64,000 nucleotides of DNA from an uncultured Nitrospirota bacterium. Its GTDB lineage: Bacteria; Nitrospirota; Thermodesulfovibrionia; Thermodesulfovibrionales; Dissulfurispiraceae. Below are positions 1 to 64,000 of the stretch, piece after piece. Below the pieces are notes generated by a model. The model searched no databases and was not told the DNA's origin. It saw only the letters and a list, made by a program, of their open reading frames with translations. The stretch lies in the NCBI GenBank assembly GCA_964540275.1, contig CAZIMB010000001.1:27210-91209 (forward strand). Direction: 5' to 3'. The position numbers were made by a program, and so were the translations under genes. How positions within the stretch are numbered: position 1 is the stretch's first letter; each line of letters starts with the position of its first letter.

Positions 1-711
1 AGTAATTTTAATGTTTTCTATTGAATTACCATATATATCTGTAATAATACCATTAGCCTCATTGATTAATAGCCATCCGCCAGCAAAATCAAAGCTTCTT
101 GAAGGAGATGGTGTTGTAAATATGCTTATTGCTCCATAGGCAACATATGCAAGGTCTAAGGCCGTTGCACCGAGGCACCTTGTCCTTCGTGATTCAGAAA
201 GTAAATTCATTATCCTTGGAATATCAATTTTTGGGTTTGGTGCTTCATAACAAACAAGATAAAATATATTGTCTTTCTGAGCTTGTATTCTTTCATTATT
301 AAAAAAAGCTCCCTTTCCCTTTTCTGCCCAAAATTCATCTCCTGTAATTAGGTTTATAATATAGGATTGAGAAACACTTCCTATATTATCACCATCTGCT
401 ACTGCAATAGATGTGCAATAAAAAGGGATACCATTAATAGCATTTTTGCTACCATCTATGGGATCAATTATAATCTTTTTTCCTCCCCCATATAGCTCTT
501 TTATCCCTAATTCCTCTGAGACAATTGTGAGCGGTATCCGTAGGTTATCCAGGTAGTTAACAATAATATCTTCTGCCTTCTTATCTATTGGAAATGTCTT
601 ATCTCCAGATGCACCTTTTCCAATTGATTCAGATGCAAAAGGTCTAAGCCTCACCCCCCCTATATCTTTATAAAGCTTTTTTCCAATATTTCTTAATAAA
701 TCTATTTGCAT
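1..711 (-). CDS. Inositol monophosphatase / fructose-1,6-bisphosphatase family protein. Partial: the C-terminus runs off the left edge.
   Basis: Not in the ORF track because it is truncated. Hand translation from ATG at 711-709 gives MQIDLLRNIGKKLYKDIGG...RIPLTIVSEELGIKELYGGGKKIIIDPIDGSKNAINGIPFYCTSIAV... It carries the IMPase-family SEE and DPIDGS metal-binding motifs. The frame stays open to position 1. Confidence 0.75.
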   Translation of the reverse strand, partial: MQIDLLRNIGKKLYKDIGGVRLRPFASESIGKGASGDKTFPIDKKAEDIIVNYLDNLRIPLTIVSEELGIKELYGGGKKIIIDPIDGSKNAINGIPFYCTSIAVADGDNIGSVSQSYIINLITGDEFWAEKGKGAFFNNERIQAQKDNIFYLVCYEAPNPKIDIPRIMNLLSESRRTRCLGATALDLAYVAYGAISIFTTPSPSRSFDFAGGWLLINEANGIITDIYGNSIENIKIT

Positions 712-806
712 ATTTTTTTTGATTAGGGATGATATTTTATTATTATTTGACCATAATATAATACCAATTTTCCACTACCCAAAATAATTCATGGACTATA
801 GTTTAT

Positions 807-1000
807 GATATTATGAGTAATATAAGCATAACTCGTAAAGAAACATTTTCATTGGCAAAGCAGGAATGGCTTAAGAGTTGTTAACCTTAGTATATGAAAA
901 AGACATAAAAGATTGTATTATTCTTATGATCACTAGTACAAACCTTTTTAAAGGCTATAATATCATGCCTGCCTTGCTTAATTACGGATTAGTGATAAGC
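807..1000 (+). repeat. Intergenic repeat element, copy A (near full length)
   Basis: Hand alignment to 5938-6155, 30551-30637, 36884-36950 and 24634-24688. Shared blocks are GATATTATGAGTAA..TCGTAAAGAAACATT, GGCAAAGCAGG, TTTTTAAAGG and CATGCCTGCCTTGCTTAATTACGGATTAGTG. The right-hand 32 nt match copy C at 27/32. Confidence 0.7.
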
Positions 1001-1045
1001 TATAAGATTGACAATGTTTCTTTATCTAATTATTATAAAAAGACA

Positions 1046-2110
1046 ATGAATACAATAGATTTTACAAAATTGGTAAGGAAAAATATCCTTTCACTTAAAC
1101 CATATGAGCCAAAGGATATTCCCTGCAAAATAAAGCTTGATGCTAATGAGAGTCCTTACACTATAGATGTTAAGTTGAATAAAGGTATTTTTAAAAAAAT
1201 AAATCGTTATCCAGATCCAGAATCAAGGGATTTAAAAAAGGCAATCTCAAGACAACTTAAGATAGCTCGAGAAAATATATTATTAGGTAATGGTTCTGAT
1301 GAATTAATATATTATTTGATAACTGTCTTTGGAGGCCCTATTCTTTATCCAACCCCATCATTTTCAATGTATGGAATAATATCTCAGTCCCTTGGGGAGA
1401 AAAATATAGGCATACCACTTGATAAGGATTTTGACATAGATTTAGAGATGATGCTTTCTGCCATAAAAAAATACAATCCAAGACTTATATTTTTAAGCTC
1501 TCCCAATAATCCTACAGGAAATTGTTTTTCCTCTGAAAGAATATTAAAGATTATAGAGGAGTCAAAGGGGCTTGTTGTTGTTGATGAGGCTTATCAACCC
1601 TTTTCAAGTAAAATGGGGTTTTTGCCGTTACTTAAAGATTATAAGAATCTTGCCATAACAAGGACATTGAGTAAAATAGGATTTGCTGCCTTAAGGATAG
1701 GGTTTTTAATAGGTGATAGGGATTTGATAAAGGAGGTAAATAAAGTAAGACTCCCATTTAATATAAACTCTCTATCACAGACATTGGCAATAGAAGCATT
1801 TAGAAATAGAAGTATCATAGACTCTCAAATAAAAAAGATTATTTCTGAACGTGAAAGGGTCTATAGGGAATTAAAAAAAATTGAGGGTATAAAGATTTAT
1901 CCATCAGAGTCAAATTTTATACTTTTTAAGGTAAAAAATTCAGATAAGGTATATCAAAGATTGATAAAAGAGGGTATCTTGATCAGAAATTTAGGTGATT
2001 CAATAAAAAATGGCTTAAGGGTGACCATAGGAACCTATGAGGAAAATAATATATTTCTTGATGCATTAAGGAAAATAGTCGGGGAAATTAATGAGAAGTG
2101 CCAGGATTGA
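1046..2110 (+). CDS. hisC: Histidinol-phosphate aminotransferase
   Basis: ORF 878..2110. The start is trimmed to MNTIDFTKLVRKNILSLKPYEP, the typical HisC N-terminus. PLP-lysine context TLSKIGFAALRIG. An alternative in-frame ATG lies at 965. Overlaps hisB. Confidence 0.9.
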   Translation: MNTIDFTKLVRKNILSLKPYEPKDIPCKIKLDANESPYTIDVKLNKGIFKKINRYPDPESRDLKKAISRQLKIARENILLGNGSDELIYYLITVFGGPILYPTPSFSMYGIISQSLGEKNIGIPLDKDFDIDLEMMLSAIKKYNPRLIFLSSPNNPTGNCFSSERILKIIEESKGLVVVDEAYQPFSSKMGFLPLLKDYKNLAITRTLSKIGFAALRIGFLIGDRDLIKEVNKVRLPFNINSLSQTLAIEAFRNRSIIDSQIKKIISERERVYRELKKIEGIKIYPSESNFILFKVKNSDKVYQRLIKEGILIRNLGDSIKNGLRVTIGTYEENNIFLDALRKIVGEINEKCQD

Positions 2111-2678
2111 AAGAAAGACAAAAGAGACTGATATACGGGCTGAAATAAATATCGATGGTACAGGAGACTACTCTATCAATACATCTATCCCATTTCTTGA
2201 TCATATGCTATCATTGATGTGTAAACACGGGCTAATTGATTTGAAACTTGAGGCCAGAGGCGACATAGATGTTGATTATCACCATACAGTAGAGGATGTT
2301 GGTATAGTACTTGGTAAGGCATTCAAACAGGCCCTTGGAGATTTGACAGGAATATCAAGATATGGTCAATCATCTGTACCTATGGATGAGGCACTTGCAA
2401 TGGTAAGTATTGATATAAGCAATAGACCTTATCTTATCTATAATATATCCTTTCCTAAAAAAGCAAAATTAAAGGATTTTGACCCTGATCTTATAGAAGA
2501 CTTTTTTCAGGCATTTATAAGCAATGCTGGACTTACTATGCATATCAATGTTCCCTATGGAAGGAATACTCATCATATAATCGAGGCAGTATTTAAGGCA
2601 ACAGGCAGGGCATTAAGAGAGGCCTCAACAATTGACCCCAAAATAAAGGGACTTCCTACAACCAAGGGTAAGTTATGA
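2091..2678 (+). CDS. hisB: Imidazoleglycerol-phosphate dehydratase
   Basis: 195 aa, RIERKTKETDI...HHTVEDVGIVLG...HHIIEAVFKATGRAL. These are the characteristic IGPD His-rich motifs. Overlaps the hisC end by 20 nt. Confidence 0.93.
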   Translation: MRSARIERKTKETDIRAEINIDGTGDYSINTSIPFLDHMLSLMCKHGLIDLKLEARGDIDVDYHHTVEDVGIVLGKAFKQALGDLTGISRYGQSSVPMDEALAMVSIDISNRPYLIYNISFPKKAKLKDFDPDLIEDFFQAFISNAGLTMHINVPYGRNTHHIIEAVFKATGRALREASTIDPKIKGLPTTKGKL

Positions 2679-3790
2679 GCACATTTTTACATGCAGGTTC
2701 TCTTAAAATAGCAACAATTATAGGTATTCCTATTAGGGTTCATTTTACATGGCTTATTATATTTGGTCTTATAACATGGTCATTATCCCAATTCTATTTT
2801 CCAAAGGCTGCCCCAGAACTTCCTTTGAGATCATATTGGATTAATGCTCTTATTGCTGCTCTGTTATTATTTTTCTCTGTGGGATTTCATGAACTTGCCC
2901 ACTCATTGGTTGCCTTGAGATATAAACTCCAGATAATTAGCATTACCCTTTTTATATTTGGCGGTGTTGCCCAAATGAAAGGAGAACCCCCGAATCCAAA
3001 GGGAGAATTTAGAATTGCTGTTGCAGGCCCTCTTTCAAGCTTTTTATTATCATTGATTTTTTATATCTTAAACCATCTCTCATCTGACATCATAACAAAG
3101 GCACTTTTTTCTTATCTTTCACAGATAAATCTAATACTTGGTTTATTTAATTTAATCCCTGGATTTCCAATGGATGGTGGAAGGGTTGCGAGGGCTTACT
3201 TATGGAATAAAACAAAAGATTTTTTTTATGCAACAAGAAGGGCATCCAGTATCGGACAGAAGATAGCTATGTTTTTTATAATATTTGGTTTTATCTCTAT
3301 TTTTACCGGATTTCCAGGTGGTCTCTGGCTAATGTTAATAGGTTGGTTTCTTTATTCTGCTGCCCAGTCCAGTTATCAGCAGGCAAGCATTCAAGAGACA
3401 TTAAATAAAGTTAAGGTCAAGGATATAATGACAAAGGAGATTGTGACTATCCCATCCGATATATCTATTGATGATGCTGTTAATAATTACTTTCTCAAAT
3501 ATGGCTACGGTGGATTTCCAGTTGTTAGTAACGGGAAGTTTCTTGGATTTATAACCCTTAAAGAGATTAAGGATGTCCCAAGAGATAGATGGGTAGATAC
3601 AATCGTTTCCGATGTATATGTTCCACATGATAAGAGATGGGAGGTATCTGAGGATGATGATGCCTTTAAGTCTCTTGAATTAATGATAAATGAAGACAAA
3701 GGCAGACTCGTTGTAAAAAAAGGGGACCTTATCGTTGGTCTCATTACAAGAAATGGGATAGCAAGGTATGTGCAAATAATGGGGAGATAG
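2675..3790 (+). CDS. Site-2 protease family (M50) membrane metalloprotease with C-terminal CBS pair
   Basis: HELAH zinc motif inside multiple hydrophobic segments, plus NLIPGFPMDGGR. The C-terminal 120 aa or so has the CBS-domain pattern (VKDIMTKEIVTI...GLITRNGI). 4-nt overlap with hisB. Confidence 0.85.
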   Translation: MSTFLHAGSLKIATIIGIPIRVHFTWLIIFGLITWSLSQFYFPKAAPELPLRSYWINALIAALLLFFSVGFHELAHSLVALRYKLQIISITLFIFGGVAQMKGEPPNPKGEFRIAVAGPLSSFLLSLIFYILNHLSSDIITKALFSYLSQINLILGLFNLIPGFPMDGGRVARAYLWNKTKDFFYATRRASSIGQKIAMFFIIFGFISIFTGFPGGLWLMLIGWFLYSAAQSSYQQASIQETLNKVKVKDIMTKEIVTIPSDISIDDAVNNYFLKYGYGGFPVVSNGKFLGFITLKEIKDVPRDRWVDTIVSDVYVPHDKRWEVSEDDDAFKSLELMINEDKGRLVVKKGDLIVGLITRNGIARYVQIMGR

Positions 3791-3866
3791 GATTATTAAA
3801 TCCAACAAATTCAGGTATTTCTTGCCTAAACTTGTTTTCATTATAAATGGACATTTATAATCTCAT

Positions 3867-4595
3867 ATGCCAGAAACAGGATTAAAGGTAATACTTCTAA
3901 AACATACACCCAATCCAGAGGAGACCGTTGCAATGGCTGCAAAGCTATGCTACAGCTCCATTGATATTGAATCATTAAGGGATAAGATAGAGGCAAAGGA
4001 CCAGAATACATTTATTGAAAAACTAATGAAGATGGGGCATATGAGCCCAATAGAACACGCATCTTTTACCTTTGCCATTGAAGGTATTTCAAGGGCATGC
4101 TCACATCAACTCGTAAGGCATAGAATTGCCTCATACTCACAGCAATCCCAGAGATATGTTAGTGAAGAGAAAGGATTTGATTATATAGTTCCTCCAACAA
4201 TAAAGGAGGATAAAGAGCTTGCAATATATTTTGAAAATATTATGGCTCAAGCTCAAAATGCTTATAATTACATTGTTAAAAAACTTAATGAGAAAGGTAT
4301 AAAAGGGGAGGCAGCAAATCAAGATGCCCGTTTTGTTTTACCAAATGCAGCAGAGACCAAGATAATTGTTACTATGAATGCAAGGGAGTTATTGCACTTT
4401 TTCAGGATGAGGTGTTGCAATAGGGCTCAATGGGAGATTAGGCAGTTAGCAGAGGAAATGCTAAAGATTGTTAAGAAGGTATGTCCTGAAATATTTAAAA
4501 AGGCAGGACCAGCCTGTCTTTATGCACCATGTCCTGAAGGTGAATATTCCTGTGGCAAGGCAAAAGAAGTAAGAAGGAAATATCATCAGCAATGA
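3867..4595 (+). CDS. thyX: FAD-dependent thymidylate synthase
   Basis: ThyX signature RHRIASYSQQSQRY (RHRxxSxxxxSxR); 242 aa. Confidence 0.93.
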   Translation: MPETGLKVILLKHTPNPEETVAMAAKLCYSSIDIESLRDKIEAKDQNTFIEKLMKMGHMSPIEHASFTFAIEGISRACSHQLVRHRIASYSQQSQRYVSEEKGFDYIVPPTIKEDKELAIYFENIMAQAQNAYNYIVKKLNEKGIKGEAANQDARFVLPNAAETKIIVTMNARELLHFFRMRCCNRAQWEIRQLAEEMLKIVKKVCPEIFKKAGPACLYAPCPEGEYSCGKAKEVRRKYHQQ

Positions 4596-4618
4596 AACCT
4601 GATAAATTACTTTAAGAT

Positions 4619-5299
4619 TTATCTATTACTAATAGCCTGCATCTTTGCATCAATTATCATCAATCCCTTTGGATAAAGCCTTATAGGATTAAGATCTATT
4701 TCTTTAATCCTGTTGGTTGATATTGTCTCTGATACAGCAATAACTATTTTTATTAAAGAATCTATATCCAGAGGCTCGTTTTGGCGGAATCCTTCTAAAA
4801 TTTTATAACATTTGACCTGTTTAATTAACCAGATAGCATCGTCCTTATTAAGAGGGGCAAGTCCAAAGGATACATCTTTATATAGTTCTACAAAAAAACC
4901 CCCAAGTCCAAACATAACAATAGGACCGAATTGTTCATCAACAATTCCACCAACTATAACCTCAATCCCAGGTGGTGCTAATTCCTCTATAAGTACACCC
5001 TCTGCAAATTCTAAATTAATTAGATCCCTGAAAGCGCTTACCAATTCAGCTTCATCTTTTATACCAATTCTAAGTCCTTTGACATCACTTTTTGAGGTGA
5101 TTAGGGTAGATGATACCTTTGCAACGAGAGGATATTTTAAATCTATTGGAGGAAATTCCCCTTCTTTTGGAATGAATATACTTCTTGGCACAGAAAAGCC
5201 CATTTTTTTAAAAAGACCTTTTATTTCATGTTCAAGAAAGGTATGTCTATGAATATTTTTTTCTAAAAAATCAATTACAATTTCTGATGTATATGACAT
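4619..5299 (-). CDS. ATP-grasp protein resembling the beta subunit of ADP-forming acetyl-CoA synthetase (acetate--CoA ligase family)
   Basis: 226 aa. The pattern is EHEIKGLFKKMGFSVPR...YPLVAKVSS...KSDVKGLRIGI...VIVGGIVDEQFGPIVMFGLGGFFVE...EIDLNP, as in ATP-grasp_5 / AcdB-like proteins. No alpha subunit is adjacent. Confidence 0.65.
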   Translation of the reverse strand: MSYTSEIVIDFLEKNIHRHTFLEHEIKGLFKKMGFSVPRSIFIPKEGEFPPIDLKYPLVAKVSSTLITSKSDVKGLRIGIKDEAELVSAFRDLINLEFAEGVLIEELAPPGIEVIVGGIVDEQFGPIVMFGLGGFFVELYKDVSFGLAPLNKDDAIWLIKQVKCYKILEGFRQNEPLDIDSLIKIVIAVSETISTNRIKEIDLNPIRLYPKGLMIIDAKMQAISNR

Positions 5300-5338
5300 C
5301 TTAAATTAATAAGCCCTTTAGTCATTTATTTTAAAATT

Positions 5339-5665
5339 TTAATCACTTCTCTGCCATTTGCATTGCTGGTTTATGCATCTGCATTCTAGTTTAAATGGAT
5401 CAGGGTCATAACAATCCTTCCATTCACATGTTGTGATTACAGGCTCTTCGTGTTTAGATTGGCATACCTGCCCAGAACATCCACCTCTTATACAATCAAT
5501 ATCTACATCACATCTGCCAGAGGTTTCCCATCCACAAAAGCCCTTTTCAGGTTTTATGAATGACCCCAATGCGACCTGTGAAGAAAAAGCGGTATCAGGC
5601 AAGACTATGTAAATGGCTAATAGGATTACAAGCAATATAAAATATATTATGAAATTCTTTTTCAT
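5339..5665 (-). CDS. Small secreted cysteine-rich protein (10 Cys in the mature part)
   Basis: N-terminal signal-like hydrophobic segment MKKNFIIYFILLVILLAIYIVL. The core is CGWETSGRCDVDIDCIRGGCSGQVCQSKHEEPVITTCEWKDCYDP...CRCINQQCKW. As I recall it, this resembles the 'eight-cysteine-cluster' domain family. ATGA overlap with the upstream ORF. Confidence 0.6.
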   Translation of the reverse strand: MKKNFIIYFILLVILLAIYIVLPDTAFSSQVALGSFIKPEKGFCGWETSGRCDVDIDCIRGGCSGQVCQSKHEEPVITTCEWKDCYDPDPFKLECRCINQQCKWQRSD

Positions 5666-5871
5666 ATTTCTTTTTTAAGTTCTCCAATCTCTTTCTCAAG
5701 TTGGGCAATCCTATTTATCTCTTGGGTTTGAGGAGAGGAAATTTCTTGATGAATATTGCTATTTATTTTAATAGCCCCTGAAAATGTATGCGTATATCTG
5801 ATAAAATGTTTTTCTGTCTCAATTAAGCAGCCTAGGATCCGAATTTCTATATCATTTAAAATTATTTCCAT
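5662..5871 (-). CDS. DUF480/YceH-like remnant that looks in-frame internally deleted (69 aa)
   Basis: The N-terminus LNDIEIRILGCLIETEK resembles the YceH start (LTALEARVIGCLLEKQ). IRYTHTFSGAI and the C-terminal coiled coil RIAQLEKEIGELKKEI resemble the YceH C-terminus (RYMHLFSGEV...VEALEIEVAELKQ). About 145 central residues are missing. The comparison is from memory of E. coli YceH. Confidence 0.4.
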   Translation of the reverse strand: MEIILNDIEIRILGCLIETEKHFIRYTHTFSGAIKINSNIHQEISSPQTQEINRIAQLEKEIGELKKEI

Positions 5872-5937
5872 ATAATATCTTTATATCATAAAGATATGTT
5901 TGTTTTAAAGTATTTTTTAAAATTATATATTTATTTT

Positions 5938-6155
5938 GATAGATCATTAGTACAATTCGTAAAGAAATATTTGCATAAGCAAGCAGGTGTGTCTAAAAGC
6001 CTTTAGACTTAGTTTTTGAAATAACATTATCTTATTTTCATCATCATTATCAGTGATAACTGATATATTTATAATCTTTCCATCGAAAATAAACAAATAA
6101 CCTCTTTTAAAGGGCTTGATGCCATGCCTGCTTGATTAAATAAAGGGCAATAGAT
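5938..6155 (+). repeat. Intergenic repeat element, copy B (longest)
   Basis: GATAGATCATTAGTACAATTCGTAAAGAAATATTTGCATAAGCAAGCAGG ... TGATATATTTATAATCTTTCCATCG ... CCTCTTTTAAAGGGCTTGATGCCATGCCTGCTTGATTAAATAAAGG. Perfect internal inverted repeat CAAGCAGG (5980-5987) / CCTGCTTG (6127-6134). Confidence 0.7.
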
Positions 6156-6190
6156 TTGAATACCATTAATAATTATGTATATAATATTGC

Positions 6191-7699
6191 ATGGCCTATA
6201 AGGATTTAAGAGATTTTATTAGATTGCTTGAAAGAAAAGGGCTTATTCATAGGATAAAGGTAGAGGTTGATCCTATCCTTGAGATCTCAGAAATTACTGA
6301 TAGGATGTGTAAAAGTCCAAATGGAGGTGTGGCGTTATTCTTTGAAAAGGTAAAAGGATCAAGATATCCTGTTGTCACTAATCTTTTTGGATCATTTGAG
6401 AGAATGAGTCTTGCATTAGAGGTTGATAGTCTTGACGATGTTGCGATGAGGATAGACAAACTTATTCATCAATCACCACCAAAGACACTAATGGAAAAGA
6501 TCGCCTTGCTTCCAAAACTTTTTGAAATATCTAAATGGCTTCCGAAGAGAGTCAAGGATGCACCGTGTCAGGAGGTAGTAGAAAAGGATAATCCAGACTT
6601 AAGCAAGTTTCCTATTATTAAGTGTTGGCCAAATGATGGTCAGATTAGTGATGCAGTTAGAAGACAATTTCCAGAGGATGCATTTCCACCTAAAAATGAG
6701 GGTAGATTTATAACATTTCCAATGGTTTTTACAAAAGACCCAGAAACAGGAAGGCAAAATTGTGGAATGTATAGGGTTCATGTGTATGATAAAAATACAA
6801 CTGGTATGCATTGGCACATTCATAAAGATGGCGCAAGACATTATGATAAATACAAGGCCTTAAATAAAAGGATGCCTGCTGCTATAGCAGTAGGTGGTGA
6901 CCCTGCAATTATTTATTCTGCAAGTGCTCCATTACCAGAAGGAATAGATGAGATGTTGTTTGCTGGCTTCTTGAGGAGGGAACCAGTAGAAATGGTTAAA
7001 TGCATAACCTCTGATATTGAGGTGCCAGCAAATAGTGAACTTGTTATAGAGGGATATCTTGAGCCAGGAGAGATGTTAGTAGAAGGACCTTTTGGTGATC
7101 ACACAGGTTTTTATTCAGCTGCAGATTACTATCCTGTTTTCCATGTTACCTGTATAACACACAGAAAGGATATGATCTATCCCGCAACTATCGTAGGAAA
7201 GCCTCCTATGGAGGATTGTTATATGGGAAAGGCTACAGAACGAATATTTCTGCCATTAATAAGGCTTGAATTTCCTGAGATTAGGGATATGAATCTTCCT
7301 ATGGAAGGGGTTTTTCATAATTGTGCCTTAATCTCCATAAAAAAGAGCTATCCAGGACATGCAAAAAAAATTATACATGGATTATGGGGTAAAGGACAGA
7401 TGATGTTTGCAAAGTTGTTGATTATTGTTGATGATGACGTAGATGTCCAAAATATATCCTATACAGCATGGCGTGTGCTGAATAACGTTGATTGGAAGAG
7501 GGATGTAGTTATCTCTGAAGGACCCCTCGATGACCTTGACCATGCTGCTAAATTCCCAAGATATGGATCAAAGATGGGCATTGATGCTACGAGAAAGACA
7601 AGGGAAGAAGGCATGATGAGGGATTGGCCTGATGAACTATTTATGTCAGATGAGATTAAAAGGCTTGTTGATAGTAGGTGGAAAGATTACGGCTTCTAA
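6191..7699 (+). CDS. ubiD: UbiD-family (prenylated-FMN dependent) decarboxylase
   Basis: 502 aa. N-terminus MAYKDLRDFIRLLERKG, and FGDHTGFYS, are typical of UbiD / menaquinone-pathway decarboxylases. Confidence 0.85.
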   Translation: MAYKDLRDFIRLLERKGLIHRIKVEVDPILEISEITDRMCKSPNGGVALFFEKVKGSRYPVVTNLFGSFERMSLALEVDSLDDVAMRIDKLIHQSPPKTLMEKIALLPKLFEISKWLPKRVKDAPCQEVVEKDNPDLSKFPIIKCWPNDGQISDAVRRQFPEDAFPPKNEGRFITFPMVFTKDPETGRQNCGMYRVHVYDKNTTGMHWHIHKDGARHYDKYKALNKRMPAAIAVGGDPAIIYSASAPLPEGIDEMLFAGFLRREPVEMVKCITSDIEVPANSELVIEGYLEPGEMLVEGPFGDHTGFYSAADYYPVFHVTCITHRKDMIYPATIVGKPPMEDCYMGKATERIFLPLIRLEFPEIRDMNLPMEGVFHNCALISIKKSYPGHAKKIIHGLWGKGQMMFAKLLIIVDDDVDVQNISYTAWRVLNNVDWKRDVVISEGPLDDLDHAAKFPRYGSKMGIDATRKTREEGMMRDWPDELFMSDEIKRLVDSRWKDYGF

Positions 7700-7746
7700 A
7701 ATAAACCACTTAATTTTTCTTCGATAATAACTTTTTAATTAAAATA

Positions 7747-8961
7747 ATGAAAAAAGCTATATATATCCTCCTATTCACACTCATTATAAGCCTGTTTGCT
7801 GTTTCTTTGAGAAATAAGGGAGTTTCTGTAAAGACAATCAAGGTGACAAGAAACCCACTGCTTATAACTGTTACAGCTATATCTACAGGAACAGTAAAGG
7901 CAGAAACGGAGGCTAGGATAAGCGCTCAAAGGACTGGAAGGATAGAGCGACTACTTTTTGATGAAGGATCTTTGGTTGAGAAAGGTAGAGTAATAGCCGA
8001 ATTAGACAAAGAAGAGGCATTTTTAAATCTTAAACTTGCTGAGACTGCACTACAGAAGGCTCAATTAAGGCTTGATGAGATGAGGGTATCTCTAAATGTA
8101 TTAAAGACAGATGTGGAGACAAATCTATCTAAAGCAGAGGCAATTCTAATAGAAGCAGATAAAAAGCTAAAACGTTCAAAGGATTTATTCAAACATGGGT
8201 ATATAACTGAGGTTGAATTGGATGCCACAGAGAAGGAATATTCTATTGCAAAAGCATCATATGAATCAGCCTTGGCTGCAAAGAAAAAAATAGATGCACA
8301 GATCTACGATATAAAGTTGCAGGAGGCTGCTGTGAAAGAGGCAGAACATACCCTTTCTATAGCAAAATTAAACTATGATTATTCATTTATAAGATCACCA
8401 ATAACTGGTGTTATTACCTCAAGAAATGTAAAACTTGGAGAAACTATCATGAAAGGCTCATTAATTGGGTCCGTTGTATCAGTTGATTCATTATATATAG
8501 AGGCTTTTATTGATGAGGCTGATATAGCTGCTGTATCTGTAGGACAGGCTGTAAATATTACTATGGATGCCTATCAGGGCAAAACATTTAAAGGAGAGGT
8601 CTATAAAATTTCACCTGTGGTTACCGGTGGAAAACAGGAGACCAGGACATTTGAGGTAAGGACAAGGATGAAGGAACTACCTTCAACCATAAAGCCTGGT
8701 ATGTCTGCTGAAATCGAGATAATTGTAAATAAGTTAGATAATGTAATATCTGTTCCAACACAGGCCATTGTAAAAAAAGAGGGCAAATCATTTTTATATA
8801 TTGTGAATGGTTCAAGGGCTAAAATTATACCTGTTACTACTGGTATTTTTAACTGGACATACACAGAGATTGTTTCTGGTTTAAATGAAGGGGATGAGGT
8901 GATAATAAATCCAGATGTACCCGGACTTCATGATAATGTAAAAATAACCAAAAACTTATAA
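7747..8961 (+). CDS. Efflux transporter periplasmic adaptor subunit (HlyD/MacA-like)
   Basis: Signal/anchor segment, long coiled-coil hairpin region (LKLAETALQKAQLRLDE...), beta-barrel C-terminal part. Immediately followed by an ABC ATPase and an FtsX-type permease. Confidence 0.8.
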   Translation: MKKAIYILLFTLIISLFAVSLRNKGVSVKTIKVTRNPLLITVTAISTGTVKAETEARISAQRTGRIERLLFDEGSLVEKGRVIAELDKEEAFLNLKLAETALQKAQLRLDEMRVSLNVLKTDVETNLSKAEAILIEADKKLKRSKDLFKHGYITEVELDATEKEYSIAKASYESALAAKKKIDAQIYDIKLQEAAVKEAEHTLSIAKLNYDYSFIRSPITGVITSRNVKLGETIMKGSLIGSVVSVDSLYIEAFIDEADIAAVSVGQAVNITMDAYQGKTFKGEVYKISPVVTGGKQETRTFEVRTRMKELPSTIKPGMSAEIEIIVNKLDNVISVPTQAIVKKEGKSFLYIVNGSRAKIIPVTTGIFNWTYTEIVSGLNEGDEVIINPDVPGLHDNVKITKNL

Positions 8962-9632
8962 TGGTCATCCTTGAAAATATCAAAAAGAGTTATACCCTTC
9001 CAAATCGGAGTATTGAAGTTTTAAAAGGCATATCAATTGAGATAAAAAAAGGTGAATTTTTATCAATTATGGGACCTTCTGGCTCGGGTAAGTCAACCCT
9101 TTTAAATATTATAGGATGTCTTGATAGGCCAACTTCAGGAAGGTATTTACTAGATGGTATTGATATTAGTGCATTATCAGATAATCAGCTTGCAGAAATA
9201 AGAAATAAAAAGATAGGATTTGTATTTCAAAGCTTCAATCTTATACCACGGCTCTCTGCCCTGAAAAATGTTGAATTACCTCTCATTTATGCTGGTATTT
9301 CTTCAAAGGAAAGGACAGAGAGGGCATACGAGGCCTTAAAAAAACTAGGATTATCTGATCGTACAAATCATATGCCTAATGAACTTTCAGGGGGTGAACA
9401 ACAAAGAATTGCAATAGCAAGGGCAATCATAAATAATCCAAATATACTATTAGCTGATGAGCCAACAGGCAATCTTGATTCAAAAACAGGACAGGAGATT
9501 ATAGAACTCTTTAAAGTAATACACAATGCAGGTACAACAATTATAATGGTAACCCATGAGATGTTCATTGCAGAACAGGCTGAGAGAATAATAACTATAA
9601 AAGATGGGGTTTGTTACAGTGGATGTTATTAG
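8961..9632 (+). CDS. ABC transporter ATP-binding protein (MacB/LolD-like)
   Basis: Walker A GPSGSGKST, signature LSGGEQQRIAIARA, Walker B ILLADEPTGNLD. Confidence 0.9.
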   Translation: MVILENIKKSYTLPNRSIEVLKGISIEIKKGEFLSIMGPSGSGKSTLLNIIGCLDRPTSGRYLLDGIDISALSDNQLAEIRNKKIGFVFQSFNLIPRLSALKNVELPLIYAGISSKERTERAYEALKKLGLSDRTNHMPNELSGGEQQRIAIARAIINNPNILLADEPTGNLDSKTGQEIIELFKVIHNAGTTIIMVTHEMFIAEQAERIITIKDGVCYSGCY

Positions 9633-9656
9633 AAATTAAAATTATTTTTTAATTCA

Positions 9657-10862
9657 ATGGAAATATTAGAAACTATTAATATAGCAAGGCTCTCATTATT
9701 TGCAAATAAGATTCGCTCTATCCTTACCATGATAGGGATAATATTCGGGGTAGGTGCAGTAATCCTGCTTGTATCAATTGGTGAGGGAGCAAGAAGGGAA
9801 ATATACAGGGAATTAGGGGAACTTGGCACTAATATATTGGTTGTTGTCCCTGGAAAGACCTCACGAGAAGGTGGAATGCATATGGGGACATCAGCTGTTA
9901 GAAAGATTACCTACGAAGAGGCCAAATTTATAGAAAAAAGGGTAAGAGACATTGTCAATGCTGTCCCTGTTATTGTAGGTACTTCATGGATAAAGTTTAA
10001 AGGGAAAAGCAGAGATACCTATGTTGTTGGGGTAACCGAACCGTATTTTGAAATTAGAAATTTAAAGATAGGATTAGGAAGAGGTATTACCCAATCAGAT
10101 GTAGAAGCGGGGTTAAAGGTATGTGTTCTCGGAAAAACTGTTGCTCAGGAGATTATCGGTAGCGAAAATCCACTCGGAGCAGTTATAACTATTGGAGATA
10201 CTAAATACAGGGTTATAGGCATTATGGCGCCTAAGGGCATGGCACTTGGATTTGATATAGATGATGTGGTATTTATTCCTACTACCTCTGCAATGGAACT
10301 TTTTGATACAGATAGGCTTTTTAATATAACAATAAAGGTTAAAAGTTCTGAGCTTATTGATAAGGCAAAGGCTGAAATTAAGGAGGTACTAAAAAAAAGG
10401 CACGCAAATAAAGAGGATTTTACAATCCTCAGTCAAGACGAGATGATAGCAGTTATGGGAAAGATTTTAAAAATAATGACTGGTGTGTTGGTTGGAATTG
10501 CCACTATTTCGCTAATCGTAGGTGGGATAGGAATAATGAATATAATGCTTGTAACGATTAAGGAAAGAACCAAGGAAATAGGCATCCGTAAGGCTGTAGG
10601 GGCTAAAAATAGAGATATACTTTTGCAATTTCTTATAGAATCTACGATTTTGAGTGTAACAGGTGGCATAGGTGGAATCCTATTAGGCATCCTTTTATCA
10701 AAGGGCATTAATTATTTCTTTCATTTTTTGCCAACATACATAACATGGTGGTCTGTCCTTGTGGCTTTTTTGTTTTCAGCTATGATTGGAATATTTTTTG
10801 GTGTTTATCCTGCAAGAAAGGCAGCGCATTATAACCCTATTATTGCTCTACGTTATGAATGA
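9657..10862 (+). CDS. ABC transporter permease, FtsX/MacB-type with periplasmic domain
   Basis: 401 aa. One N-terminal TM segment, a periplasmic domain of about 220 aa, and a C-terminal FtsX-like 3-TM bundle (ERTKEIGIRKAVGAKNRDIL). Confidence 0.85.
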   Translation: MEILETINIARLSLFANKIRSILTMIGIIFGVGAVILLVSIGEGARREIYRELGELGTNILVVVPGKTSREGGMHMGTSAVRKITYEEAKFIEKRVRDIVNAVPVIVGTSWIKFKGKSRDTYVVGVTEPYFEIRNLKIGLGRGITQSDVEAGLKVCVLGKTVAQEIIGSENPLGAVITIGDTKYRVIGIMAPKGMALGFDIDDVVFIPTTSAMELFDTDRLFNITIKVKSSELIDKAKAEIKEVLKKRHANKEDFTILSQDEMIAVMGKILKIMTGVLVGIATISLIVGGIGIMNIMLVTIKERTKEIGIRKAVGAKNRDILLQFLIESTILSVTGGIGGILLGILLSKGINYFFHFLPTYITWWSVLVAFLFSAMIGIFFGVYPARKAAHYNPIIALRYE

Positions 10863-10872
10863 GAAACTAAAT

Positions 10873-13800
10873 ATGAAGAGGAAATTAATTTATATAACAA
10901 TTTTAGGTATAATTTTAGGTTTTTCCTTATATGTGATGAGGGGTACAGACATCTCTAATAAATTGAAAAGGATTATCCTGCCTGAATTAGAAATGGCAAC
11001 AGGTCAAAAGGTAATCGCCCAAAAGATATATATAAACCTTTTTCCTCTTTATATAGGAATAAAGGATGTAAAGGCCTTTGATGATAAAGGAGTTAAATTT
11101 TTTGCTGCCAAAAATATAAAGGGCTATATCTCAATATCTGGTCTCCTCAAGAAAGAGATTGTGATTAGGAGAACTATTATAAAAGAACCTGAAATTGTCT
11201 CTGATAGGTCTCAGATTGAAGAGATGGTTTCAAATATAAAGAATTATCTAAATATGGAAACAAGGTTTCCCTATAAGGTTGTCTTTAAATCAATAGTAAT
11301 TAGCAATGCATTCATTGATTTTCAGGAAGGTGATAATAAATTAACAATTAAGGCCTTGAATGCTGATTTAGACTTATCAGAAAGATCAAGCTTTAGGATA
11401 TCATCCAAGGAGATAAATTTTAAAAAAGAAGGTTTTCCTAAAGTAAAAGGTATGATAGAAACCTTTTTCATTTTAAAGGATAAAGAGATTGAACTAAAAA
11501 AACTTGCAATAATTTCAGATGGCACTGAAGTAACTGCTGACGGTTCAATTTTATTGGAAAAACTTACAGCTGAACTTAGGACCGAAACAAATATATTGAT
11601 AAAAACTATAAAAAGTATATTTGCACTCAAAAAAGATGACAGAGGAAGTATATTTGCCAAAGGTATCATAAGATTTGAGGATTTGAAATCAGACATTAAC
11701 AATATCTTTTTAGAGTTAAAACTAAAAGGGGATATGCAGCTTGAGACATTAATGGAATTGCTTCATGTTCATGAAAGACTTAATGGTTATCTTGTATTTG
11801 ATGGTGAGATTAAGGGTTATATTAATGACCTGAAGGGCAATGCAAAGGCAAGGCTATCTGATGGCAATCTATTCGGCATTGATGTGAATAAATTAAGCTG
11901 TAATGTTTCATATAGCGATGGGATAATGAAATTCACAAATGGTAGTGCTAATTTGTACAAAGGAAAGGCATCAGTTGAGGCAATGATAGAAATCCCTGTC
12001 GTTAATTATTATAGTTTTAAGGTAATAGCAGAAAATGTTAACAGCAAGGATGTTTTTAAGTTAATTAATTGGGATCCGGGGATAGCAGAAGGCAAGGTAT
12101 CTGGTGAAATAGCCTCATCTGGAAGCACATTTAATCCCTATGGCAGATTTTTATATAGGAATACTTCCCTTAAAAATTTAGTAAACAATGGTGATTTGAA
12201 TATACTTGGTCGTATAAATGAGATAAAAGGTGAATTTGCAATGAAGGATAATATAATAAATTTTCCAAATCTTACAGTTACTACCGATAGATCAACAGCT
12301 ACAGCAAATGGAGATGTTGATATTCTAAACAACCTACTCAATTTTACAGGATCTGGAAAAACAGAAGATATAAAGGAGCTTTCATCTCCCTATTTTACAG
12401 CTATTAATGGTAGTGGAAACTTCCAATACATTTTAAAAGGAAAATTTGAAGATCCAACAATAGAAATGAAATTTATTTCTTATGATGCGATATTTTCAAC
12501 AAAAAGCCTAAATTTGGATATATTAAATGACAGAAAATTTAATTTTCAAAAAGTAAGCTGGGACTTAAGTTATAAAAAAAACCTTCTTAACACAAAAAAA
12601 TTCCAAGCCCTTTCTGATAAAGAGGAATTCAGGGCTAAGGGAAATATATTTTTTCCTAATGCCCAGGGATTATTTGACCTTAGGGAGCCTGATTATGACC
12701 TTAATATTTCAATAAAGAATAGTAATATTAAGAAAATATCTAATACATTTAAGGATAGCCCCTCTTTTGAGGGTTGCCTTGATACAGACTTCAGATTATT
12801 TGGAAAACCAGATGATATAAGGGCATCAGGTATATTTAGTGCAAAAGGATTTTCTTTAGAAAAATATGTCATAGATTTTGTCAGTGGAAAATCTTCTTAT
12901 GAAAAAGGAAAATTTTCCTTTAGTGATGTAAAGATAAGAAAGAGAGATGCCTTAGTAAATATGAACGGTATCATTTTTCTTGATAAAAAATTCCTTTTCT
13001 TTGCAGATAGTACAGAGATCAATATCTCAGATATTATTGATAATCTTAATATCATATCAACTGCTATCCAACATCCATCAGTTAAAAATAGCAAATTAAA
13101 AAACATAAAAATAAAAGGGGAGGGTACATTTGAAAATCCTTACATTGAGATAATCTCAGATATAATGGGCGGAGCTTTTAAGGGGCATTCCTTAGGCAAA
13201 GGGAGGCTATTTGCAAAGCTAAAGGATAATCGTCTTGAAGTAGATGCCTCTATCCTTGAAGGAAAATTAAGTATGAATGGTGTTGCTGAACTAACAGAAA
13301 AGATCCCATGGAATGCAAAAGTAAAGATTCTTCCAGCGAGATATGACTTTCTTATCGAAAGTCTTCTTAAAGATGTGCCTGAAGACCTTCTATTTAATTT
13401 TTCTGGAAATATAACAGCCACTGGTGATAAAGACCATATAAAGGCCACTGCAAATATAAATAGGGCACATATAAATTTATTCGGGATAGGTTTTACAAAC
13501 AGCTCTGATATTAGGTTAAATCTGCAAAATAGAAGGCTTTCTATAGATCCTTTTGGTATGAAAAATGATGCAGTTGAATTTAGAATTAGTGGAAACATGA
13601 CAATCGGCAAAAACTATGACTTGTTATTAGAAGGCACTTCCTCCCTTACACCGCTTAAGGCTCTCTCTAAAAATATTGATTTGATTAGGGGAGATACTGT
13701 CTTTGTATTTAATGTTAGTGGGGACTGGGATAGACCGAGGATATATGGGGGAATGGATGTTATAAATGCAAATATTGGATTTAAGGATATACCTTATAGA

Positions 13801-14892
13801 TTTGGTTCAGTAAATGCGTACTTATATGTTGATGAAGACAGAATAATAATTGAAAAGGCTTCTTGTAGATTTGCTGGTGGAGACATATCTTTATCTGGAA
13901 CAGCATATATTGAGAAATTTAAGTTAAAAAGATTTTTATTTGAATCACGTATAAACAATGTAACAACCTCCTTATCAAAGGATTTCTGGTTAAATTTTGA
14001 TGGCAATCTCTATTTCAAAGGAACAAGAGAGTCACATAATATATTTGGTGATATACATGTAAAAAAAGCTAAATATGGAGAAAACATAGATTTAGTCGCT
14101 TTAATAATGAAGGCAAGGCCAAATGAAAGAAAAACAATGGAAAGAGAGGTCTCTACAATTTTTAAAACAGGGCTAAATGTAAGGATTCATGGGGATAATC
14201 TCTTAATTGACAATAATATCGCAAGGTCATCTATGAAAATGGATGTTATATTAAGAGGAACAATTAATAATCCAACATTGTTAGGCAAATTAGAGACAAA
14301 TGAAGGTATGGTTTATTTTAGAAATAATGATTTTAGGATTATAAAGGCAAGTTTTAACTTTTTTGACCCAGCAACGATAAATCCATATTTTGATGTTCTT
14401 GCAGAGACAAGTATAAGAAATTATAATATAAGGCTAAATCTGACAGGTACTGCTGACCAATTTAATCTTGCTTTATCATCATCTCCTAACCTAAATGAAT
14501 CAGACATATTTGCCCTGCTTACTGTCGGTCAGTTGGGTAAAGATATCAGAGGAATAGAAGGAGGTATTGGAGCTACTGAGGCAGCATCATTCCTTGCTGG
14601 TCAATTTCAAAAGGTTGCAGAAGAGAGGATAAGAACAATTATTGGATTTGACAGGGTTAAAATAGAACCATACGTATTAAAAACTACTGGAGCAACTGCT
14701 CCAATGGTATCAGTTTCTAAAAGGTTATTAGGGGATAGATTATATGCTACCTATAGTGCATCCATAGGCACTGCAGAAGAGCATATATTGAAATTGGAGT
14801 ACAATTTAACCCCAAATGTCTCTATTGTGGGATTAAGAGATGAAAGAGGTAGCGTTGGTGGCGACATCAAATTTAGATTTGAATTTAAATAA
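10873..14892 (+). CDS. tamB: Translocation and assembly module protein TamB-like (DUF490 C-terminus)
   Basis: ORF 10786.. trimmed to MKRKLIYITILGIILGF (signal anchor; alternative ATG at 10855). About 1340 aa of repetitive beta-rich sequence. C-terminal pattern LGDRLYATYSASIG...LEYNLTPNVSIVGLRDERGSVGGDIKFRFEFK is typical of TamB. Confidence 0.75.
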   Translation: MKRKLIYITILGIILGFSLYVMRGTDISNKLKRIILPELEMATGQKVIAQKIYINLFPLYIGIKDVKAFDDKGVKFFAAKNIKGYISISGLLKKEIVIRRTIIKEPEIVSDRSQIEEMVSNIKNYLNMETRFPYKVVFKSIVISNAFIDFQEGDNKLTIKALNADLDLSERSSFRISSKEINFKKEGFPKVKGMIETFFILKDKEIELKKLAIISDGTEVTADGSILLEKLTAELRTETNILIKTIKSIFALKKDDRGSIFAKGIIRFEDLKSDINNIFLELKLKGDMQLETLMELLHVHERLNGYLVFDGEIKGYINDLKGNAKARLSDGNLFGIDVNKLSCNVSYSDGIMKFTNGSANLYKGKASVEAMIEIPVVNYYSFKVIAENVNSKDVFKLINWDPGIAEGKVSGEIASSGSTFNPYGRFLYRNTSLKNLVNNGDLNILGRINEIKGEFAMKDNIINFPNLTVTTDRSTATANGDVDILNNLLNFTGSGKTEDIKELSSPYFTAINGSGNFQYILKGKFEDPTIEMKFISYDAIFSTKSLNLDILNDRKFNFQKVSWDLSYKKNLLNTKKFQALSDKEEFRAKGNIFFPNAQGLFDLREPDYDLNISIKNSNIKKISNTFKDSPSFEGCLDTDFRLFGKPDDIRASGIFSAKGFSLEKYVIDFVSGKSSYEKGKFSFSDVKIRKRDALVNMNGIIFLDKKFLFFADSTEINISDIIDNLNIISTAIQHPSVKNSKLKNIKIKGEGTFENPYIEIISDIMGGAFKGHSLGKGRLFAKLKDNRLEVDASILEGKLSMNGVAELTEKIPWNAKVKILPARYDFLIESLLKDVPEDLLFNFSGNITATGDKDHIKATANINRAHINLFGIGFTNSSDIRLNLQNRRLSIDPFGMKNDAVEFRISGNMTIGKNYDLLLEGTSSLTPLKALSKNIDLIRGDTVFVFNVSGDWDRPRIYGGMDVINANIGFKDIPYRFGSVNAYLYVDEDRIIIEKASCRFAGGDISLSGTAYIEKFKLKRFLFESRINNVTTSLSKDFWLNFDGNLYFKGTRESHNIFGDIHVKKAKYGENIDLVALIMKARPNERKTMEREVSTIFKTGLNVRIHGDNLLIDNNIARSSMKMDVILRGTINNPTLLGKLETNEGMVYFRNNDFRIIKASFNFFDPATINPYFDVLAETSIRNYNIRLNLTGTADQFNLALSSSPNLNESDIFALLTVGQLGKDIRGIEGGIGATEAASFLAGQFQKVAEERIRTIIGFDRVKIEPYVLKTTGATAPMVSVSKRLLGDRLYATYSASIGTAEEHILKLEYNLTPNVSIVGLRDERGSVGGDIKFRFEFK

Positions 14893-14896
14893 CCCT

Positions 14897-17602
14897 ATGG
14901 GATATCAGATAGGAAATCCTCTTTTTAAAAAAATATTATCTTTTTTTTTCCTACTATTTTATCTAAAGGCTCCTGCCTTGGCTTTAACAAATGATTCCTT
15001 TTATATTTCTGATATTGAAATCTCAGGGCTTTATTCTATTTCTGAACAAGAATTATTGTATCTATTAGATATTAAAAAAGGTGAGATATTAGATAAAAAA
15101 AGCTTAAGATCTGGTATTAAAAGGGCATTTTTAAAAGGTATATTTGATGACATAATAATTATAGCCCCTGATGAGTGTAATATTAAGGAAAAAAAGTGTA
15201 GAGTAAGGATAGAGATTAAAGAAAAGCCAATAATAAATTCAATAATAATTTTAGGCGACAACCATTTTTCAAAAAAATTTATAAGGACACATCTTACAAT
15301 AAGCGAAAAAGAAAGATTAAATTATGTAAAAATAAAAAAAGGTATTGAATATCTAAATAGAGAAATTGGAAAAAGAGGATTTCCCAATGCTGATATTTCC
15401 TATGAGATAAGGCCAGCTAAGGCGAATAGGGTAGATATTATAATTAAAGTATCAGAAGGGGAACCAGAACTGATAAAAAAATTAGTAATAACTGAGCCAA
15501 ATGATATTGTCAAATCCTATTTAAGGCTATCAGAGGGAAGCATATTTGATCAAACAGAGATTGAAAGGGCTATAGATAACGTCAAGAAATATTATAAAAA
15601 GAGGGGAATTGTTGGCACATCTATATCCTATTTATTTCAAAAAGGGATTTTGAGTATCGATGTAAAATTAGGTAAAAAATTAAATATCCTATTCAATGGA
15701 AACAAGGCTATAAAGACTAAAGAACTCCTCAAGGAAGCCCCCTTTTTTGAGCAAGATGAATTGAGTGATGATCTTATTGAATTGTATGTATCTAGGATGT
15801 TATCACTTTATCATAATAAAGGCTATATATATGCACAGATAGCAACAACAATAAAAACTACTGATGAGGATATTACCCTTGAGTTTTATATATTTGAAGG
15901 AGAATCTTTTATAGTTAATTCTATTGAAATTGAGGGGGTAACTATAGATAGGGATAGATTTAAAGAGGTTATGTCACTAAAAGTTGGAGGATACTATAAC
16001 CCTAATGTAATTGAATCAGATATAAGAACAATAACTGCATTTTACAATGCCCTTGGCTATTTAAATGTTGAAGTTAAGGAGCCAGAAATTATTATAAATG
16101 ATAGATCGGTTAAAATAAAATTTTTCATTAATGAAGGTAATCAGACAATAATTTCAAATATCCTTTTTTATGGCAATCAAACTATTTCTGAGAATGATAT
16201 TTTAAGGGAGATACCAATAAGAATAACAGATCCCTACAATGAAGTTGATATAGCAGCATCTAGGAGAAAAATATTAGAAAAATATAACAAAAAGGGATTT
16301 TTAAATACCACTGTAACAGTAGATATAAAAAAAAATGATACCTTTGCTGACATAATCTTTTATATAGATGAAGGGGATATTACATATTTTGGAAAATCTG
16401 TAATTGTTGGCAATGAAAAAACAAAATATGAGGTAATAAAAAGAGGGCTTATAAAAAAAGAGAGCAGCCCTTTTGATTACTCAATTTTAATGAAAGAGAG
16501 ACAAAGACTCCATAGAGTGGGTCTGTTTTCAGATATAGATATAAAGGCACTGGATCAAGAGGATTCTAAAAGAGATGTTTTATATAAATTAAGCGAGGCA
16601 AAGGCAGGGGCTATTGAAATTGCAATAGGTTATGCTGAATATGAGAGATTCAGGGGGCTTTTTGATATAAGTTACAGGAACCTATGGGGATTAAACAAAT
16701 ATGGTTCATTCAGGACTGAATTAAGCACACTTGAACAGAGATTTATACTTACTTATTTGGATCAATATTTTATTGACGAAAGAACACATTTAAAGTCAGC
16801 CCTTCTTTATGAAAATAAAAAAGAGATTAATATAGATACTAAAGAAATGAGATATAGGGTTAAAAGAACATCTGCAAGCATCGGCATTGAAAGAGAGTTA
16901 AATGAATTATTAAAGGCAGATCTATCTTATAACTTTTTAGTAACACAAACATTTGATGTAAAACCAGATGTAATACTAAGTAGAGAAGACACTGGAACCC
17001 TTATTATTAGCGGAATAAGAACAGGTTTGATATATGATTCAAGAGACAATCCCTTTGATCCCAAGAGAGGCATTCTTACTGGAACATCTTTTACACTTGC
17101 ATCAAATATATTTTTTTCAGAGACAGACTTTGCAAAGTTAATATTTTATTTCAATAATTATCAAAGCCTAAGTAAAAGAATAGTATTAGCCTTTTCATTA
17201 AAAGGCGGGATTGCTCAAGGATTTAGAAAAACAAGGGAATTACCACTGACAGAGAGATTTTTTCTTGGTGGTAGGACAACTGTTAGGGGATTTCAACAAG
17301 ATACCCTCGGACCAAAAGGTGCTGATGGTACCCCTATAGGCGGTAATTCCTTTGGTATGGCAAGTCTTGAATTAAGAACTGAAGTTGGAAAGGGTCTTGG
17401 TATAGTGGGATTTTTAGATGCTGGCAATGTATGGTTAAAAACTAAAGATATAGATATTAATGATATCAGATATACTACTGGATTGGGCTTAAGATACACT
17501 ACTCCTGTTGGGCCAATTCGTATTGATTATGGTCATAAATTGGACAAAAAGAGAGGGGAAAGTAGAGGTGAAATACATTTTAGCATTGGTCATGCATTTT
17601 AG
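14897..17602 (+). CDS. bamA: Outer membrane protein assembly factor BamA (Omp85 family, multiple POTRA domains)
   Basis: Trimmed to MGYQIGNPLFKKILSFFFLLFYLKAPALA (signal peptide). Repeated POTRA-like units (I..I.I.G....). Omp85 barrel motifs RFFLGGRTTVRGF and GLGLRYTTPVGPIRIDYG. Ends in an aromatic residue (..IGHAF). Confidence 0.88.
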   Translation: MGYQIGNPLFKKILSFFFLLFYLKAPALALTNDSFYISDIEISGLYSISEQELLYLLDIKKGEILDKKSLRSGIKRAFLKGIFDDIIIIAPDECNIKEKKCRVRIEIKEKPIINSIIILGDNHFSKKFIRTHLTISEKERLNYVKIKKGIEYLNREIGKRGFPNADISYEIRPAKANRVDIIIKVSEGEPELIKKLVITEPNDIVKSYLRLSEGSIFDQTEIERAIDNVKKYYKKRGIVGTSISYLFQKGILSIDVKLGKKLNILFNGNKAIKTKELLKEAPFFEQDELSDDLIELYVSRMLSLYHNKGYIYAQIATTIKTTDEDITLEFYIFEGESFIVNSIEIEGVTIDRDRFKEVMSLKVGGYYNPNVIESDIRTITAFYNALGYLNVEVKEPEIIINDRSVKIKFFINEGNQTIISNILFYGNQTISENDILREIPIRITDPYNEVDIAASRRKILEKYNKKGFLNTTVTVDIKKNDTFADIIFYIDEGDITYFGKSVIVGNEKTKYEVIKRGLIKKESSPFDYSILMKERQRLHRVGLFSDIDIKALDQEDSKRDVLYKLSEAKAGAIEIAIGYAEYERFRGLFDISYRNLWGLNKYGSFRTELSTLEQRFILTYLDQYFIDERTHLKSALLYENKKEINIDTKEMRYRVKRTSASIGIERELNELLKADLSYNFLVTQTFDVKPDVILSREDTGTLIISGIRTGLIYDSRDNPFDPKRGILTGTSFTLASNIFFSETDFAKLIFYFNNYQSLSKRIVLAFSLKGGIAQGFRKTRELPLTERFFLGGRTTVRGFQQDTLGPKGADGTPIGGNSFGMASLELRTEVGKGLGIVGFLDAGNVWLKTKDIDINDIRYTTGLGLRYTTPVGPIRIDYGHKLDKKRGESRGEIHFSIGHAF

Positions 17603-18140
17603 GAAATTAAATATAAACGAAGGCAATAAAGAATTCATTGAAGGATTCATCCATTGCCTAATCTCTACCATTCTTTGTTTAAGCCTTTTATTATTCTATT
17701 CAGAGGTCTCTGCTAAAATAATTGATAAGGTGGTTGCATATGTAGATGATATGGCTATAACTTTATCTGAATTCAAGGAAAATTATGAAAAAATTAAGGA
17801 AACTGTCAATGATATTACAGAAGAAGAGGTCATTAATTCCATGATAAATCGGCTTTTGTTGATAAAAAAGGCAAAAGAGATGAGATTTGAAGCACAAAAT
17901 ATTGATGAATTAATAGCAGACTATATTGATATAAAGGTAAAATCCTCTATTTATATAAAAGAGGATGATGTTTTGAGATTTTATAATGAACATATCAAAG
18001 AGTTTGGGGATAAAGATTATGCATCAGTAAGGGATGAAATAGAGCAGTATCTCTTTGAATTAGAGGTAAACAAACAGCTAAAGAAACATCTTGAGGAATT
18101 AAGAAAAGAGTCAGAGATAAGGATACAGCTTACATATTGA
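17592..18140 (+). CDS. SurA N-terminal-domain-like periplasmic chaperone (no PPIase domain)
   Basis: Trimmed to MHFRKLN...; hydrophobic signal CLISTILCLSLLLFYSEVSA, then KIIDKVVAYVDDMAITLSEF, typical of SurA_N. Overlaps the bamA stop by 11 nt. Confidence 0.55.
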   Translation: MHFRKLNINEGNKEFIEGFIHCLISTILCLSLLLFYSEVSAKIIDKVVAYVDDMAITLSEFKENYEKIKETVNDITEEEVINSMINRLLLIKKAKEMRFEAQNIDELIADYIDIKVKSSIYIKEDDVLRFYNEHIKEFGDKDYASVRDEIEQYLFELEVNKQLKKHLEELRKESEIRIQLTY

Positions 18141-18249
18141 TACTTTTATCGAAAACGTAGTATTAATTTTGCTTTTATTAAATTATATTTAAAAACAAAG
18201 ACTGTTTCAGTATTATTTTTGTATTACAGGTAAAAAATAAAATAAGAAG

Positions 18250-18705
18250 CTATAAGTATATTATAGTAGCAATTTCATCACATTCAGGGAATTTTGTACA
18301 TTTAATACAGTCACCCCAAATTTTTTGGGGAAGTTTTGATTTATCGATATATTGGAAGCCTAATTTTTTAAAAAAATCAGGATTATATGTTAAAGCAAAA
18401 ACCCTTTTTATTCCTAATTGCTTTGCCTCTTTTAGACATCTTTTTACAAGTTTTGTTCCTATACCTTGTCTCTGAAGTCCTTCACTAACAGCTAATGACC
18501 TGATCTCCGCAAGATCTTCCCAGAGTATTTTAAGGGCACAGACCCCCTGTATTTTACCATCAATTTCATAAACTATAAAATCCCTTATCCCTTCATAAAG
18601 GTCATTTAATGACCTTGGGAGCATCTCTTCTTTTTTTGCAAACTCGTTTACAAGTCTGTGTATCTGTTTAACATCAACAATTTTGGCCTTTCTAATAATA
18701 TTCAT
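18250..18705 (-). CDS. GNAT-family N-acetyltransferase (short amino-acid N-acetyltransferase type)
   Basis: 151 aa, acetyl-CoA motif RQGIGTKLV, C-terminal KIWGDCIKCTKFPECDE. Confidence 0.75.
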   Translation of the reverse strand: MNIIRKAKIVDVKQIHRLVNEFAKKEEMLPRSLNDLYEGIRDFIVYEIDGKIQGVCALKILWEDLAEIRSLAVSEGLQRQGIGTKLVKRCLKEAKQLGIKRVFALTYNPDFFKKLGFQYIDKSKLPQKIWGDCIKCTKFPECDEIATIIYL

Positions 18706-19247
18706 AACGTATTGTTTGTTAAATTATATCCTTTTATAATCAACTCCTTATTTATATCGAGATAACTCTTCCTGTGAGATGGTGTTATAAATTCAATAGC
18801 CTTTAGAATTGTTTCAACAGTAAAAATTTTTGTAACAGCAGTAAAAGCACCTGCCATAACCATATTTGCAAGGTTTACATTCTTAAAAGAAGAGGCAATA
18901 TCAGTTGCTGGGACAGGTATAGCCTTAATATCTTTTCTAATATCCTTAACAGATACAAGGGAAGAGTTATATATCAATAAACCATCCTCAATAATCCGTT
19001 CAGAAAAACGATTATAAGAGGCTAAATTCATAACTATCAATATATCAGGATTTCTAACAACAGGTGATCCTATCATTTCATCCGAGATTATAACTGTACA
19101 ATTTGCTGTACCACCTCTCATTTCAGCGCCATAAGAGGGAAACCATGTAACCTCCTTATCAGCAAACATGCCAGAATAGGCTAAAAGACTACCCAAAAAC
19201 AATATACCCTGTCCACCTGATCCAGCTATAATAATTTTATATTCCAT
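18702..19247 (-). CDS. 2-oxoacid:ferredoxin oxidoreductase, gamma subunit
   Basis: IIIAGSGGQGILFLG...WFPSYGAEMRGG are hallmarks of the gamma subunit; 181 aa. Confidence 0.88.
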   Translation of the reverse strand: MEYKIIIAGSGGQGILFLGSLLAYSGMFADKEVTWFPSYGAEMRGGTANCTVIISDEMIGSPVVRNPDILIVMNLASYNRFSERIIEDGLLIYNSSLVSVKDIRKDIKAIPVPATDIASSFKNVNLANMVMAGAFTAVTKIFTVETILKAIEFITPSHRKSYLDINKELIIKGYNLTNNTL

Positions 19248-19990
19248 TAATTTGAAAATTTGTCCTTTAAAATACCTAATTTATATGTCTTCATCATGTT
19301 TTCATGCATCCATTCAATTGCCTTTTCAGGGGTCATCCACCAATCGGTAGGACAGGGTGAGAGAATTTCAACCATACTAAATCCCTTTTCCTCTATCTGG
19401 TATAGAAATGCCTTTTTAATATAACCTTTTGTAATAATCAAATTTTTTGAAGAATCAACAGAACCACGAGCTATAAAAGATACACCCTCAATATTTGAAA
19501 GCAGTTCAGATACATGTAAAGGATAACCTGTGATGCTGATATCACGACCTGATTGTGTTGTTGTAGTTTTTTGGTTGGGTAGGGTAGTAGGAGCCATTTG
19601 TCCACCTGTCATTCCATAGGTAGCATTATTTACAAAAAAAACAGTAATATTCTCTCCTCTATTGGCTGCATGAATAATCTCTGCTGTACCAATAGCAGCA
19701 AGATCACCATCTCCTTGGTATGAAAAAACAATAGTATCCTTCTGAACTCTTTTTATCCCAGTTGCTACAGCTGGAGGTCTGCCATGTGCTACCTCTATCA
19801 TATCAAAATCAAAATAGTCATATGCGAAGACAGCGCATCCTACAGGAGCTATCCCTACAACCCTTTTCTGTATATAAAGCTCATCAATAACCTCAGCAAT
19901 TAATCTATGAATAAGGCTGTGTCCACAGCCGGGACAATAACGAAAGGGCGTATTTTTAAGACTCTTTGGTCTTTCAAAAACTTTATTCAT
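19247..19990 (-). CDS. 2-oxoacid:ferredoxin oxidoreductase, beta (TPP-binding) subunit
   Basis: YCPGCGH near the N-terminus, TPP motif YQGDGDLAAIG...NNATYGMTGGQ; 247 aa. Confidence 0.88.
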   Translation of the reverse strand: MNKVFERPKSLKNTPFRYCPGCGHSLIHRLIAEVIDELYIQKRVVGIAPVGCAVFAYDYFDFDMIEVAHGRPPAVATGIKRVQKDTIVFSYQGDGDLAAIGTAEIIHAANRGENITVFFVNNATYGMTGGQMAPTTLPNQKTTTTQSGRDISITGYPLHVSELLSNIEGVSFIARGSVDSSKNLIITKGYIKKAFLYQIEEKGFSMVEILSPCPTDWWMTPEKAIEWMHENMMKTYKLGILKDKFSN

Positions 19991-20058
19991 AAATATATTA
20001 TATAAAATTATAGATTAATTTTTGCATTTTTAATTTAATGTTAAAGAGGGTAGGGTGA

Positions 20059-21750
20059 TTACTGTCCAGAGCCTTTTATTATCATGGTTATTTCATCAAT
20101 AGCATTATTGATATCTAATCTCTTTATTTCCTTTGTTCTGCGATATTTAAATTCAATAACATTATCCTTTAATGCCTTTTCACCAATAATTACCTGATAT
20201 GGAATACCTATTAGATCAGCATCCTTAAACTTAACCCCTGGTCTTTCATCTCTATCATCTATTAATGATTCTATGTTCATTATTGCTAAATTTTTATATA
20301 AAGATAAAGCTACTTCCATAATCTTTTTATCATTGATATTTAAAGGTATTATTTCTAAATCAAATGGTGATATTGATTTAGGCCATATTATGCCATCCTT
20401 ATCAAAATTTTGTTCAATTGCCGCTGCTGCAATTCTAGCTGGTCCAATTCCATAACTTCCCATAATAATGGGCATTTCTCTCCCCTTTCTGTCAAGATAG
20501 TAGGCATTTAATGGGACAGAATACTTGGTCCCTAGCATAAAAATATTCCCAACTTCAATGGCTTTTTCTATTTTTATTAAACTATTACATTCAGGACATC
20601 TATCCCCTTCCTTTGCAACATGTATATCATTCCATTCGGCTTTAAAATTTATATCAGGTTTAACTCCCATAACGTGGTAATCTGGTTTATTTGCGCCAGT
20701 TATAAATGTTCCCTTTTTTAATGATCTATCTGCAATAATTCTTATATTATGACCCATAGGACCTATATAGCCAGCTTCCACATTTAGTATTTTTAAAACC
20801 TCTTCTTTAAATGCCTGTCTAAAACTACCTATAATCCTTGCCATTTTCTTTTCATGGAGTTCCTGATCGCCACGGAGCAAAGCCAATACATATCCTTCAT
20901 TGCATGAAAGTAAAAGACTTTTAATAAAATACGATGGAGCAATGTTTAAATACTCTGATACCTCCTGAACACTCTTTTTACCAGGAGTATAAACCTCTTT
21001 ATAATCCCACAAGGGATCCTCTACCTCTGGAGATATTGAATTTGCAACCTCAATATTAGCTGCATAACCACATTGATTGCAAAGTATTATTTCATCTTCT
21101 CCAGCAGGGCTTGGTGCCATAAATTCATGAGAGACAGCACCTCCCATCATTCCAGGGTCAGATTTAACCTGATAAAATTTTAAACCACACCTATTAAATA
21201 TTCTATGATAGGCCTCTGCATGAAGTTTATAACTTTTTTCTAATCCCTTTTCATCAGCATCAAAACTATAACTATCCTTCATTATGAATTCTCTTGTCCT
21301 TAGAATACCACTTTTAGGCCTTGCCTCATCCCTTAATTTTGTCTGGATTTGATACCATATCTGTGGCAACTGTCTATATGACCTGATCTCTTTAGAGGCT
21401 AGCCAACACATAATCTCTTCATGTGTCATTCCTAAACACATGTCTCTATTGGTTCTATCTTTTAAACGAAACATCTCATCTTTTATCTCATACCAACGAC
21501 CTGTTTTTTGCCAAATCTCTGCAGGATGAAGAATAGGCATAGATATTTCCTGGGCTCCTATAGACTCCATTTCTTCTTTAAGTATTTTATTTATTCTATT
21601 TAAAACCCTCCAGCCAAGTGGAAGAAATATATAAAGTCCTGAAGCAAGCTGTCTGATATAACCAGCTCTAAGCATAAGTTTATGACTAACTGACTCTGCC
21701 TCAGAGGGTATTTCACGCATCGTAGGAATAAACATCTGTGAATATCTCAT
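20059..21750 (-). CDS. proS: Proline--tRNA ligase (bacterial type with editing insertion)
   Basis: 563 aa, MRYSQMFIPTMREIPSEAE...AGYIRQLASGLY...FRDE. Strong SD (GGAGGAG) 8 nt upstream. Confidence 0.93.
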   Translation of the reverse strand: MRYSQMFIPTMREIPSEAESVSHKLMLRAGYIRQLASGLYIFLPLGWRVLNRINKILKEEMESIGAQEISMPILHPAEIWQKTGRWYEIKDEMFRLKDRTNRDMCLGMTHEEIMCWLASKEIRSYRQLPQIWYQIQTKLRDEARPKSGILRTREFIMKDSYSFDADEKGLEKSYKLHAEAYHRIFNRCGLKFYQVKSDPGMMGGAVSHEFMAPSPAGEDEIILCNQCGYAANIEVANSISPEVEDPLWDYKEVYTPGKKSVQEVSEYLNIAPSYFIKSLLLSCNEGYVLALLRGDQELHEKKMARIIGSFRQAFKEEVLKILNVEAGYIGPMGHNIRIIADRSLKKGTFITGANKPDYHVMGVKPDINFKAEWNDIHVAKEGDRCPECNSLIKIEKAIEVGNIFMLGTKYSVPLNAYYLDRKGREMPIIMGSYGIGPARIAAAAIEQNFDKDGIIWPKSISPFDLEIIPLNINDKKIMEVALSLYKNLAIMNIESLIDDRDERPGVKFKDADLIGIPYQVIIGEKALKDNVIEFKYRRTKEIKRLDINNAIDEITMIIKGSGQ

Positions 21751-22004
21751 TTTAAGACTCCTCCAATTTATTTAAAATCAGATAAATATTACCATTTTAA
21801 GATATTAAATAACAATTATATCACTAATAATCATTAAAAAAATTTAACATAATATATCTTATAGGACATAAAAAATATACATTAATTGTTAAAAAATTGT
21901 TACAAAATTAGTTAAATTATCATGCTTTGAATGGTCAGTCTTTATTTTTTTAGTTGGTGTATAACTTGTAAGCAGAATAAAAAAGATTATTTGTTAAGGA
22001 GTTA

Positions 22005-23246
22005 TTAATTTTTTATTAATTTTCCAATGGCAGTCTCTTCTTTGTAACCTGTGATCACAATATCAACTAATGATCCTTCACTTATAGATTTATCTTCTGT
22101 AAGGACCTTTATATAATTAGATGTTGTGCAAAAAATCCCATTTTTATACCTTTTCTCCGACACCGCACTTTGTTTTATCCCTATATTTTTTTTTATATAA
22201 ATAGACCTCTTTATTTTATCAATCTCCTTTAATTCAGCTACCCTTCTCTTTTTTGTAGCATCCTTAACCTTGTCATTTAGATACAAAGCCCTTGTGTTAG
22301 GTCTTTCTGAATATGGGAATATATGTAAATAAGAAAAGGGTAATAGATTTAGTAATGATTTTGTTTGAAAAAACCTATCTTCATCTTCGCCAGGAAAACC
22401 AACAATAATATCAGTGCCAATTGATATATCGGGAAATCTATTTAAAATAGTATCCATTCTCTTAATAAAGTCCCTTGTGGTATATGTTCTATTCATATAT
22501 TTCAATATGTTATCATCACCACTTTGAAGTGGTATATGAAGATGATTACATATCCTTTTGTCTGACATTATTTCAAGCAATTCCTCATCTATTTCATTAA
22601 TCTCAATTGAACTTAATCTGATTCTTGGGATCGAGGTTTTAATTAAAAGCTCCATTATGAGTTTTGAAAGCGTTACCTTAGGTTTTAGATCAAATCCATA
22701 TAAGCCTAAATGGGTTCCAGATAAAACAATCTCCTTATATCCTGATAATGCAAGATTGGTTACCTCCTCAATTACTTTTGAAGGCTCAATACTTTTAGAC
22801 CTTCCCCTTGCTAAAGGTATAGTGCAATAACTACATGAATAATTGCACCCTTCTTGAACTTTCACAATTGGTCTATGTCTGTCATTATTATTAAAAGAGG
22901 TATTTAAATTAAAGGTTAAATTTGATTTAGGTATTATATTGATAATATTAGATTTTTTACTATTAGGGACCATCTCAATATTATATCTTTTAGCAATGTA
23001 ATCAGAATTTAATTCTGAATAACAACCTGTTACTATAACCTTTGACCCCTTTTTTAAGGCTTTATTTATTAATTGTCTTGATTGATAATCGGCCTTCGCT
23101 GTAACAGTGCAAGTATTTATTATGCATATGTCAGGCATTTCAGATATATTAACAATCTTATGGCCTGATTTTATTAAATCCCGCTGGATTTGCATACTTT
23201 CCGCTTGATTGGTTTTACAACCGAGGGTTAATATAGCTATATTCAT
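22005..23246 (-). CDS. mtaB: tRNA t6A37 methylthiotransferase MtaB-type (radical SAM)
   Basis: N-terminal MTTase domain TLGCKTNQAES, radical SAM CNYSCSYC, C-terminal TRAM-like region. Confidence 0.8.
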   Translation of the reverse strand: MNIAILTLGCKTNQAESMQIQRDLIKSGHKIVNISEMPDICIINTCTVTAKADYQSRQLINKALKKGSKVIVTGCYSELNSDYIAKRYNIEMVPNSKKSNIINIIPKSNLTFNLNTSFNNNDRHRPIVKVQEGCNYSCSYCTIPLARGRSKSIEPSKVIEEVTNLALSGYKEIVLSGTHLGLYGFDLKPKVTLSKLIMELLIKTSIPRIRLSSIEINEIDEELLEIMSDKRICNHLHIPLQSGDDNILKYMNRTYTTRDFIKRMDTILNRFPDISIGTDIIVGFPGEDEDRFFQTKSLLNLLPFSYLHIFPYSERPNTRALYLNDKVKDATKKRRVAELKEIDKIKRSIYIKKNIGIKQSAVSEKRYKNGIFCTTSNYIKVLTEDKSISEGSLVDIVITGYKEETAIGKLIKN

Positions 23247-23248
23247 GG

Positions 23249-24544
23249 TTATTTATATTTTTCCCCCTGCAATGAGTGTCTAAAAGATTTTAAAATCTTT
23301 ACATTGATTAGATCTCCTATTTTGATTTCACTATCATATTCAATTGTGATAATTTTATTTTGCCTATTCCTTCCTTTTAGATTATTTCTATCCACACTAT
23401 CAATAAGAACTTCTTGAATAGTCCCTTCCAATAGTTTATTTTTCCTTTCAGTTATCATATTCTGAAGGGCAAGAATCTCATTAAGCCTTTGTGATTTTAT
23501 ATCGCATGGCACCTGACCATCCATTTTTGAGGATTTAGTATTTGGTCTGTTTGAATATTTAAAGGCGTATATACCATCAAATTCTATATCTTTCAGTGCA
23601 TTTAGTGTTTCTTTATGATCTTCATCAGTTTCTTGAGGAAACCCTGCAATAATATCAGAAGTGATTGCAATATTGGGTACCTCTTTTCTTAATTTTTCTA
23701 TTTTCTTCATATAATCGGAATATGTATATTTCCTATTCATAAGGTTTAATATCCTTGTTGAACCAGATTGTAAGGGCAAATGTATATGTTCACAAACCTT
23801 TTCAAGATCCTTTATGGCATATATAACTTCATCTGAAAGATCTTTAGGATGAGATGTCACAAAACGTATTCTTTTTAAAGGATCTATTTTATTAATCTCT
23901 TTAAGGAGTTGTGGAAAATTAATGTCGCTATGGTATGAATTGACATTTTGTCCCAATAGGATTACTTCTTTGCAACCAGCTTTTGTTAATTCCTTTATCT
24001 CCTTTATTATACTTACACTGTTTCTACTTATTTCGCTGCCCCTTGTATAAGGAACAACACAATAACTGCAAAAATTATTACATCCATACATTATGTTTAC
24101 CCAGGCTTTAACCTTATCTTTTCTTTCAATAGGGAGTTCAATGTTTGCAATTTCTTGATTTTTGGCAATAAAAACCTTAGCATCATTAGATTCAATGATT
24201 TTGTTCAAAAAGGGTATATTCTGGGGACCTATAATGAAATCTACATAAGGAGCTCTTTTCAGTATCTTTTCTCCCTCTTGTTGGGCGATACAGCCTGTTA
24301 CAACTATTTTTAGAGAGGGTTTTCTTTTTTTTAATGATTTAATTCGGCCAAGCTGACTGAAGAATTTTTGCTCTGCCTTCTCCCTGATACTACAGGTATT
24401 GAATACAATAATATCAGCATCTTTTGTGTCTTTAGATTCCTCATAGCCCTTTGACTTTAAAATACCTGCAATTTTTTCTGAATCATGAAAATTCATCTGA
24501 CAACCAAATGTCCGAATCTCCATGGCCTTACCTTTTTTTTCCAT
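23249..24544 (-). CDS. miaB: tRNA i6A37 methylthiotransferase MiaB (radical SAM)
   Basis: IRTFGCQMNFHDSE, radical SAM CNNFCSYCVVP, TRAM domain at the C-terminus. An alternative start lies at 24523 (MEIRTFGC). Confidence 0.85.
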   Translation of the reverse strand: MEKKGKAMEIRTFGCQMNFHDSEKIAGILKSKGYEESKDTKDADIIVFNTCSIREKAEQKFFSQLGRIKSLKKRKPSLKIVVTGCIAQQEGEKILKRAPYVDFIIGPQNIPFLNKIIESNDAKVFIAKNQEIANIELPIERKDKVKAWVNIMYGCNNFCSYCVVPYTRGSEISRNSVSIIKEIKELTKAGCKEVILLGQNVNSYHSDINFPQLLKEINKIDPLKRIRFVTSHPKDLSDEVIYAIKDLEKVCEHIHLPLQSGSTRILNLMNRKYTYSDYMKKIEKLRKEVPNIAITSDIIAGFPQETDEDHKETLNALKDIEFDGIYAFKYSNRPNTKSSKMDGQVPCDIKSQRLNEILALQNMITERKNKLLEGTIQEVLIDSVDRNNLKGRNRQNKIITIEYDSEIKIGDLINVKILKSFRHSLQGEKYK

Positions 24545-24633
24545 TGTAACTACCCCATTTTACAGTATAAAGATAAATCTTGACATTATTAATAATAACC
24601 TTAATAATTCTTTTTTCTCAACAACTTCAACTC

Positions 24634-24688
24634 CAGAGTAGGTATCCAAAATTTCGTGATGGTGCATGAGATTTAATTAAGGCAAGTG
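24634..24688 (+). repeat. Intergenic repeat element, copy E (short, internally deleted, most diverged)
   Basis: CAGAGTAGGTATCC..AATTTCGTGA..GCATGAG.ATTTAATTAAGGCAAGTG. It shares CAGAGTAGRTATC with copy D, and the TTCGT / CATG / TTAATTAAGG blocks with copies A-C. Confidence 0.4.
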
Positions 24689-24710
24689 TTTTTTATGTGC
24701 ACTTTATTTA

Positions 24711-27482
24711 CTACTTAATTCTTATTCCACAGATATATTGAAAATTACAATACTTGCATTTATTTGTATCATTCGTTGCAATGAAGGGTTTTTCAGGTGA
24801 TGCTATCTCTTTTAAAACCTCAAGTATAATTTCTTTAATGATATTAAAATTATCATAGCAAGCTTGTCCAGTCTCTTCAAATATATAATTAATAGTTTCA
24901 TTAATATCAACTTTAAAGTTTTGTTGGCTTAAATCTATATATGAGGCATTAACTGAGGATAAATCAAGATTTTCTGACTCTAAAAACAAGATCATATATA
25001 TAGGCAGTTGAAAACTTGGTATGACCTTTTCCCATGTTGTCCTATCAGTTAGGGAAAGTTTGTCAAATCTTATTTTACTACGTCCAGAAGAGCCTGTTTT
25101 ATAATCCATAATAAGGTAAGTATTCCCTATTTTATCAATCCTGTCTATTTTACCTCTTAATATAAACCCATGCCATTGGCATCTTTTTTCTATCTCCAGA
25201 TCCTCAATTATTATATCTGTTTTATCTGACCTATATTGCTCAAATCTAATATAATCAATAAGATGTTTTTTAATCTGGTAATATAACAAATAGTACTTAC
25301 CACGTAAGGGTTTTCCAAAGTTCTGCTCAGCGATCTTTTTTATTTCCTTGTCAAGGGAAATTTCAAAACCAGCCCTGATTTTTATCCTTTTTCCTTTGAA
25401 TGGTTCAAAAAAGTTCTTCAATACCTGATGGACAATGCTACCAATTATATTTGTCTCTATATCCTCACTTAACCCTTCACTTGGTTTGAGATTTAATACG
25501 TATTGGTAATAATATGCATGCCCACATTTAAAATATAAATCAATAGCAGAGGGGCTATATTCAAATCCCTTTAAAAATTCAACTACTTCCTCTGTTTTTT
25601 GAATAGGATCTTGCTTTTTTTTATGTAATTGAATCCTATAATTTATTCTTAAGATACTGCCATTGTCTTCCAGATTTTTATTAATCTTTTGTTTTTCCCA
25701 AAGTATCCTTTCTATAAATCTGCTACGGAGATTTTTATTATTTTCTTTATAAAAAAGATGCACCTCCTTTGCTTTAGCAAGTAATGTGAAAAAATAATAC
25801 TCCCAGATCTTTTCCCTTTCCTTATATGTTGTAATACCAATGCTTTTCCTAACCCCTGTTGGAAGTATGTTGTCATCTTCTTCAATTTGTGGAAGTATTC
25901 CTTCATTGCAATCTAAGAAAAACAATCTCTCAAAGGATAGGCATCTAGTCTCAAGAAAACCAAGTATTTGCAAGCCTTTAAGTGGGGTACCTGGAAAGGG
26001 AACTGATTCAAGTTTCACGAGATGTTTAAGGAAATTAAAATAGCTTCCAATGTGCTGAAATTTAAGATTTAATAAGCCAATCTCCTTCACATTCTCCAAT
26101 AATTCTATAAATTTATCATAGAAAGGTATAAATAAGGGGTGTTTTTTTGCTGTTGTTTCTTTTTCAATAAAGTTGACAGTAGAAATAACCTTATTTGCAA
26201 AGTCTCTGATATCAAAGATATTCAAATAGGGTCTGATCAGTTTATCATTTATATATCTAAGATGTTCAGCTTTTTCTCCATCTATTGAATTCTCTAGCTC
26301 ATTTAAAGATAAAAAAGGGGTAATCAACCTTTTTTCAAGCCAATGCACGAGGATTCTTGTTTTCTCTGAAGACCCCTCCCATTGAATATTTTTTGTATAA
26401 GGATGGAGCAAAAGGTTAATATAATCAGGCATATAAAAGGCTTCATTATCCCTGGTGATCAATAATTGCATAAGATTTGACAAAAAACCAAAGATGGGTG
26501 TTCTTATCAAGGGATATCCAAGCGATACATTGTATTCTACATCATTTAGATTTGATAAGAAGAAATTCCCCAAGGGAAACAATATATCTGGTTCAGGAAT
26601 AACAAAACAGGTCCTTTCATCGAGATTTAAATTTTTTTCTTTAATTATTCTGTTAATTGTAAAAACCTCACCATGAGTATCTGGAGATTGATAAATATTT
26701 ATGTTTTCAGGGATTTTAATAGTAAGTTTTCTATCCTCTATATTCTCATCAATGCCTTTCAATGCCTCATATATAAATGGACCTTCCTGAACTATTAGAA
26801 TGTTTTTATAATTTTTAAAAATTTGTTTAAAAATAATCCTTTCAGAGACTGTAAGCCCAAAGAAGCCTGCAAAAATATAATTTTTCATATCTTCAAGGCA
26901 TTTGACCTCTTTGGAAACCGTCTCATATCTCATCGCTCTTGTAGATAATCCATGATGTAAAATTTCTTCCTTATAAATATTTATAAACTCATTTAAATTT
27001 GCTGTGATGCCAAGGTTCAAATGAATATCTGAGTTTTCTATAACATCATAGACAATATTTGTTATGTTTATTAAATTCTCTATACTTACCTGTTCAATAA
27101 TTAGCTCCTCAAAAAGCCTAAAAAGCCTTACACCAAGAGGAAAAAAAAGATCAAGGCTTGGTTCTTTTAGATAAATTCCCTTGATCTTTCCTTCCCTAAC
27201 TATTTTATAAATTATACCTACACATTCTAAATACCCAGCTTTTTTATGGGTTAGTCTCAATTTTTCTTCATAAACATGGTCAATAAATTCATCCATAGAA
27301 AAAATTCGTGGGGGGATATAAGATTTTCCAATTTTTTCAAAGAGATATTTTCTTAAGAAGTGGGCAGGTCGTTTGTTGGGAAAGACAACCCTGTATGAGG
27401 AATAATCATGATTTGTAACTTCAAAAAAATTTATTACTTCATTAATGATATCCTTTTCAATAGGAATAATTTTTATATTCAC
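24711..27482 (-). CDS. addB: AddB-like PD-(D/E)XK nuclease subunit of a helicase-nuclease complex
   Basis: 923 aa. C-terminal nuclease motif GKIDRIDKIGNTYLIMDYKTG and terminal Cys cluster CKYCNFQYIC (Fe-S staple). No Walker A is visible in the N-terminus. 4-nt overlap with the upstream UvrD-like gene. Confidence 0.7.
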   Translation of the reverse strand: MNIKIIPIEKDIINEVINFFEVTNHDYSSYRVVFPNKRPAHFLRKYLFEKIGKSYIPPRIFSMDEFIDHVYEEKLRLTHKKAGYLECVGIIYKIVREGKIKGIYLKEPSLDLFFPLGVRLFRLFEELIIEQVSIENLINITNIVYDVIENSDIHLNLGITANLNEFINIYKEEILHHGLSTRAMRYETVSKEVKCLEDMKNYIFAGFFGLTVSERIIFKQIFKNYKNILIVQEGPFIYEALKGIDENIEDRKLTIKIPENINIYQSPDTHGEVFTINRIIKEKNLNLDERTCFVIPEPDILFPLGNFFLSNLNDVEYNVSLGYPLIRTPIFGFLSNLMQLLITRDNEAFYMPDYINLLLHPYTKNIQWEGSSEKTRILVHWLEKRLITPFLSLNELENSIDGEKAEHLRYINDKLIRPYLNIFDIRDFANKVISTVNFIEKETTAKKHPLFIPFYDKFIELLENVKEIGLLNLKFQHIGSYFNFLKHLVKLESVPFPGTPLKGLQILGFLETRCLSFERLFFLDCNEGILPQIEEDDNILPTGVRKSIGITTYKEREKIWEYYFFTLLAKAKEVHLFYKENNKNLRSRFIERILWEKQKINKNLEDNGSILRINYRIQLHKKKQDPIQKTEEVVEFLKGFEYSPSAIDLYFKCGHAYYYQYVLNLKPSEGLSEDIETNIIGSIVHQVLKNFFEPFKGKRIKIRAGFEISLDKEIKKIAEQNFGKPLRGKYYLLYYQIKKHLIDYIRFEQYRSDKTDIIIEDLEIEKRCQWHGFILRGKIDRIDKIGNTYLIMDYKTGSSGRSKIRFDKLSLTDRTTWEKVIPSFQLPIYMILFLESENLDLSSVNASYIDLSQQNFKVDINETINYIFEETGQACYDNFNIIKEIILEVLKEIASPEKPFIATNDTNKCKYCNFQYICGIRIK

Positions 27483-30400
27483 AATAAAACCTCAGAAACC
27501 TCCTGACTATCAAAATAGATAATAAAACCCCTTATATCTTTATCAATCCAGATATCCTTAGCAACCTCAAGATATTCTTTTAACTGTCTGAGATAATGCT
27601 CATTCCTCTCTTCACCTGTCTTAAAATCTACAACTATGACCTCTCTTTTATCAATTATCAATCTATCAAACCTTAAAAGATCTCCCCTTTTATTAACAAA
27701 CTCAAGCTCATTGAAGACCTCTCTATCGTCCCTTTTTTTAAAAAATTGTAATATTTCGGGCCTTTTAATAAAATTAATTATTTCATCTGCCTTTATATCA
27801 AAATCAAAGGGATTGAGTTTTTTGAGTCTTTCTATTTCCTCTTTTATAATGCTTGCGGTATTGTTATCATAGAATTTTATAGACTTTAAAACTGCATGAA
27901 TAAGATCACCCCTCTTAGTCTCTTTAGTATTAATGTAACGTTGGTATTCTAAAAGGTATCTCGGTTCATTATTAGATTTAATATATAGGGGCATTATTTC
28001 AACGCTTTTTTTATCGTCATCTTTAAGTTTACTTTTTTCTCCCATTTCCTTGACCTCGAAGGGGATAAGTGTTAAAGGAAAGCTTAATTTCTTATTTTTT
28101 TTAATCCCAATTACATAGAGCTCATTTTTTGCCCTTGTCAGACAAACATACAATGAATTTAAGGCATTAGCTTTATTAAAATCCTTTTTTTCCTTATACC
28201 ATTTTTTTAATAAGTCAGCTTTTTCTGAGAGATTGGCTGTAATTTTTACAAGTCTCTTTTCACCTTCTCTTGGAATCCAAAGGGAGTCATTTTTTGATGA
28301 ATCCTCATAAATCAATGCTATTACAGCTGGAAAACCAAGCCCCTTTGATTTATGTATGGTCATTATTTTAATAGCATCTAAATTTTCAGGAAACCTTATA
28401 TCCCATATATCCTCCTCACTTTCTTCTATCTCTTTTAAAAAGGCGGTCAGATTATTAAACTGATTGCCTTCAAAATCCTTTATAACCTCAAGAAGTCTTA
28501 TAAGACTAGCCGCATCTTCAGGAAAGTATTCCAAAAGATTAAAGGTCTGGTAAATATTACAGATAAGATCATAAATAGGTAGATAGCCAACGCGGGAAAA
28601 AATATCCTCAAAAAAATTATTCCATATATCCCCGAATTCTCTTCTGAAAGCAACATATAAATGAGATTCTTCTCTATTTTGAAAGAGAAAATTTCTTATC
28701 TGGGAAATGCTAATACCGCTATTTTTTAAAAATATCTCAGATTGTAAAAAAGCTACAAAATCAATGTTTGACAGTGGAGAGTTCAGAAAAGAGAGTAGAG
28801 AAATAATATCTATAATAATAGGTCTCTTTCTAATATCAAGGCTTGAATAGGATATGGCTGGTATGTTATTTGACACAAGCCATTGAGCAACCTCAACAAC
28901 ATCATTATTTTTTTTTGTTAAAATTGCTATATCCTTATAAGTGAAATTTCTACTGAGAAGGTCAGAAATTATCTCTCTTAATTTAAGAAATATTGAATCC
29001 TTTAAATCACTTTCATCATTTTTTTCAATTAATTCACAATAAACATAACCTGAATTATTATTTTCTCTTGGTTTCTGATTATAGGTAGTGTGACCTATCT
29101 TTTTGCCTATTTCACCAAACTCATCATCAAGGTATAAATTCTTTTTAAAAACCTTCTCATTAAATTCTAATATATTACGGCAGCTTCTAAAATTTTCATC
29201 AAGTTCATAAACAAGGGTATTGGTTGAGTCAAAGGTCTCTTTTAAATCAATAAGTCCTTTCATTATTAGCCAATCTGCATTTCTGAAGCCATAGATTGCC
29301 TGTTTTGTATCTCCTACTATCAAAACACTTCCACCATTTGAAAGGGCGTTTTCTAGGAGTGGTTTTAAACATTGCCATTGTATAGGTGAAGTATCCTGAA
29401 ATTCATCAATAAAATAGTGATATACAGTTTCACCTAAGAGAAAATAGATTTCAGGTGGATTATCTTTTGTTATCCTATCAGAGAGTAATTTGTTTATGTC
29501 TTCAATAAAGATAACAGATTCCTTAATTTTTTCATCTTCCAATAATTTTTTAAAATCATTGAATAAGGATACAAACTTTGTATAATAATTTCTCGAATAT
29601 GCTAAAGAAAATTCGCCTATATAAGATACAAGCTCTTTCCACTCCCTTTCTACTTCTTCGTATTCATGACACTTATTTTTATGCTTATTAACTGGACATA
29701 GTTTTACTGGTAAAGTAATTAAATCATTCCAGTTTTCATTTTCAATAATTTTTTTTAATTTTAAAAAACCACTTCTTGGACTTCTGACCAAACCATAAGA
29801 GTCTATCAATCTATCTATTTTTTGATACCTTTCCCTGATATTTTTGATTATTTCATTGGTATCTTTTATATCTTCGTAAAGCTCTATACCTGTTGAGGTT
29901 ATTAGTTTATAAATCTCAAGGAAATATTTTGTAATCTCATTTTTTATATCCCACTTAAAAAAGCCTGAACTTGTTGAATTTGAAATAATCTCCTCAATGG
30001 TATCTAAAATCCTGTCATCAATACTTTTATCTACAATCCTCTGATTAAGAAAGATATCAAAGGATCTCTTTAAAAACCTCTCATTGTTCATTAAAATATC
30101 AAAATCTCCATAATAACCAAAATCAAGGGCACAGCTTGAAAAAATAGAGGCAGTGAAGCTATCTATTGTTTTGATCTGCAGGTCATTATAATGAACAAGT
30201 ATCTGTGAAAGGAGGCCATTAGCCAGAGAAGAGATTTTTTTACTATCAAAAATATTCTTTTTTTTGAAAATTGTATCATTAACATTTTCTAATGTGTCAG
30301 AAAAAAGTTCAATAGTTTTAGAATCTTCTAAAGCGAGTCCTTTCAGCCATAACAATGTTCTTTCTTTCATCTCCTTAGTTGCCATGTTTGAAAAGGTGAT

Positions 30401-30532
30401 GGCAAGAACATTTTTAAGCTGAGACCTTTCTATTTCTGGAAATATCAAAAATTGGGAAAGTCTTTTTGTAAGCTCAAAGGTTTTTCCAGCCCCTGCCGAT
30501 GCCCTAAGTATATAAAAATGGGGGAAATTCAT
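27479..30532 (-). CDS. addA: AddA-like UvrD/Rep-family helicase with C-terminal RecB-type nuclease domain
   Basis: Walker A ASAGAGKTF, helicase motif IDEFQDTSPIQW, later VCLTRAK, C-terminal nuclease LRFDRLIIDKREVIVVDFKTG...QLKEY. Confidence 0.8.
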   Translation of the reverse strand: MNFPHFYILRASAGAGKTFELTKRLSQFLIFPEIERSQLKNVLAITFSNMATKEMKERTLLWLKGLALEDSKTIELFSDTLENVNDTIFKKKNIFDSKKISSLANGLLSQILVHYNDLQIKTIDSFTASIFSSCALDFGYYGDFDILMNNERFLKRSFDIFLNQRIVDKSIDDRILDTIEEIISNSTSSGFFKWDIKNEITKYFLEIYKLITSTGIELYEDIKDTNEIIKNIRERYQKIDRLIDSYGLVRSPRSGFLKLKKIIENENWNDLITLPVKLCPVNKHKNKCHEYEEVEREWKELVSYIGEFSLAYSRNYYTKFVSLFNDFKKLLEDEKIKESVIFIEDINKLLSDRITKDNPPEIYFLLGETVYHYFIDEFQDTSPIQWQCLKPLLENALSNGGSVLIVGDTKQAIYGFRNADWLIMKGLIDLKETFDSTNTLVYELDENFRSCRNILEFNEKVFKKNLYLDDEFGEIGKKIGHTTYNQKPRENNNSGYVYCELIEKNDESDLKDSIFLKLREIISDLLSRNFTYKDIAILTKKNNDVVEVAQWLVSNNIPAISYSSLDIRKRPIIIDIISLLSFLNSPLSNIDFVAFLQSEIFLKNSGISISQIRNFLFQNREESHLYVAFRREFGDIWNNFFEDIFSRVGYLPIYDLICNIYQTFNLLEYFPEDAASLIRLLEVIKDFEGNQFNNLTAFLKEIEESEEDIWDIRFPENLDAIKIMTIHKSKGLGFPAVIALIYEDSSKNDSLWIPREGEKRLVKITANLSEKADLLKKWYKEKKDFNKANALNSLYVCLTRAKNELYVIGIKKNKKLSFPLTLIPFEVKEMGEKSKLKDDDKKSVEIMPLYIKSNNEPRYLLEYQRYINTKETKRGDLIHAVLKSIKFYDNNTASIIKEEIERLKKLNPFDFDIKADEIINFIKRPEILQFFKKRDDREVFNELEFVNKRGDLLRFDRLIIDKREVIVVDFKTGEERNEHYLRQLKEYLEVAKDIWIDKDIRGFIIYFDSQEVSEVLL

Positions 30533-30550
30533 GATAATCTGTAAATTTTA

Positions 30551-30637
30551 TGATATATAGCTATCTTTTCATTTACATGTATTTTTTAAAGGATTTGATT
30601 TACCATACCTGCTTTGCCTAATTAAGGATTAGGGACA
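30551..30637 (+). repeat. Intergenic repeat element, copy C (right half only)
   Basis: TGATATATAGCTATCTTTTCAT...TTTTTAAAGGATTTGATTTACCATACCTGCTTTGCCTAATTAAGGATTAGGGACAG. 27/32 identity with copy A over the CAT..GGATTAG core. Its CCTGCTTTGCC is the exact complement of the copy A left arm GGCAAAGCAGG. Confidence 0.65.
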
Positions 30638-30657
30638 GAAATGTTTGATAAAGATCC

Positions 30658-33657
30658 TTAGAGAATAACCTCAAAACTTTTTTCTCTATCCCCTATTAAA
30701 AAGAGCCTTCTTAATACCCTAACTTTTACCTTATCACCCTTTTGTTTAAAAAAGAGATGAATTCTAATATCATCAATACTGCTGACAGATATATCATCAA
30801 GGGCTAATATTACATCCCCTTTCTTTAAACCTGCCATCTCAGATACACTACCTGGAGTAAAACCCTCAATTTTAACCTTTCCATCGGTCTCCTTTAAAGT
30901 AACCATAAGTTTAGGTGAAACAAATCCATCAAGGGGTTTTGGAAAAACAATGAAATTGGATACACTTGTTTTTATCTCCTCATCATTTAGCACTATAGAG
31001 TATTCATAACCATTCCTTCTGAATGTCCTTTGTGGTATCCCATAACCATATATCAAATGGCCACTACCAACAATAACAATCATTTGATAATCTGGTTTTT
31101 CCCTCAAGAATTCATCTATTGATAATGACATAGTCTCATCCCATAAAACCTGTGATTGGTAGAAGAAGTCAAAATTTTTATGGTTTGGGTGTTGATCAAA
31201 GATGTCCTTTAAAAATTTTCTATAATTTTCATCTGTAAAATCGATCTGGGAAGGTATTTCCTTTTTTTCCTCTTCTGAAAGAGAATCTATACCTTGAGAT
31301 GAAACCTTGTCTATAATTTCCCTTTTTATATTTAGGGCTATAACAGGTATCTTCTCTTTCCTTGCAAAATCCATAATTGGCTTATAAAGGTTGTAATCAA
31401 ATCCCCATCTCTTAAAATATTCTGTCCTCCTTAAAAACTCCCTCTCATCAATAACCCCGTTTATATAATCATCAATAAACCTCTGAAAGGGTCTCTGAAA
31501 CATCTCCATACCAATTGCTATTTTTTTATTATACCTGTAAAGCCTTTTAATAATTTGCATTTGGACATTATGATGAGAGAATTTATCATGGGATTCGCCA
31601 ATATAAATAATCTTTTTTGTTAACAATGACTCTATTAGGTCAGGTAGTGGTTTAATTGATGAAGTCTCTATAAATAAAGGAAAATCCATAATTTCTTTCC
31701 TTAAACCTCTTTGTGCTTCATGTGTTTTTTTAAGTATATTTTTTCCTTTATCAAAAGATACAACGCTGTATTTGCCATAATGGATTATCTTTTTATAGGC
31801 TAAATCTACCTCTTCTTTTGAATTTCCATTGATTATGCCTACACCTTTTTTATAATTCCATGGATTTCTTTTAACTATTACACTAAATCCACCTTCTATA
31901 GGATCATATCTTCCAAATAGACTTTCTATTAGAGGATTATTACCACCTAAAATTACTAACGATGAGCTCTTTAAATCAATATTCTTAATATCCTTATGCT
32001 CTTTTAGTTCACAATTTTTCTTCCTATAGGAATTGATAATATCTTCATAAAATTCAATGTTCGTAACAGGCAGGGCTATAATTGGACACTCCTCACCTAT
32101 AATCATTCCAATAACAGGCTGGAGTTCATCCGGTGATAATCTTCTGAATATATCATAATTTTCATCAATTACGAGCAAATTGGGCTCGCTTTCAAGTAGC
32201 AATTCAACTCTCTTTCGCTCACCATCTAAGGTTATTATTTTTTCTGTCTTTTCTTTGTCTAAATAATATATAGTTAAAGGAATTTCTAATAAATATGACT
32301 TATTCTTTTGAATGATATCGAAACTTAATTCAAAATTGCTCCCCCTAGCCTTAATAGTTACATTTTCTATTTCTATTTCAGGAATCCCTTTCTCATCTAT
32401 CCATTGAGTGAAAAAATTAGTAAGATCCTTTCCTGAATTCTTCTCAAATATAACCTTAATATCATTCCATGAGGCCCTCTGAAGTTTTTTTTCAGAAATA
32501 ATATCCCCTATTGATTTATAAAAAAGGTCTTCTCCAACCATTTTTCTAAGCATATGGAATACCATTGATGACTTTCCATATCCAATAGCCTTTGTTAGAA
32601 AATCTGTTCTTGAAATAAAGTCTTTAAGGGCAATTTCCTTATCCTCGATAACATAACTCTCATAGTCTGTAATTAGCTTTTTTCTATATTCCCATCCCCT
32701 ACCCTTTTGATCTTCATAGAGATGGTCAGCCAAATATGTAGTGAGGCCCTCTGCCCAGTTACCTTTTTTATAATCAATATAAACATAGTTGCCAAACCAC
32801 TGATGAAGTATCTCATGGCCTAAGGATGTCTCTACAATAAAGGGAAGTTTTACAACATCCTGTCCCAACACAGTGTAGGTAGGCATTGAATAGCCTGTAG
32901 GTAGAAAGTTTTCTACAATTGAAAACCTGTTAAATGGAAATTTACCGAGCATTTTTTCATAAAGAAGAAGATATTTTTTTGTGTAATCAAGATACTTTCT
33001 TGCTAATTCAATATCTTCAGGAAAGAAATAGGCATATAAATCTATGCCATTAAAACTGTCTTTTATAATTTCATATCTGTTCGTAGCAGTAAATGTTATG
33101 TTATCAACAGGTTTGAAAAACTCAAAAATAAATTCCGTCTCATTATTTCTATTAATTTTTCTAATATGTTCTGCCTCTGAAATAGCTTCAAAGTTTTTTG
33201 GAAGCACTGCCTGTAGTTTATAGACCGTTAACCCTTCTAATTGTTGTGGATACCAAATGCCTGTTAAGAAAATACCTTTTTCATTGATTGTATTCTGAAT
33301 TGCACCATAATTTTTATCAGAATTCTGTTTATATGCAAAAATGCCCTCATATTTTATATTTAAAGTGCCATCCTCTTTGGGCAACATCTTTAATTTACCA
33401 TCCTGAATTTTATACTCTGTTTTCTTTTCATTCAGAGTTATATCTTTTATAATAAGATTGCCTACATATAAGGTTATTTCCTTGTTTGCATATACATTAA
33501 TATTAGAATCTCCATATATCTTTGAGTTATTTAAATCGAAGGAGACCTTTAAATCATAGGATATTTTAAGATCTCTATGATCTGCACATGCATGGGATGA
33601 AAGCATTGTCGTAATGAATATTAAAATAACTAATAGCTTCATTTTTTTATTATACAC
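30658..33657 (-). CDS. Secreted multidomain protein: M1-family zinc aminopeptidase + ChaN/Tiki-superfamily (DUF399-like) domain + C-terminal PDZ
   Basis: Signal-like N-terminus. Gluzincin motif HEILHQWFG-x-...-WAE (HExxH-x18-E). Central block KIIYIGESHDKFSHHNVQMQIIKRL...IAIGMEMFQRPFQ is typical of ChaN-like proteins. C-terminal PDZ pattern GSVSEMAGLKKGDVILALDDISV. Confidence 0.7.
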   Translation of the reverse strand: MYNKKMKLLVILIFITTMLSSHACADHRDLKISYDLKVSFDLNNSKIYGDSNINVYANKEITLYVGNLIIKDITLNEKKTEYKIQDGKLKMLPKEDGTLNIKYEGIFAYKQNSDKNYGAIQNTINEKGIFLTGIWYPQQLEGLTVYKLQAVLPKNFEAISEAEHIRKINRNNETEFIFEFFKPVDNITFTATNRYEIIKDSFNGIDLYAYFFPEDIELARKYLDYTKKYLLLYEKMLGKFPFNRFSIVENFLPTGYSMPTYTVLGQDVVKLPFIVETSLGHEILHQWFGNYVYIDYKKGNWAEGLTTYLADHLYEDQKGRGWEYRKKLITDYESYVIEDKEIALKDFISRTDFLTKAIGYGKSSMVFHMLRKMVGEDLFYKSIGDIISEKKLQRASWNDIKVIFEKNSGKDLTNFFTQWIDEKGIPEIEIENVTIKARGSNFELSFDIIQKNKSYLLEIPLTIYYLDKEKTEKIITLDGERKRVELLLESEPNLLVIDENYDIFRRLSPDELQPVIGMIIGEECPIIALPVTNIEFYEDIINSYRKKNCELKEHKDIKNIDLKSSSLVILGGNNPLIESLFGRYDPIEGGFSVIVKRNPWNYKKGVGIINGNSKEEVDLAYKKIIHYGKYSVVSFDKGKNILKKTHEAQRGLRKEIMDFPLFIETSSIKPLPDLIESLLTKKIIYIGESHDKFSHHNVQMQIIKRLYRYNKKIAIGMEMFQRPFQRFIDDYINGVIDEREFLRRTEYFKRWGFDYNLYKPIMDFARKEKIPVIALNIKREIIDKVSSQGIDSLSEEEKKEIPSQIDFTDENYRKFLKDIFDQHPNHKNFDFFYQSQVLWDETMSLSIDEFLREKPDYQMIVIVGSGHLIYGYGIPQRTFRRNGYEYSIVLNDEEIKTSVSNFIVFPKPLDGFVSPKLMVTLKETDGKVKIEGFTPGSVSEMAGLKKGDVILALDDISVSSIDDIRIHLFFKQKGDKVKVRVLRRLFLIGDREKSFEVIL

Positions 33658-33702
33658 TTTTTGATATACTATATTCTAAAGTGTTGTAGAAATTGGAGCA
33701 GG

Positions 33703-33978
33703 ATGACCAAAAGTCAGAATACACAAATAAAACCTTTGCCATTTGGAATATCCCTCGGATTGGTCTGGGGCGCTCTCTTGTTTATTACCACCTTAATTTC
33801 TTATTACACTAGCTATGCTAACTTATTTCTCAAAGTTTTAGCAGAGTCAATATATCCTGGATATTCAATATCACCTATAGGAAGTATTTTAGGGTTTATC
33901 TATGGGTTTCTTGATGGATTCATTTGTGGCACTGCTATCATCTTTATCTATAATAAACTTGTAAGTGCTAATAAATGA
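33703..33978 (+). CDS. Small integral membrane protein (about 91 aa, 2-3 TM segments), function unknown
   Basis: ORF 33661.. trimmed to the ATG preceded by GGAGCAGG. Hydrophobic segments FGISLGLVWGALLFITTLI and GSILGFIYGFLDGFICGTAIIFIY. Confidence 0.5.
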   Translation: MTKSQNTQIKPLPFGISLGLVWGALLFITTLISYYTSYANLFLKVLAESIYPGYSISPIGSILGFIYGFLDGFICGTAIIFIYNKLVSANK

Positions 33979-34450
33979 ATAATAAAACCTATAAATCCAT
34001 TCTTATTTTTATCTTCCTCTTATCTGTATTTCTACTCTCTATAATTAAGATTAATGATACAGATGCATGGCTTCATCTAAGTATGGGCAAGATAATATGG
34101 GAAAAAAGAGGTATGCCTGATAATGAGCCATATCTATTTACAGTGCAGGATGAACCTTTTGTGTATAGTTCATGGTTTTTGGTGTTATATACTATCTTGT
34201 TTACAAATTGTTCAATTAAGATAGAATAATTTTGTTTAAGGCGGCTACTATAATATATATATTGGAAAAAAATGCACGAACATTAATATATAATTATAAA
34301 GGAGATAAAAAGAAGGCTATAAAATATCTTGAAAAAACTATTGAAATGGATTCAAGCCTTATTAATGCAAGAAATATGCTAATCCAACTCTATCACGAGG
34401 TTGGAAGAAGTAAAGATGCTCAAAAATTAAGACAAGGGGTTCTACAATGA
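33975..34450 (+). pseudogene. Remnant of a large membrane protein with C-terminal TPR (N-terminal 84 aa piece plus C-terminal 72 aa TPR piece)
   Basis: ORF 33975..34229 has a TM helix plus DTDAWLHLSMGKIIWEKRGMPDNEPYLFT, the kind of N-terminus seen in GT39/PMT-like, TPR-tailed membrane proteins. A stop follows. ORF 34232..34450 is a single TPR-like unit (KAIKYLEKTIEMDSSLINARNMLIQLY) whose stop overlaps the next gene start (ATGA). Confidence 0.4.
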
Positions 34451-35571
34451 ATAAGTCAATAGTATATTTTGCATCTTCAAGGGTCAAAAAATGGAAATAT
34501 GAGGAAAGTATGCCGGGTAAACTTGATAGGCTTCTTAAAAAAATAGATTTATCAAGATATTTTGAAAAAAAAGAGTGGGTAGCAATAAAAACCCATTTTG
34601 GATCTGAGGGGGCTCATAGAATTGTAAGACCTGTCTTTATAAGAAAGATAGTAGATGAATTAAAGGCTATAGGTGCTAAACCATTTGTAACCGATACAGT
34701 AAGGATAAAGGGATTAGATTATCTTGAGGTGGCCAATCAGAACGGTATAAATCATCTTTCTGTTGGTGCTCCTGTTGTACTTGCAGACGGTCTATACGGC
34801 AATGACAATATTCTTGTAAAGGCAGGTCCATTACTTGGTGAGATTGCTGTTGCATCGGTTATTTATGATGTAACAGCTATGGTTGTATGCAGTCATGTGA
34901 AAGGACACATAAATGCTGGTTATGGAGGGGCAATCAAAAATATTGCCATGGGAGCTGTTAGTGGAAGTCATAGACATTGTGGCTGGAAATGTGGCAGGGG
35001 ATCAATGCATGCCATTGGAGAGGGAGAGCTTGTGTGGGATGAAGAAAAATGTGCATTTTGTTACCAGTGTGTAGAGATTTGTCCACTTGAATGCATAAAT
35101 ATCAAGGACAATAAACTAACATATAATGATGAAAAATGCTGGAGATGCGGAAGATGCACAAGGGTATGTCCTGAGGGAGCATTAACCATGCCTGGTGATG
35201 ATGATTTATTTATGAAATCCTTAGCAGAGGCAGCAAAGGCTGTTTTGAGCACATTTAAATCTAAAAAGGTTATATATATAAACTTTTTAACAGAAATACA
35301 GCCAGAGTGTGATTGTATGCCTGCTGCGGATGTTCCTGTTATACAGGATATTGGGATACTAGTCTCTGATGATATAGTTGCCATTGAAAAGGCTTCCATT
35401 GATATGCTTTTAAAGGAAACACCACTGCCTCAATCCCTTGCTCAAGATGCAGGCATTAAGAAAGGTGATGACATCCTTTATGAGCTTCATAAAAAAAAAT
35501 ATTTAAACCAAATTTATGAGGCAGAAAGAATTGATCTTGGGAATATAAACTATGAATTAATAGAAATATAA
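34447..35571 (+). CDS. DUF362-domain protein with two 4Fe-4S ferredoxin motifs
   Basis: N-terminal DUF362-like VAIKTHFGSEG...PFVTDT. Cluster motifs CAFCYQCVEICP and CWRCGRCTRVCP. Confidence 0.75.
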   Translation: MNKSIVYFASSRVKKWKYEESMPGKLDRLLKKIDLSRYFEKKEWVAIKTHFGSEGAHRIVRPVFIRKIVDELKAIGAKPFVTDTVRIKGLDYLEVANQNGINHLSVGAPVVLADGLYGNDNILVKAGPLLGEIAVASVIYDVTAMVVCSHVKGHINAGYGGAIKNIAMGAVSGSHRHCGWKCGRGSMHAIGEGELVWDEEKCAFCYQCVEICPLECINIKDNKLTYNDEKCWRCGRCTRVCPEGALTMPGDDDLFMKSLAEAAKAVLSTFKSKKVIYINFLTEIQPECDCMPAADVPVIQDIGILVSDDIVAIEKASIDMLLKETPLPQSLAQDAGIKKGDDILYELHKKKYLNQIYEAERIDLGNINYELIEI

Positions 35572-35577
35572 AAAAAT

Positions 35578-35604
35578 GCTGCTACTATCAGAAATAGTAG
35601 CAGC
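35578..35604. terminator. 10-bp stem-loop between convergent genes (possible bidirectional terminator)
   Basis: GCTGCTACTA (35578-35587) / TAGTAGCAGC (35595-35604), 7-nt loop. On the minus strand a T-run follows it (plus-strand AAAAAAT at 35571-35577). On the plus strand the downstream tract is T-poor. Confidence 0.5.
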
Positions 35605-35700
35605 TTAGGGGAGGTAACGAGGCGTAATTTTTTTATATCACAGTAGAGAAAAAAATGTCAATCTAAAATTTTAACTAACTTATTAATTCTAATAATAGAA

Positions 35701-36867
35701 TTAACCCTGCAATTCAAGTATAAAGCATTTAAGATATTCTGTCTCGGGAACAGAAAGAAGGACAGGGTGATCCCTGCCCTGGGAGCGATATTCAATGACC
35801 CTAATATCCTTCTTTGAATCTTTTGCGGAACTACGAAGCATTTCACTGAAAATGTTTTTATCAATATGATAAGAACAGGATGATGTAGCAATGATTCCAT
35901 TATCCTTAATAAGCCTCATAGCCATGGAATTTATTTCCCTATATCCTCTTATCGCCTCTTTAATTTTTTGTCTACTTTTTACAAAGGCTGGTGGATCAAG
36001 TATTATAAAATCATAAAGACTTCTATTATCTATCTCTTTTTTAAGAAAAGAAAAAACATCCTCTTTTACAAAATTACATCTGTCTATGAGGTTATTTAAT
36101 ATGGCATTTTTTTTAGCCATGGTTAATGAAAAATCAGACTCATCAACAAAGGTAACATATGCCCCATTTTTAACTAGTTGTAAACCCCATGCCCCGGAAT
36201 AACAAAATAGATCAAGCCCCCTACCCTTTTTTATATATTTCCCCAAGGCAATTCTATTCTCTCTTTGATCAAGAAAAAAACCTGTCTTCTGCCCATGAAA
36301 AGGATCTACTTCAAAAAAGAGGTCTCCTTCCCTAATAATTGGCAAAACCTCAAGTTTTCCTTTAATTATTTTTTTTTCCATGGGAAGTCCTTCAAGGATT
36401 CTGGTAGGGGAGTCATTTCTGACAATAATAACATTCGGAGAAAATATCTCATCAAGTATATCAATAATTGTTTGCGCTAGTCTTTCCATTCCAAAGGTTA
36501 GAATCTGGATTACAAGACAATCTGCATACTTATCCACAATGACGCCAGGTAAAAAATCACCCTCACTGTAAATAACTCTAAAAGAATTATTATCAAGTAG
36601 TAACCTTTCTCTATATTTAAGTGCATTTCTTATCCTTTTATAGAAAAAATCACTATTAATGGGTTCCTTTTTCTTTGTTAGAAGTCTAATTGATATAAGA
36701 GAATGTGGATTAATATAGCCTATGCCTAAAAATTCCTTTGTCTTAGAATAAATCTCAACGAGATCGCCCTGTGAATAATCCTTAAGCCTGCTATATATTT
36801 CATTAGAAAATATCCATAAATGACCGCTACGCAATCTGCTTGTACGATTTAAATAAACCTTTTCCAT
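35701..36867 (-). CDS. rlmI: Class I SAM-dependent rRNA methyltransferase, RlmI-like (PUA + MTase)
   Basis: N-terminal RSGHLWIFSNEI (PUA-like), SAM-binding LDLFCYSGAWG, DPPAF motif ILDPPAFV. Confidence 0.8.
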   Translation of the reverse strand: MEKVYLNRTSRLRSGHLWIFSNEIYSRLKDYSQGDLVEIYSKTKEFLGIGYINPHSLISIRLLTKKKEPINSDFFYKRIRNALKYRERLLLDNNSFRVIYSEGDFLPGVIVDKYADCLVIQILTFGMERLAQTIIDILDEIFSPNVIIVRNDSPTRILEGLPMEKKIIKGKLEVLPIIREGDLFFEVDPFHGQKTGFFLDQRENRIALGKYIKKGRGLDLFCYSGAWGLQLVKNGAYVTFVDESDFSLTMAKKNAILNNLIDRCNFVKEDVFSFLKKEIDNRSLYDFIILDPPAFVKSRQKIKEAIRGYREINSMAMRLIKDNGIIATSSCSYHIDKNIFSEMLRSSAKDSKKDIRVIEYRSQGRDHPVLLSVPETEYLKCFILELQG

Positions 36868-36883
36868 ATTAAAATTATAACAT

Positions 36884-36950
36884 CAGAGTAGATATCATTA
36901 CTAAACAATAATTTGTAAGAAACATTAACTTAATCACAGATTAGGGTCCT
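36884..36950 (+). repeat. Intergenic repeat element, copy D (termini only, internally deleted)
   Basis: CAGAGTAGATATCATTACTAAACAATAATTTGTAAGAAACATT (left end, compare copy B GATAGATCATTAGTACAATTCGTAAAGAAATATT) is joined directly to AACTTAATCACAGATTAGGGTCC (right end, compare copy C CCTAATTAAGGATTAGGGACAG). Confidence 0.5.
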
Positions 36951-37032
36951 TACAAAAAATTTCATTGATTTATATTTTTAATATTGCTTATATCAACTGT
37001 TTTTTGTTATAAATATATTAAGATAATATTTT

Positions 37033-37212
37033 GCCTGCCCTGCTCGTGGTTAGGTGGAAGTGTTGATCCTGCAAATCAGATATTTTGGGAGTCAGCGTAA
37101 GGAAAACGGTGTGCAGGCCTCTCTTAGAAGAGGAAGCCTAAGTTTCCTTCAAGACACCCACCTGTCAAAACAGGGATCTGATTTTTCATCTACACGGCTG
37201 GGCGGGTTTTTT
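37033..37212 (+). ncRNA. Candidate structured sRNA of about 180 nt with a rod-like fold (6S-RNA-like architecture; family not confirmed)
   Basis: The only GC-rich island in a 670-bp AT-rich intergenic region. A hand fold gives nested helices: 34-48/193-206 (13 bp), 51-57/186-192, 73-81/176-184 (9 bp, perfect), 87-93/153-159, 99-105/143-149, an apical hairpin at 118-122/129-133, and a side hairpin at 161-174. There is a 15-nt asymmetric loop at 58-72. It ends in T6 (37207-37212). G-U pairs (36:204, 54:189, 57:186) only work on the plus strand. A -10-like GATAAT sits at 37022-37027. Confidence 0.55.
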
Positions 37213-37540
37213 GATGACAATGGATAGCTGGAATTTAATAAATATATTATAAAATAGAATCTCAGGGAGTTTATAATTTAAGGATAGATAAATGCCTTTT
37301 ATATATAATATCTAAGATACTTATAGTATAATCCCTGTTATTTTCTTGCCTTTTATTACCTGTCTATCTCATTGTCATCACAAAAAACATTTAAACTAAG
37401 GCAACTATAAACAATTTTTTCTTTCTCATTGAAGAGGGTAATAATTCAAAAGCTGATAATTCTCCATAGGCCTAAGAGACTAATTACCCATTTATAATGG
37501 GAAAGCAATTAAATACAAACAATTAGGAGGGAAGAGCCCA

Positions 37541-39109
37541 ATGAATAATAATTTTGTAATCCTGTTTCTTGTTGCTATTGCCATTGGAATTGCAATTGGT
37601 CTGACATTTGTTATTATTTATAGAAACCACCTTCTATCAAAAAAAGAAGCAATTGAGAAGGAAAGGGAAAACCTTTTAAGGGATGCCCAGAGAGAGGCAG
37701 AGGCAATAAAAAAAGAGGCTTCTATTTATGCAAAGGATCTTTCATATCAGGCAAAAGCAGAGGCAGAAAGGGAAATTAGGGAGAAGACCAAAGAGATTAA
37801 TCAGATCGAAAAAAGATTGAGGTATCGTGAGGAACAGTTAGAAAAGCGACTTGATCTGATTGAAAAAAAGGAAGCCGATCTTAACAGGAGGGAAAAGGAA
37901 ATCATTAATCGTGAACGGGGTTTGTCTGAAAAGGAAAATCAAATCGCACTGCTTATAAAGGAACAGAATGCTACATTACAAAGGATCTCTGGTTTAACAG
38001 CAGAAGAAGCAAGACAGGAATTATTTAAAAAAGTTGAAGAAGAGGCAAGATTAGATGCTGCCAGGCTTGCTAAGAAATTAGAAGACGAAGCAAGAGAAGT
38101 CGCTGAGAAAAAGGCTAAAGAAATAATCAGTTTTGCTATTCAAAGATACGCAGGTGATTATGTAGTTGATGCTACCGTGTCAGCTGTAAGTCTTCCAAAT
38201 GATGAGATGAAGGGTAGAATTATAGGTAGAGAAGGTAGAAATATAAGGGCATTTGAAGCCGCTACAGGTGTTGATCTTATTGTTGATGATACCCCTGAAT
38301 TAGTTACCTTGTCCGCATATGACCCTGTAAGAAGAGAGATAGCGAGGATAGCTTTAGAAAGATTAGTTGCAGATGGAAGGATACATCCAACAAGGATTGA
38401 AGAGGTCGTTGAAAAAGTTAAAAAAGAGGTTGATACAACGATACGCGAAGAGGGTGAAAGAGCTGTCTTTGACCTCGGGATTACTGGAATGCACCCTGAA
38501 TTGATAAAGATTGTAGGTAGACTAAAATACAGAACATCATATGGACAAAATATTCTTCAGCATTCAAAAGAAGTCGCCTATCTTGCAGGCATGATGGCTG
38601 GAGAACTTGGCGTTGATATAAAACTTGCTAAAAGGGCAGGATTATTGCATGATATAGGGAAAGCCGTAGACCATGAAATGGAAGGTTCCCATCAAGAGAT
38701 AGGATCAACCATTGCTAAAAAATATGGAGAAAACGATTATGTAATAAATGCTATAGTTGCTCACCATGGTGAAGTTGACCCCATATGCATTGAATCAGCT
38801 CTTGTTGCAGCAGCCGATGCCCTATCAGCAGCAAGACCAGGAGTTAGAAGAGAAAGTATAGAAAACTATCTTAAGAGACTCAAGAAATTAGAAGAACTTG
38901 CTATGTCCTATGACGGAGTTGACAAATGTTATGCTATTCAGGCAGGAAGAGAGATCAGAATCATTGTAAAACCTGAAAAGATAAATGATGATATTTGCGC
39001 TTTGATATCAAGAGAACTTGCCAGGAGAATAGAGTCAGAGATGACATATCCCGGGCAAATAAAGGTGACTGTTATTCGTGAATCAAGGTATGTAGATTAT
39101 GCAAAATAA
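37541..39109 (+). CDS. rny: Ribonuclease Y
   Basis: N-terminal TM anchor, long coiled coil, KH domain ([15 protein letters not shown]), HD domain (LLHDIGKA...VAHH). SD AGGAGGGA upstream. Confidence 0.93.
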
Positions 39110-39207
39110 GGTTTATTTGTGCTTGACAATGTCTGATTACAATTAAACATGCTCCTTTGTCAGATACTTTAATTGCAATTTAGTTTTTTAATTTTAATGA
39201 TGATTAG

Positions 39208-39987
39208 ATGAGAATTTTATTTATTGGTGATATAGTCGGCAGGAATGGTAGACAGGCGGTAAAAAGTATCCTGCCAAATATTGTAAGCAGGTATAAGATA
39301 GATTTTGTTATAGCTAATGGCGAAAATGCAGCAGGAGGTTTTGGAATAACTGAAAAGGTAGCAAAAGAACTCTTTAATGAAGGCATCCATGTAATTACTA
39401 CTGGTAATCATGTCTGGGATAAAAAAGAGGCACTTTCCTATATTGTGAAAGATAATAGAATATTAAGACCAATAAATTACCCATCTGGCGTACCGGGCTA
39501 TGGTAGCATTGTTGTAACTCTATCTACTGGTAATAAAGTTGCAGTAATAAATGTATCTGGTAGAGTATTTATGAATACCCTTGAATGTCCTTTCAGAACA
39601 GCACAAAAAGAGGTAAATAGGCTAAAAGAAATCACAAATAATATTGTAATAGATTTTCATGCAGAGGCAACATCTGAAAAAATAGCCTTTGGATATTATA
39701 TGGACGGATTAGTAAGTGCTGTTGTTGGCACACATACCCATGTTCAAACAGCAGATGAAAAGATTTTGCCTAACGGCACAGCTTATATTACTGATGTTGG
39801 AATGACAGGTCCCCTTGTATCCGTTATTGGTATAGAAAAGGAGCAGATAATAGAGAGATTTCTCTTGCAAATGCCTAAAAAGTTTGATGTCGCTGGAGGT
39901 AAAGGAATATTTTCTTCTGTTATAATTGAGATTAATCAAAATGGAAAGGCAATAGGGATTCAAAGATTACAAATAACTAATCCATGA
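39208..39987 (+). CDS. ymdB: YmdB-family metallophosphoesterase (TIGR00282-like)
   Basis: MRILFIGDIVGRNGR...ANGENAAGGFGIT...GNHVWD. Conserved rny-ymdB gene pair. Confidence 0.88.
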   Translation: MRILFIGDIVGRNGRQAVKSILPNIVSRYKIDFVIANGENAAGGFGITEKVAKELFNEGIHVITTGNHVWDKKEALSYIVKDNRILRPINYPSGVPGYGSIVVTLSTGNKVAVINVSGRVFMNTLECPFRTAQKEVNRLKEITNNIVIDFHAEATSEKIAFGYYMDGLVSAVVGTHTHVQTADEKILPNGTAYITDVGMTGPLVSVIGIEKEQIIERFLLQMPKKFDVAGGKGIFSSVIIEINQNGKAIGIQRLQITNP

Positions 39988-40014
39988 TTGTTAAATTAAA
40001 AGGAGGAGTCTAAT

Positions 40015-40437
40015 ATGTTAAATGCAAAGGTTAAATGGGTTGAAGGTCTTCAATTTGTTGGAGAATCTGGTACTGGTCATGCAATTGTGATGGACGGATC
40101 TCAAGATGTGGGTGGTAAAAATACAGGCATGAGACCCATGGAATTGTTGCTTGTTGGACTTGGTGGATGCTCGGGGATGGATGTGATTTCAATTCTGGAG
40201 AAAAAAAGACAGAATGTAACAGATATTGATATTATTATAAATGGTGATAAGGCTGATACGTATCCAAAGAAATTCACTAATATAACAATTGAATTTATTG
40301 TAAAGGGAAAGGATTTATCAGAGGATGCTGTAAAAAGAGCTGTAGAGCTATCAATGGAGAAATACTGCTCTGTAAAGGCAACCTTAGAGGGGTCTGCAAA
40401 AATAAATTATAGTTATAAAATAATCAATGAATCATGA
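40015..40437 (+). CDS. OsmC-family protein
   Basis: 140 aa, PMELLLVGLGGCSGMDVISIL...KYCSV, with the two conserved OsmC cysteines. SD GGAGGAG upstream. Confidence 0.8.
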   Translation: MLNAKVKWVEGLQFVGESGTGHAIVMDGSQDVGGKNTGMRPMELLLVGLGGCSGMDVISILEKKRQNVTDIDIIINGDKADTYPKKFTNITIEFIVKGKDLSEDAVKRAVELSMEKYCSVKATLEGSAKINYSYKIINES

Positions 40438-41680
40438 CCTCTACCTTTTCCCCTTCATTAATTCCAAGCACATCACATGGTATTATCACTATTCCATCAG
40501 CCTTAACAAGGGTGGTTATTAATCCAGACTTGCCTAAAATAGGTGTTGCAAGCAATTCATTATCCCTTTTTTCCAGATAGACCCTTATATGGTCTTCTCT
40601 TCCTGCAGAAGAGGCTATACTCTTTGTTAGTCGAGCAGTAACCTTCTTTAAAAAATTTTTTTCAGAAACAATTCCCATAAGTTTCTCGATTATTGGTCTT
40701 ACAAATCGGTTAAAACATACAATAACAGCTGCAGGATGTCCTGGAAGTCCAAGGATAGGTTTATTACTTATGACCCCCCCTATAATAGGTTTGCCGGGCT
40801 TCATTGCAACACCATGGAAAAGCACCCCTGGTTTACCAATATCATTTATAATATCTGCTGTCATATCTTTATTACCTGCTGATGTACCACCGCTTATAAG
40901 GATGATATCTGAATCTTCAAGGGAGTTTAAAATAGCTGTCTTTATCTCATTATAATCATCTCTAAATATACCTCTATTTATTGGTACAGAACCTGTTTCT
41001 CTTATCAATCCAGTAAGTGTATAGGAATTAATATCCCTTATCTGACCAATCTTTACCGGACTATCAACGGGGACTATCTCATCCCCAGTTGATATTATAG
41101 ATATAAAGACCTTTCTATAAACATCTATTTCTTTTATACCTATTCCAGCTAATGCCCCAATATCCTGATACCTTAATTTATGACCTTTTGAGAGTACCTT
41201 TTCACCCCTTTTAATATCTTCTCCTTTCTGAATAACATTTTCAAATGGTGCAACAGATTTGAGAATCTCTATAGTATACTTATCAACTAATTGTATATCT
41301 TCAAGCATTACAACGGCATCAGCACCTGGAGGTAGCATGCCACCTGTAGGGATACTTGCAGCCTCTCCTCTCATTAATGTAAAATTAGCCTCATATCCCA
41401 TAAGAATTTCATTTTTAATTGTTAGGTAGATAGGTGATGACTCTTTAGCCCCAAATGTGTCTAATGAATTAACTGCATAGCCGTCAACTGTTGATCGGGT
41501 AAAGGCTGGAAGGTCCTCAGGAGATATAATATCAGAACTTGTTACCCTACCATAACATTCGTGTAAATTTAATCTCTCTGAGGTAACACCATTAGGTATT
41601 AAAGAGAGGATCTTTTCTAAGGCATCCGAAGGAAAAAGATAGCTTTTATCAAGCATTTTAATATATTCTGCTATAAACAA
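40424..41680 (-). CDS. moeA: Molybdopterin molybdotransferase MoeA
   Basis: 418 aa, VDGYAV, ISTGDEI, ISGGTSAGNKD, VAMKPGKP motifs. The 3' end overlaps the convergent OsmC gene by 14 nt. Confidence 0.88.
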   Translation of the reverse strand: MFIAEYIKMLDKSYLFPSDALEKILSLIPNGVTSERLNLHECYGRVTSSDIISPEDLPAFTRSTVDGYAVNSLDTFGAKESSPIYLTIKNEILMGYEANFTLMRGEAASIPTGGMLPPGADAVVMLEDIQLVDKYTIEILKSVAPFENVIQKGEDIKRGEKVLSKGHKLRYQDIGALAGIGIKEIDVYRKVFISIISTGDEIVPVDSPVKIGQIRDINSYTLTGLIRETGSVPINRGIFRDDYNEIKTAILNSLEDSDIILISGGTSAGNKDMTADIINDIGKPGVLFHGVAMKPGKPIIGGVISNKPILGLPGHPAAVIVCFNRFVRPIIEKLMGIVSEKNFLKKVTARLTKSIASSAGREDHIRVYLEKRDNELLATPILGKSGLITTLVKADGIVIIPCDVLGINEGEKVEVMIH

Positions 41681-41685
41681 GAAAA

Positions 41686-42369
41686 CTATAAAGGTCTCTT
41701 TTTTAGGACAGATGAATTTTCACCATTTTGAAAAAAATCAATGATTCTTGCAATGGACTCATTATGAAGGTCAGAAATATAATTTTTATCCACACCTCTT
41801 TCTCTTTTCTTATTAAAGATAGATAAGGCAACCATGCTTTTGTATATCCTCTTATTTGTATTAAAGGAAAAGATGAAGCTATCAAGCCTACCCTCAAGAA
41901 ATCTGTCATTCCTTAATTGGACATTTCTGCTAATCGTCACAGATTGTAGCCAATAATATTTATTAATAATACTATCTGCCTTAAGTTCAATCCATGTATG
42001 AACAATATCGTGTTTATCTTCTGTTAAGGCCTCATGTGCAACTGTATCAGAGGCAAGATGGCTTAAATACCCATATACAAAAGCCTTTTCTGACGTCTTT
42101 TTTGCCTGCCTGAGAAGTTTCAGTCCCATTTCCCAGCTATGGGAGTTTTTTTCATTAAGCATATACTTTTTACCTAATATCATATCTGCCATTAAATTGC
42201 CATAAATAAAATCCTGCCTGCATTGTCTCAGGATTGTCATGATGCCTGCTGGTATTAATGAGGCATATGAAAATATCTCGCTTCCAAGATATACATGGGT
42301 TATAGGTCCCCATGCAAAAGAAATAGAGGGAATAAATATAAATCCAAAGATTGATAATAAAAAGATCAT
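41686..42369 (-). CDS. Zinc-dependent phospholipase C-like family protein
   Basis: Signal/anchor then AWGPITHVYLG, with further His-rich positions (YLSHLASDTVAHE). The pattern matches the Zn_dep_PLPC-like family. Confidence 0.55.
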   Translation of the reverse strand: MIFLLSIFGFIFIPSISFAWGPITHVYLGSEIFSYASLIPAGIMTILRQCRQDFIYGNLMADMILGKKYMLNEKNSHSWEMGLKLLRQAKKTSEKAFVYGYLSHLASDTVAHEALTEDKHDIVHTWIELKADSIINKYYWLQSVTISRNVQLRNDRFLEGRLDSFIFSFNTNKRIYKSMVALSIFNKKRERGVDKNYISDLHNESIARIIDFFQNGENSSVLKKRPL

Positions 42370-43838
42370 GATTGTAATTCCTTTAAAAAATTAAGTAACA
42401 ACCTTACACCTACCCCAGTTGCGCCTTTTGGTTGATAAGGTCTATCTTTATCAGTCCAAGCCGTGCTTGCTATATCAAGATGAACCCATGGTGTATCTCC
42501 TACAAATTCCTTTAAAAAGTATCCAGCGGTAACCAGAGAACCATTCTTACCACCACTGTTTTTTATATCAGCTATGTCACTTTTAAGGTAATCCTTATAT
42601 TCATCATAAAGAGGCATCTGCCAAACCCTTTCATAGGTCTCTTCTGAGGCCTTTTTAAAAGTCTTCATTAAAAATGGATCATTGCCCATCATTGCAATAG
42701 CCTCATTGCCTAAGGCAATGGAACAAGCTCCAGTAAGGGTAGCTATATCAATTATAGCCCTCGGTTTATAGTATTTTAAAGCATATTCAATCGCATCTGC
42801 AAGTATAAGTCTTCCTTCGGCATCTGTATTAATAATCTCAATGGTCTTTCCACTTAAACTTTTTACAACATCACCAGGCCTTGTTGCATTTCCACCTGGA
42901 AGATTTTCTGTTGCAGGAAGAATTCCTATAATGTTCATGTTAAATTTTAATTGTGATACTGCCTTAATAATAGATAATACCACTGCACCACCTGCCATAT
43001 CATATTTCATCTTTTCCATCCCATCAGATGGCTTCAATGAAATGCCACCGCTGTCAAATGTTATTGACTTGCCTATTAGTACAATTGGACTTCCCACGCC
43101 TCCTTTATACTCCAAAACGATAAAATTTACTGGCTCTTTGCTACCCTTAGAGACAGCAAGAAGGGCCCCCATGCCCTCTTTTTCTATATCCCTTTTTTCT
43201 AATATCTTTAACTTTACCCTCTTATGAGAGATTGACTCTGCAACCTTTGACATCAAATTTGGTGTCATGTCATTGGCTGGTGTATTGACAAGGTCCCTTG
43301 CAAGATAAACACTTTCTATAGAGGATTTTAACCAATTTAGGGGAAGTTCTTTGTTTTCGCTCAAGATGTTTATTGTTTTTATTGTGTTCCCGTTTTCAGA
43401 TTTTTTGTATCTTTCAAATTTGTAAGTACCTAAAAGCCCTCCCTCTAATAGATAAAAAATAGGTCTTTGAATATATGGAAAGTTAATATTTAAGTTATCA
43501 AATATCCTACTGGATACAGATACCTCTTTAACATTGATGGCTTTTAAGTATGAAAAGGTCTTTCCACCTGCCTGCCGTATTTTTTCTGCAGTCAACTCCT
43601 TGACTTTACCAAGGCCAAGTAGTAATAATCTTTCAGCATTTATATTAATTGCATGAATATTACAAATCTCATTATGTTTACCATTAAACTCCTTACTTCG
43701 AATAACCCTTTTTATTAACCCTCCAATTAAGGAGTCTATATGGGAATAAAAGTCCTTCTTATCATCTTCAAAAAAAGGAAGGATTAATGCCTCTGTCTTT
43801 GCCTCAATCTCTGAAATATCATTGATATATATATTCAT
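42366..43838 (-). CDS. pepA: Leucyl aminopeptidase (M17)
   Basis: M17 signature NTDAEGRLILADA; VGKSITFDSGGISLKP. Confidence 0.92.
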   Translation of the reverse strand: MNIYINDISEIEAKTEALILPFFEDDKKDFYSHIDSLIGGLIKRVIRSKEFNGKHNEICNIHAININAERLLLLGLGKVKELTAEKIRQAGGKTFSYLKAINVKEVSVSSRIFDNLNINFPYIQRPIFYLLEGGLLGTYKFERYKKSENGNTIKTINILSENKELPLNWLKSSIESVYLARDLVNTPANDMTPNLMSKVAESISHKRVKLKILEKRDIEKEGMGALLAVSKGSKEPVNFIVLEYKGGVGSPIVLIGKSITFDSGGISLKPSDGMEKMKYDMAGGAVVLSIIKAVSQLKFNMNIIGILPATENLPGGNATRPGDVVKSLSGKTIEIINTDAEGRLILADAIEYALKYYKPRAIIDIATLTGACSIALGNEAIAMMGNDPFLMKTFKKASEETYERVWQMPLYDEYKDYLKSDIADIKNSGGKNGSLVTAGYFLKEFVGDTPWVHLDIASTAWTDKDRPYQPKGATGVGVRLLLNFLKELQS

Positions 43839-43845
43839 GGAGATA

Positions 43846-44415
43846 TTATTGGTTCAACTTAGGGCGATTGAAGATATTCATTGCCTTATCAACATTGTCT
43901 TTTACTATACAAAAAACAGCTTGAACCCCTTTAATTATAGTCTCATTGATTATGTCCTTCTCATCTGGTCTAAAATCGCTTAATACATATTTTTCAACAG
44001 GTATATCTGGATCTCTACCAATTCCTATCTTAATTCTGATAAAATTCTTAGTTCCTATTTCCTGAATTATTGATTCAACACCTTTATGCCCACCAGAGGA
44101 ACCATTTTTTTTAATTTTTATAACCCCAACTGCTAAATCAAGGTCATCATGAATTACTATTAATTTATTAGGTTCAACATCAAATTTACCCAATATTTTA
44201 TTGACAACTATGCCACTTTTATTCATAAAAAGAAATGGTTTTAAAAGTATAATCTCTTCTCCATCTATAGGTCCCTTACCAATTATATACGTGGATTTTT
44301 TTTCTAATGGTATATTTGTTTCTTTAGAAATCTGATCAATTACCTTAAATCCTATATTATGACGAGTATTAGCATATTTGCTACCTGGATTCCCTAACCC
44401 TGCAATTACCCACAT
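43846..44415 (-). CDS. pth: Peptidyl-tRNA hydrolase
   Basis: MWVIAGLGNPGSKYANTRHNIGF...GSSGGHKG. Confidence 0.93.
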   Translation of the reverse strand: MWVIAGLGNPGSKYANTRHNIGFKVIDQISKETNIPLEKKSTYIIGKGPIDGEEIILLKPFLFMNKSGIVVNKILGKFDVEPNKLIVIHDDLDLAVGVIKIKKNGSSGGHKGVESIIQEIGTKNFIRIKIGIGRDPDIPVEKYVLSDFRPDEKDIINETIIKGVQAVFCIVKDNVDKAMNIFNRPKLNQ

Positions 44416-44423
44416 GAAATTAT

Positions 44424-45056
44424 TTATTTTTCTTCCGTCTTCTTACCTTTCTTTATAACCTCAGGCTCTACAATCTCCGTTGGGGCAGCAGTTACAACCT
44501 CCTCTTTAGCAGATGTTACAGTGGCAATAACCTCATCTGGTGGGGTAATAATTTTAATTCCCTCTCCAAGCTTAAGGTCACTAACATGAATTGATTGGCC
44601 TATCCCTAAGCCTGAAACATCTACATCTATATGTCCTGGTATCTTATCAGGCAGACACTGTATCTCTATTTCCCTAAGGCCATATTGTAGAAGGCCTCCA
44701 TCCCTTTTAACGCCTATTGGCTCGCCTTTTATTAAGACATGAACCATTATCTTAATAGGCTCTGTAGAGGATATCTCCTGAAAATCAACATGCAGTAAAT
44801 TCCCCTTTACAGGATCAATCTGATAATCTTTGACAATAGCTTGTCTTTCTTCATCTCTAAACTTTAAATTTACTATAACCTGCTCACCTGCTGTTTTATT
44901 GATGAATTTTGATATTTCCTTGCTTGACAATTGCACAGGAATTGAATTACCACCTTTATAAAGTACAGCAGGGGTGATCCCTTTTCTCCTTAATGAACGT
45001 GCAATACCCTTGCCTGTTTTCTCCCTTTTCTGTACTTCTAAAGTTACTCTTTCCAT
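44424..45056 (-). CDS. rplY: 50S ribosomal protein L25 / general stress protein Ctc (long form)
   Basis: ARSLRRKGITPAVLYKGG...; 210 aa with an acidic/lysine-rich tail. Confidence 0.9.
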   Translation of the reverse strand: MERVTLEVQKREKTGKGIARSLRRKGITPAVLYKGGNSIPVQLSSKEISKFINKTAGEQVIVNLKFRDEERQAIVKDYQIDPVKGNLLHVDFQEISSTEPIKIMVHVLIKGEPIGVKRDGGLLQYGLREIEIQCLPDKIPGHIDVDVSGLGIGQSIHVSDLKLGEGIKIITPPDEVIATVTSAKEEVVTAAPTEIVEPEVIKKGKKTEEK

Positions 45057-45090
45057 GTTTCCTCCATATAAATTTTAAAAGTATTTTATT

Positions 45091-46032
45091 TTATACAAAC
45101 AGTGAGCTTACTGATGCCTCCTCATGAATCCTTTTTATTGCCTCTGCCAAAAGAGAAGAGATGCTCAATACCTTTAATTTATTACAGATATTTAATTTAT
45201 CATCCAGTGGGATTGTATCTGTTGTTATGACCTCTTCAAGAACAGAGTTGTTTATCCTTTCAATAGCAGGTCCTGAAAGGACTGCATGTGTACATGCTGC
45301 GAATACCCTCCTTGCACCGTTATCTTTTAATGCTTGTGCTGCCTGAGTTGTTGTGCCAGCTGTGTCTATCATATCATCAAGAATTATAGTATCTTTATCT
45401 TTTACATTTCCAATTACATTCATGACCTTAGATACATTTGCAGCCTCACGTCTTTTATCAATAATAGCAAGTGAGGCATCCAGCCTTTTTGCAAAGGCCC
45501 TTGCCCTTTCAACACCTCCAGCATCTGGAGATACTATTACAAGATCGGAATAGGAGCATTTTTTTATATATTCAAGCAGTACAGGTGCAGCATATAAATG
45601 ATCAACAGGTATATTAAAAAAACCCTGTATCTGAGCAGCATGGAGATCTATTGTTAAAACTCTATGCGTGCCTGCTGCTGTAAGCAGGTCTGCTACAAGT
45701 TTTGAAGATATAGGAACCCTTGGTTGCACCTTTCTATCCTGTCTTGCATAACCATAGTAAGGGATTACTGCGGTTATTCTCCTTGCAGATGCCCTCTTAA
45801 GGGCATCTATAATTAACAACAATTCCATTATATTATGATTAATAGGCGTACAAGTAGGCTGTATAACAAAAACATCTGCACCTCTGATATTTTCATTAAT
45901 CTGGACAGCTATTTCTCCGTCACTGAATGTAGATACAGTTGCATCTGTAAGTGGGATACCAATCTTCTCGCTAACTTTAACAGCGAGCGGCCTATTAGCA
46001 TTTCCAGTGATAAGTTTAATTCCGTCAGGCAT
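45091..46032 (-). CDS. prs: Ribose-phosphate pyrophosphokinase
   Basis: Start set at [10 protein letters not shown] because GGGAGGT lies 4 nt upstream. [11 protein letters not shown] and [12 protein letters not shown] motifs. Confidence 0.93.
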
Positions 46033-46067
46033 TTTACCTCCCACCTGTTTAAATTATTTCATTTTTA

Positions 46068-46139
46068 CTGGGGCGCCAGGATTCGAACCTGGGAATGGCA
46101 GATCCAAAATCTGCTGACTTACCGCTTGTCGACGCCCCA
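46068..46139 (-). tRNA. tRNA-Gln (anticodon UUG); CCA not encoded
   Basis: The minus-strand sequence is TGGGGCGTCGACAAGCGGTAAGTCAGCAGATTTTGGATCTGCCATTCCCAGGTTCGAATCCTGGCGCCCCAG. It has a 7-bp acceptor stem, a GCAGA/TCTGC anticodon stem with loop TTTTGGA, and a T-arm CCAGG-TTCGAAT-CCTGG. It is close to E. coli tRNA-Gln. Confidence 0.92.
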
Positions 46140-46199
46140 AAAATGTTTAATGAATAATGGTTAGTACACCCTAAAATCTTTTTTAAATCTTATTATTTA

Positions 46200-47069
46200 C
46201 TATTCGGCAATAGTCAACACCACCGAATTCCAGTAGGATGAAAAGATTTTTGATGCACTTAAGGCCTTCTCCTTATTATCAAAAAGACCGAAGACTGTAG
46301 AACCACTACCACTCATCAAAGCAAATGCAGCTCCTGCTTGCATCATTTTTATTTTAATATCTGAGATAATAGGATATTTTTTTGTTACAACAGATTCAAA
46401 ATCATTCTTAATAAGCGACTTCATAGTCGCTATATCCCCTGTTTTAAGGGCATTATATATTAACTTGATATTATTAATATTATCTACTGTTTTTGTCAAT
46501 TCTATATCTTTATATACAAAACCTTTTGAACTAATTTCCCTATATGCCCAAGCAGTTGATATGGAGATAAACGGTTTTACCAATAATAATATATACGATT
46601 TTTTTATATGCAGGGGTGTTAGGATATCTCCCTTTCCTTCAACTATTGCCATTGGACAATGAAAAAAAAATGGCACATCAGAGCCGATCATGGTGCTTAA
46701 TTTTATTAATTCACTATTGTTTAATTTGAGGTCCCATAATTGGTTCAGCCCCATAAGTGTATAAGCTGCGTTACTACTTCCTCCCCCAAGGCCTGCACCA
46801 ATAGGTATTTTTTTTTCAAGGGTTATTTTTACCCCACTTTTTATACAAGTATATTCCTGTAATACCTTAACTGCCTTTAATATAATGTTTTCATCAGCAT
46901 TTATCTTAATGTTGCTAAAAAGCTCAATTTTATCTGAGTTTTCAAAAATTAAGCTATCATACAAATCTATGCATTGCATCAGAGAGATTATATTATGATA
47001 ACCATCATACCTTCTGTTAAGGACATAAAGGGACCAATTAATTTTGGCAGGTGATTTTAATGTGATCAT
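46200..47069 (-). CDS. ispE: 4-diphosphocytidyl-2-C-methyl-D-erythritol kinase
   Basis: PAKINWSLYV...; GHMP kinase motif PIGAGLGGGSSNAA. Confidence 0.9.
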   Translation of the reverse strand: MITLKSPAKINWSLYVLNRRYDGYHNIISLMQCIDLYDSLIFENSDKIELFSNIKINADENIILKAVKVLQEYTCIKSGVKITLEKKIPIGAGLGGGSSNAAYTLMGLNQLWDLKLNNSELIKLSTMIGSDVPFFFHCPMAIVEGKGDILTPLHIKKSYILLLVKPFISISTAWAYREISSKGFVYKDIELTKTVDNINNIKLIYNALKTGDIATMKSLIKNDFESVVTKKYPIISDIKIKMMQAGAAFALMSGSGSTVFGLFDNKEKALSASKIFSSYWNSVVLTIAE

Positions 47070-47085
47070 GATTATATTGTAAGAA

Positions 47086-48858
47086 TTAATCCTTAGCCTT
47101 AGTTTTTAAATCCCTAATTTTTAGCTCTACTCTCTCTTTGAGGCCTTCTTCCTTTTCATGAAATTTTAATGCCTCATTCCATGCTTTTATTGCTTCATCA
47201 ATATTACCTAATTTCTCATATACATCACCTAAATGCTCATAAATAACTGGATCATCTTTCACATATTCTATTGCCCTTTTAAGTGTTTTAAGGGCCTCAT
47301 CAAGTCTATTAAGCCTGAAGTATACCCACCCGAGGCTGTCAATTATATAACCACTATTCGGCTTTAGTTCAATTGCCCTTTCTATAAGATGCAATGCCTC
47401 CATTAGGTTAATATTCCTATCAGCATAGGAATAGCCAAGATAGTTTAATGAATCAGCATTATTAGGGTTAATCTCAATTGCTCTTTCTAAGGCATTGACC
47501 ATATCATTAAATCTATCAGTCTTGTCATATACAATGGCAATTATAAAATATAATTCATCATTGTCTGGGAAACGAAAAAGGGCGTCTATTAGAATATCTT
47601 CTGCTTTTGCATATTCCTTCATTTGTATATATGTGTTTGCAAGATATGCATAGATTTCGGGCTTTTCTTTCTCAAAGGTCAATATTTCTTCATAAATATT
47701 AACAGCATCACTATAAAGCTTCTGAACTGAATATATAGAGGCCATAGAAAGAAAGGCATTTATATTTTTCGGATCAATTGATAATATCTTTTTTAATTCA
47801 TCTATTGCCTCATTATACCTTTTTAATCCTTCCAATGAAAGGGCAAGATAATATCTCACTGCTATATCATCAGGCTTTGCCTCAAGTATTAATCTAAATG
47901 CATAAACAGACTTTTCATATTGCCTTTCTTGTAAATATAAAAAGCCTAATCTCTGATATATATCCAGATTTTTAGGAATAATTTTTAAAAGTTCTTCTAA
48001 CTCACCAATGGCCTTATCATAAGATTTCTCTGTTATATATAGTTGGGTGAGTCTTTCCCTAGCAAAGAGATTATAGGGATTAATTCTCAAAGCTGTTTTA
48101 TAATAGCCTTCCGCAGAAATCAAATCCCTTTTTGTCTCGCTAATAATACCAAGATTTGTGTAAGCAGCATCAAAATTTTGATTTATAGATATAATTTTTA
48201 AAAATATCTCTTCAGCCTTTGTATATTCCTTTTTTTCTAAATTAATAGAGCCGATATAATAAAGAGCCATTGAATTTTCAGGTTCCATTTCTATAATTTT
48301 TTCAAGGAGTTCTAATGATCTATTATAATCGCCAACAGTGGCATATAAAATTGCAAGCATTAGGGCATGATCTGTCTTTTCAGGTTCTAATTTTATAAGC
48401 CTTTCATATATCTCTATAGAATTTTTTATCCTTTTTTTTGAGTTATATAGCTCAGCCAAAAGTGACAGAGCAGGTGCATAATTAGGATCAGAAACAATTA
48501 TTTCCTCTAATACTGGTATTGCCTCATCAATCCTTCCAAGCCTAACCAGCATCTGGGCAAATTTTTTCTTTAGATATAGAGAATCTGGATCTAATGCTAA
48601 TGCCTTTGAATAACGATTTAAAGCCTCTTCCCATTTAGCAGTTATCTCTGCTTCATACCCAAGTAAAAATTCAAGATAGGCATCTCTTTCAGAATTTTGT
48701 GAGAGGGAAGTGGTATCTATCTCTCTTAATTCAGTCAATCCATTAGTAAAAATGATAAAGTCGCTGGCTTTAAGATTTGTAGAATATGAGACCATTAGAA
48801 GATATAAAAAAATAGTTAAAGTGATAAATAAGGTTTTTTTTTGTAAATTTAAAAGCAT
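47086..48858 (-). CDS. Tetratricopeptide-repeat protein with N-terminal signal/anchor
   Basis: 590 aa. About 15 consecutive 34-residue TPR units (..A...Y..AL..DP.N..A...LG..Y..). Hydrophobic N-terminus. Confidence 0.8.
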   Translation of the reverse strand: MLLNLQKKTLFITLTIFLYLLMVSYSTNLKASDFIIFTNGLTELREIDTTSLSQNSERDAYLEFLLGYEAEITAKWEEALNRYSKALALDPDSLYLKKKFAQMLVRLGRIDEAIPVLEEIIVSDPNYAPALSLLAELYNSKKRIKNSIEIYERLIKLEPEKTDHALMLAILYATVGDYNRSLELLEKIIEMEPENSMALYYIGSINLEKKEYTKAEEIFLKIISINQNFDAAYTNLGIISETKRDLISAEGYYKTALRINPYNLFARERLTQLYITEKSYDKAIGELEELLKIIPKNLDIYQRLGFLYLQERQYEKSVYAFRLILEAKPDDIAVRYYLALSLEGLKRYNEAIDELKKILSIDPKNINAFLSMASIYSVQKLYSDAVNIYEEILTFEKEKPEIYAYLANTYIQMKEYAKAEDILIDALFRFPDNDELYFIIAIVYDKTDRFNDMVNALERAIEINPNNADSLNYLGYSYADRNINLMEALHLIERAIELKPNSGYIIDSLGWVYFRLNRLDEALKTLKRAIEYVKDDPVIYEHLGDVYEKLGNIDEAIKAWNEALKFHEKEEGLKERVELKIRDLKTKAKD

Positions 48859-48921
48859 AACTTATTATCACATATATAAGTTAAAAACTAAAAGGTAATT
48901 TGAACATTTTTCTTTTCTATG

Positions 48922-48950
48922 AAAAAAAGGAGGCAATCTGCCTCCTTTTT
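48922..48950 (-). terminator. Rho-independent terminator closing the rSAM/peptide operon
   Basis: Stem GGAGGCA (48929-48935) / TGCCTCC (48939-48945), 3-nt loop. On the minus strand T7 follows it (plus-strand A7 at 48922-48928). On the plus strand T5 follows it, so it could act in both directions. Confidence 0.8.
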
Positions 48951-48975
48951 CATATTGTATTATTGTCATAATTTT

Positions 48976-49038
48976 TTAGCAAGAACCTTTGCACTTACAG
49001 GTAGTTGCTGCCTTCTTGGAGATCTTAATTATTTTCAT
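48976..49038 (-). CDS. Unannotated 20-aa Cys-rich peptide MKIIKISKKAATTCKCKGSC (candidate RiPP / cofactor precursor)
   Basis: Hand-translated, below the ORF-track size cutoff. ATG at 49038-49036, TAA at 48978-48976. SD GGAGGTG (49045-49051) lies 6 nt upstream. It sits 48 nt downstream of the radical SAM/SPASM gene stop on the same strand, and the terminator follows 26 nt later. Confidence 0.6.
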   Translation of the reverse strand: MKIIKISKKAATTCKCKGSC

Positions 49039-49086
49039 AAAAGACACCTCCCTTTCTTAGGGTATATTCTGTGCTTCATGCAACAG

Positions 49087-50238
49087 TTATAATTTAATTA
49101 TACCATACATATGGCATTTGTAAAGATCTTTTTTACCTTTATTACCGCTTTGTTCTGCCCTATACCTGCATCCCCCTCTGCAAAGATCTATAAACCTACA
49201 ATTAATTTTATTGCATTCCAGATCCTCCAGTTTGATAGGATTTATTTTCTTCCACGTCTTAATAAGACCCTCATCAATAGAACCAACAGGCATGTCAGAA
49301 TAAAAGGCGCATTTGGATATATTGCCATTTGCTAAAACTGATACAAGATTAAGTCCACATCCATATCCACCTTCACTACTATGTAGCCCTGTTCCAAAAC
49401 CAAAATTCAAATATTTTCCACCTATCTCTGGAGAGACCATCAAAGATTGATCTTTTTTAAGATTGCCCACTTCACATGGCACATCTACTGTCCACTCCTT
49501 AATCCCTAATTTCTTAAATAAATTCTCCATCGCCTCAAACTCATCAAGATTTCCCCTGTGAACCATTGTGGCAATAGAAACAGTAATCCCAAAATCAATA
49601 GATTTAATTAATTTTTCCATGACTATTTTATATGTACCCTTGCCTCTTAAGATCTCATGACCCTTTTCCATGCCGTCAATACTAAACTGTATCTCATCAA
49701 CATTAAGCCTTTTTATAAGATCATCTTTTAGTAATAGACCATTTGTAAATAGGATCTTTCTGAAGCTGTATCCTGAGAGCATCTCATTTATCTCATTAAA
49801 ACCACTATGCATACATGGCTCACCTCCTGTTATAAGAAGGCGAAGCCCCTGCATGTATTCAAACTCATCTAATATATTTTTTATTTTATTTAGATCCAAC
49901 TCTTGATTTTTTGGTTGGCCTATATAACAATGGCTACACCTTAAATTGCATTTATCAGTAATCTGGAGTTCTAAATATCTTAAAGATGGCTCAGGTGATT
50001 TAACAAGAGGAGGTCTTTTTATATCAACCCTTTCTTTTGTTAAAATCCCTTCAGATAGGCAATATTCAATAAAACTATGATCTGCTGTTTTTCCATTACA
50101 TCCATCAGATGAGGCACACCTTTTTAAGAAATCAAAGGCAGGATCATCTAATTCATAGAGATTATCTTCTTTTATATTATAAACACATGGTTTTTCTAAC
50201 CACTTTAGGGCACATTTGTCAGAAAGATAATATCTCAT
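49087..50238 (-). CDS. Radical SAM / SPASM-domain peptide-modifying enzyme with an N-terminal extension of about 85 aa (candidate RRE)
   Basis: Radical SAM CNLRCSHC. C-terminal SPASM-type Cys pattern C-x15-C ... CNKINCRFIDLCRGGC ... C (7 Cys, two auxiliary clusters). The N-terminal LKWLEKPCVYNIKEDNLYELDDPAFDFLKRC region precedes the core. Confidence 0.85.
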   Translation of the reverse strand: MRYYLSDKCALKWLEKPCVYNIKEDNLYELDDPAFDFLKRCASSDGCNGKTADHSFIEYCLSEGILTKERVDIKRPPLVKSPEPSLRYLELQITDKCNLRCSHCYIGQPKNQELDLNKIKNILDEFEYMQGLRLLITGGEPCMHSGFNEINEMLSGYSFRKILFTNGLLLKDDLIKRLNVDEIQFSIDGMEKGHEILRGKGTYKIVMEKLIKSIDFGITVSIATMVHRGNLDEFEAMENLFKKLGIKEWTVDVPCEVGNLKKDQSLMVSPEIGGKYLNFGFGTGLHSSEGGYGCGLNLVSVLANGNISKCAFYSDMPVGSIDEGLIKTWKKINPIKLEDLECNKINCRFIDLCRGGCRYRAEQSGNKGKKDLYKCHMYGIIKL

Positions 50239-51257
50239 CTTTTATAATATAAAATATCTTTGCTAACATTCCACACATTACCTGTACCAGTTAGAAGCAT
50301 AGCCTGTGATAATTCACCCTTTAACTTTTTAAGAACAAATTCTACCCCTTCCTTGCCACCACCAATTGATGCAATTGCCAGAGGTCTTCCTATAAGTACA
50401 GCATCAGCACCCAAAGCTAACATTTTTAAAACATCTGGACCGCTTCTTATGCCTCCATCTGCAAAGATTGTTATTTTCCCCTTAACTTTTTCAGCTATTT
50501 GAGGAAGCACATCAGCAGAACCAGGCATATGATCAAGTATCCTCCCGCCATGGTTAGATACTACTATTGCCTTAGCACCTGTATTTACAGCTAATTCTGC
50601 CTCATCAGGTGTCATGATTCCTTTAATTATAAAAGGCAAATTTGTTGATTGCACTAATTCTACTAATTCTTCAAAACTCTTTGTGCTTACAGGCTGGCCC
50701 TTTAAAGCCATAGTAATTAAGCCTGCTCCATCAATATCTATTCCTACTGCTAATGCACCTGCATCCTCAGCAATCCGAATACGTTTTATAATCTCTTCCT
50801 GTGACCGTGGTTTAATAATAGCAATCCCCCTACCATTATGTTTTGATATTGCCCTAATACCACTGCCATACATCTCTGGATCTGCTCCGTCTCCAGTCAT
50901 AGCAATTGTGCCTGCCCTAATTGAACCAGCTACAATCTCATAAATAAATTCCTCTTCCGTTATTCTCCCACCCATATTATAAGTAGTACCTGTCATAGGT
51001 GCTACTAGTATAGGCATAGTAAGTTTTATACCCCACAAGTCAAAGGATGTATCTGGTTCCTTTTTATTATGAATAGTACGCATATTTAATTTGTAAGAAG
51101 CTAATGCCTCTATATTTGCAATAAATGAAGAACCGGTTCCAATCCCACCCATTCCAGGAACCTTACCAGCACATGCCCTACCATTACATATAGGACATAC
51201 AATACAGAAATCTGCAAGCTTTTCTTTAGCGTTTTTTCTTATAGTTTCTATATCCAT
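50235..51257 (-). CDS. FMN-dependent alpha-hydroxy-acid oxidase/dehydrogenase family protein (LldD-like TIM barrel) with an N-terminal 4-Cys motif
   Basis: CIVCPICNGRAC near the N-terminus. TIM-barrel FMN-site pattern ...PILVAPMTG..., IIKGI, VVSNHGGR, ADGGIRSGPDVLKMLALGADAVLIGRP. The stop overlaps the rSAM start (ATGA at 50235-50238). SD GGGGGA upstream. Confidence 0.85.
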   Translation of the reverse strand: MDIETIRKNAKEKLADFCIVCPICNGRACAGKVPGMGGIGTGSSFIANIEALASYKLNMRTIHNKKEPDTSFDLWGIKLTMPILVAPMTGTTYNMGGRITEEEFIYEIVAGSIRAGTIAMTGDGADPEMYGSGIRAISKHNGRGIAIIKPRSQEEIIKRIRIAEDAGALAVGIDIDGAGLITMALKGQPVSTKSFEELVELVQSTNLPFIIKGIMTPDEAELAVNTGAKAIVVSNHGGRILDHMPGSADVLPQIAEKVKGKITIFADGGIRSGPDVLKMLALGADAVLIGRPLAIASIGGGKEGVEFVLKKLKGELSQAMLLTGTGNVWNVSKDILYYKR

Positions 51258-51608
51258 CTCTTATCCCCCGCTACAGATTTTTTTTAATTTTAACCTAAAA
51301 ATCAATTTTCTTTCAGCTTAGACACAAAAATATAAAATTTTTGCTTCTTTTCAATAATAAATTATGCTCCATTTTTTCAGCTCCATGACAACGTATATTT
51401 TTAAAGTAAAACTTTAAAAAATAGTTGTCCATTAATTTTTTTTTTTAAAAGCTGCAGAACCTTCTTTATATTTAACAGGACACTCTTGAGGAAAGAAGAC
51501 CTCAATTAGAAGGTATTATGACAACATAACTTCCATCCTTCCTTTCATCCCGACTTTTTTATCATAATTTGTATATCTATTCATAAATTTGATAAACTTT
51601 TTGTTAAC

Positions 51609-53084
51609 ATGTTTTTAATTAATTCATTAGAAAGAAAACTTTACCAACTTATAATCTGCCGACTTGAAGGAGATAAAATTAATGATAATGCATATTGTGA
51701 TAGGATATTTAGGCTATTAGAAAAGGGAATTGGCGGATTTATAATATTTGGTGGCATTAAAGATCATATCAAGCCATTTATTGATAAACTCCAATCTTCT
51801 TCAAAAACCCCTCTTTTTATAGCTTCCGATATAGAACGTGGCGTAGGACAACAGATTAAAGGGGCTACAGATTTCCCTTGTGCAATGGCTATTGCCTCAG
51901 CCATTGATAGAAATAACCCTTCTGATATATCCATTCTTGAGGAAATGATCAGGGCTATTTCCCTTGAGGCAATAGATATAGGTATTAATATGCCTCTCAT
52001 ACCGGTCTTAGATATAAACACAAATCCTGATAATCCAATAATATGCACTAGGGCATTTTCAGATGACCCCCTAACAGTCTCTTTCTTTGGATCTAAATAC
52101 ATAGAAATTATGGAAGATTTAGGGCTAATAACCTGTGCTAAACACTTTCCTGGACATGGTGGCACATCTGTAGATTCCCACATTTCATTGCCTGTCATTA
52201 ATAAATCAAAAAAAGATTTAATGGAAATGGAGATGGTGCCATATATTAATGCAATAAAAACTGGCATCAGCAGCATAATGGTAGGTCATTTAAGCATCCC
52301 CGCCTTAGACAAAAGGCCTGCAACGGTCTCAAAAAAGATAATCACTGGGCTTTTAAAAAGGGAGTTAGAATTTAAAGGTTTAATACTCACTGATGCCTTA
52401 AATATGGATGCCATTAGGGATTACGAAAACTTATATTCAGAGTGCCTAAAAGCTGGAGCTCACATACTTTTACACCCGGAAGATCCTGATACAACAGTCA
52501 AAGAGCTGAATAAAGCACTTGAATTAGGGATGATTAATGAGACAATTATCGATGAAACAATTGAGAAAATCCTAAAAATAAAGGTTAGAATAGGAGATAT
52601 AAAAATTCATAAATGCGATTATTCAAAAAATTATGCACTATCTTCAGAAATATCAAAAATGTCTATTACCGCTGTTAAAAAAGGGGATGCCCTTTTGCCT
52701 ATTTCAGATTTTAATAATGTAAGGTTAGTTTTTGCGGGTGACACTAATTTATATCAATCGTCGTTATTAAATGAATACTTTAAGTCTAATAATTTAAGTC
52801 CTTCATCTAAAACAGTTTTTATAGCAATATTTACCAAAATCTCAGCGAGGGAGAAGGCATTTACAATAAGTGAGGAGGAAATAGAAAAAATACAAAAATT
52901 GATTAAAAATTCAGGCTATTCTATTGTAGTATCTTTTGGAAATCCCTATATTTTAAAGTTTTTTAAAGAGTCTGATATTCTTATTTCAGCCTATGACTCA
53001 TCAGAAGTGGCACAGATGGCTGTAATAGGGTGCTTAAAAGGAGAGATTCCTTTCAAGGGAAAATCCCCCATAAAGATCCCATAA
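51609..53084 (+). CDS. nagZ: Glycoside hydrolase family 3 beta-N-acetylhexosaminidase (NagZ-like, with extra C-terminal domain)
   Basis: GH3 motifs DIERGVGQQ, NMPLIPVLDIN, KHFPGHGGTSVDSH, ILTDALNM. 491 aa versus about 340 aa for minimal NagZ. Confidence 0.8.
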   Translation: MFLINSLERKLYQLIICRLEGDKINDNAYCDRIFRLLEKGIGGFIIFGGIKDHIKPFIDKLQSSSKTPLFIASDIERGVGQQIKGATDFPCAMAIASAIDRNNPSDISILEEMIRAISLEAIDIGINMPLIPVLDINTNPDNPIICTRAFSDDPLTVSFFGSKYIEIMEDLGLITCAKHFPGHGGTSVDSHISLPVINKSKKDLMEMEMVPYINAIKTGISSIMVGHLSIPALDKRPATVSKKIITGLLKRELEFKGLILTDALNMDAIRDYENLYSECLKAGAHILLHPEDPDTTVKELNKALELGMINETIIDETIEKILKIKVRIGDIKIHKCDYSKNYALSSEISKMSITAVKKGDALLPISDFNNVRLVFAGDTNLYQSSLLNEYFKSNNLSPSSKTVFIAIFTKISAREKAFTISEEEIEKIQKLIKNSGYSIVVSFGNPYILKFFKESDILISAYDSSEVAQMAVIGCLKGEIPFKGKSPIKIP

Positions 53085-54328
53085 TGAAAACCAATATCAA
53101 TCAATATCTTCAGGTCTTCAATAATAGGAGGATAACAGTAATAACTATACTTGGGTTCTCATCAGGACTGCCATTAGCCTTAACAGGAGGAACCTTGCAG
53201 GCATGGATGGCAACTACAGGTATTGATATACGAACAATTGGAATATTTGCACTCATTGGAATTCCCTATACACTAAAATTTTTGTGGTCACCTATAATGG
53301 ATAGGTTTGTTCCACCAGTGCTTGGAAGAAGAAGGGGATGGATAGTGCTTACCCAAATTGTTCTTATGATAGGCATATCTGCTATGGCTTTTGTTTCACC
53401 TCAGAATAACCCATACATATTAGGCATGTTAGCTCTAATTGTTGCATTCACCTCAGCTTCACAGGATATTGTAATTGATGCATATAGGACAGATGTTCTC
53501 AGAGAAAAAGAGAGGGGTCCAGGGGCTGCCGTATTCGTTATGGGCTATCGTATCGCAATGCTTGTGTCTGGTGCACTTGCCCTAATTCTTTCTGACCAAA
53601 TAGGATGGAAAAATACTTATCTTTTAATGGCCTCATTGATGATAATTGGAATCCTTACCACATTCTTTAGTCCTGAGCCTGAGGGGAACAAAACCCCGCC
53701 AATAAGCCTACAAGAAGCAATATGGGGTCCACTAAAAGATTATTTTTCAAGAAATGCTGCCATTTCACTATTGTTTTTGATTATTCTGTATAAACTCGGG
53801 GATGCCTATGCAGGCACATTGACTACAGCTTTTTTAATAAGGGGTGTAGGCTTTTCACCTACAGAGGTAGGAGCAATTAATAAGGGGCTTGGGCTTATCT
53901 CTTTAATTATAGGGGCAATATTCGGAGGAGCTTTAATGGTAAGATTAGGGTTATTTCGCTCACTCTTTGCATTTGGAATACTTCAGGCAGTATCAAACCT
54001 CACATTTGTATTTCTTGCATGGATTGGAAAAAATTATGAACTATTCATCTTTGCGGTTGCCTTTGAAAATCTTAGCGGAGGCATGGGAACAGCTGCTTTT
54101 GTATCCCTTCTTATGACAATATGCAACCAACGATATAGTGCTACACAATATGCCCTTTTGTCTTCCTTAGCATCCCTCGGAAGAATTTTTATAGCTCCTA
54201 CATCTGGGTTTCTCGTTGAATCAATAGGCTGGGCAAGCTTCTTCTTTATCACTATGCTTGTTGCAACACCAGGCTTATGGATACTGTGGTCAATGAAAGA
54301 TACAATATCCAACCTAAAAAGGAACTAA
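53084..54328 (+). CDS. ampG: AmpG-family muropeptide MFS transporter
   Basis: Trimmed to MKTNINQYLQ (TAATG overlap with nagZ). LGFSSGLPLALTGGTLQAWM, GRRRGW and about 12-14 TM segments are typical of AmpG. Confidence 0.85.
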   Translation: MKTNINQYLQVFNNRRITVITILGFSSGLPLALTGGTLQAWMATTGIDIRTIGIFALIGIPYTLKFLWSPIMDRFVPPVLGRRRGWIVLTQIVLMIGISAMAFVSPQNNPYILGMLALIVAFTSASQDIVIDAYRTDVLREKERGPGAAVFVMGYRIAMLVSGALALILSDQIGWKNTYLLMASLMIIGILTTFFSPEPEGNKTPPISLQEAIWGPLKDYFSRNAAISLLFLIILYKLGDAYAGTLTTAFLIRGVGFSPTEVGAINKGLGLISLIIGAIFGGALMVRLGLFRSLFAFGILQAVSNLTFVFLAWIGKNYELFIFAVAFENLSGGMGTAAFVSLLMTICNQRYSATQYALLSSLASLGRIFIAPTSGFLVESIGWASFFFITMLVATPGLWILWSMKDTISNLKRN

Positions 54329-54333
54329 AAGTT

Positions 54334-55056
54334 TTACCTTGGCCTTAGGATTATAATACCAGCCTTATTTTGTAAATAATCCTCAAGATCCTCATCTATA
54401 ACTGATCCCTTAACTGATGAGGCATGTCTTATATAGGTACTACCTCTTTTTTTTATGATAATGCCAACATGGGATACATCAAGTCCAATAGTTTCTGAAT
54501 AAATACCAATGTAATCCCCTGTTTTTAATTTTTCCTTTATTAAGGGGACAAATAAGGAAGGTATATATTTGATATTACGGTTTTTTGGATTGATTCCCTC
54601 TATAAAAAAATTCTTATCCTCCTTTAAATTCAATGTTTTTAATATATTTTTTGAATACTTGTCTCCAATGTTTTCTGTAACATCTTCAATGAAATCAGAA
54701 TTGTTCTCTATCCAGTCAGTAAAAAAATGATTTCTCCTTTCAAATTTGATTTCCCCATTTTTATATCTAACCCTCTTTAAGTTTTCTTTGAAATCATTAA
54801 AGGATATAGAAAGACTCATTGCCTCAACGTATTCGATAAAGGTAAAACAATCCATCTCTCTTAGATTTATAACAAAGACCTCTTGCTCATCTATGCCACC
54901 TATCAACGTTGATCTCTTATATGGAATACCCAAAAATTGATCTGAGATAAAGCCTATCCTGTTAGCCCTGTCAAGAATTTTAGATGATAAGGAGAGTATA
55001 AAAATTACCTTTTCCTCAGTGCATTTCTCAGTTATTATTATCTCTTTACTACTCAT
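54334..55056 (-). CDS. DUF1460-family protein (amidase-like Cys/His hydrolase; databases label the family N-acetylmuramoyl-L-alanine amidase-like)
   Basis: 240 aa. Candidate catalytic Cys in LREMDCFTFIEYVEAM and His in LDVSHVGIII. Embedded in the peptidoglycan-recycling cluster. Confidence 0.6.
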   Translation of the reverse strand: MSSKEIIITEKCTEEKVIFILSLSSKILDRANRIGFISDQFLGIPYKRSTLIGGIDEQEVFVINLREMDCFTFIEYVEAMSLSISFNDFKENLKRVRYKNGEIKFERRNHFFTDWIENNSDFIEDVTENIGDKYSKNILKTLNLKEDKNFFIEGINPKNRNIKYIPSLFVPLIKEKLKTGDYIGIYSETIGLDVSHVGIIIKKRGSTYIRHASSVKGSVIDEDLEDYLQNKAGIIILRPR

Positions 55057-55076
55057 AACTGATATAATATCAAATC

Positions 55077-55976
55077 ATGAATATAATAGATATACACACA
55101 CATGGCATTAAAGGATATGATACAAAAACCACGGATCTGAATCACATATTGAAAATAGCAGAAATACAGGGATCACAGGGTGTTACAAATATAGTTCTTA
55201 CAATTTATTCCGGCACAATAAAGGTAATGAGAGAAAATATGTTGTTAGTTAAAAAAGCCATGGAAATACAGAATACAGAATCAGATAGGAAATCTGCCCG
55301 TATCATTGGTGTTCACTTAGAAGGACCCTTTCTTAATCCATCCAAATGTGGTGCCTTAAACGCAATGACTTTTTTAGAGCCATCAGAATATAGTTTTAAA
55401 GAGCTCATAGAGGGGTTTGAAGATATTGTGAAAATAATAACAATTGCTCCTGAATTAAATGGAGCTATTGATTTGATAAAAATTATAACTAACTATGGCA
55501 TTATTGCAAGCATGGGGCATTCGGATGCCACTTATAAAGAGGCTGAAAGGGGTTTTAATGCAGGTGCTAAAGGAATTACTCACATTTTTAATGCTATGAG
55601 GGGTATTCACCATAGGGAGCCAGGTATTGCAGGCTTTGGTCTTTTAAATAAAGACATTTATATTGAGGTTATTGCTGATCCATTCCATCTCCATCCAGAG
55701 ATACTCGCTCTAATCTTCAGGATAAAGGATCATGAGAGAATTATACTAATATCAGATACTGTTAAAGAAACAAATATTTTTCTTAGAGGGTATAAAAATA
55801 AGTATGAAGAAAGCAGATTTGCTCAATCCTTTGGCGTAACAGATACCCATGGTAAACTTTTAGGAGGATGCATGACAATAGTTGAATCGTCAAAAAGGTT
55901 AATTGATGAAGGATATAGAGAAGAAATAGTAATGAAGACTATTTCTGAAAATCCAGAAAGATATTTATCAAGGTAA
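55077..55976 (+). CDS. nagA: N-acetylglucosamine-6-phosphate deacetylase-like amidohydrolase, core barrel only (299 aa)
   Basis: Starts directly at the metal motif IIDIHTHG. HLEGPFLNP, MGHSDATY, THIFNAM motifs as in NagA. It lacks the N-terminal beta-sandwich segment of about 55 aa found in canonical NagA of about 380 aa. Confidence 0.65.
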   Translation: MNIIDIHTHGIKGYDTKTTDLNHILKIAEIQGSQGVTNIVLTIYSGTIKVMRENMLLVKKAMEIQNTESDRKSARIIGVHLEGPFLNPSKCGALNAMTFLEPSEYSFKELIEGFEDIVKIITIAPELNGAIDLIKIITNYGIIASMGHSDATYKEAERGFNAGAKGITHIFNAMRGIHHREPGIAGFGLLNKDIYIEVIADPFHLHPEILALIFRIKDHERIILISDTVKETNIFLRGYKNKYEESRFAQSFGVTDTHGKLLGGCMTIVESSKRLIDEGYREEIVMKTISENPERYLSR

Positions 55977-57155
55977 TGTTATCTTACCTAATATTACGCC
56001 ATGTCTAGAACCAGTGATATGGGGGATATTTCCCTCTCTTAATCTTAAGGTCTGATAACCTAATATTGCAAAACTGAGAGCCTCCTTTGCCTCTATCGGA
56101 ATACCATAGTCTGAAATCTTACTTATTTGAATTTTTCTTTTTTTAAAAAGGTCCCCTATAATTTCTATAAGAAATCTATTTTTTACTCCTCCCCCCGTTA
56201 ATATTATCTCATCAATCCTAAATTGCCTTAACGAATTATAAATATTTATAGCTGTAAAGTAGGTAAAGGTCCTTATAATATCCGCTGAAGAGAGATTAGG
56301 ATACCTATTAAAGATGTCCCTTACCATATCAACCCCGAACATCTCTCTACCGGTAGATTTCGGATAGCCTAATTTTAAGTATGGATGGGAAAGGAGTTCC
56401 TTTAACAGGTGATCATTAATTTCCCCTGATCTTGCAATTGCCCCGTCTTTATCGTAGGACCTTTTATTATTAGTATAAATCTTTACCGCCTCATCTATTA
56501 GGGAATTTCCGGGACCTATATCAAAGGCAATTAACTCCTCTAACCTTTTTCTTAAAATAGTAACATTAGAGATACCTCCAATGTTTAAGATTGCCCTATG
56601 CCTCCCTTTTCTACCAAACAGTAGGTAATCTGCCAGAGGTACAAGGGGTGCACCGTGTCCACCTGCAGCCATATCACGGGTCCTAAAGTCAGATATTGTT
56701 AGAATTCCTGTTATTTCTGCTATTACTGACGGTTCACCTATCTGAAGTGTTGAACCTTTTTTATTATTATTTTTAGGTGGTATATGATAAATAGTCTGTC
56801 CATGTGAGGCAATGGCATCTACTTTATTTTTATCTATTCCTGTTTTTTTCAGTAATAATAAGGCTGCCTTTCCAAAAACCTCTCCTAACTTGAAGTTTAG
56901 CCTACATATGTGTCCTGTATCTCCTTTAAAGGCACACGATATCTCCTCTCTTAATCTTTTTGGGTACGGAATATGTTGATGACCTATAATCTGAACATGA
57001 ATTGTCTCCTCTTTAGACCTTGTTTTTTCTTTATCAGAATTAATCTTTACTAATGCGGTATCCACACCATCGTGGGAAGTGCCCGACATTATTCCTATTA
57101 TTAGGGCCTTTCTTTTGTTACCAAAGGTAATTGTCTTCCTATTTAGCAAGGGCAC
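55968..57155 (-). CDS. anmK: Anhydro-N-acetylmuramic acid kinase
   Basis: IGIMSGTSHDGVD, ...NIGGISN..., GGGVKN motifs; 395 aa. Confidence 0.88.
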   Translation of the reverse strand: MPLLNRKTITFGNKRKALIIGIMSGTSHDGVDTALVKINSDKEKTRSKEETIHVQIIGHQHIPYPKRLREEISCAFKGDTGHICRLNFKLGEVFGKAALLLLKKTGIDKNKVDAIASHGQTIYHIPPKNNNKKGSTLQIGEPSVIAEITGILTISDFRTRDMAAGGHGAPLVPLADYLLFGRKGRHRAILNIGGISNVTILRKRLEELIAFDIGPGNSLIDEAVKIYTNNKRSYDKDGAIARSGEINDHLLKELLSHPYLKLGYPKSTGREMFGVDMVRDIFNRYPNLSSADIIRTFTYFTAINIYNSLRQFRIDEIILTGGGVKNRFLIEIIGDLFKKRKIQISKISDYGIPIEAKEALSFAILGYQTLRLREGNIPHITGSRHGVILGKITLP

Positions 57156-58008
57156 TTCTTAAGGAACCCCCTGAATCTTTCAATATTCCTATTGCATCTT
57201 CATAATCTATCTTCTTCAAATACATCAATATAGCTGTTTTAGCATTACCCTTTGCTTTATAAAGATATTCTTCCGCCTCTTCGTCACTGCATCCAGTGAT
57301 ATCCTTTATAATTCTTAAAGCCCTTTGTGTAAGTTTTTTATTAGATGGAACAACATCAACCATATATCCTTTATATACCTTTCCAAGTTTTATCATAGTG
57401 GTAGTGGAGATCATATTGAGGACAATTTTTGTTGCTGTTGCAGCCTTAAGCCTTGTAGAGCCCGCTACTATTTCTGGCCCAACTATTATATTAATTATTC
57501 CATCAAGAAAATCATAATTTATATCATTACACGTAAGTAGCCAGCATTTTGCTCCCTTGATAATCTTTGCCTCCTTTAATGCGGAAATCACATAAGGGGT
57601 TTTTCCGCTTGCCGAAATTCCTAAAATCATATCCTTGGATTTAACATCTGAGACATCAGTTTTTCCAGCATCCTCATCATCCTCAGCGCCTTCTATTGCC
57701 TTTGTTAATGCCCTTTCACCTCCAGCTATGATAGCCTTAACTGTATCATCAGAGACATTAAAGGTTGGTGGCATCTCTGAGGCATCAAGTACCCCAAGCC
57801 TACCACTTGTTCCAGCCCCTATGTAAATAAGCCTGCCTCCTGATCTTATAGTACTTATAGCCACGTCAACCGCCTTGCTTATTGGATCAATAGCATTACT
57901 TACGGCATCTAATACCTTTCTGTCTTCCTGATTCATTATCTTTAAAATCTCTTTGATAGAAAGGGCATCAATATCCTTGGAAAATTCATTTAGACTCTCT
58001 GTAAGCAT
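57139..58008 (-). CDS. murQ: N-acetylmuramic acid 6-phosphate etherase
   Basis: SIS-domain pattern YIGAGTSGRLGVLDASEMPPTF, ISASGKTPY, GSTRLKAATA. Confidence 0.9.
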   Translation of the reverse strand: MLTESLNEFSKDIDALSIKEILKIMNQEDRKVLDAVSNAIDPISKAVDVAISTIRSGGRLIYIGAGTSGRLGVLDASEMPPTFNVSDDTVKAIIAGGERALTKAIEGAEDDEDAGKTDVSDVKSKDMILGISASGKTPYVISALKEAKIIKGAKCWLLTCNDINYDFLDGIINIIVGPEIVAGSTRLKAATATKIVLNMISTTTMIKLGKVYKGYMVDVVPSNKKLTQRALRIIKDITGCSDEEAEEYLYKAKGNAKTAILMYLKKIDYEDAIGILKDSGGSLRSALAK

Positions 58009-58014
58009 GACAAT

Positions 58015-58947
58015 ATGATAACATTTTTGCTAATATCTTCTGATATGTTTCTTCAACAATTAATAAATGGGCTTACATTAGGTGCTGTTTATGCATTAAT
58101 AGCCATTGGCTACACAATGGTATACGGGATATTAGGCTTGATAAACTTCGCACATGGTGAAATATATATGATAGGTGCATACCTGTCAATTATATTTTTA
58201 GCCCTTTTTACCGTTATAGGATTGACAGATTATAACCTTATCCTTTCTTTACTAATGACCGCTATACTCTCAATAATATTCTGTTCTGCCTACGGCTTTA
58301 CCATAGAAAAGATAGCCTATAAACCGCTAAGAAAGGCACCAAGATTAAGTCCCCTTATAAGTGCGATTGGAATATCAATATTCTTACAAAATTATGTAAT
58401 GCTTACCCAAGGAGCTACTGATAAGGTCTTTCCATATAAGTTTGGTGAAAAGGGGTTCCTTTTTTTAGATGTTCATATTACCTATATTCAAACAATTATC
58501 ATAGTGATTTGCACATTTTTAATGCTTTCCCTTCATCTATTCATAAAAAAGACCCGATTGGGAAAGGCTATGAGGGCAACATCTCAGGATAAGATAATGG
58601 CTTCCCTTGTTGGCATCAACATTGATAGTATAATCTCCGTTACCTTTATTATTGGTGCAGGTCTGGCTGCAGTTGCTGGAATGATAGTAGCATCTTATTA
58701 TGGACTAATTAATTATTATATTGGTTATATTGCAGGTATAAAGGCTTTTACAGCAGCTGTCCTTGGAGGCATTGGAAATATGCCAGGTGCAATGCTCGGA
58801 GGGATAGTATTAGGACTTGTTGAAAGCTTTGGGGCAGCTTACATATCAAGCGAGTATAAAGATGTATATGCCTTTATATTATTAATAATAGTCTTACTGA
58901 TAAAACCATCAGGCATCATGGGGAAGGCTTCAGAAGAAAAGGTATGA
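58015..58947 (+). CDS. livH: Branched-chain amino acid ABC transporter permease (LivH type)
   Basis: FLQQLINGLTLGAVYALIAIGYTMVYG..NFAHGE. An alternative start at 58045 (MFLQQL) is at least as likely. Confidence 0.88.
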   Translation: MITFLLISSDMFLQQLINGLTLGAVYALIAIGYTMVYGILGLINFAHGEIYMIGAYLSIIFLALFTVIGLTDYNLILSLLMTAILSIIFCSAYGFTIEKIAYKPLRKAPRLSPLISAIGISIFLQNYVMLTQGATDKVFPYKFGEKGFLFLDVHITYIQTIIIVICTFLMLSLHLFIKKTRLGKAMRATSQDKIMASLVGINIDSIISVTFIIGAGLAAVAGMIVASYYGLINYYIGYIAGIKAFTAAVLGGIGNMPGAMLGGIVLGLVESFGAAYISSEYKDVYAFILLIIVLLIKPSGIMGKASEEKV

Positions 58948-60038
58948 AGGATCTCTTTTTTGCCATCTTTACTGCTATTTTATCCATGCCATTTGTTGGG
59001 CCAACAATCTCTGGTATTATATTTGGGATCCTCTTTATCCTTTTAAGATTAGCCTATTTTCTTAAAAAATCAAAAATTAGATTTAAAACTAAAGAAATTT
59101 CTTTAACAATCCCCCAAAAATTAAAGAAAAATTTAACCCTTATATCAATATTATTATTACCTGTCCTTCCTTTCATCCTTACGGACTACTATATTGACGT
59201 ACTAATAATGACTGGAATATATATAATTCTAGCCCTTGGATTAAATGTAATTGTAGGATTTGCTGGACTTCTTAATCTTGGATATGCTGCCTTTTATGCA
59301 ATTGGTGCATATACATATGCTATTTTAAATACAAAAATGGGACTGGGGTTTTGGACCGTACTTCCTTTGTCATGTGCACTAACTGCGTTAGCAGGTCTCT
59401 TATTAGCCATACCTGCACTCAGATTAAGAGGGGATTACCTTGCCATTGCGACATTGGGTTTTGGGGAGATGACCCGCATTGTTCTTAATAATTGGGATAG
59501 TCTCACAAATGGACCAAATGGTATAGGTGGAATAGCGCCCCCTACCCTTTTCTCTCTACCACTTGGAAATCTCACAAGTTTCTATTATCTCTTACTATTT
59601 ATGGTTTTGTTAACAATAATAATCATTAAAAGGGTTCAAAATTCAAGGATTGGAAGGGCATGGTTTGCAATTAGGGAGGATGAGATTGCTGCATCTACAA
59701 TTGGAATTGATGTGTCAAGATATAAGCTTTATGCCTTTGTTTTTGGGACATTCTGGGCTGGCATTGCAGGATCACTCTTTGCAGGAAAGATGCAATTTGT
59801 TTCTCCAGAGAGTTTTACCTTCATGGAATCTATCTTAATATTAAGTATGATTATCCTTGGAGGAATAGGCAATATTTATGGCGTAGTAATTGGTGCAATT
59901 CTGCTTATATTAATTCCAGAAATACTCAGAGAGGCTCAACTATATAGGATGCTACTTCTTGGCATAGGTCTTGTTTTACTTATGATATTTAAACCAAAGG
60001 GGCTTTTCGGTTCAAAAGATGTACATACTGTTAGTTAA
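58944..60038 (+). CDS. livM: Branched-chain amino acid ABC transporter permease (LivM type)
   Basis: LALGLNVIVGFAGLLNLGYAAFYAIGAY...RLRGDYLAIATLGFGE. Confidence 0.88.
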   Translation: MKDLFFAIFTAILSMPFVGPTISGIIFGILFILLRLAYFLKKSKIRFKTKEISLTIPQKLKKNLTLISILLLPVLPFILTDYYIDVLIMTGIYIILALGLNVIVGFAGLLNLGYAAFYAIGAYTYAILNTKMGLGFWTVLPLSCALTALAGLLLAIPALRLRGDYLAIATLGFGEMTRIVLNNWDSLTNGPNGIGGIAPPTLFSLPLGNLTSFYYLLLFMVLLTIIIIKRVQNSRIGRAWFAIREDEIAASTIGIDVSRYKLYAFVFGTFWAGIAGSLFAGKMQFVSPESFTFMESILILSMIILGGIGNIYGVVIGAILLILIPEILREAQLYRMLLLGIGLVLLMIFKPKGLFGSKDVHTVS

Positions 60039-60786
60039 TAACCTTTATAAACATTTTGGCGGAATTAAGGCCATAGAGGATGTGAGTTTTAAGGTAAAAC
60101 ACAATGAGATATTTAGCATTATTGGCCCTAATGGCGCTGGTAAAACAACTCTCTTTAATTGTCTGACTGGATTAACAAGGATTACAAAGGGCAGTATCCT
60201 TTTCATGGACATAGATATTTCTAATCTCTCACCACACGAGATAGCTAACTTGGGTATTTCTAGGACATTCCAGAATATCAGATTGTTTAACGATATGACC
60301 TCAATTGAAAATGTAATGGTAGCTCAACATACAAAAATGGGTTATAGTTTCCTTTCAGCTATCACTCATAGGATAGGTTTCAGGGAAAAAGAAGGATTAA
60401 TAAAAGAGAAGGCGTTAAAATACCTTGAACTGGTTGGTTTAAGGGATTATGCTAATATACTTGCTAAAAACCTTCCCTATGGGCTTCAGAGAAGACTGGA
60501 GATAGCAAGGGCGCTTGCTACAGAGCCGAGTATTATTCTCTTAGATGAACCTACAGCAGGGATGAACCCTGTAGAGACATCAGAAATAATGGAATTAATA
60601 AAAAAGATCCAGGCAATAGGTAAGACGATTATACTAATAGAACATGATATGAGACTTGTAATGGGCGTATCAGATAGAATAGTGGTGCTTGATCATGGTG
60701 TAAAGATTGCTGAGGGCTTGCCAAATGAAATTAAGAATGATCCTCTTGTTATAGAGGCTTATCTTGGTAAGGAGTTACAACATTAA
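60019..60786 (+). CDS. livG: Branched-chain amino acid ABC transporter ATP-binding protein (LivG type)
   Basis: Walker A GPNGAGKTT, FQNIRLF, LPYGLQRRLEIARAL, LLDEPTAGMNP. Confidence 0.9.
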   Translation: MYILLVNNLYKHFGGIKAIEDVSFKVKHNEIFSIIGPNGAGKTTLFNCLTGLTRITKGSILFMDIDISNLSPHEIANLGISRTFQNIRLFNDMTSIENVMVAQHTKMGYSFLSAITHRIGFREKEGLIKEKALKYLELVGLRDYANILAKNLPYGLQRRLEIARALATEPSIILLDEPTAGMNPVETSEIMELIKKIQAIGKTIILIEHDMRLVMGVSDRIVVLDHGVKIAEGLPNEIKNDPLVIEAYLGKELQH

Positions 60787-60788
60787 TT

Positions 60789-61502
60789 GTGCTTAAATTA
60801 ATATCAATACATTCATCTTATGGCAATATAGAGGCCTTAAAAGGGATTGATTTAGATATAAACAAAGGAGAGATTGTCGCTCTTATCGGGAGCAATGGCG
60901 CAGGAAAGACCACTACACTTATGACAATCTCAGGTATAATAAGGCCTGACAGTGGAGATATTATTTTTGAAGGTGAATCAATAAAGGATAAGGCCCCACA
61001 CGATATCGTTAAAATGGGTATATGTCAGGTACCTGAAGGCAGAAGAATCTTTCCCAAATTAACTGTATTAGAAAACCTTGAAATGGGAGCATATACTGTA
61101 AATATTAAATCAAAAATATCTAAATTTAGAGATAATCTGGAAAAGATATTCCATCTCTTTCCCATACTTAAGGAGAGGGCAAATCAGTTAGGTGGCACCT
61201 TAAGCGGTGGAGAACAGCAGATGCTAGCTATAGCTAGAGCACTTATGTCCAATCCCAAGCTTTTGCTACTTGATGAACCTTCTCTTGGTTTAGCACCAAT
61301 TATGGTTAATAGGATATTTAAAATCCTTAAAGAGATAAATAAACTTAATGTTACTATATTACTTGTTGAGCAGAATGCAAAGGCAGCTCTTATGCTTTCA
61401 AACAGGGGTTATGTAATGGAAGGGGGGAAAATTACAGTATCTGGAAAAAGTAATGATTTATTGAATAATAAAGATGTTAAAAAGGCCTATCTTGGAGAAT
61501 AA
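60789..61502 (+). CDS. livF: Branched-chain amino acid ABC transporter ATP-binding protein (LivF type)
   Basis: GTG start. Walker A GSNGAGKTT, VPEGRRIFP, LSGGEQQMLAIARAL, LLDEPSLGLAP. Confidence 0.9.
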   Translation: MLKLISIHSSYGNIEALKGIDLDINKGEIVALIGSNGAGKTTTLMTISGIIRPDSGDIIFEGESIKDKAPHDIVKMGICQVPEGRRIFPKLTVLENLEMGAYTVNIKSKISKFRDNLEKIFHLFPILKERANQLGGTLSGGEQQMLAIARALMSNPKLLLLDEPSLGLAPIMVNRIFKILKEINKLNVTILLVEQNAKAALMLSNRGYVMEGGKITVSGKSNDLLNNKDVKKAYLGE

Positions 61503-62579
61503 CTATCCAGGATTGGATGTATAAATTTCATCAAACACCTTGTTAAGCTCAATAAAGGCGCTTAAGACGTCTGGATCAAAATGTTCTGGCATGGTCCTAC
61601 CATCGCCCTCTGTAATTATTCTAAAGACCTCTTCATGGCTTAATGGAGATTTATAAGGTCTCTTACTTCTTAAAGCATCATATTGATCACAAAGCATCAC
61701 TATTCTTGCCTCAATTGGAATATCTTTACCTTTTATGCCGTTTGGATAACCTGTTCCATCCCATCTTTCATGATGATTTAACGCAATAGAAGATGCTAAT
61801 TGCATCAATTCATAATCGCTATTGTGGAACATTTTTTCTCCAATTACTGTATGGGTTTTTATAACATTAAATTCCTCTTCTGTAAGCTTACCAGGCTTTA
61901 GGAGTATACTGTCTGGAATGCCAATCTTGCCTATATCATGCATAGCGCTTGATATTGTCAATGCTTCTACGAAATCAGAGGGCATATCCAATGCCTCTGC
62001 CACTTTGTTTGAGTACATGCCAATCCTTGAGATATGAGCGCCCGTAGTAGCATCCCTATGTTCTGCGACCACTGATAATCTATAAATTACCTCTTTACTC
62101 ATCTGTTTTACTGATTTAAGGGCTTCTTGCAACTCTTTTGTCCTGATTTTTACTGTTTCTTCAAGTTTATTCTTATATCTCTTTTCTTCAAGAACAAGTT
62201 GATTAAACCTTATTGCCTTTTCAATGCTATGTATAATGAGATCAGGTGTAAATGGTTTATTTATAAAGTCATGAACCCCTTTTTTTATAGCCTCAATAGC
62301 CATTTCAAGATCTGCATAGGCAGTCATGAGTATTACAGGTATGTTGTTTTTTTGGTTATTAATCCTTTCAAGAAGTTCCAGACCACTAATCTCAGGCATT
62401 CTAATATCAGATAAAACAACATTAATATATCCATTATTGTTAATCAATGACAATGCCTCATTAGCACTTTTGCAAGAATATACTTTGTATCCTTTTGAAC
62501 TTAAGAGAAATGTAATAAATTCTAATACTGAATCGTCATCATCTACAACAAGAATAGCATTATCTTTCTCGTAAGTCAT
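61503..62579 (-). CDS. Response regulator with HD-GYP (c-di-GMP phosphodiesterase-type) output domain
   Basis: REC domain [13 protein letters not shown]...[15 protein letters not shown], a coiled-coil linker, and HD-GYP motifs MHDIGKIG and [11 protein letters not shown]. Confidence 0.88.
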
Positions 62580-62600
62580 CTGTCCTCTCCTAAACTTTAC

Positions 62601-63317
62601 TTAAATACTTACCTCAGGTAAAAGTATTTGAAAGGTAGCACCTCTATCATTTTCGCTTAAACAATTAATATATCCATTATGTTTTTTTATTATCCAGTAG
62701 GCAACAGAAAGACCTAAACCCATGCCATTACCTGTAGTAAAAAAAGGTTCAAATATCTTTTCTTTGATTTTATCATCTATTCCACATCCTGTATCCTTAA
62801 CAGTTATTGATACAAAATTATTTTTATCCTTATTATCTATTCGTCCTGTCTTAATAGTAAAAATTCCACCATCTGGCATTGCATCTCTTGAATTAAATGC
62901 TAATATAGTCAATACCCTTTCTATCTGAAATCTATCAACTGATGCATTCAATTCATAATTGCAAAGATCAAGCACTATGCTTATCTTTTGTCCTAATATC
63001 TCAGATGCTGAAATTCCAAAATTTTTAACAATACTATTAATATTTAATTGACTTGGTCTAATATCAATATCATTACTAAATGACTTGAGGGCCTCTATCT
63101 GTTTTGAAGCCCTTTGCGATGCCTCAAGGATCTGATGTATATATATAAGAGAGGAATAATCTTTTTTTTCAATTTTATGTTTTAAAATCTCTCCACATCC
63201 TACTATAGTTGTTAGGATATTATTAAAACTGTGGGCAATACCATTTGAAAACTGTCTAATTATATCTTTCTCAAGGTTATTCATTGAGATAGTCCAGCTA
63301 TCATTCTCATCAAACAA
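62601..63317 (-). CDS. Cytoplasmic histidine kinase core (DHp + HATPase_c) with no recognisable sensor domain
   Basis: H-box GIAHSFNNILTTI, N-box AFNSRDAM, G-boxes KDTGCGI and GNGMGLGLS. Only about 25 residues precede the H-box. No TM segment. Confidence 0.8.
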   Translation of the reverse strand: MFDENDSWTISMNNLEKDIIRQFSNGIAHSFNNILTTIVGCGEILKHKIEKKDYSSLIYIHQILEASQRASKQIEALKSFSNDIDIRPSQLNINSIVKNFGISASEILGQKISIVLDLCNYELNASVDRFQIERVLTILAFNSRDAMPDGGIFTIKTGRIDNKDKNNFVSITVKDTGCGIDDKIKEKIFEPFFTTGNGMGLGLSVAYWIIKKHNGYINCLSENDRGATFQILLPEVSI

Positions 63318-63469
63318 ATTTAATTAAGTCTTCAAAAATTTCCATAAACCACCCTTCATAAAATCTTTTATATCAAAAAAGATGCCAAATAAAACTAATT
63401 GTTTTAATTAGATTTTTATGATTAGTAAATATGGAATATTTCTACTTATAAGGAAAAAATAGAAAAAAT

Positions 63470-64000
63470 TTAGGAGATATTATATTCTTTTATCTTTTTT
63501 AGGAGTGTTTTATAGTCTATTTGTAAAATAGAGGCAGCCTTTGATTTATTGCCACCTGTAAGGTCTAATACCTGTTTAATTATTATCTTTTCTGCGTCTT
63601 TTAATGTTAACGCGTGTTGTTCTTTAAATGGCGACTCAAAAACCTCACTTTTGTCATTTGTATCTATTGTAATAAAGTTTATATGCTCTGTTTTAATATA
63701 CCCATCATCTGAAAGAAGAACAGCCCTTCTTATAACATTCTTTAACTCTCTTATATTACCGGGCCAGCTATATCCCATAAGAACATTATATACATCATCA
63801 GATATCTCCTTGATAGGCTTGCTAAGTTCCTCACAGGTATCCCTATAAAATTTTTGTGCAAGGAATGGAATATCCTCTTTTCTTTCTCTCAAAGGTGGTA
63901 TGGTAATCATAAATTCGCCAAGACGGAAGAAAAGATCCTCTCTAAATTTGCCATCCTTTACTGCCTTTTTTATATCTGTGTTAGTAGCTCCAATGATACG
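63470..64000 (-). CDS. Sigma54-dependent Fis-family transcriptional activator. Partial: the N-terminus lies beyond the right edge.
   Basis: The frame is open from 64000. RIIGATNTDIKKAVKDGKFREDLFFRLGEFMITIPPLRERKEDIPFLAQKF (end of the AAA+ sigma54-interaction domain), WPGNIRELKNVI, and a C-terminal Fis-type HTH GGNKSKAASILQIDYKTLLKKIKEY. Confidence 0.85.
   Translation of the reverse strand, partial: RIIGATNTDIKKAVKDGKFREDLFFRLGEFMITIPPLRERKEDIPFLAQKFYRDTCEELSKPIKEISDDVYNVLMGYSWPGNIRELKNVIRRAVLLSDDGYIKTEHINFITIDTNDKSEVFESPFKEQHALTLKDAEKIIIKQVLDLTGGNKSKAASILQIDYKTLLKKIKEYNIS

Follow-up and report, generated by a model that had tools for sequence, protein, structure and literature searches.

The non-coding interval at positions 807 to 1,000 had been grouped by the initial annotation with four other blocks of the same stretch of DNA (hereafter the window; 64,000 nt, C1:27210-91209 of the source assembly) into a family of five diverged repeats, A to E, all in the same orientation. 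This raises two questions: whether such a family exists, and whether its members are mobile elements, paralogous small RNAs or a shared regulatory module.

A dispersed intergenic repeat with four copies in the window

The source assembly (1.76 Mb, 95 contigs, 36% G+C) was searched as a whole by iterative nhmmer, with copy B as the seed and a cut-off of E<1e-3. As sole query, copy B returned 30 matches at this cut-off; upon convergence the iteration had yielded 73 matches, which merged to 69 loci, approximately 66 of them in addition to copies A, B and C. All of the roughly 69 loci are intergenic; 18 are near full length and the others are halves or internally deleted forms, and the best E-values were 1e-46 within the source assembly and 1e-89 in a relative. 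A repeat finder confined to the window reported just one 37-nt match, between A and B, the family being visible only by whole-genome nhmmer. The features of the window that are referred to below are as follows.

822-827, no strand: ATAAGC, left putative 6-bp target-site duplication of copy A, read from the sequence
826-994, plus strand: copy A, a near full-length, decayed MITE with an internal deletion of about 40 nt
995-1000, no strand: ATAAGC, right putative 6-bp target-site duplication of copy A, read from the sequence
1008-1036, plus strand: promoter-like site TTGACA-17-TATTAT, hisC-like gene (consensus scan, 11/12)
5949-6147, plus strand: copy B, better preserved than any other copy in the window
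6156-6185, plus strand: promoter-like site TTGAAT-18-TATAAT, ubiD-like gene (consensus scan, 10/12)
24634-24688, plus strand: copy E of the initial annotation, outside the family and part of a separate repeat of about five copies
30533-30637, plus strand: copy C, internally deleted, consisting of the left 12-16 nt and the right 90 nt
about 36905-36946, plus strand: copy D, a mini derivative with the two termini only

Copies A, B and C are members of one dispersed repeat, as had been proposed; nhmmer assigned 75 bits to copy A (window 824-993, model positions 4-215), 140 bits to copy B (window 5949-6146, model positions 5-209) and 31 bits to copy C (window 30550-30634, model positions 126-216). 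A 12-nt left terminus of copy C, ATAATCTGTAAA, was recognized by eye at 30533-30544; since this terminus is retained, copy C is an internally deleted copy that spans 30533-30637. Copy D is too short to be within the reach of nhmmer, and was compared by an alignment of its two ends, for which it scored 52 versus 22.3 +/- 3.9 for 3112 other intergenic windows of the source assembly (z ~7.7); the few control windows that equalled this score resemble further mini copies. Copy D is accordingly retained in the family, as a derivative of two ends only. The left-end motif drawn in the initial annotation, (CA)GAGTAGATATCATTA, is not part of the element, whose actual terminus is (A)CCATAATCYGTAAAG.

Copy E, by comparison with the HMM, gave no match even with filters off. 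It belongs to a repeat of its own (window 24545-24710), with matches at C46:3565-3621, C43:29-84, C4:6693-6747 and C37:749-779; the sequence of this second repeat is AAAATTTCGTGATGGTGCATNAGATTTAATTAAAGCAGGTGTTTTTATGACCACCC, its other loci end near CACCATAATTAA or CACCTAATTAA, and its ends may be related to those of the main family, as in a sister element. A fragment at 721-735, previously read as a solo right end, scored -3.3 bits and is a chance resemblance. The five-copy family is thus real for A to D and for the loci elsewhere in the genome, and loses copy E and the 721-735 fragment.

Copy A is flanked by a minus-strand gene (1-711) on one side and by the hisC-like gene (ATG at 1047) on the other, and copy B separates a small minus-strand ORF (5662-5871) from the divergently oriented ubiD-like gene (6191); the two promoter-like sites predicted by the consensus scan, at 1008-1036 and 6156-6185, are just beyond the right ends of copies A and B, respectively. 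Copy C fills the spacer between two minus-strand genes, from the stop of a 999-aa gene (30658) to the ATG of a 1017-aa gene (30532), and 38 nt separate copy D from the start of another minus-strand gene, at 35701-36867.

Two observations concern the surroundings of copies C and D. The 1017-aa gene (N-terminus MNFPHFYILRASAGAGKT) has its ATG directly against the MITE terminus (30530-30545), with no Shine-Dalgarno sequence upstream; this start may be used without one, or may be mis-placed. A full-length 6S RNA gene is encoded at 37029-37212 on the plus strand (Rfam RF00013, 87.8 bits), with copy D approximately 80 nt upstream of it. At gathering thresholds, Rfam recognized only this 6S RNA and one tRNA in the window, and gave no match for the element.

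Structure of the consensus

The consensus is 211 nt long with 37% G+C; it contains no ORF of more than 55 codons and has no coding capacity. It is a long imperfect palindrome, predicted to fold into one hairpin of -76 kcal/mol (z = -8.7), in which a terminal stem of about 44 bp joins the ends CCATAATCCGTAA...TTACGGATTATGG. The stem is made of three parts, namely termini of 12-13 bp, a 19-bp arm, AAGCAAAGCAGG(Y)RTGGC, and a 12-bp arm, AGCCTTTAGA; read inward, both ends show CCATAATCCGTAA and then the conserved arms AAGCAAAGCAGG(Y)RTGGC...AGCCTTTAGA. The left arm has an extra unpaired bulge of 13 nt, AGAAACATTTGCA, and because this insert is present in the left arm only, the two ends of an element can be told apart.

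Related elements and target-site duplications

When the consensus was compared by BLAST with 40 relatives, eight genomes matched, among them the MAG 'Nitrospiraceae bacterium UBA665' (G002; hereafter UBA665). Two further genomes referred to below are 'Thermodesulfovibrionales bacterium Yes70-02' (G012; hereafter Yes70-02) and a complete genome (G007). Several UBA665 copies are 92-95% identical to the consensus that had been rebuilt from the old copies of the source assembly, and the element ends are present also in seven other genomes of the family and order. Of 201 genomes of the order, 37 contain the terminal 13-mer, versus three with a match to a reversed-pattern control; a contig scan of genomes gave 20 matches, in two MAGs only, and a metagenome scan gave five, all of them to small elements.

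Eleven UBA665 copies were aligned together with their flanks, and 6-bp direct repeats (TCATTA, TTTTTT, TCTTGT, TCAATG and TCATAC/TCATGC) were found to abut CCATAATCCGTAA...TTACGGATTATGG (CC...GG). Duplications of the same length flank two metagenome or related-genome copies (TAATGC, AAAATC) and a few copies of the source assembly, namely TAAAAA (C38), TAATGA/TAATAA (C24), TAATGT/TCATGT and, in the window, the ATAAGC of copy A, the left repeat of which takes in the two outermost bases of the expected terminus. Duplications, the search for which the initial annotation had suggested, are thus clean in the young UBA665 copies and no longer recognizable in most copies of the source assembly. In one UBA665 case (C28) the empty site could be reconstructed from the duplication as ...ACT ACA AGA TAA GTTT ATG GAG..., a 4-nt operon junction that took in 215 nt. 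No element was found upstream of ubiD in 13 relatives, among which synteny differs and none is of the same genus.

In UBA665, Yes70-02 and G007, the same ends also enclose unrelated cores of approximately 20 nt to approximately 330 nt; for this reason, one transposase probably served the whole superfamily across the Thermodesulfovibrionales. Many contigs of the source assembly (C14:2-82, C25:2-101, C56:23-88, C18:28968-29119 and C75:5601-5693) and of UBA665 (L024-L035) terminate within this element or within a sister element that has identical ends; the superfamily contributes heavily to the fragmentation of these MAGs. Two young UBA665 copies (L021, C155:25670-25726, and L022, C123) carry an identical nested insert of 57 nt at the same position, composed of two small hairpins (ccagagcaccaaaacctttggtgctc / gagcactcaacaagttgagtgctc), which has the appearance of a further, very small mobile palindrome or of a marker for a subfamily. 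In G007, at C1:156807, 1847076 and 1971941 (L056, L059 and L060), units of 19-39 nt are bounded by MITE termini, e.g. CCATAATCCGTAATTATGG, and their flanks form inverted rather than direct repeats (tgtcaaatt...aatttgaca; acctgt...acaggt).

The element is a MITE: it has inverted ends and a duplication of fixed length, does not code for protein, and exists in many copies, deletion derivatives among them. The assignment follows from the young UBA665 copies with clean 6-bp duplications, together with the metagenome or related-genome copies and copy A; this feature set fits the description of the bacterial MITE class (PMC2229807), and agrees with the MITE-like, non-autonomous nature that had been suggested from the window. 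We give a probability of roughly 85% to a joint explanation in which the copies are MITE relics that were moved in trans, spread in an old burst and have since decayed, with the wrong orientation purged by selection. A transposase acting in trans would have cut and pasted the element of about 211 bp, duplicating 6 bp of the target; the elements would then share transcripts with the adjacent genes, on the strand opposite to the consensus, and insertions in the opposite orientation would be removed by selection, e.g. through harm to the mRNA or to the translation start of the next gene.

Orientation and position relative to genes

Of 61 loci in the source assembly, 52 have the left (bulged) end directed toward a gene start (p = 1.8e-8; background 54%), at a median distance of 57 nt. 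The right end exhibits no such bias (27:34); where it faces a 3' end, the median distance to the stop is 28 nt. Between co-directional gene pairs the consensus strand is antisense to the genes in 28 cases versus 5 (p = 6.6e-5); 17 loci are in divergent and 3 in convergent spacers, where 11 and 7 were expected from spacer length. The same orientation noted for the window copies holds for A to D, the left ends of which are 116, ~80, 0-2 and 38 nt, respectively, from minus-strand gene starts, so that all four fit the rule. In the copies that remain, the bulged end points to the downstream gene start and the other end is positioned just past the upstream stop.

The young UBA665 copies follow the same arrangement; 15 of 18 left ends face a gene start, 3-89 nt away, and 9 of 10 right ends abut a gene 3' end, 2-42 nt away. 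There the element fills tiny stop-to-start spacers, and several ORFs end in its own CCA-TAA or CCG-TAA. At least eight UBA665 gene starts are within 21 nt of an element end, a proximity from which we infer that the mRNAs must start in the element or read through it. Many genes downstream of copies in the source assembly keep good promoter-like sites, as predicted from sequence, outside the element.

Since the outward 13 nt of both termini are identical, donation of a stop or a start alone cannot explain the orientation bias. Possible causes are the asymmetric bulge, an orientation-dependent effect on the mRNA, or a link with the direction of replication. With respect to the last of these, a local GC-skew proxy agrees with element orientation in 66% of cases versus 85% for gene direction, and in the four cases in which skew and gene direction conflict, the element followed the genes. 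Strand bias of genes in the source assembly is strong, in that 74% of long ORFs run in the direction that the sign of the local GC skew would predict (917 vs 327).

Of the alternatives to the joint explanation, the one that survives best, although we consider it unlikely, accepts a MITE origin and holds that some copies are now working parts of host genes, serving either as RNA modules, between cistrons or in a 5' leader, or as donors of signals (a stop codon, an ATG, a weak GGA Shine-Dalgarno sequence, an outward -35-like hexamer), such that the bias reflects benefit and not tolerance. The strength of the orientation and position bias in old and young copies alike speaks for it, as do the several upstream ORFs of UBA665 that stop at the terminal TAA of the element, the several UBA665 genes that start 3-21 nt past its end, too near for a promoter of their own, the abutment of copy C with the ATG at 30532, a Shine-Dalgarno sequence being absent between the two, and a -35-like TTTACG in the left end of copy A that pairs with a -10 in the flank on the minus strand. 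Against these points, the copies of the source assembly shed hairpin and sequence at a neutral-looking pace, many of its genes have good promoter-like sites between element and start or just outside the element, and the identity of the two termini makes stop/start donation insufficient by itself. The bias nevertheless keeps the shared regulatory module, one of the readings first suggested for the window blocks, alive as a secondary possibility.

A more specific form of this idea, which we regard as speculative and improbable, is that of an orientation-locked intercistronic element, one that inserts preferentially, and in one direction, at operon stop/start junctions or survives only there. Its ends would close the upstream ORF (CCA-TAA, CCG-TAA) and re-open the downstream gene (GGATTATGG, with the 13-nt bulge nearby), and the family would then act as mobile spacers by which operon mRNAs are rewired throughout an order of Nitrospirota.

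Age and decay of the copies

Copies of the source assembly share a mean pairwise identity of 69.5% (maximum 79%) and are 81% identical to the consensus, compared with a mean of 89% (maximum 96%) among UBA665 copies; predicted minimum free energies are about -34 kcal/mol in the former, which is about background, versus -66 to -88 in the latter. The family was recently active in UBA665 and is old and decaying in the source assembly, where an ancient burst has been followed by point mutations, internal deletions and erosion of the hairpin.

These comparisons bear on the paralogous sRNA family that had been suggested for the window blocks and, more widely, on a reading of the copies as sRNAs or cis-acting structured RNAs that persist through selection for their fold rather than through transposition. 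The consensus is indeed a very stable hairpin, G-U pairs are present on one of its strands, and two UBA665 subfamilies differ in concert on both arms. In the source assembly, however, the RNA fold of copy A was no better than shuffles (z = -0.03 on the plus strand, -1.0 on the minus strand), and that of copy B only modestly better (z = -2.5 and -1.8). When 43 stem pairs were scored across 22 copies, 77% were paired within a copy versus 78 +/- 8% for arms taken from different copies; the equality of the two values means that the arms decay independently, and this decay, with a fold near background, argues against a selection-maintained fold or an sRNA family in the source assembly. The apparent co-variation of the arms is shared ancestry in that genome, and in UBA665 it consists of subfamilies whose ends differ in concert. 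The strand asymmetry of G-U pairs in the consensus is absent from the source copies, which exhibit no strand asymmetry of stability either. Rfam has no match for the element in the window, no promoter-terminator pair framed it in copies A and B, which were scanned for one, and the duplications and the heterogeneous cores with common ends indicate transposition. The reading as structured RNAs is largely refuted for the source assembly, and we consider it very unlikely overall.

Search for a transposase

In agreement with the initial annotation, no transposase gene lies near the window copies, and the three DDE families searched have no intact gene anywhere in the source assembly. The only transposase trace there, among four families searched, is a decayed C-terminal fragment of IS1380 type (DDE_Tnp_1_4) with an internal stop, at C31:539-697. 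The autonomous partner that had been envisaged was not found with matching ends. In eight element-bearing genomes, none of the DDE_Tnp_1 (PF01609), rve (PF00665), IS1380-type (PF13701) and Y1 (PF01797) loci has these ends; the pattern TAATCYGTAAN{6,22}AGCAGG, applied to 68 genomes of the family, returned no pair of ends enclosing a gene; and neither the terminal 13-mer, searched over 201 genomes of the order, nor the metagenome scan gave a pair around a gene. Twelve regions of the complete genome G007 were inspected, and apparent end pairs of 986 nt and 2180 nt there were rejected as chance, since they enclose motB-like and trpBA genes. To our knowledge, many MITE families are without a known autonomous partner, and a partner is not required for assignment to the class.

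Movement of REP/REPIN-type palindromes by a RAYT (Y1) transposase would account for elements that are palindromic and intergenic, and Y1_Tnp genes were present in all seven element-bearing relatives searched. None is on the contigs of the source assembly, those of the relatives are not flanked by element ends, and REPINs make no target duplication where here there is one of 6 bp; we hold this origin to be highly improbable, slightly more so than the structured-RNA reading. Chance likeness of AT-rich spacers is the explanation for the 721-735 fragment and for a CAGAGTAGRTATC match that had linked E to D, and is refuted for copies A to D, given the E-values cited above, leaving it a negligible probability as an account of the family.

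Implications and comparison with known elements

The MITE family accounts for many contig breaks in MAGs of the order, and should be masked in hunts for sRNAs or riboswitches in these genomes. It is a dated marker, young in UBA665 and old in the source assembly, and supplies a naturally occurring set of operons in which cistrons are, or are not, separated by a 200-nt hairpin. Its orientation feature aside, it is an ordinary non-autonomous transposon family; the feature worth an experiment is the association of one particular end with gene starts, together with the tight stop-to-start fit. A literature search returned no report of MITEs in Thermodesulfovibrio or Nitrospirae; the family is new for this lineage, and the kind of element is well known.

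IS1380-family insertion sequences of the same bacterial family have ends starting with CC(C)A.AAT and generate short, AT-rich duplications (5 bp at L117). Past the first few bases, however, their ends cannot be aligned with those of the element, their duplication is ~5 bp rather than 6 bp, and they are absent from the most element-rich genomes, UBA665 and Yes70-02; a mover of IS1380 type is a weak lead. The family resembles REP/REPIN-RAYT systems in forming abundant intergenic palindromes, often between co-directional genes, whereas REPINs are shorter, lack a target duplication and are tied to a flanked RAYT, in place of the 6-bp duplication and absence of a flanked Y1 gene seen here. With RUP of pneumococcus and MITEAba12 of Acinetobacter it shares inverted ends, a target duplication and presumed movement in trans by an insertion sequence (PMC2229807, PMC6382973); for RUP a partner with matching ends, IS630-Spn1, has been proposed, whereas none was found for the Thermodesulfovibrionales family.

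Correia/NEMIS elements of Neisseria are palindromic, 100-155 bp long, co-transcribed with their neighbours and without a transposase of their own, and their termini add expression signals (PMC2229807). The family described here is similarly made up of small, palindromic, non-autonomous elements with long inverted ends and many copies beside genes, although no sequence similarity to Correia/NEMIS is seen or expected; those elements duplicate TA, have Correia ends of 26 bp and are restricted to Neisseria, in contrast to the 6-bp duplication of varied sequence, the length of ~211 bp, the ends CCATAATCCGTAA and the Nitrospirota hosts found here. The ERIC/IRU elements of enterobacteria differ in sequence, host and size (127 bp), and are alike in being imperfect palindromes of transcribed intergenic regions, transcription being in our case the probable condition of the spacers. 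The effect of ERIC on neighbouring mRNA depends on its orientation (De Gregorio 2005, as cited in PMC2229807); such an effect was measured for ERIC, whereas for the Thermodesulfovibrionales elements we infer it from the 28:5 ratio between co-directional genes.

Follow-up and report, generated by a model that had tools for sequence, protein, structure and literature searches.

Positions 37029-37212 (+) of the window, the 64,000-nucleotide stretch of DNA analysed here, are best explained as the 6S RNA (ssrS) gene of a Thermodesulfovibrionales (Nitrospirota) bacterium, an assignment that can be made with high confidence. As a mimic of an open promoter, this small RNA sequesters RNA polymerase. 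Regarding the family assignment, a cmscan search against all 4227 Rfam families returned a sole match in the region, RF00013 (6S/SsrS), with an envelope of 37029-37212 (+), a score of 87.8 bits (E = 5e-16) against a gathering score of 46.4 bits, and coverage of model positions 1-187 of 187, so that the match is not truncated. The sequence-only reading of this DNA had called a 6S-like RNA, had seen no hallmark of SRP RNA, RNase P RNA or tmRNA, and had asked for comparison with Rfam; the full-length RF00013 match, the homologues and the covariation described below bear out the call, and no other family comes near threshold in a permissive scan of 36800-37600. That the RNA merely resembles 6S and belongs to a different structured family (SRP, tmRNA, RNase P, Ms1 or an unknown sRNA) is extremely improbable. 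A rod shape alone is unspecific, no point in support of such a family was found, and the next-best plus-strand match in 36800-37600 is a eukaryotic lncRNA model with 22 bits versus a cut-off of 50; the remaining Rfam matches reach 20 bits or less, all of them under their own cut-offs. In common with the 6S/SsrS family (RF00013; E. coli ssrS), the window RNA has a full-length model match, a length of ~180 nt, a closing stem, a central bubble and an internal arm, as well as the consensus blocks GGUGUGCA, GGAAGCC, CACCCACCUG and ACGGC..GCGGG, a single-copy gene and a sigma-70-type promoter. This 6S gene is of a standard kind that is found by routine Rfam-based annotation.

The 6S gene is located in a spacer of 673 bp between an open reading frame (ORF) on the minus strand (35701-36867) and one on the plus strand (37541-39109), and its G+C content of 48% (37029-37212) exceeds the roughly 25-31% of the flanking windows, in agreement with the GC-rich folded RNA in a ~670-bp spacer that had been described from the sequence. 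Pfam domains identify the left flank as a PUA-domain SAM methyltransferase, encoded on the strand opposite to 6S, and the right flank as RNase Y followed by YmdB. The conserved downstream neighbour rny (37541-39109, +) contains the RNase_Y_N, KH and HD domains of RNase Y, and its nearest loci in public genomes, from Thermodesulfovibrionales/Nitrospirota MAGs, show up to 78% identity. The partner of 6S in the window is thus rny-ymdB, as opposed to ygfA in E. coli, and zapA, absent from the upstream position in the window, is replaced there by the PUA-SAM methyltransferase gene on the opposite strand; upstream ORFs in the relatives vary in size and strand by locus, and a short zapA could have been missed among them. 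The window also contains a tRNA gene at 46068-46139 (-), scored at 58.4 bits, with an anticodon loop that reads UUG (Gln) by eye.

The 6S match is conserved in each of 41 genomes sampled from the bacterium's own family and order, 40 of which score above the cut-off, and phylum-wide in 78 of 81 genomes at E <= 0.001, with 65 above the cut-off. The window's genome (1.76 Mb, 99% complete) contains one 6S match only. Second, weaker 6S-like matches of 29-49 bits, some of them partial, were observed in genomes G001, G004, G007, G012, G015, G019, G024, G025, G030, G032, G037 and G040 and may be 6S paralogues. Covariation was counted in a MAFFT alignment of 46 copies, for which RNAalifold gave 35 base pairs, 17 with compensatory changes. 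Such changes affect the closing stem, the helices on either side of the bubble, the apical hairpin and the small 3'-bubble hairpin, as illustrated by G-C/G-U/A-U at 37037/37203 and by U-A/A-U/C-G/G-C within the internal arm. In the Rfam-derived structure, 87.3% of cells are paired, compared with 34-52% in slid-partner controls, and none of 500 shuffles reached this structure on four of five measures, the remaining measure (further pair types) being reached by 9/500. What covariation preserves is thus a rod of ~180 nt made up of closing stem, large central bubble and internal/apical stem, and the search for homologues with covariation that had been proposed from the sequence gave a positive answer on both counts.

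The same alignment bears on the 57-aa ORF at 37054-37227 (+), for which an open frame with a GTG start does exist. That this frame is coding and the RNA fold incidental is barely credible: stop codons break the corresponding frame in 35 of 45 relatives, so that the ORF is not coding, apical-loop indels among the relatives are not multiples of three, and conservation tracks base pairing instead of codons.

Regarding the architecture of the 6S RNA, the closing stem GCCUGCCC-U-GC-U-CGUG / CACG-GC-U-GGGCGGGU (37033-37048 / 37193-37207, +) comprises 14 bp interrupted by a single U-U mismatch and a single bulge, which confirms, with slightly different counts, an earlier description of a 13-bp closing helix followed by a T6 tract (37207-37212). 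Across the 46 sequences, 96% of its cells are paired, and four of its pairs show double changes. The U-U mismatch of the window, 37041/37199, is a U-A pair in 45 of the 46 aligned copies. Next to the closing stem, a lower internal helix UAGGUGGAAG (37051-37060 / 37183-37192, +) appears in the minimum free energy (MFE) fold and, with only two of its pairs in the RNAalifold consensus, is a weakly supported prediction. Helix P2, the downstream duplex, follows with its 5' strand at 37062-37069 (+), paired with 37174-37182 according to the Rfam consensus. The central bubble consists of a 5' strand that is unpaired in the Rfam consensus and corresponds to the -10-like open region (37070-37086, +) and a 3' strand with the small hairpin CCUGU-CAAA-ACAGG (37160-37175, +). 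This hairpin, noticed beforehand as a side hairpin and confirmed as CCUG(U)/(A)CAGG at 37161-37174, has covarying arms and is formed with at least 3 bp in 38/46 relatives, in which the arms read CCUGU/ACAGG, CCUAU/AUAGG, CCUUUU/AAAAGG or CUUAG/CUUAAG. Beyond the bubble, the internal (upstream) arm (37087-37159, +), as given by the Rfam consensus and the fold, contains GGG.GUC/GAC.CCC, AAGGAAA/UUUCCUU and the apical hairpin CCUCU/AGAGG (37118-37133). The helix 37087-37093 / 37153-37159 is 100% paired with three covarying pairs, and the apical hairpin is formed in 43 of 46 copies with differing arm sequences. The helix 37101-37107 / 37142-37148 is only 60% paired under direct mapping of the Rfam pairs; the RNAalifold register, one column off, covaries well, and the low value is an alignment-register problem that provides no evidence against the helix.

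The plus-strand MFE is -66.4 kcal/mol with a modest z-score of -3.36, and none of 200 shuffles folds as well. The minus strand is as good a folder (z = -4.31), and energy by itself is therefore no guide to the strand. The plus strand is instead assigned from the covariance-model match, which occurs on the plus strand only, from the U-G wobble 37036/37204, which is invariant in 46/46 copies, and from the conserved upstream promoter that faces the same direction.

The alignment also bears on two mutually exclusive helices at the downstream edge of the central bubble. In the family consensus, the core of P2 is GAUCC (37065-37069) / GGAUC (37174-37178); 94.0% of P2 cells are paired, with a covariation score of 0.146, and the pair adjoining P2 at the bubble edge (alignment columns 46/166) reads CG in 15 sequences and GC in another 15. 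The perfectly complementary 9-bp helix AAAUCAGAU / AUCUGAUUU (37073-37081 / 37176-37184, +) is 93.5% paired with the same score of 0.146, a value as high being reached by none of 500 shuffles, and double changes are found in five of its nine pairs, including C37077-G37180 of the window (U-A in relatives) and UAUAUC/GAUAUA in locus L064. The independent compensatory events behind this covariation are few, namely eight cells in five pairs, and its 3' strand is also constrained by P2. For each of the two helices, no shuffle comes up to the observed value on four of five measures, and every slid control falls below it in percent paired and in covariation score. They share the 3' strand GGAUCUGAUUU (37174-37184, +), which pairs either with P2 (37174-37182) or with the 9-bp helix (37176-37184), and formation of the latter consequently excludes P2. 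The pattern of covariation indicates that both helices are maintained in evolution.

A helix of this kind, formed upon product-RNA synthesis between the P2 3' strand and the distal 5' bubble, is defined as the central bubble collapse helix of B. subtilis 6S-1 and A. aeolicus 6S, for which it was inferred from probing and mutagenesis (PMC8876501). Both RNAs contain a small pre-formed 3'-bubble hairpin, whereas in E. coli-type RNAs a 9-bp 3' hairpin grows instead (PMC8876501). In silico, blocking of 14 nt (37059-37072) in the window RNA gave all nine collapse-helix pairs together with a 5-bp 3'-bubble hairpin. Among the relatives, P2 is present in the free MFE fold in 40/46, and at least six of nine collapse-helix pairs form after the template block in 40/46. 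When the template is blocked, no extended 3'-bubble hairpin of about 9 bp, as in E. coli, is formed; the hairpin keeps its 5 bp, and the P2 3' strand joins the collapse helix. The window RNA resembles B. subtilis 6S-1 (bsrA) and Aquifex aeolicus 6S in the small hairpin already present in the 3' bubble and, in silico, in the helix that joins the distal 5' bubble to the P2 3' strand when the template is occupied, and it differs from gamma-proteobacterial 6S, whose 9-bp release hairpin its 3' bubble cannot extend into, the freed strand entering the collapse helix in these predictions. The collapse helix of B. subtilis contains tandem G-U pairs and weak A-U pairs (PMC8876501); that of the window, in contrast, consists of nine perfect pairs, lies within 1.2 kcal/mol of the P2 conformer and shows covariation in 46 sequences.

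The predicted energies in the window are -66.4 kcal/mol for the P2 fold, -65.2 kcal/mol for the collapse-helix fold and -63.6 kcal/mol for the canonical fold with the 5' bubble forced open. Since the conformers are nearly isoenergetic, the free RNA of this genome may not sit mainly in the open-bubble form, as far as such modelling goes. The fold drawn in the sequence-only reading is a real low-energy conformer (-65.2 kcal/mol versus the MFE of -66.4), and because its perfect 9-bp helix is the central bubble collapse helix, the drawing corresponds to the released (collapsed) conformer and not to the promoter-mimic ground state of the family consensus. The complementarity of 37073-37081 and 37176-37184 had thus been recognized correctly, and it is the place of this helix in the RNA polymerase-binding fold, where it competes with P2, that does not hold. 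Likewise, the single-stranded 5' bulge exists in that conformer, measuring 14 nt (37059-37072), and is not the bubble, the true central bubble being 37070-37086 / 37160-37173. By analogy with known 6S RNAs, this "15-nt bulge" would be the template of the product RNA (pRNA): on the basis of E. coli and B. subtilis 6S and of the in silico block, the predicted pRNA template (37059-37072, +) would be copied in the 3'-to-5' direction, beginning at about C37072, G37071 or U37070 and continuing through the P2 5' strand.

What is known of E. coli 6S and B. subtilis 6S-1 allows a mode of action to be proposed. The ~180-nt rod would offer an open central bubble (37070-37086 / 37160-37173), flanked by helices, as an open-promoter mimic, and would fill the active site of the housekeeping sigma-RNA polymerase holoenzyme, leading to less transcription in slow growth. 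Upon nutrient upshift, the polymerase would copy the 5' bubble strand and the P2 5' strand into a short product RNA predicted to begin 5'-GCAGGAUCAAC... or 5'-AGGAUCAAC..., and this synthesis would unwind P2 (GAUCC/GGAUC). The freed 3' strand could then pair with the distal 5' bubble in the collapse helix (AAAUCAGAU/AUCUGAUUU), with the small 3'-bubble hairpin persisting, and the collapse of the bubble would release the polymerase. The modelling points to a release of the B. subtilis/Aquifex type and not of the E. coli type.

Regarding transcription of the 6S gene, a conserved promoter of the form TTGC(T/C)N, an 18-nt spacer ending in TGn, and TATAAA is found upstream and is represented in the window by TTGCTT-N18-TATAAA (36984-37013). 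The -35-like hexamer TTGCTT occupies 36984-36989 (+), with TTGCNN situated 17-18 nt upstream of the -10 in 29/46 relatives under a strict pattern. The extended -10 TGTTATAAA (37005-37013, +) comprises TG at 37005-37006 and TATAAA at 37008-37013; TGnTATAAA is present in 29/46 relatives under the strict pattern, and five more show TATAAC by eye. A consensus promoter scan missed this promoter because its -35 hexamer matches just three of six bases; it was found by comparing the upstream regions of the relatives. From the promoter geometry, transcription would start near 37020 and yield a short 5' leader. GATAAT (37022-37027), which ends six nt before G37033 and had previously been taken for a -10 element, is present in the window but was rejected in this role, as the relatives do not conserve it and instead keep TTGCTT-N18-TATAAA with the upstream TG, the conserved -10 being located about 20 nt further upstream. 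At the 3' end, the closing stem is followed by a terminator-like U6 tract (37207-37212, +), where the relatives mostly have GGGUUUAUU. In a subgroup of loci (L005, L039, L041, L044, L045, L047, L053 and L065), the conserved 6S promoter is missing from the usual position. These loci carry an AAGGAGG(T/C) block together with a short hairpin about 20-40 nt upstream of 6S and downstream of an ORF of ~215-240 aa, and co-transcription of 6S with that upstream gene may occur in them.

In Thermodesulfovibrionales, 6S, rny and ymdB almost always follow one another in this order on a single strand, and the order recurs in some Desulfobacterota (window 37029-39987; L002-L030, L031-L066, L068-L070 and L080). 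A same-strand rny follows 6S in 26 of 29 relatives picked by their 6S match, and two of the three exceptions are on the same contigs as the rny-selected loci L055 and L058, in which rny lies ~1.4-1.6 kb downstream of 6S; among Nitrospirota loci picked by rny, 18 of 19 have the arrangement. It is also found in four Desulfobacterota-type loci and is absent from the Clostridia and Omnitrophota loci tested. In other Nitrospirota classes, rny is alongside 6S in 7/30 loci and not in 23/30, indicating that the RNA exists independently of rny. An extended -10 motif was found in 0/24 intergenic regions between 6S and rny (37213-37540 of the window and those of 23 relatives), and a loose sigma-70 pattern occurs in five of these 24 spacers at unrelated positions. 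Although the lack of an extended -10 in these spacers is weak evidence for read-through co-transcription, rny may depend on read-through from the 6S promoter.

This linkage could also be read as a sign that the RNA acts in cis, controlling RNase Y synthesis as a 5' leader or attenuator within the rny mRNA, and is no free-standing regulator. The same-strand rny neighbour in 26/29 6S-selected relatives and 18/19 rny-selected Nitrospirota loci and the absence of a conserved extended -10 promoter between the two genes in 24 loci would suit such a leader, which is nevertheless very unlikely in view of the full-length 6S model match at nearly twice the cut-off, the persistence of 6S without an adjoining rny in 23/30 loci of other classes, the own conserved promoter of 6S and its end in a stem and U tract, and the separate leader of 328 nt between the 6S end and the rny start. 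Within this separate leader, the segment GATGACAATG (37213-37222), whose first base directly follows the U6 of 6S, is the exact reverse complement of CATTGTCATC (37370-37379), 148 nt on, and GATGACAATG/CATTGTCATC constitute a long-range hairpin in the rny leader. A motif (T)GGATAG-N-TG(C/G)AAT, a few bases 3' of 6S in the window (37221-37234) and in at least L019, L023 and L027, may mark a processing site or, alternatively, represent the -35 region of a promoter for rny.

With 6S as a regulator in its own right, the arrangement invites comparison with the ssrS-ygfA operon of E. coli, in which 6S is co-transcribed with the downstream gene and processed out. In both cases 6S is directly upstream of a conserved protein gene on the same strand; the window differs in that the downstream gene encodes RNase Y, a U6 tract follows the 6S stem, and co-transcription is putative. 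It is conceivable, though on balance somewhat doubtful, that 6S and rny belong to a single transcription unit in Thermodesulfovibrionia and in some Desulfobacterota. Transcripts starting at the strong conserved 6S promoter and running past a leaky stem-U tract would then account for most of the expression of rny (and ymdB), with 6S cut from the precursor. Nothing specific on a 6S-rny linkage was found in the literature searched.

By itself, the 6S gene is of minor value in that it supplies a missing ncRNA annotation for an uncultured Nitrospirota genome, and the assignment also eliminates the spurious 57-aa ORF. The Nitrospirota alignment has modest value because covariation in it backs the central bubble collapse helix on phylogenetic grounds. 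A further point of modest value is that the 6S-rny-ymdB linkage and the absence of a recognisable promoter from the 6S-rny spacer make co-expression of 6S and RNase Y testable in cultivable Thermodesulfovibrio. If the two genes do form one transcription unit, the output of a global transcription damper and that of the main mRNA-decay endonuclease would be coupled, as in E. coli ssrS-ygfA, with a functionally weightier partner.

Follow-up and report, generated by a model that had tools for sequence, protein, structure and literature searches.

The radical SAM (rSAM) enzyme and the 20-residue Cys-rich peptide encoded 3' of its gene form, with a probability of roughly 0.6, a functional unit of two genes, namely a dedicated enzyme combining an RRE-like domain, a radical SAM core and a SPASM domain, and a ribosomally made peptide; the flavoenzyme encoded upstream would be separate from this unit. 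Comparative sequence data support a real conserved pair of the enzyme-substrate type, in which the enzyme most likely functions in the maturation of the peptide. The locus lies in a stretch of 64,000 nucleotides, hereafter the window, for which a minimal system of rSAM enzyme, peptide and flavoenzyme had originally been predicted. The rSAM-peptide half of this prediction stands, the pair being conserved in 72 of 85 loci, whereas its flavoenzyme half falls, this partner being found in 3 of 118.

Three minus-strand open reading frames follow one another in the order flavoenzyme gene, rSAM gene and peptide gene, according to the ORF list and to a reading of the sequence (Table 1). The TGA of the flavoenzyme gene overlaps the ATG of the rSAM gene (ATGA), and a gap of 48 nt containing a GGGAGG block separates the rSAM gene from the peptide gene. 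The terminator is composed of a hairpin (GGAGGCA-GAT-TGCCTCC, 48929-48945) followed by seven T (48922-48928) on the minus strand, and looks bidirectional, with a run of A on its opposite side. The locus is flanked by a TPR gene, ispE and prs at one end, and by nagZ and ampG at the other. All the elements originally described here (ORFs, ATGA overlap, 48-nt gap, Shine-Dalgarno sequence, terminator, TPR and nagZ flanks) are present in the sequence. In the window, the flavoenzyme and rSAM genes are predicted to share a transcript and to be translationally coupled. A separate transcript for the peptide gene could start at a promoter-like site within the 3' end of the rSAM gene (TTTACA, 16-nt spacer, TG-TATAAT; 11 of 12 consensus positions), which is the best match of the region, the total number of matches not being above the shuffle expectation. 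An Rfam scan of positions 48500-51800 returned sub-threshold matches only, on the terminator hairpin, and no riboswitch 5' of the flavoenzyme gene.

Table 1. Features of the locus in the window (positions in the 64,000-nt stretch)
Feature	Position	Strand	Description
Flavoenzyme gene	50235..51257	-	FMN-dependent alpha-hydroxy-acid oxidoreductase, N-terminal Cys4 motif, 340 aa; PF01070
rSAM gene	49087..50238	-	candidate radical SAM peptide maturase, 383 aa; PF04055
RRE-like domain of rSAM enzyme	50029..50238	-	about aa 1-70; structure model and fold matches
CxxxCxxC motif of rSAM enzyme	49927..49950	-	C97, C101, C104; predicted radical SAM [4Fe-4S] cluster ligands
SPASM domain of rSAM enzyme	49114..49359	-	aa 294-375; TIGR04085
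Promoter-like site	49097..49124	-	inside rSAM gene 3' end; consensus match only
Shine-Dalgarno GGGAGG	49047..49052	-	8 nt 5' of peptide ATG (at 49038)
Peptide gene, unannotated, 20 codons	48976..49038	-	precursor-like MKIIKISKKAATTCKCKGSC; TAA stop at 48976-48978
Intrinsic terminator	48922..48950	-	3' of peptide gene; hairpin and seven T
Flanking TPR gene	47086..48858	-	
Flanking nagZ	51609..53084	+	divergent

The N-terminal half of the peptide is basic, its core reads TCKCKGSC, and the last of its three Cys is the C-terminal residue. As had been noted, it ends in CKCKGSC and not in the GVY of MftA-type precursors, and its gene lies 3' of the enzyme genes. The consensus across loci is M-x-I-[KR]-K-[VI]-x-K-K-x-x-x-T-C-K-C-K-x-S-C; I3, T13, C14, K15, C16, K17, S19 and C20 are invariant in the 72 rSAM-linked peptides, and each of these residues shows synonymous codon variation. 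A degenerate DNA pattern for the last eight codons and the stop gave one match in the window against 0.00 expected, and the same 20-codon ORF was found elsewhere in 171 distinct DNA versions; this ORF is therefore not a chance one. Furthermore, (i) its length is fixed at 20 codons across loci, (ii) a GGAGG-type block is kept 6-9 nt 5' of it, and (iii) the entropies of its three codon positions are 0.51, 0.50 and 1.35, conservation ending at the stop codon. Fixed length, conserved ribosome-binding site and coding-type substitution demonstrate, at the level of sequence comparison, translation of the peptide and purifying selection on it. A collection of about 15 billion proteins lacks this peptide, which matches no Pfam family and no NCBIfam model at E <= 0.01. 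Literature searches found nothing specific on the peptide motif, on rSAM/SPASM enzymes or RiPPs in Nitrospirae or Thermodesulfovibrio, or on a link between ranthipeptides and Nitrospirota. A conserved 20-codon gene missing from 15 billion predicted proteins represents an annotation gap.

The rSAM enzyme matches PF04055 (E = 6.3e-19), and in an alignment of its relatives (alignment A1) all three Cys of the CxxxCxxC motif are invariant. Its C-terminal region passes the cut-off of the NCBIfam SPASM model TIGR04085 (37.9 bits for a cut-off of 27, E = 1.8e-9); Pfam PF13186 gave no match in the enzyme. In this region, C294, C310, C342, C347, C353, C357 and C375 are invariant and the upstream C255 is nearly so in alignment A1, and these eight Cys would be enough to ligate two auxiliary [4Fe-4S] clusters. 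The N-terminal domain is modelled as four beta strands followed by two helices (AF2 model of residues 1-86, pLDDT 88.2). It is matched by no Pfam or NCBIfam sequence model, and a profile search against PDB sequences returned only noise. In a Foldseek search with this model, the 13 best PDB matches were all RiPP recognition domains (RRE), with a best E value of 0.026, which is non-significant; the matches include TbiB1, SuiB, lasso B1, CteB and LynD (best TM 0.55-0.59). The N-terminal extension, earlier described as RRE-sized, thus appears RRE-like from the ranking of its fold matches.

The best solved relatives of the whole enzyme are SkfB, CteB, PqqE, SuiB and anSME. SkfB is the best solved-structure match (sequence E = 2.5e-22, fold E = 3e-15), and SkfB and SuiB are the best fold matches, at an identity of just 13-19%. 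The nearest of these solved enzymes, SkfB, CteB and SuiB, are maturases that form thioether or other peptide cross-links. No NCBIfam equivalog cut-off is reached, the best match being WgkB (98 bits for a cut-off of 650), and the next-best matches include NirJ, AhbD and MoaA, which are cofactor enzymes without peptide substrates. The profile-HMM classification suggested in the original prediction places the enzyme below the cut-offs of the MftC model (TIGR03962; 64.3 bits for 265), the PqqE model (50.4 for 381) and the SkfB model (TIGR04403; 64.6 bits for 300), and no SCIFF model is found among the best 25 NCBIfam rSAM matches, none of which reaches its cut-off. No named family of Pfam or NCBIfam covers the rSAM-peptide pair, which agrees with its having been proposed as undescribed.

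A scan of genome contigs with the single rSAM protein as query returned no relatives; these appeared with alignment A1, and the profile scan detected them in at least 487 species-representative genomes. The pair occurs in anaerobic Nitrospirota (hundreds) and in some Desulfobacterota. In the 72 of 85 enzyme-anchored loci, the 20-codon ORF lies 40-110 nt 3' of the rSAM gene on the same strand, and the rSAM gene lies directly 5' of the peptide in 46 of 72 informative peptide-anchored metagenome loci. The link holds in a Desulfobacterota-type clade whose rSAM enzymes are 44-46% identical. The other 13 rSAM loci have no adjacent copy of the peptide, and variant peptides were not found within their fetched flanks. 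The two genes are separable, since some 18 copies of the peptide were found at a distance from any rSAM gene, amid varied surroundings. These orphan contexts include an M23 peptidase, an aldehyde dehydrogenase, a multihaem cytochrome, an HD domain protein, and a Fur-family regulator with a catalase; a common theme was sought among them and rejected, the contexts being heterogeneous.

Recurrent neighbours of the pair are either TPR-ispE-prs or rubrerythrins, a SOD-like protein, a nitroreductase, a flavodiiron protein and a 2-oxoacid:ferredoxin oxidoreductase, this oxidative-stress neighbourhood being largely one inherited synteny block and not many independent events. No protease, export or immunity genes were found among the recurrent neighbours. 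The TPR protein was rejected as a partner: its association with the pair is confined to the clade sharing ispE-prs synteny. Other lineages add a Cys-rich helper protein of no known family, which was not found in this window; Pfam and NCBIfam searches gave no family for a 113-aa Cys-rich protein or for a neighbour of 95-97 aa. The defined target that emerges is an rSAM enzyme with a 20-residue peptide ending in CKCKxSC, present in two phyla of strict anaerobes and without a family model.

It is unlikely that the peptide is an independent thiol- or metal-binding stress peptide (metallothionein-like, CKCK) and that the rSAM enzyme has a different substrate, for example a cofactor or a protein. 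Such independence would suit the orphan copies beside unrelated genes, one of which (L145) lies 50 nt 3' of a Fur-family regulator and a catalase gene, a locus (L116) in which the peptide follows a nitroreductase, SOD-like and rubrerythrin string and the rSAM gene is convergent, the 13 rSAM loci devoid of the peptide, and NirJ and AhbD as second-tier matches of the enzyme. However, same-strand adjacency is found in 85% of the rSAM loci, across two phyla, the enzyme carries a domain modelled as an RRE-like peptide-binding fold, and RiPP systems often have additional precursor copies that are unlinked.

In the two-gene unit preferred here, the architecture suggests that the RRE-like domain would bind the peptide through its conserved, basic N-terminal half (M-x-I-[KR]-K-[VI]), that the radical SAM cluster would cleave SAM and abstract hydrogen from one of the residues of TCKCKxSC, the core, and that a thioether ring (sactionine or ranthionine type) would be closed by at least one of the three Cys thiols while an auxiliary SPASM cluster holds it. 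Thioether cross-links are probably the chemistry, a guess from weak homology. The class-wide invariant core, the absence of a travelling protease, exporter or immunity gene and the housekeeping or oxidative-stress neighbourhood make the product more likely to be a SCIFF-like peptide or cofactor, presumably kept inside the cell, than a bacteriocin. A bolder proposal, which we regard as doubtful, is that the 20-residue peptide is the precursor of an undescribed redox-active or metal-binding cofactor or protectant, made by the RRE-rSAM-SPASM enzyme with, in most lineages, the Cys-rich helper, and serving redox or oxidative-stress homeostasis in strictly anaerobic Nitrospirota and Desulfobacterota. 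If true, this would mean a role like that of PQQ or mycofactocin with a different chemistry, and a precursor among the shortest known for any RiPP, invisible to annotation.

A secreted antimicrobial RiPP, that is, a sactipeptide or ranthipeptide bacteriocin whose leader is cleaved and whose product is exported, is quite improbable. The RRE-rSAM-SPASM architecture beside a short Cys-rich peptide would fit it, SkfB, the closest solved relative, matures a killing factor, and the mature peptide would be strongly cationic, but the core TCKCKxSC is invariant down to about 45% rSAM identity, whereas bacteriocin cores are normally variable. Furthermore, a peptidase, an ABC exporter and an immunity gene are absent among the recurrent neighbours, the pair is inherited vertically throughout the class at a housekeeping locus (nagZ / TPR-ispE-prs), and the peptide has no cleavage motif and just 20 residues.

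The flavoenzyme matches Pfam FMN_dh (PF01070; 217.9 bits for a gathering score of 24.9, E = 2.6e-64), and its residues K212, H236 and R239 (the catalytic Lys, and the His and Arg of SNHGGR) are invariant and align to those of L-lactate oxidase. Residues 18-29 (CIVCPICNGRAC) hold a Cys4 motif, C-x2-C-x2-C-x4-C (C18, C21, C24, C29), which had been taken for an extra feature of this copy and is in fact invariant across the flavoenzyme subfamily, whose N-terminal half is divergent. An adaptation of this motif to the rSAM enzyme was rejected, the motif being invariant in family members of other phyla. Relatives with 65-70% identity occur in Carboxydothermus, Syntrophobacterales, Smithellaceae and Desulfobaccales (Firmicutes and Desulfobacterota), and the homologues in other phyla adjoin lactate-utilisation or organic-acid genes and not this rSAM family, which speaks against the proposed tie between the two enzymes. 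The LldD model NF033901 (cut-off 550) gave 139.9 bits, in the C-terminal half only; a grouping with MftD, a question raised originally, did not emerge either, the TIGR03966 model (cut-off 470.85 bits) giving 127.3 bits with only the C-terminal 140 residues aligned. PDB 7F20 was rejected as a much closer relative, being a tandem-fused lactate oxidase whose score is doubled; no paper on this structure was found. The flavoenzyme is best described, from its sequence relatives, as an ordinary, widespread alpha-hydroxy-acid (lactate-type) oxidoreductase that is not part of the conserved system, and its activity is probably that of a dehydrogenase, not of an oxidase, since its family is found in strict anaerobes.

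Co-occurrence of the two enzymes across genomes had been expected. Of the 118 rSAM loci whose upstream DNA was long enough, three have the flavoenzyme gene at a distance of no more than 6 kb; direct adjacency to the rSAM gene is seen only in the window and a close relative, L084 (rSAM 87% and flavoenzyme 93% identical), and the housekeeping genes nadE and rsmI stand between the two in L062. The flavoenzyme is found in none of the 30 peptide-anchored loci having at least 2.6 kb upstream. In the syntenic locus of Dissulfurispira thermophila, nagZ directly abuts the rSAM gene; in the narrow lineage of the window, the flavoenzyme gene would have been inserted between nagZ and the rSAM gene and be simply co-transcribed. 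Because it overlaps the rSAM start codon in both the window and L084, a lineage-specific functional link is conceivable. In other clades, different flavoproteins (an FAD amine-oxidase-like protein and a nitroreductase) are encoded nearby.

A minimal three-gene mycofactocin-like system, in which the Cys-rich tail would be the substrate of the rSAM enzyme and the modified product that of the LldD-like flavoenzyme, which would oxidise it to a redox cofactor, is very improbable and largely refuted by this neighbourhood census: the ATGA overlap and single terminator, the same gene order in L084, L089 and L090, the shared Pfam superfamily and partial model hit of MftD and the flavoproteins of other clades speak for it, but adjacency is limited to a single lineage whose rSAM enzymes are at least 87% identical, the flavoenzyme family and its Cys4 motif are at home in other phyla and contexts, the MftC, MftD and MftA models are not reached, and MftB, MftE and MftF are, as originally stated, absent, the flanks being TPR, ispE and prs, and nagZ and ampG. 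The rSAM/LldD-like pairing is most likely a local gene-order accident and not a second mycofactocin-type pathway, which corrects a tempting false lead.

Compared with known systems, the flavoenzyme shares with the L-lactate, glycolate and hydroxy-acid oxidases (PF01070) the TIM-barrel FMN_dh fold, the catalytic Lys and SNHGGR, and differs by its divergent N-terminal half with Cys4 and by scores below every equivalog cut-off. Like PQQ biosynthesis (PqqA, PqqD, PqqE), the two-gene unit combines a very short precursor, an RRE-like domain and an rSAM/SPASM enzyme; PqqA has about 23 residues, and the PQQ peptide is strongly conserved because its product is a cofactor. Unlike that precursor, the peptide has neither Glu nor Tyr, and PqqB, PqqC and PqqF are absent. 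Sactipeptide synthases of the SkfB/AlbA type offer, with SkfB, the best solved match, and a Cys thioether as the most plausible chemistry; however, identity to SkfB is 19%, the enzyme described here has a full SPASM domain, and its pair has no export or immunity genes and an invariant core. Mycofactocin resembles the locus in having an rSAM/SPASM enzyme acting on a short peptide with the C-terminus as target and, in this window only, an adjoining FMN_dh flavoenzyme, but the flavoenzyme here is not a conserved neighbour and belongs to a widespread hydroxy-acid oxidoreductase subfamily. With respect to the SCIFF system of Clostridia (CteA-CteB), the peptide is smaller (20 aa and three Cys versus about 45 aa and six Cys), its gene follows the enzyme gene, the taxa are Nitrospirota and Desulfobacterota, and most lineages add the family-less Cys-rich helper protein. 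Both are compact pairs of an RRE-rSAM-SPASM enzyme (RRE-like in the present case) and a short Cys-rich peptide highly conserved across a class, with no dedicated exporter or protease and a suspected non-antibiotic role, and the rSAM enzyme has CteB among its best matches in both sequence and fold. As with SCIFF, this conservation suggests a housekeeping or stress role, in cell physiology rather than antibiosis.

The minus strand at 48922-51257 encodes an FMN-dependent, LldD-family-like oxidoreductase (FMN_dh, PF01070; hereafter the flavoenzyme), a radical SAM/SPASM enzyme (rSAM) and, downstream, a 20-codon Cys-rich peptide, and the features described there in the original prediction (ORFs, ATGA overlap, spacer, Shine-Dalgarno sequence, peptide, terminator and flanks) are all present. 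Indeed, the rSAM ATG overlaps the TGA of the flavoenzyme gene, the rSAM and peptide genes are separated by 48 nt that include a GGGAGG located 8 nt upstream of the peptide ATG, and the neighbours are a TPR gene downstream and divergent nagZ and ampG genes upstream. An A-run and a T-run border the hairpin region 3' of the peptide gene, one on each side, so that it could terminate transcription in both directions. In addition, the 3'-terminal codons of the rSAM gene contain a promoter-like site with a near-consensus extended -10, from which the peptide gene could be expressed separately and at a higher level.

Features of the locus in the window and of related loci (L-numbers) fetched from other genomes and metagenomes
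Feature	Position	Strand	Remark
Flavoenzyme ORF, 340 aa	50235..51257	-	Pfam FMN_dh, 217.9 bits
Radical SAM ORF, 383 aa	49087..50238	-	PF04055, E 6.3e-19
Promoter-like site	49097-49124	-	TTTACA, 16 nt spacer, TG-TATAAT
20-codon ORF, MKIIKISKKAATTCKCKGSC	ATG at 49038, TAA at 48976-48978	-	read from window sequence
Terminator, GGAGGCA-GAT-TGCCTCC hairpin then seven T	48922-48945	-	window sequence
Hairpin region with A- and T-runs	48922-48950		
54-aa Cys-rich ORF	L211:4853-5017, L212:4853-5017	+	overlaps rSAM start
113-aa Cys-rich protein	L032:4313-4654	-	also ~70 other loci
ATP-grasp-like gene after peptide gene (FAD amine-oxidase-like gene next, in either orientation)	L211:6416-8892, L126:2112-4780, L159:5753-8194, L111:1173-2666		same strand
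Orphan peptide locus	L145:1110-3262		
Peptide locus with convergent rSAM	L116:948-4283		

The rSAM and peptide genes form a real, widespread and unannotated pair, which is recovered from both sides. Hundreds of proteins are 53-68% identical to the rSAM, virtually all of them from Nitrospirota of the Thermodesulfovibrionales/Dissulfurispiraceae type. With one genome scanned per GTDB species, a relative is encoded in at least 487 genomes, 80 of which were fetched with their flanks. From the enzyme side, a 20-codon ORF with a strong ribosome-binding site is present on the same strand, 40-110 nt downstream of the rSAM gene, in 72 of 85 rSAM-anchored loci. Its consensus in this set is M-[TVK]-I-[KR]-K-[VI]-S-K-K-x-[AS]-x-T-C-K-C-K-[SGN]-S-C, with I3, T13, C14, K15, C16, K17, S19 and C20 invariant and with synonymous codon variation at each of these residues. 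From the peptide side, a degenerate DNA pattern covering the eight 3'-terminal peptide codons was run against metagenome contigs, and the rSAM gene lies directly upstream in 46/72 informative matches. Over 171 distinct DNA versions, the entropies of the three codon positions are 0.51, 0.50 and 1.35, codons 13-20 of the metagenome subset being fixed by the search pattern and codons 2-12 and the enzyme-anchored set being unaffected by this bias; conservation starts at the ribosome-binding site and stops at the stop codon. None of the ten peptide variants tried was found in a collection of ~15 billion predicted proteins.

The headline claim of the original prediction, a conserved partnership of the rSAM with the flavoenzyme, is wrong. 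The flavoenzyme is encoded anywhere in the fetched DNA in only 3 of 118 rSAM loci (those with a nearly complete rSAM gene and 1.1 kb or more of upstream DNA) and in none of the 30 peptide-anchored metagenome matches having at least 2.6 kb upstream. These three loci are (i) L084, closely related to the window (87% identity for the rSAM, 93% for the flavoenzyme), where the two genes are likewise adjacent, (ii) L062, where the flavoenzyme gene lies ~3.6 kb upstream of the rSAM gene with nadE and rsmI between them, and (iii) L189, with the flavoenzyme gene ~3.5 kb upstream of the rSAM gene and in the same orientation. It was not found in L118, which carries the next-closest rSAM relative (60% identical). 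In the complete genome of Dissulfurispira thermophila, the ampG-nagZ / rSAM / TPR-ispE-prs synteny is kept, nagZ abuts the rSAM gene and the flavoenzyme gene is missing; in another lineage, a glycogen phosphorylase gene takes its position. In the loci surveyed, adjacency is a matter of the window and L084, with no conserved pairing. The flavoenzyme gene is an insertion between nagZ and the rSAM gene in the lineage of the window, where the ATGA overlap implies co-expression with the rSAM, and nothing was seen in support of its membership of the peptide pathway.

Considered from its own side, the flavoenzyme is a hydroxy-acid oxidoreductase of anaerobes. It belongs to a family with thousands of relatives, and those at 64-72% identity include proteins of Carboxydothermus hydrogenoformans, Syntrophobacterales, Smithellaceae, Desulfobaccales and Thermodesulfovibrio isolates. 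In Carboxydothermus, its gene has a sigma-54 activator upstream and a DHDPS-family aldolase and a CitMHS transporter downstream; in a spore-forming Firmicute, genes for GlcD- and LUD-type lactate utilisation and for a GntR regulator come before it; and in Thermodesulfovibrio, it stands alone next to ispDF. The catalytic Lys is conserved, as is the SNHGGR His/Arg motif, and both align to L-lactate oxidase. No NCBIfam equivalog is reached (MftD, 127 vs a cut-off of 471; LldD, 140 vs 550). An N-terminal motif, C18-x2-C21-x2-C24-x4-C29 (CIVCPICNGRAC at residues 18-29 in the window), is invariant in 13/13 diverse aligned members spanning Firmicutes, Desulfobacterota and Nitrospirota; it is a trait of the flavoenzyme family, and an adaptation to the rSAM enzyme is ruled out. 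These cysteines, which are covered by no solved structure, may be an uncharacterised site for Fe-S or Zn in a hydroxy-acid dehydrogenase of the anaerobe type.

The rSAM combines an RRE-like domain (RiPP recognition element, a leader-binding domain) with a radical SAM core and a SPASM domain, the architecture of a radical SAM peptide maturase guided by a leader. Its C-terminal part passes the curated SPASM model TIGR04085 (37.9 bits vs a cut-off of 27); in the family alignment, seven Cys of this region are invariant and an eighth is nearly so, a number sufficient for two auxiliary clusters. No named NCBIfam family is reached: the best is WgkB (98 bits vs 650), followed below cut-off by ScmE, NirJ and AhbD, and the SkfB, MftC and PqqE models all score far under their cut-offs. 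The best solved relatives by sequence are SkfB (E 2.5e-22), BlsE, MoaA, CteB and PqqE, and the best fold matches of the full-length AF2 model (pLDDT 72) are SkfB and SuiB. Residues 1-86, modelled alone, fold confidently (pLDDT 88) into four strands and two helices. Each of the 13 top PDB matches of this model is a RiPP leader-recognition domain (TbiB1, SuiB, lasso B1, CteB, LynD); the best have TM of ~0.5-0.6, and the best E-value is just 0.026. PqqD and RRE sequence models gave no match to the RRE-sized extension noted originally, and the modelled domain is best called RRE-like by fold, short of proof.

The conserved basic half of the peptide could serve as the recognition sequence, and its invariant TCKCKxSC end holds three Cys. 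The likeliest reaction would be the formation of at least one intramolecular thioether from a Cys to a neighbouring residue; other Cys-directed radical chemistry would be the alternative. As to the product, a bacteriocin is disfavoured and an intracellular role of the SCIFF kind is favoured by the same three features: the core does not vary, the pair is spread vertically across the class at housekeeping loci, and protease, exporter or immunity genes are lacking.

The rSAM family also reaches into MAGs of Desulfobacterota / Thermodesulfobacteriota, in which the gene order is a 54-aa Cys-rich ORF, the rSAM, the peptide, an ATP-grasp-like gene and an FAD amine-oxidase-like gene. The peptide of this clade ends in CKCKASC, and Met replaces T13 in one copy. 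The FAD-dependent gene (amine-oxidase / phytoene-desaturase-like) occurs in either orientation, with rubrerythrin nearby; it and the ATP-grasp-like gene may encode extra tailoring enzymes. In 71 Nitrospirota loci, a 113-aa protein consisting of a duplicated Cys-rich module is encoded divergently from the rSAM, mostly 40-150 nt away. The 54-aa protein matches both of its halves (BLASTP E 3e-6 and 2e-5; hhalign probability 97%), and 79/79 matches to this Cys-rich protein adjoin the rSAM gene. This Cys-rich helper belongs to no Pfam or NCBIfam family and is found neither in the 64-kb window nor in its clade of loci; in most lineages, the system probably includes it as a third component.

In the largest Nitrospirota clade (L016-L083), the genes that recur within ~4 kb of the rSAM encode two rubrerythrin-family proteins, an Fe/Mn-SOD-like protein, a nitroreductase, a flavodiiron protein, a DsrC-like protein, the alpha and beta subunits of a 2-oxoacid:ferredoxin oxidoreductase and a 95-97-aa protein without family. 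One of these loci, L016 (JBLMWN010000183.1), comes from a MAG labelled Betaproteobacteria; its sequence and context fit the Nitrospirota clade, and the label is probably a binning or labelling error. Orphan peptide genes without an adjacent rSAM occur in ~18 of L091-L170. One of them (L145) lies 50 nt behind a Fur-family regulator gene and a catalase gene. In L116, nitroreductase, SOD-like, rubrerythrin and 95-aa unknown genes form a same-strand string that ends 20 nt before the peptide gene, and the rSAM is convergent. The redox neighbours and the orphan copy after the Fur-family regulator and catalase hint at a redox or stress role, although much of the neighbourhood is one inherited synteny block.

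No paper on this rSAM/20-aa peptide system was found in the literature, and the pair can be tested with ease. It fails all the defining features of mycofactocin that were tested. By curated models, it is a member of neither SCIFF-CteB nor PqqA-PqqDE, but it resembles both in pairing a very small, conserved precursor with an RRE-rSAM-SPASM enzyme dedicated to it, the RRE being assigned here by fold.

Follow-up and report, generated by a model that had tools for sequence, protein, structure and literature searches.

On the minus strand of the 64-kb stretch of DNA analyzed here (the window), the gene for a radical SAM (rSAM) enzyme is followed, 48 nt after its stop codon, by the start of a 63-nt open reading frame (ORF) in an AT-rich intergenic region (Table 1). 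Upstream, the stop codon of a gene of the FMN-dependent alpha-hydroxy-acid dehydrogenase family (FMN_dh) overlaps the rSAM start (ATGA). The 20-residue peptide encoded by the short ORF has a Lys-rich, alternating-hydrophobic N-terminal half (residues 1 to ~10) of the form M-x-I-K-K-V, which is the putative recognition segment. Residues 14–20 form a C-K-C-K-x-S-C core that stops exactly at the C-terminus and reads CKCKGSC in the window. A preliminary description of the sequence had proposed a Lys-rich 20-codon ORF with a Cys-x-Cys-x3-Cys tail, with GGAGGTG 6 nt before its ATG and located 48 nt after the rSAM stop; all of these features are present in the sequence. Two other readings of the same DNA were rejected, namely an in-frame GTG start at 49047 (23 aa), which falls inside the Shine-Dalgarno (SD) sequence and whose extension is not conserved, and an antisense 57-aa ORF at 48919–49092 of the plus strand. 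In both cases, the 20-codon frame is the only one open across loci. A six-frame search of the 64-kb window with a peptide HMM found no second copy of the peptide.

Table 1. Features of the peptide locus, with positions counted along the window.
Feature	Position (nt)	Strand	Basis or detail
Intrinsic terminator	48922..48950	minus	hairpin search; stem GGAGGCA-gat-TGCCTCC, flanked by A-run and T7
20-codon peptide ORF and TAA	48976..49038	minus	ATG 49038-49036, stop TAA 48978-48976; product MKIIKISKKAATTCKCKGSC
Extended Shine-Dalgarno GAAAGGGAGGTG	49045..49056	minus	holds GGAGGTG (49051-49045), 6-nt spacer to ATG
rSAM/SPASM-type enzyme, 383 aa	49087..50238	minus	Pfam Radical_SAM
Sigma-70-type promoter TTTACA-N16-(TG-n)TATAAT	49097..49124	minus	11/12 match, best in region
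Seven C-terminal Cys of the enzyme (294, 310, 342, 347, 353, 357, 375)	49114-49359	minus	invariant in 20 orthologs
Radical-SAM cluster motif C97-x3-C101-x2-C104 of the enzyme	49927-49950	minus	invariant in 20 orthologs
RRE-like N-terminal domain of the enzyme, aa 1-~70	50029-50238	minus	fold of model
FMN-dependent alpha-hydroxy-acid dehydrogenase-family gene	50235..51257	minus	Pfam FMN_dh (PF01070), 218 bits

The enzyme has the anatomy of a peptide maturase, as inferred from its sequence and a structural model. The CxxxCxxC cluster motif, the 7-Cys SPASM-type motif, the RRE-like fold, and SkfB and SuiB as closest structures fit a rSAM/SPASM maturase of the kind that the preliminary description had named, the SPASM and RRE assignments being the less certain ones. 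Radical_SAM (PF04055, 69 bits) is the sole Pfam match. The Pfam SPASM model is not among the matches at E ≤ 0.01, and homologs are labeled 'SPASM domain' by JGI and NCBI. The spacing of the C-terminal Cys residues is SPASM-like (G-x4-C, C-x4-C-x5-C-x3-C), with Cx4C replacing the canonical Cx2C. Homologs number in the thousands, the nearest being in Nitrospirota, Thermodesulfovibrionales, and Dissulfurispira, and the family at ortholog level is compact, with ~60 clusters at 50% identity and a clear score gap to generic rSAM proteins. No curated NCBIfam cutoff is reached by the window enzyme or by five distant orthologs, the best enzyme scores being ~80–98 bits against cutoffs of 265–850.

A profile search of PDB sequences placed SkfB first (E 1e-22) and also listed CteB, PqqE, and SuiB. 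With the AF2 model of the enzyme (pLDDT 77.5, pTM 0.80, low confidence at residues 341–383), the closest Foldseek matches are SkfB and precursor-bound SuiB, with alignments over nearly the whole chain. The first ~70 residues are modeled as a confident beta-sheet plus helices, and the domain modeled alone has a pLDDT of 89. Its top Foldseek matches are nearly all leader-binding RREs (TbiB1 with leader, SuiB, lasso B1, CteB, LynD, TruD, and McbB). The match to TbiB1 with leader peptide has a prob of 1.0 and a TM of 0.56; the best Foldseek E is just 0.012. At the sequence level, no PqqD/RRE match to this domain was found in Pfam or PDB profiles. Identification of the N-terminal domain as an RRE is supported by predicted fold and is not proven.

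The distribution of the enzyme and the peptide was approached from both directions. A genome scan with the single rSAM protein as query gave no match. The scan succeeded with an rSAM alignment as query and one genome per species, returning 48 further loci at 36–67% identity, which with L001 and L002 make up 50 ortholog loci. The taxa are Nitrospirota, Magnetobacterium relatives, Desulfobacterota, Nannocystaceae, Rokubacteria, Actinomycetes, Dehalococcoidia, and Archaeoglobus. Of the 50, 35 have an ORF of exactly 20 codons that is co-oriented with the enzyme gene and closes with C-K-C-x-x-[ST]-C-stop, and a 36th enzyme-first copy of the peptide is truncated by a contig end. For the reverse test, a degenerate DNA pattern for the invariant peptide positions only was scanned over a metagenome collection, with chance matches estimated far below one. 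At least 119 exact matches were returned. An rSAM ortholog is nearby in 61 of the first 80 peptide-first loci, on the same strand within 1 kb in 59, at 2.1 kb in one, and on the opposite strand in one. Counting all usable peptide-first loci, the ortholog is nearby in ~93 of 117 (~80%). The figure is 129 of 153 for the full set, which combines the enzyme-first ortholog loci with the peptide-first metagenome loci, and the two genes are co-oriented in all loci but one.

Peptide loci without the enzyme comprise some contig-end cases and some truly unlinked genes, mirrored by ~10 enzyme loci that lack a nearby peptide. Within the fetched DNA, the unlinked fraction is ~20% of peptide genes and ~20–30% of enzyme genes. 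No recurrent partner was found among the neighbors of unlinked peptide genes; some of these genes adjoin Fur and catalase, or rubrerythrin.

Gene order around the pair varies, and the peptide subtype tracks it across four architectures. The window's type, in which the enzyme is followed by the peptide with no third gene, occurs in 47 loci with the tail ..ATTCKCK[GS]SC. The same order accompanied by a divergent double-domain Cys-rich protein occurs in 29 loci (tail ..ATTCKCKSSC). A single-domain Cys-rich protein precedes the enzyme and then the peptide in 27 (tail ..SGLCKCKASC), and the peptide comes first, followed by a double-domain Cys-rich protein and the enzyme, in 23 (tail ..RGLCKCKSSC). 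One further locus, from Archaeoglobus, has the order peptide, single-domain protein, enzyme. That the pairing is kept through rearrangement across phyla points to a functional link and not merely inherited synteny. The peptide is genetically coupled to a single rSAM enzyme family, in several bacterial phyla as well as in Archaeoglobus.

The 20-codon ORF is a real gene whose protein sequence is under strong purifying selection. It was found in 153 loci as 127 distinct peptides, each of exactly 20 codons. Given that the invariant positions are preset by the search pattern in pattern-found loci, unbiased invariance is that of the 36 enzyme-first sequences only. The invariant residues are M1, I3, C14, K15, C16, and C20; S19–C20 is essentially invariant, and the peptide always terminates at Cys20. 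K15, K17, and S19 are the only conserved non-Cys residues of the core, and N-terminal I3 and K5 match the tail in their degree of conservation. Across 36 distinct nucleotide versions, the entropy at codon positions 1, 2, and 3 is 0.67, 0.63, and 1.34, that is, about twice as high at the third position as at the other two. Changes in the codons for I3, C14, K15, C16, and C20 in these versions are synonymous and confined to the third position. The stop is fixed at codon 21, where TAA (19), TGA (9), and TAG (8) are all used. Pairwise differences within core codons 14–20 are synonymous in 1806 cases vs non-synonymous in 477. The peptide frame is the sole one open in 153/153 loci, each of the other five being broken in 29–95%. 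The preliminary description had suggested conservation at the equivalent position beside homologous enzymes and a pattern of synonymous substitution as checks. The first was strongly passed, at 35/50 ortholog loci, and the second is present in both the codon-position entropy and the frame test.

Searches with the peptide HMM separate the true peptides (29–45 bits) from the next best six-frame segment anywhere (9 bits), with 0/32 matches in non-orthologous rSAM loci. The complete genome of Dissulfurispira thermophila, whose rSAM enzyme is 65% identical to that of the window, has an unannotated gap after the enzyme gene that encodes MVIRKVSKKGATTCKCKGSC with the same SD. A closer relative encodes MTIIKVSKKAATTCKCKSSC. 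When the window is compared with Archaeoglobus, 12 of 20 peptide residues are the same and the enzymes share 38% identity; by this comparison, the peptide is better conserved than its own enzyme.

Judged from sequence alone, the peptide gene is equipped to be expressed very strongly, with a conserved promoter of its own, an SD close to the maximum, and a separate terminator. The SD is complementary to the 16S 3′ end over 7 or more contiguous nt in 110 of 153 loci and over the full 11 nt (GAAAGGAGGTG) in 33. For the window's 44 long ORFs, the median is 3 and the maximum 7. The promoter-like site sits in the last rSAM codons (..LYKC..YGII..). From it the peptide is probably transcribed separately, with a 5′UTR of ~50 nt and a predicted start ~7 nt past the −10 hexamer, near 49090, a reading for which there are no transcript data. 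Both of its hexamers recur unchanged in 12 of 13 related loci, 52–75 nt upstream of the peptide ATG. In 104 codon columns of the enzyme, the amino acid is invariant and the codon degenerate; only three of them have an invariant third base, and two of these fall within the promoter, at a Tyr codon (TAC, −35 hexamer) and an Ile codon (ATA, −10 hexamer). Since synonymous sites are fixed within the hexamers, the DNA is constrained beyond the need of the protein. The terminator starts 25 nt after the peptide stop and is the sole terminator-like site in 46000–52000, so that the claim of the preliminary description that it is the only strong terminator in the neighborhood held, the distance having been given there as 26 nt. 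A hairpin, mostly with a T-run, lies 3′ of the peptide ORF in nearly all of the 36 loci examined. It also follows the peptide where the peptide precedes the enzyme, parting it from the enzyme genes. Such a set of signals would fit the usual logic by which a precursor is produced in far greater amounts than its enzyme.

Other neighbors are less constant. The preliminary description had spoken of the FMN and rSAM enzymes as a pair, which needs correcting, and the FMN enzyme is ruled out as a conserved partner. Only 3 of the 153 loci contain FMN_dh, and it truly adjoins the rSAM gene in just two of them, the window and an 87%-identical relative (L002); in L014, NAD synthase and a methylase lie between FMN_dh and the rSAM gene. 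None of the 80 peptide-first loci tested has it, and D. thermophila has the peptide and rSAM enzyme pair without it. The window gene scores under the LldD and MftD cutoffs. Possibly, the FMN enzyme is a lineage-specific tailoring enzyme, and it is at most that. TPR, ispE, and prs, which lie downstream in the window, were rejected as partners, being clade-specific synteny (11 loci). No protease, transporter, or any other gene is broadly conserved near the pair.

In other lineages, a Cys-rich protein accompanies the pair (82 of 203 loci by tblastn). It occurs in a single-domain form of ~52–77 aa with the motif C-x2-C-x-FYKE...EC-GA and a double-domain form of ~110–130 aa with 3 + 4 conserved Cys. 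About eight of the extracted partner ORFs are 480–520 aa, the length expected for a fusion to the N-terminus of the enzyme; L039 alone was inspected directly, the others being judged by ORF length. The Cys-rich partner has no Pfam or NCBIfam match at E ≤ 10 and is hypothetical in every source. It was not found in the 64-kb window or in the window's clade, and without it the window system may be incomplete or work differently.

The balance of evidence tips slightly toward the 20-residue peptide being a ribosomal precursor and the substrate of the adjacent RRE-rSAM-SPASM enzyme, with no direct evidence of transcription, translation, or modification. Most likely it would be a SCIFF-like precursor modified at its Cys tail, where the chemistry is inferred and untested. 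The Lys-rich N-terminal half (M-x-I-K-K-V...) would dock as a strand on the RRE-like domain, and the C-terminal C-K-C-K-x-S-C would enter the active site. A Cys thiolate of the tail may bind the auxiliary Fe-S cluster, as the substrate Cys does in CteB, where it contacts the open iron of that cluster and the RRE takes up the leader as a beta-strand (PMC8326336). The 5′-deoxyadenosyl radical would then remove hydrogen from a residue of the core, leading to at least one S-C (thioether-type) link within the peptide or to another Cys-centered modification. Thioether cross-linking of the Cys core had been suggested in the preliminary description and, without modification data, remains an inference. 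The C-terminal Cys may take part because the peptide always ends there, which suggests a need for the free C-terminus; MftC works on a C-terminal residue (PMC8326336), and PapB can link a Cys thiol to a C-terminal residue (PMC12373016).

The product would probably be a small modified peptide that remains in the cell and has a housekeeping function in redox, metal, or signaling processes. An intracellular role is likelier than that of a secreted antibiotic because the neighborhood has no conserved protease or exporter and, of the pair, the peptide is better conserved than the enzyme. Several findings speak against the substrate reading. The leader of ~10 residues is very short for RRE-dependent recognition, the RRE is recognized by fold only, the Pfam SPASM model gives no match, and ~20% of peptide genes and ~20–30% of enzyme genes are unlinked. 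As for a possible acceptor, the core has no conserved non-Cys residues besides K15, K17, and S19.

By analogy, SCIFF/CteB comes closest in mode of operation, and there is common logic with mycofactocin and PQQ. The system fails the membership tests of all of these. As in SCIFF/CteB (Tte1186, ranthipeptides), a short Cys-rich peptide is paired with one rSAM enzyme, here of inferred RRE-rSAM-SPASM type, and no dedicated protease or exporter, and CteB is among the nearest solved relatives of the enzyme. SCIFF is likewise highly conserved over a whole anaerobe group, which argues against an antibiotic role (PMC8326336). However, SCIFF has ~45 residues and six Cys and belongs to Clostridia, whereas the 20-residue peptide contains three Cys, the last of them at its C-terminus, and is spread over Nitrospirota, Desulfobacterota, Archaeoglobus, and others, often with the Cys-rich partner. 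No sequence similarity between SCIFF and the peptide was detected, the NCBIfam search, whose SCIFF peptide model is TIGR03973, giving none for the peptide at E ≤ 10. The model of the SCIFF maturase (TIGR03974) is not among the NCBIfam matches of the enzyme.

Sactipeptides (SkfA/SkfB, subtilosin/AlbA) resemble the system in that SkfB ranks top by both sequence profile and fold and in that Cys thiols are the likely reactive groups. Their maturase models score far lower than required (SkfB 59–65 bits vs 300, AlbA 81 vs 850, StsB 58–87 vs 625), and their clusters have an immunity gene, a transporter or protease, and longer, variable precursors, none of which are seen here. Mycofactocin (MftA/MftC/MftD) shares a very short precursor and, as inferred for the system here, a SPASM rSAM enzyme, an exact C-terminus that matters, and an intracellular use. 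An FMN-dependent dehydrogenase-family gene, as MftD, is also inferred to be co-transcribed in the window. Unlike mycofactocin, the system lacks MftB, MftE, and MftF genes, has the tail CKCKxSC and not GVY, and misses the FMN enzyme in nearly all loci; the MftC model gives 64–93 bits vs a cutoff of 265, and MftD 127 vs 471. PqqA/PqqE offers a precursor of ~20–24 residues, a cross-phylum distribution, and modification by a SPASM rSAM enzyme with RRE-type recognition, this last point being an inference for the peptide in all its parts. Here, however, pqqB, pqqC, and pqqD genes are absent and the PqqE model reaches 50–68 bits vs 381. PQQ is built on a Glu-Tyr C-C link, and the peptide is without Glu and Tyr. 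The substrate motif of anSME in sulfatase is C/S-x-P/A-x-R. It is absent from the peptide, no sulfatase gene is nearby, and anSME is a mid-rank fold match only.

The alternatives to the substrate reading differ in how far they can be pressed. That the ORF is not a peptide gene, being a chance ORF, an RNA element, or an attenuation leader peptide for its neighbors, is all but excluded. In its favor are the ORF length of 63 nt, the AT-rich intergenic setting, the lack of annotation everywhere, and the strong adjoining hairpin. Against it stand the wobble pattern, fixed length, rotating stop, and single open frame across 153 loci, and a Rfam search over 48700–49300 gave nothing but sub-threshold matches to the terminator hairpin. 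An attenuation leader is further opposed by the absence of tandem regulatory codons and by the peptide lying upstream, downstream, or unlinked relative to its neighbors, yet keeping its amino-acid sequence. The chance-ORF, RNA-element, and leader-peptide readings are rejected because of the codon-position, stop-rotation, open-frame, and Rfam results. A cofactor scaffold following mycofactocin or PQQ logic is a different matter, being unlikely without being excluded. The rSAM enzyme would remodel the C-terminal ..S-C-COOH, perhaps by oxidative decarboxylation or a cross-link of the terminal Cys, the FMN enzyme might serve as a later oxidant like MftD, and a peptidase elsewhere would free a redox- or metal-active molecule. 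The exact end at Cys20 with its essentially invariant S19–C20, a size in the PqqA/MftA range, and a single-copy peptide with extreme conservation across bacteria and archaea and no exporter nearby all favor this reading. So do the precedent of MftC, which acts on the C-terminal Tyr of MftA on the way to mycofactocin, a RiPP-derived cofactor (PMC8326336), and the window FMN_dh, which is partly similar to MftD and translationally coupled to the rSAM gene. On the other side, no conserved peptidase is nearby, FMN_dh is present in 3/153 loci and adjacent in 2, the MftC, MftD, and PqqE models are far under their cutoffs, and no candidate user enzymes co-localize. The conservation of I3 and K5 on a par with the tail fits recognition and does not separate the scaffold from the substrate reading.

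Slightly less plausible still, and also unlikely, is an unmodified metal- or Fe-S-binding mini-protein or accessory subunit that serves the rSAM enzyme as chaperone, ligand donor, or regulator and is not its substrate. A metal or cluster would be bound by the three Cys, alone or together with the Cys-rich partner. C-x-C-x3-C with flanking Lys does resemble metal-binding motifs, the Cys-rich partner (3 or 3 + 4 conserved Cys) is frequent, with fusion-length ORFs in ~8 loci, and weak hints come from the Fur and catalase or rubrerythrin genes beside some unlinked copies. Nevertheless, the enzyme has a peptide-binding-type domain, its nearest structural relatives modify peptides, and a flexible 7-mer with three thiols hardly offers enough ligands for a stable site. 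An accessory subunit would need neither signals far stronger than those of the enzyme nor a terminator between the genes. A bolder reading, for which the case is likewise weak, would make the peptide the precursor of an unknown peptide-derived cofactor or redox/metal-handling molecule built by the rSAM enzyme. In most lineages a novel Cys-rich Fe-S/metal partner would join the enzyme, and the users of the molecule would be strict anaerobes ranging from Nitrospirota and Desulfobacterota to Archaeoglobus. If true, this would be the third such system after PQQ and mycofactocin.

Returning to the reading of the peptide as a substrate, pairs of rSAM enzymes and peptides are already known as a kind, and the pair here is likely undescribed, judging from the literature and databases searched. 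The peptide has no Pfam or NCBIfam match at E ≤ 10 and is unannotated in D. thermophila. An exact look-up of 10 peptide and extended-ORF forms in a collection of 15 billion proteins found none, and no paper with the peptide motif or describing the pair was found in the literature searched. Neither the enzyme nor the Cys-rich partner has a curated family. The statement of the preliminary description that no such peptide family has been described agrees with every database and literature search. The peptide, which accompanies an uncharacterized rSAM enzyme in anaerobic bacteria and archaea, is a promising candidate for a new peptide family modified by an enzyme, the modification itself being inferred. 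The system is small, with two or three genes, and a cultured host, D. thermophila, has the pair. A widespread gene has been overlooked by standard gene calling. A precursor of 20 residues that is more conserved than its enzyme, shared by bacteria and archaea, and without export or cleavage genes is unusual for such systems. These traits favor a role inside the cell, for example as a cofactor, in redox or metal handling, or in signaling, over that of an antibiotic.

The DNA at the 3′ end of the gene for the radical-SAM/SPASM-type enzyme (rSAM) appears to carry information beyond the protein that it encodes. A predicted sigma-70-type promoter lies there, upstream of the 20-codon gene for the Lys-rich, three-Cys peptide. 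Only three of the 104 eligible columns in the whole rSAM gene are invariant synonymous sites, and two of these three fall inside the promoter hexamers. We infer from this, on sequence alone, that the region is under selection at the DNA level to give the peptide a transcript of its own.

Coordinates of the features discussed (L-numbers denote loci collected from other genomes and metagenomes)
Feature	Location	Strand	Remark
TPR protein, 590 aa	window 47086-48858	-	
Antisense ORF, 57 aa	window 48919-49092	+	covers peptide gene and terminator
Sigma-70-type promoter, extended -10	window 49097-49124	-	within last rSAM codons
FMN_dh-family gene	window 50235-51257	-	stop overlaps rSAM start (ATGA)
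nagZ-like gene	window 51609-53084	+	
ampG, longest ORF	window 53030-54328	+	GTG start
Cys-rich partner	L046 3838-4011	+	
Cys-rich partner	L012 3624-3953	-	
Cys-rich partner	L047 3598-3960	+	
Cys-rich partner fused to rSAM	L039 3620-5152		

The antisense ORF is ruled out as a gene: opposite the peptide ORF, none of the three frames stays open throughout the related loci, 29-90% of which have stops in any given one. The downstream TPR protein exceeds the NCBIfam cutoff for the magnetosome protein MamA (232 vs 200 bits); the model, however, has 204 positions and is matched six times over by the repeats, which probably account for a false name; the protein is probably no MamA. The longest ampG ORF opens with a GTG and shares its first 55 nt with the 3′ end of the nagZ-like gene. 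As the NCBIfam match begins only at residue 22, the real ampG start probably lies further downstream.

The companions of the enzyme vary with lineage. The FMN_dh-family gene, whose product has an N-terminal Cys cluster (CIVCPICNGRAC), adjoins the rSAM gene in the window's lineage only. Elsewhere, the rSAM/peptide pair is accompanied by a small Cys-rich protein without a Pfam family, detected by tblastn in 82 of 203 loci and not found in the window or its clade. This partner occurs in a single-domain form, with the motif C-x2-C-x-FYKE..EC-GA, and in a double-domain form with 3+4 conserved Cys; about eight extracted ORFs are as long as a fusion to the rSAM N-terminus would be.

Peptide and enzyme genes are also found apart. 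Despite kilobases of flank, no peptide gene was found near the rSAM orthologues of L019, L022, L023, L024, L026, L027 (Magnetobacterium), L030, L032, L034, and L043, some of which retain the Cys-rich partner. Such peptide-less enzymes, together with orphan peptide genes, suggest that the system is split between loci in some lineages. Neighbours of the enzyme-unlinked peptide genes include no recurrent partner. One such gene adjoins a Fur-family regulator and a catalase, both Pfam-confirmed (L157 1110-3262); those identified by eye are rubrerythrin-like and flavodoxin-like ORFs ~1.5-2.7 kb away (L117) and adjoining ORFs resembling hydrogenase-maturation (hyp) genes (L153). These neighbours weakly hint at a tie to redox, metals, or oxidative stress.
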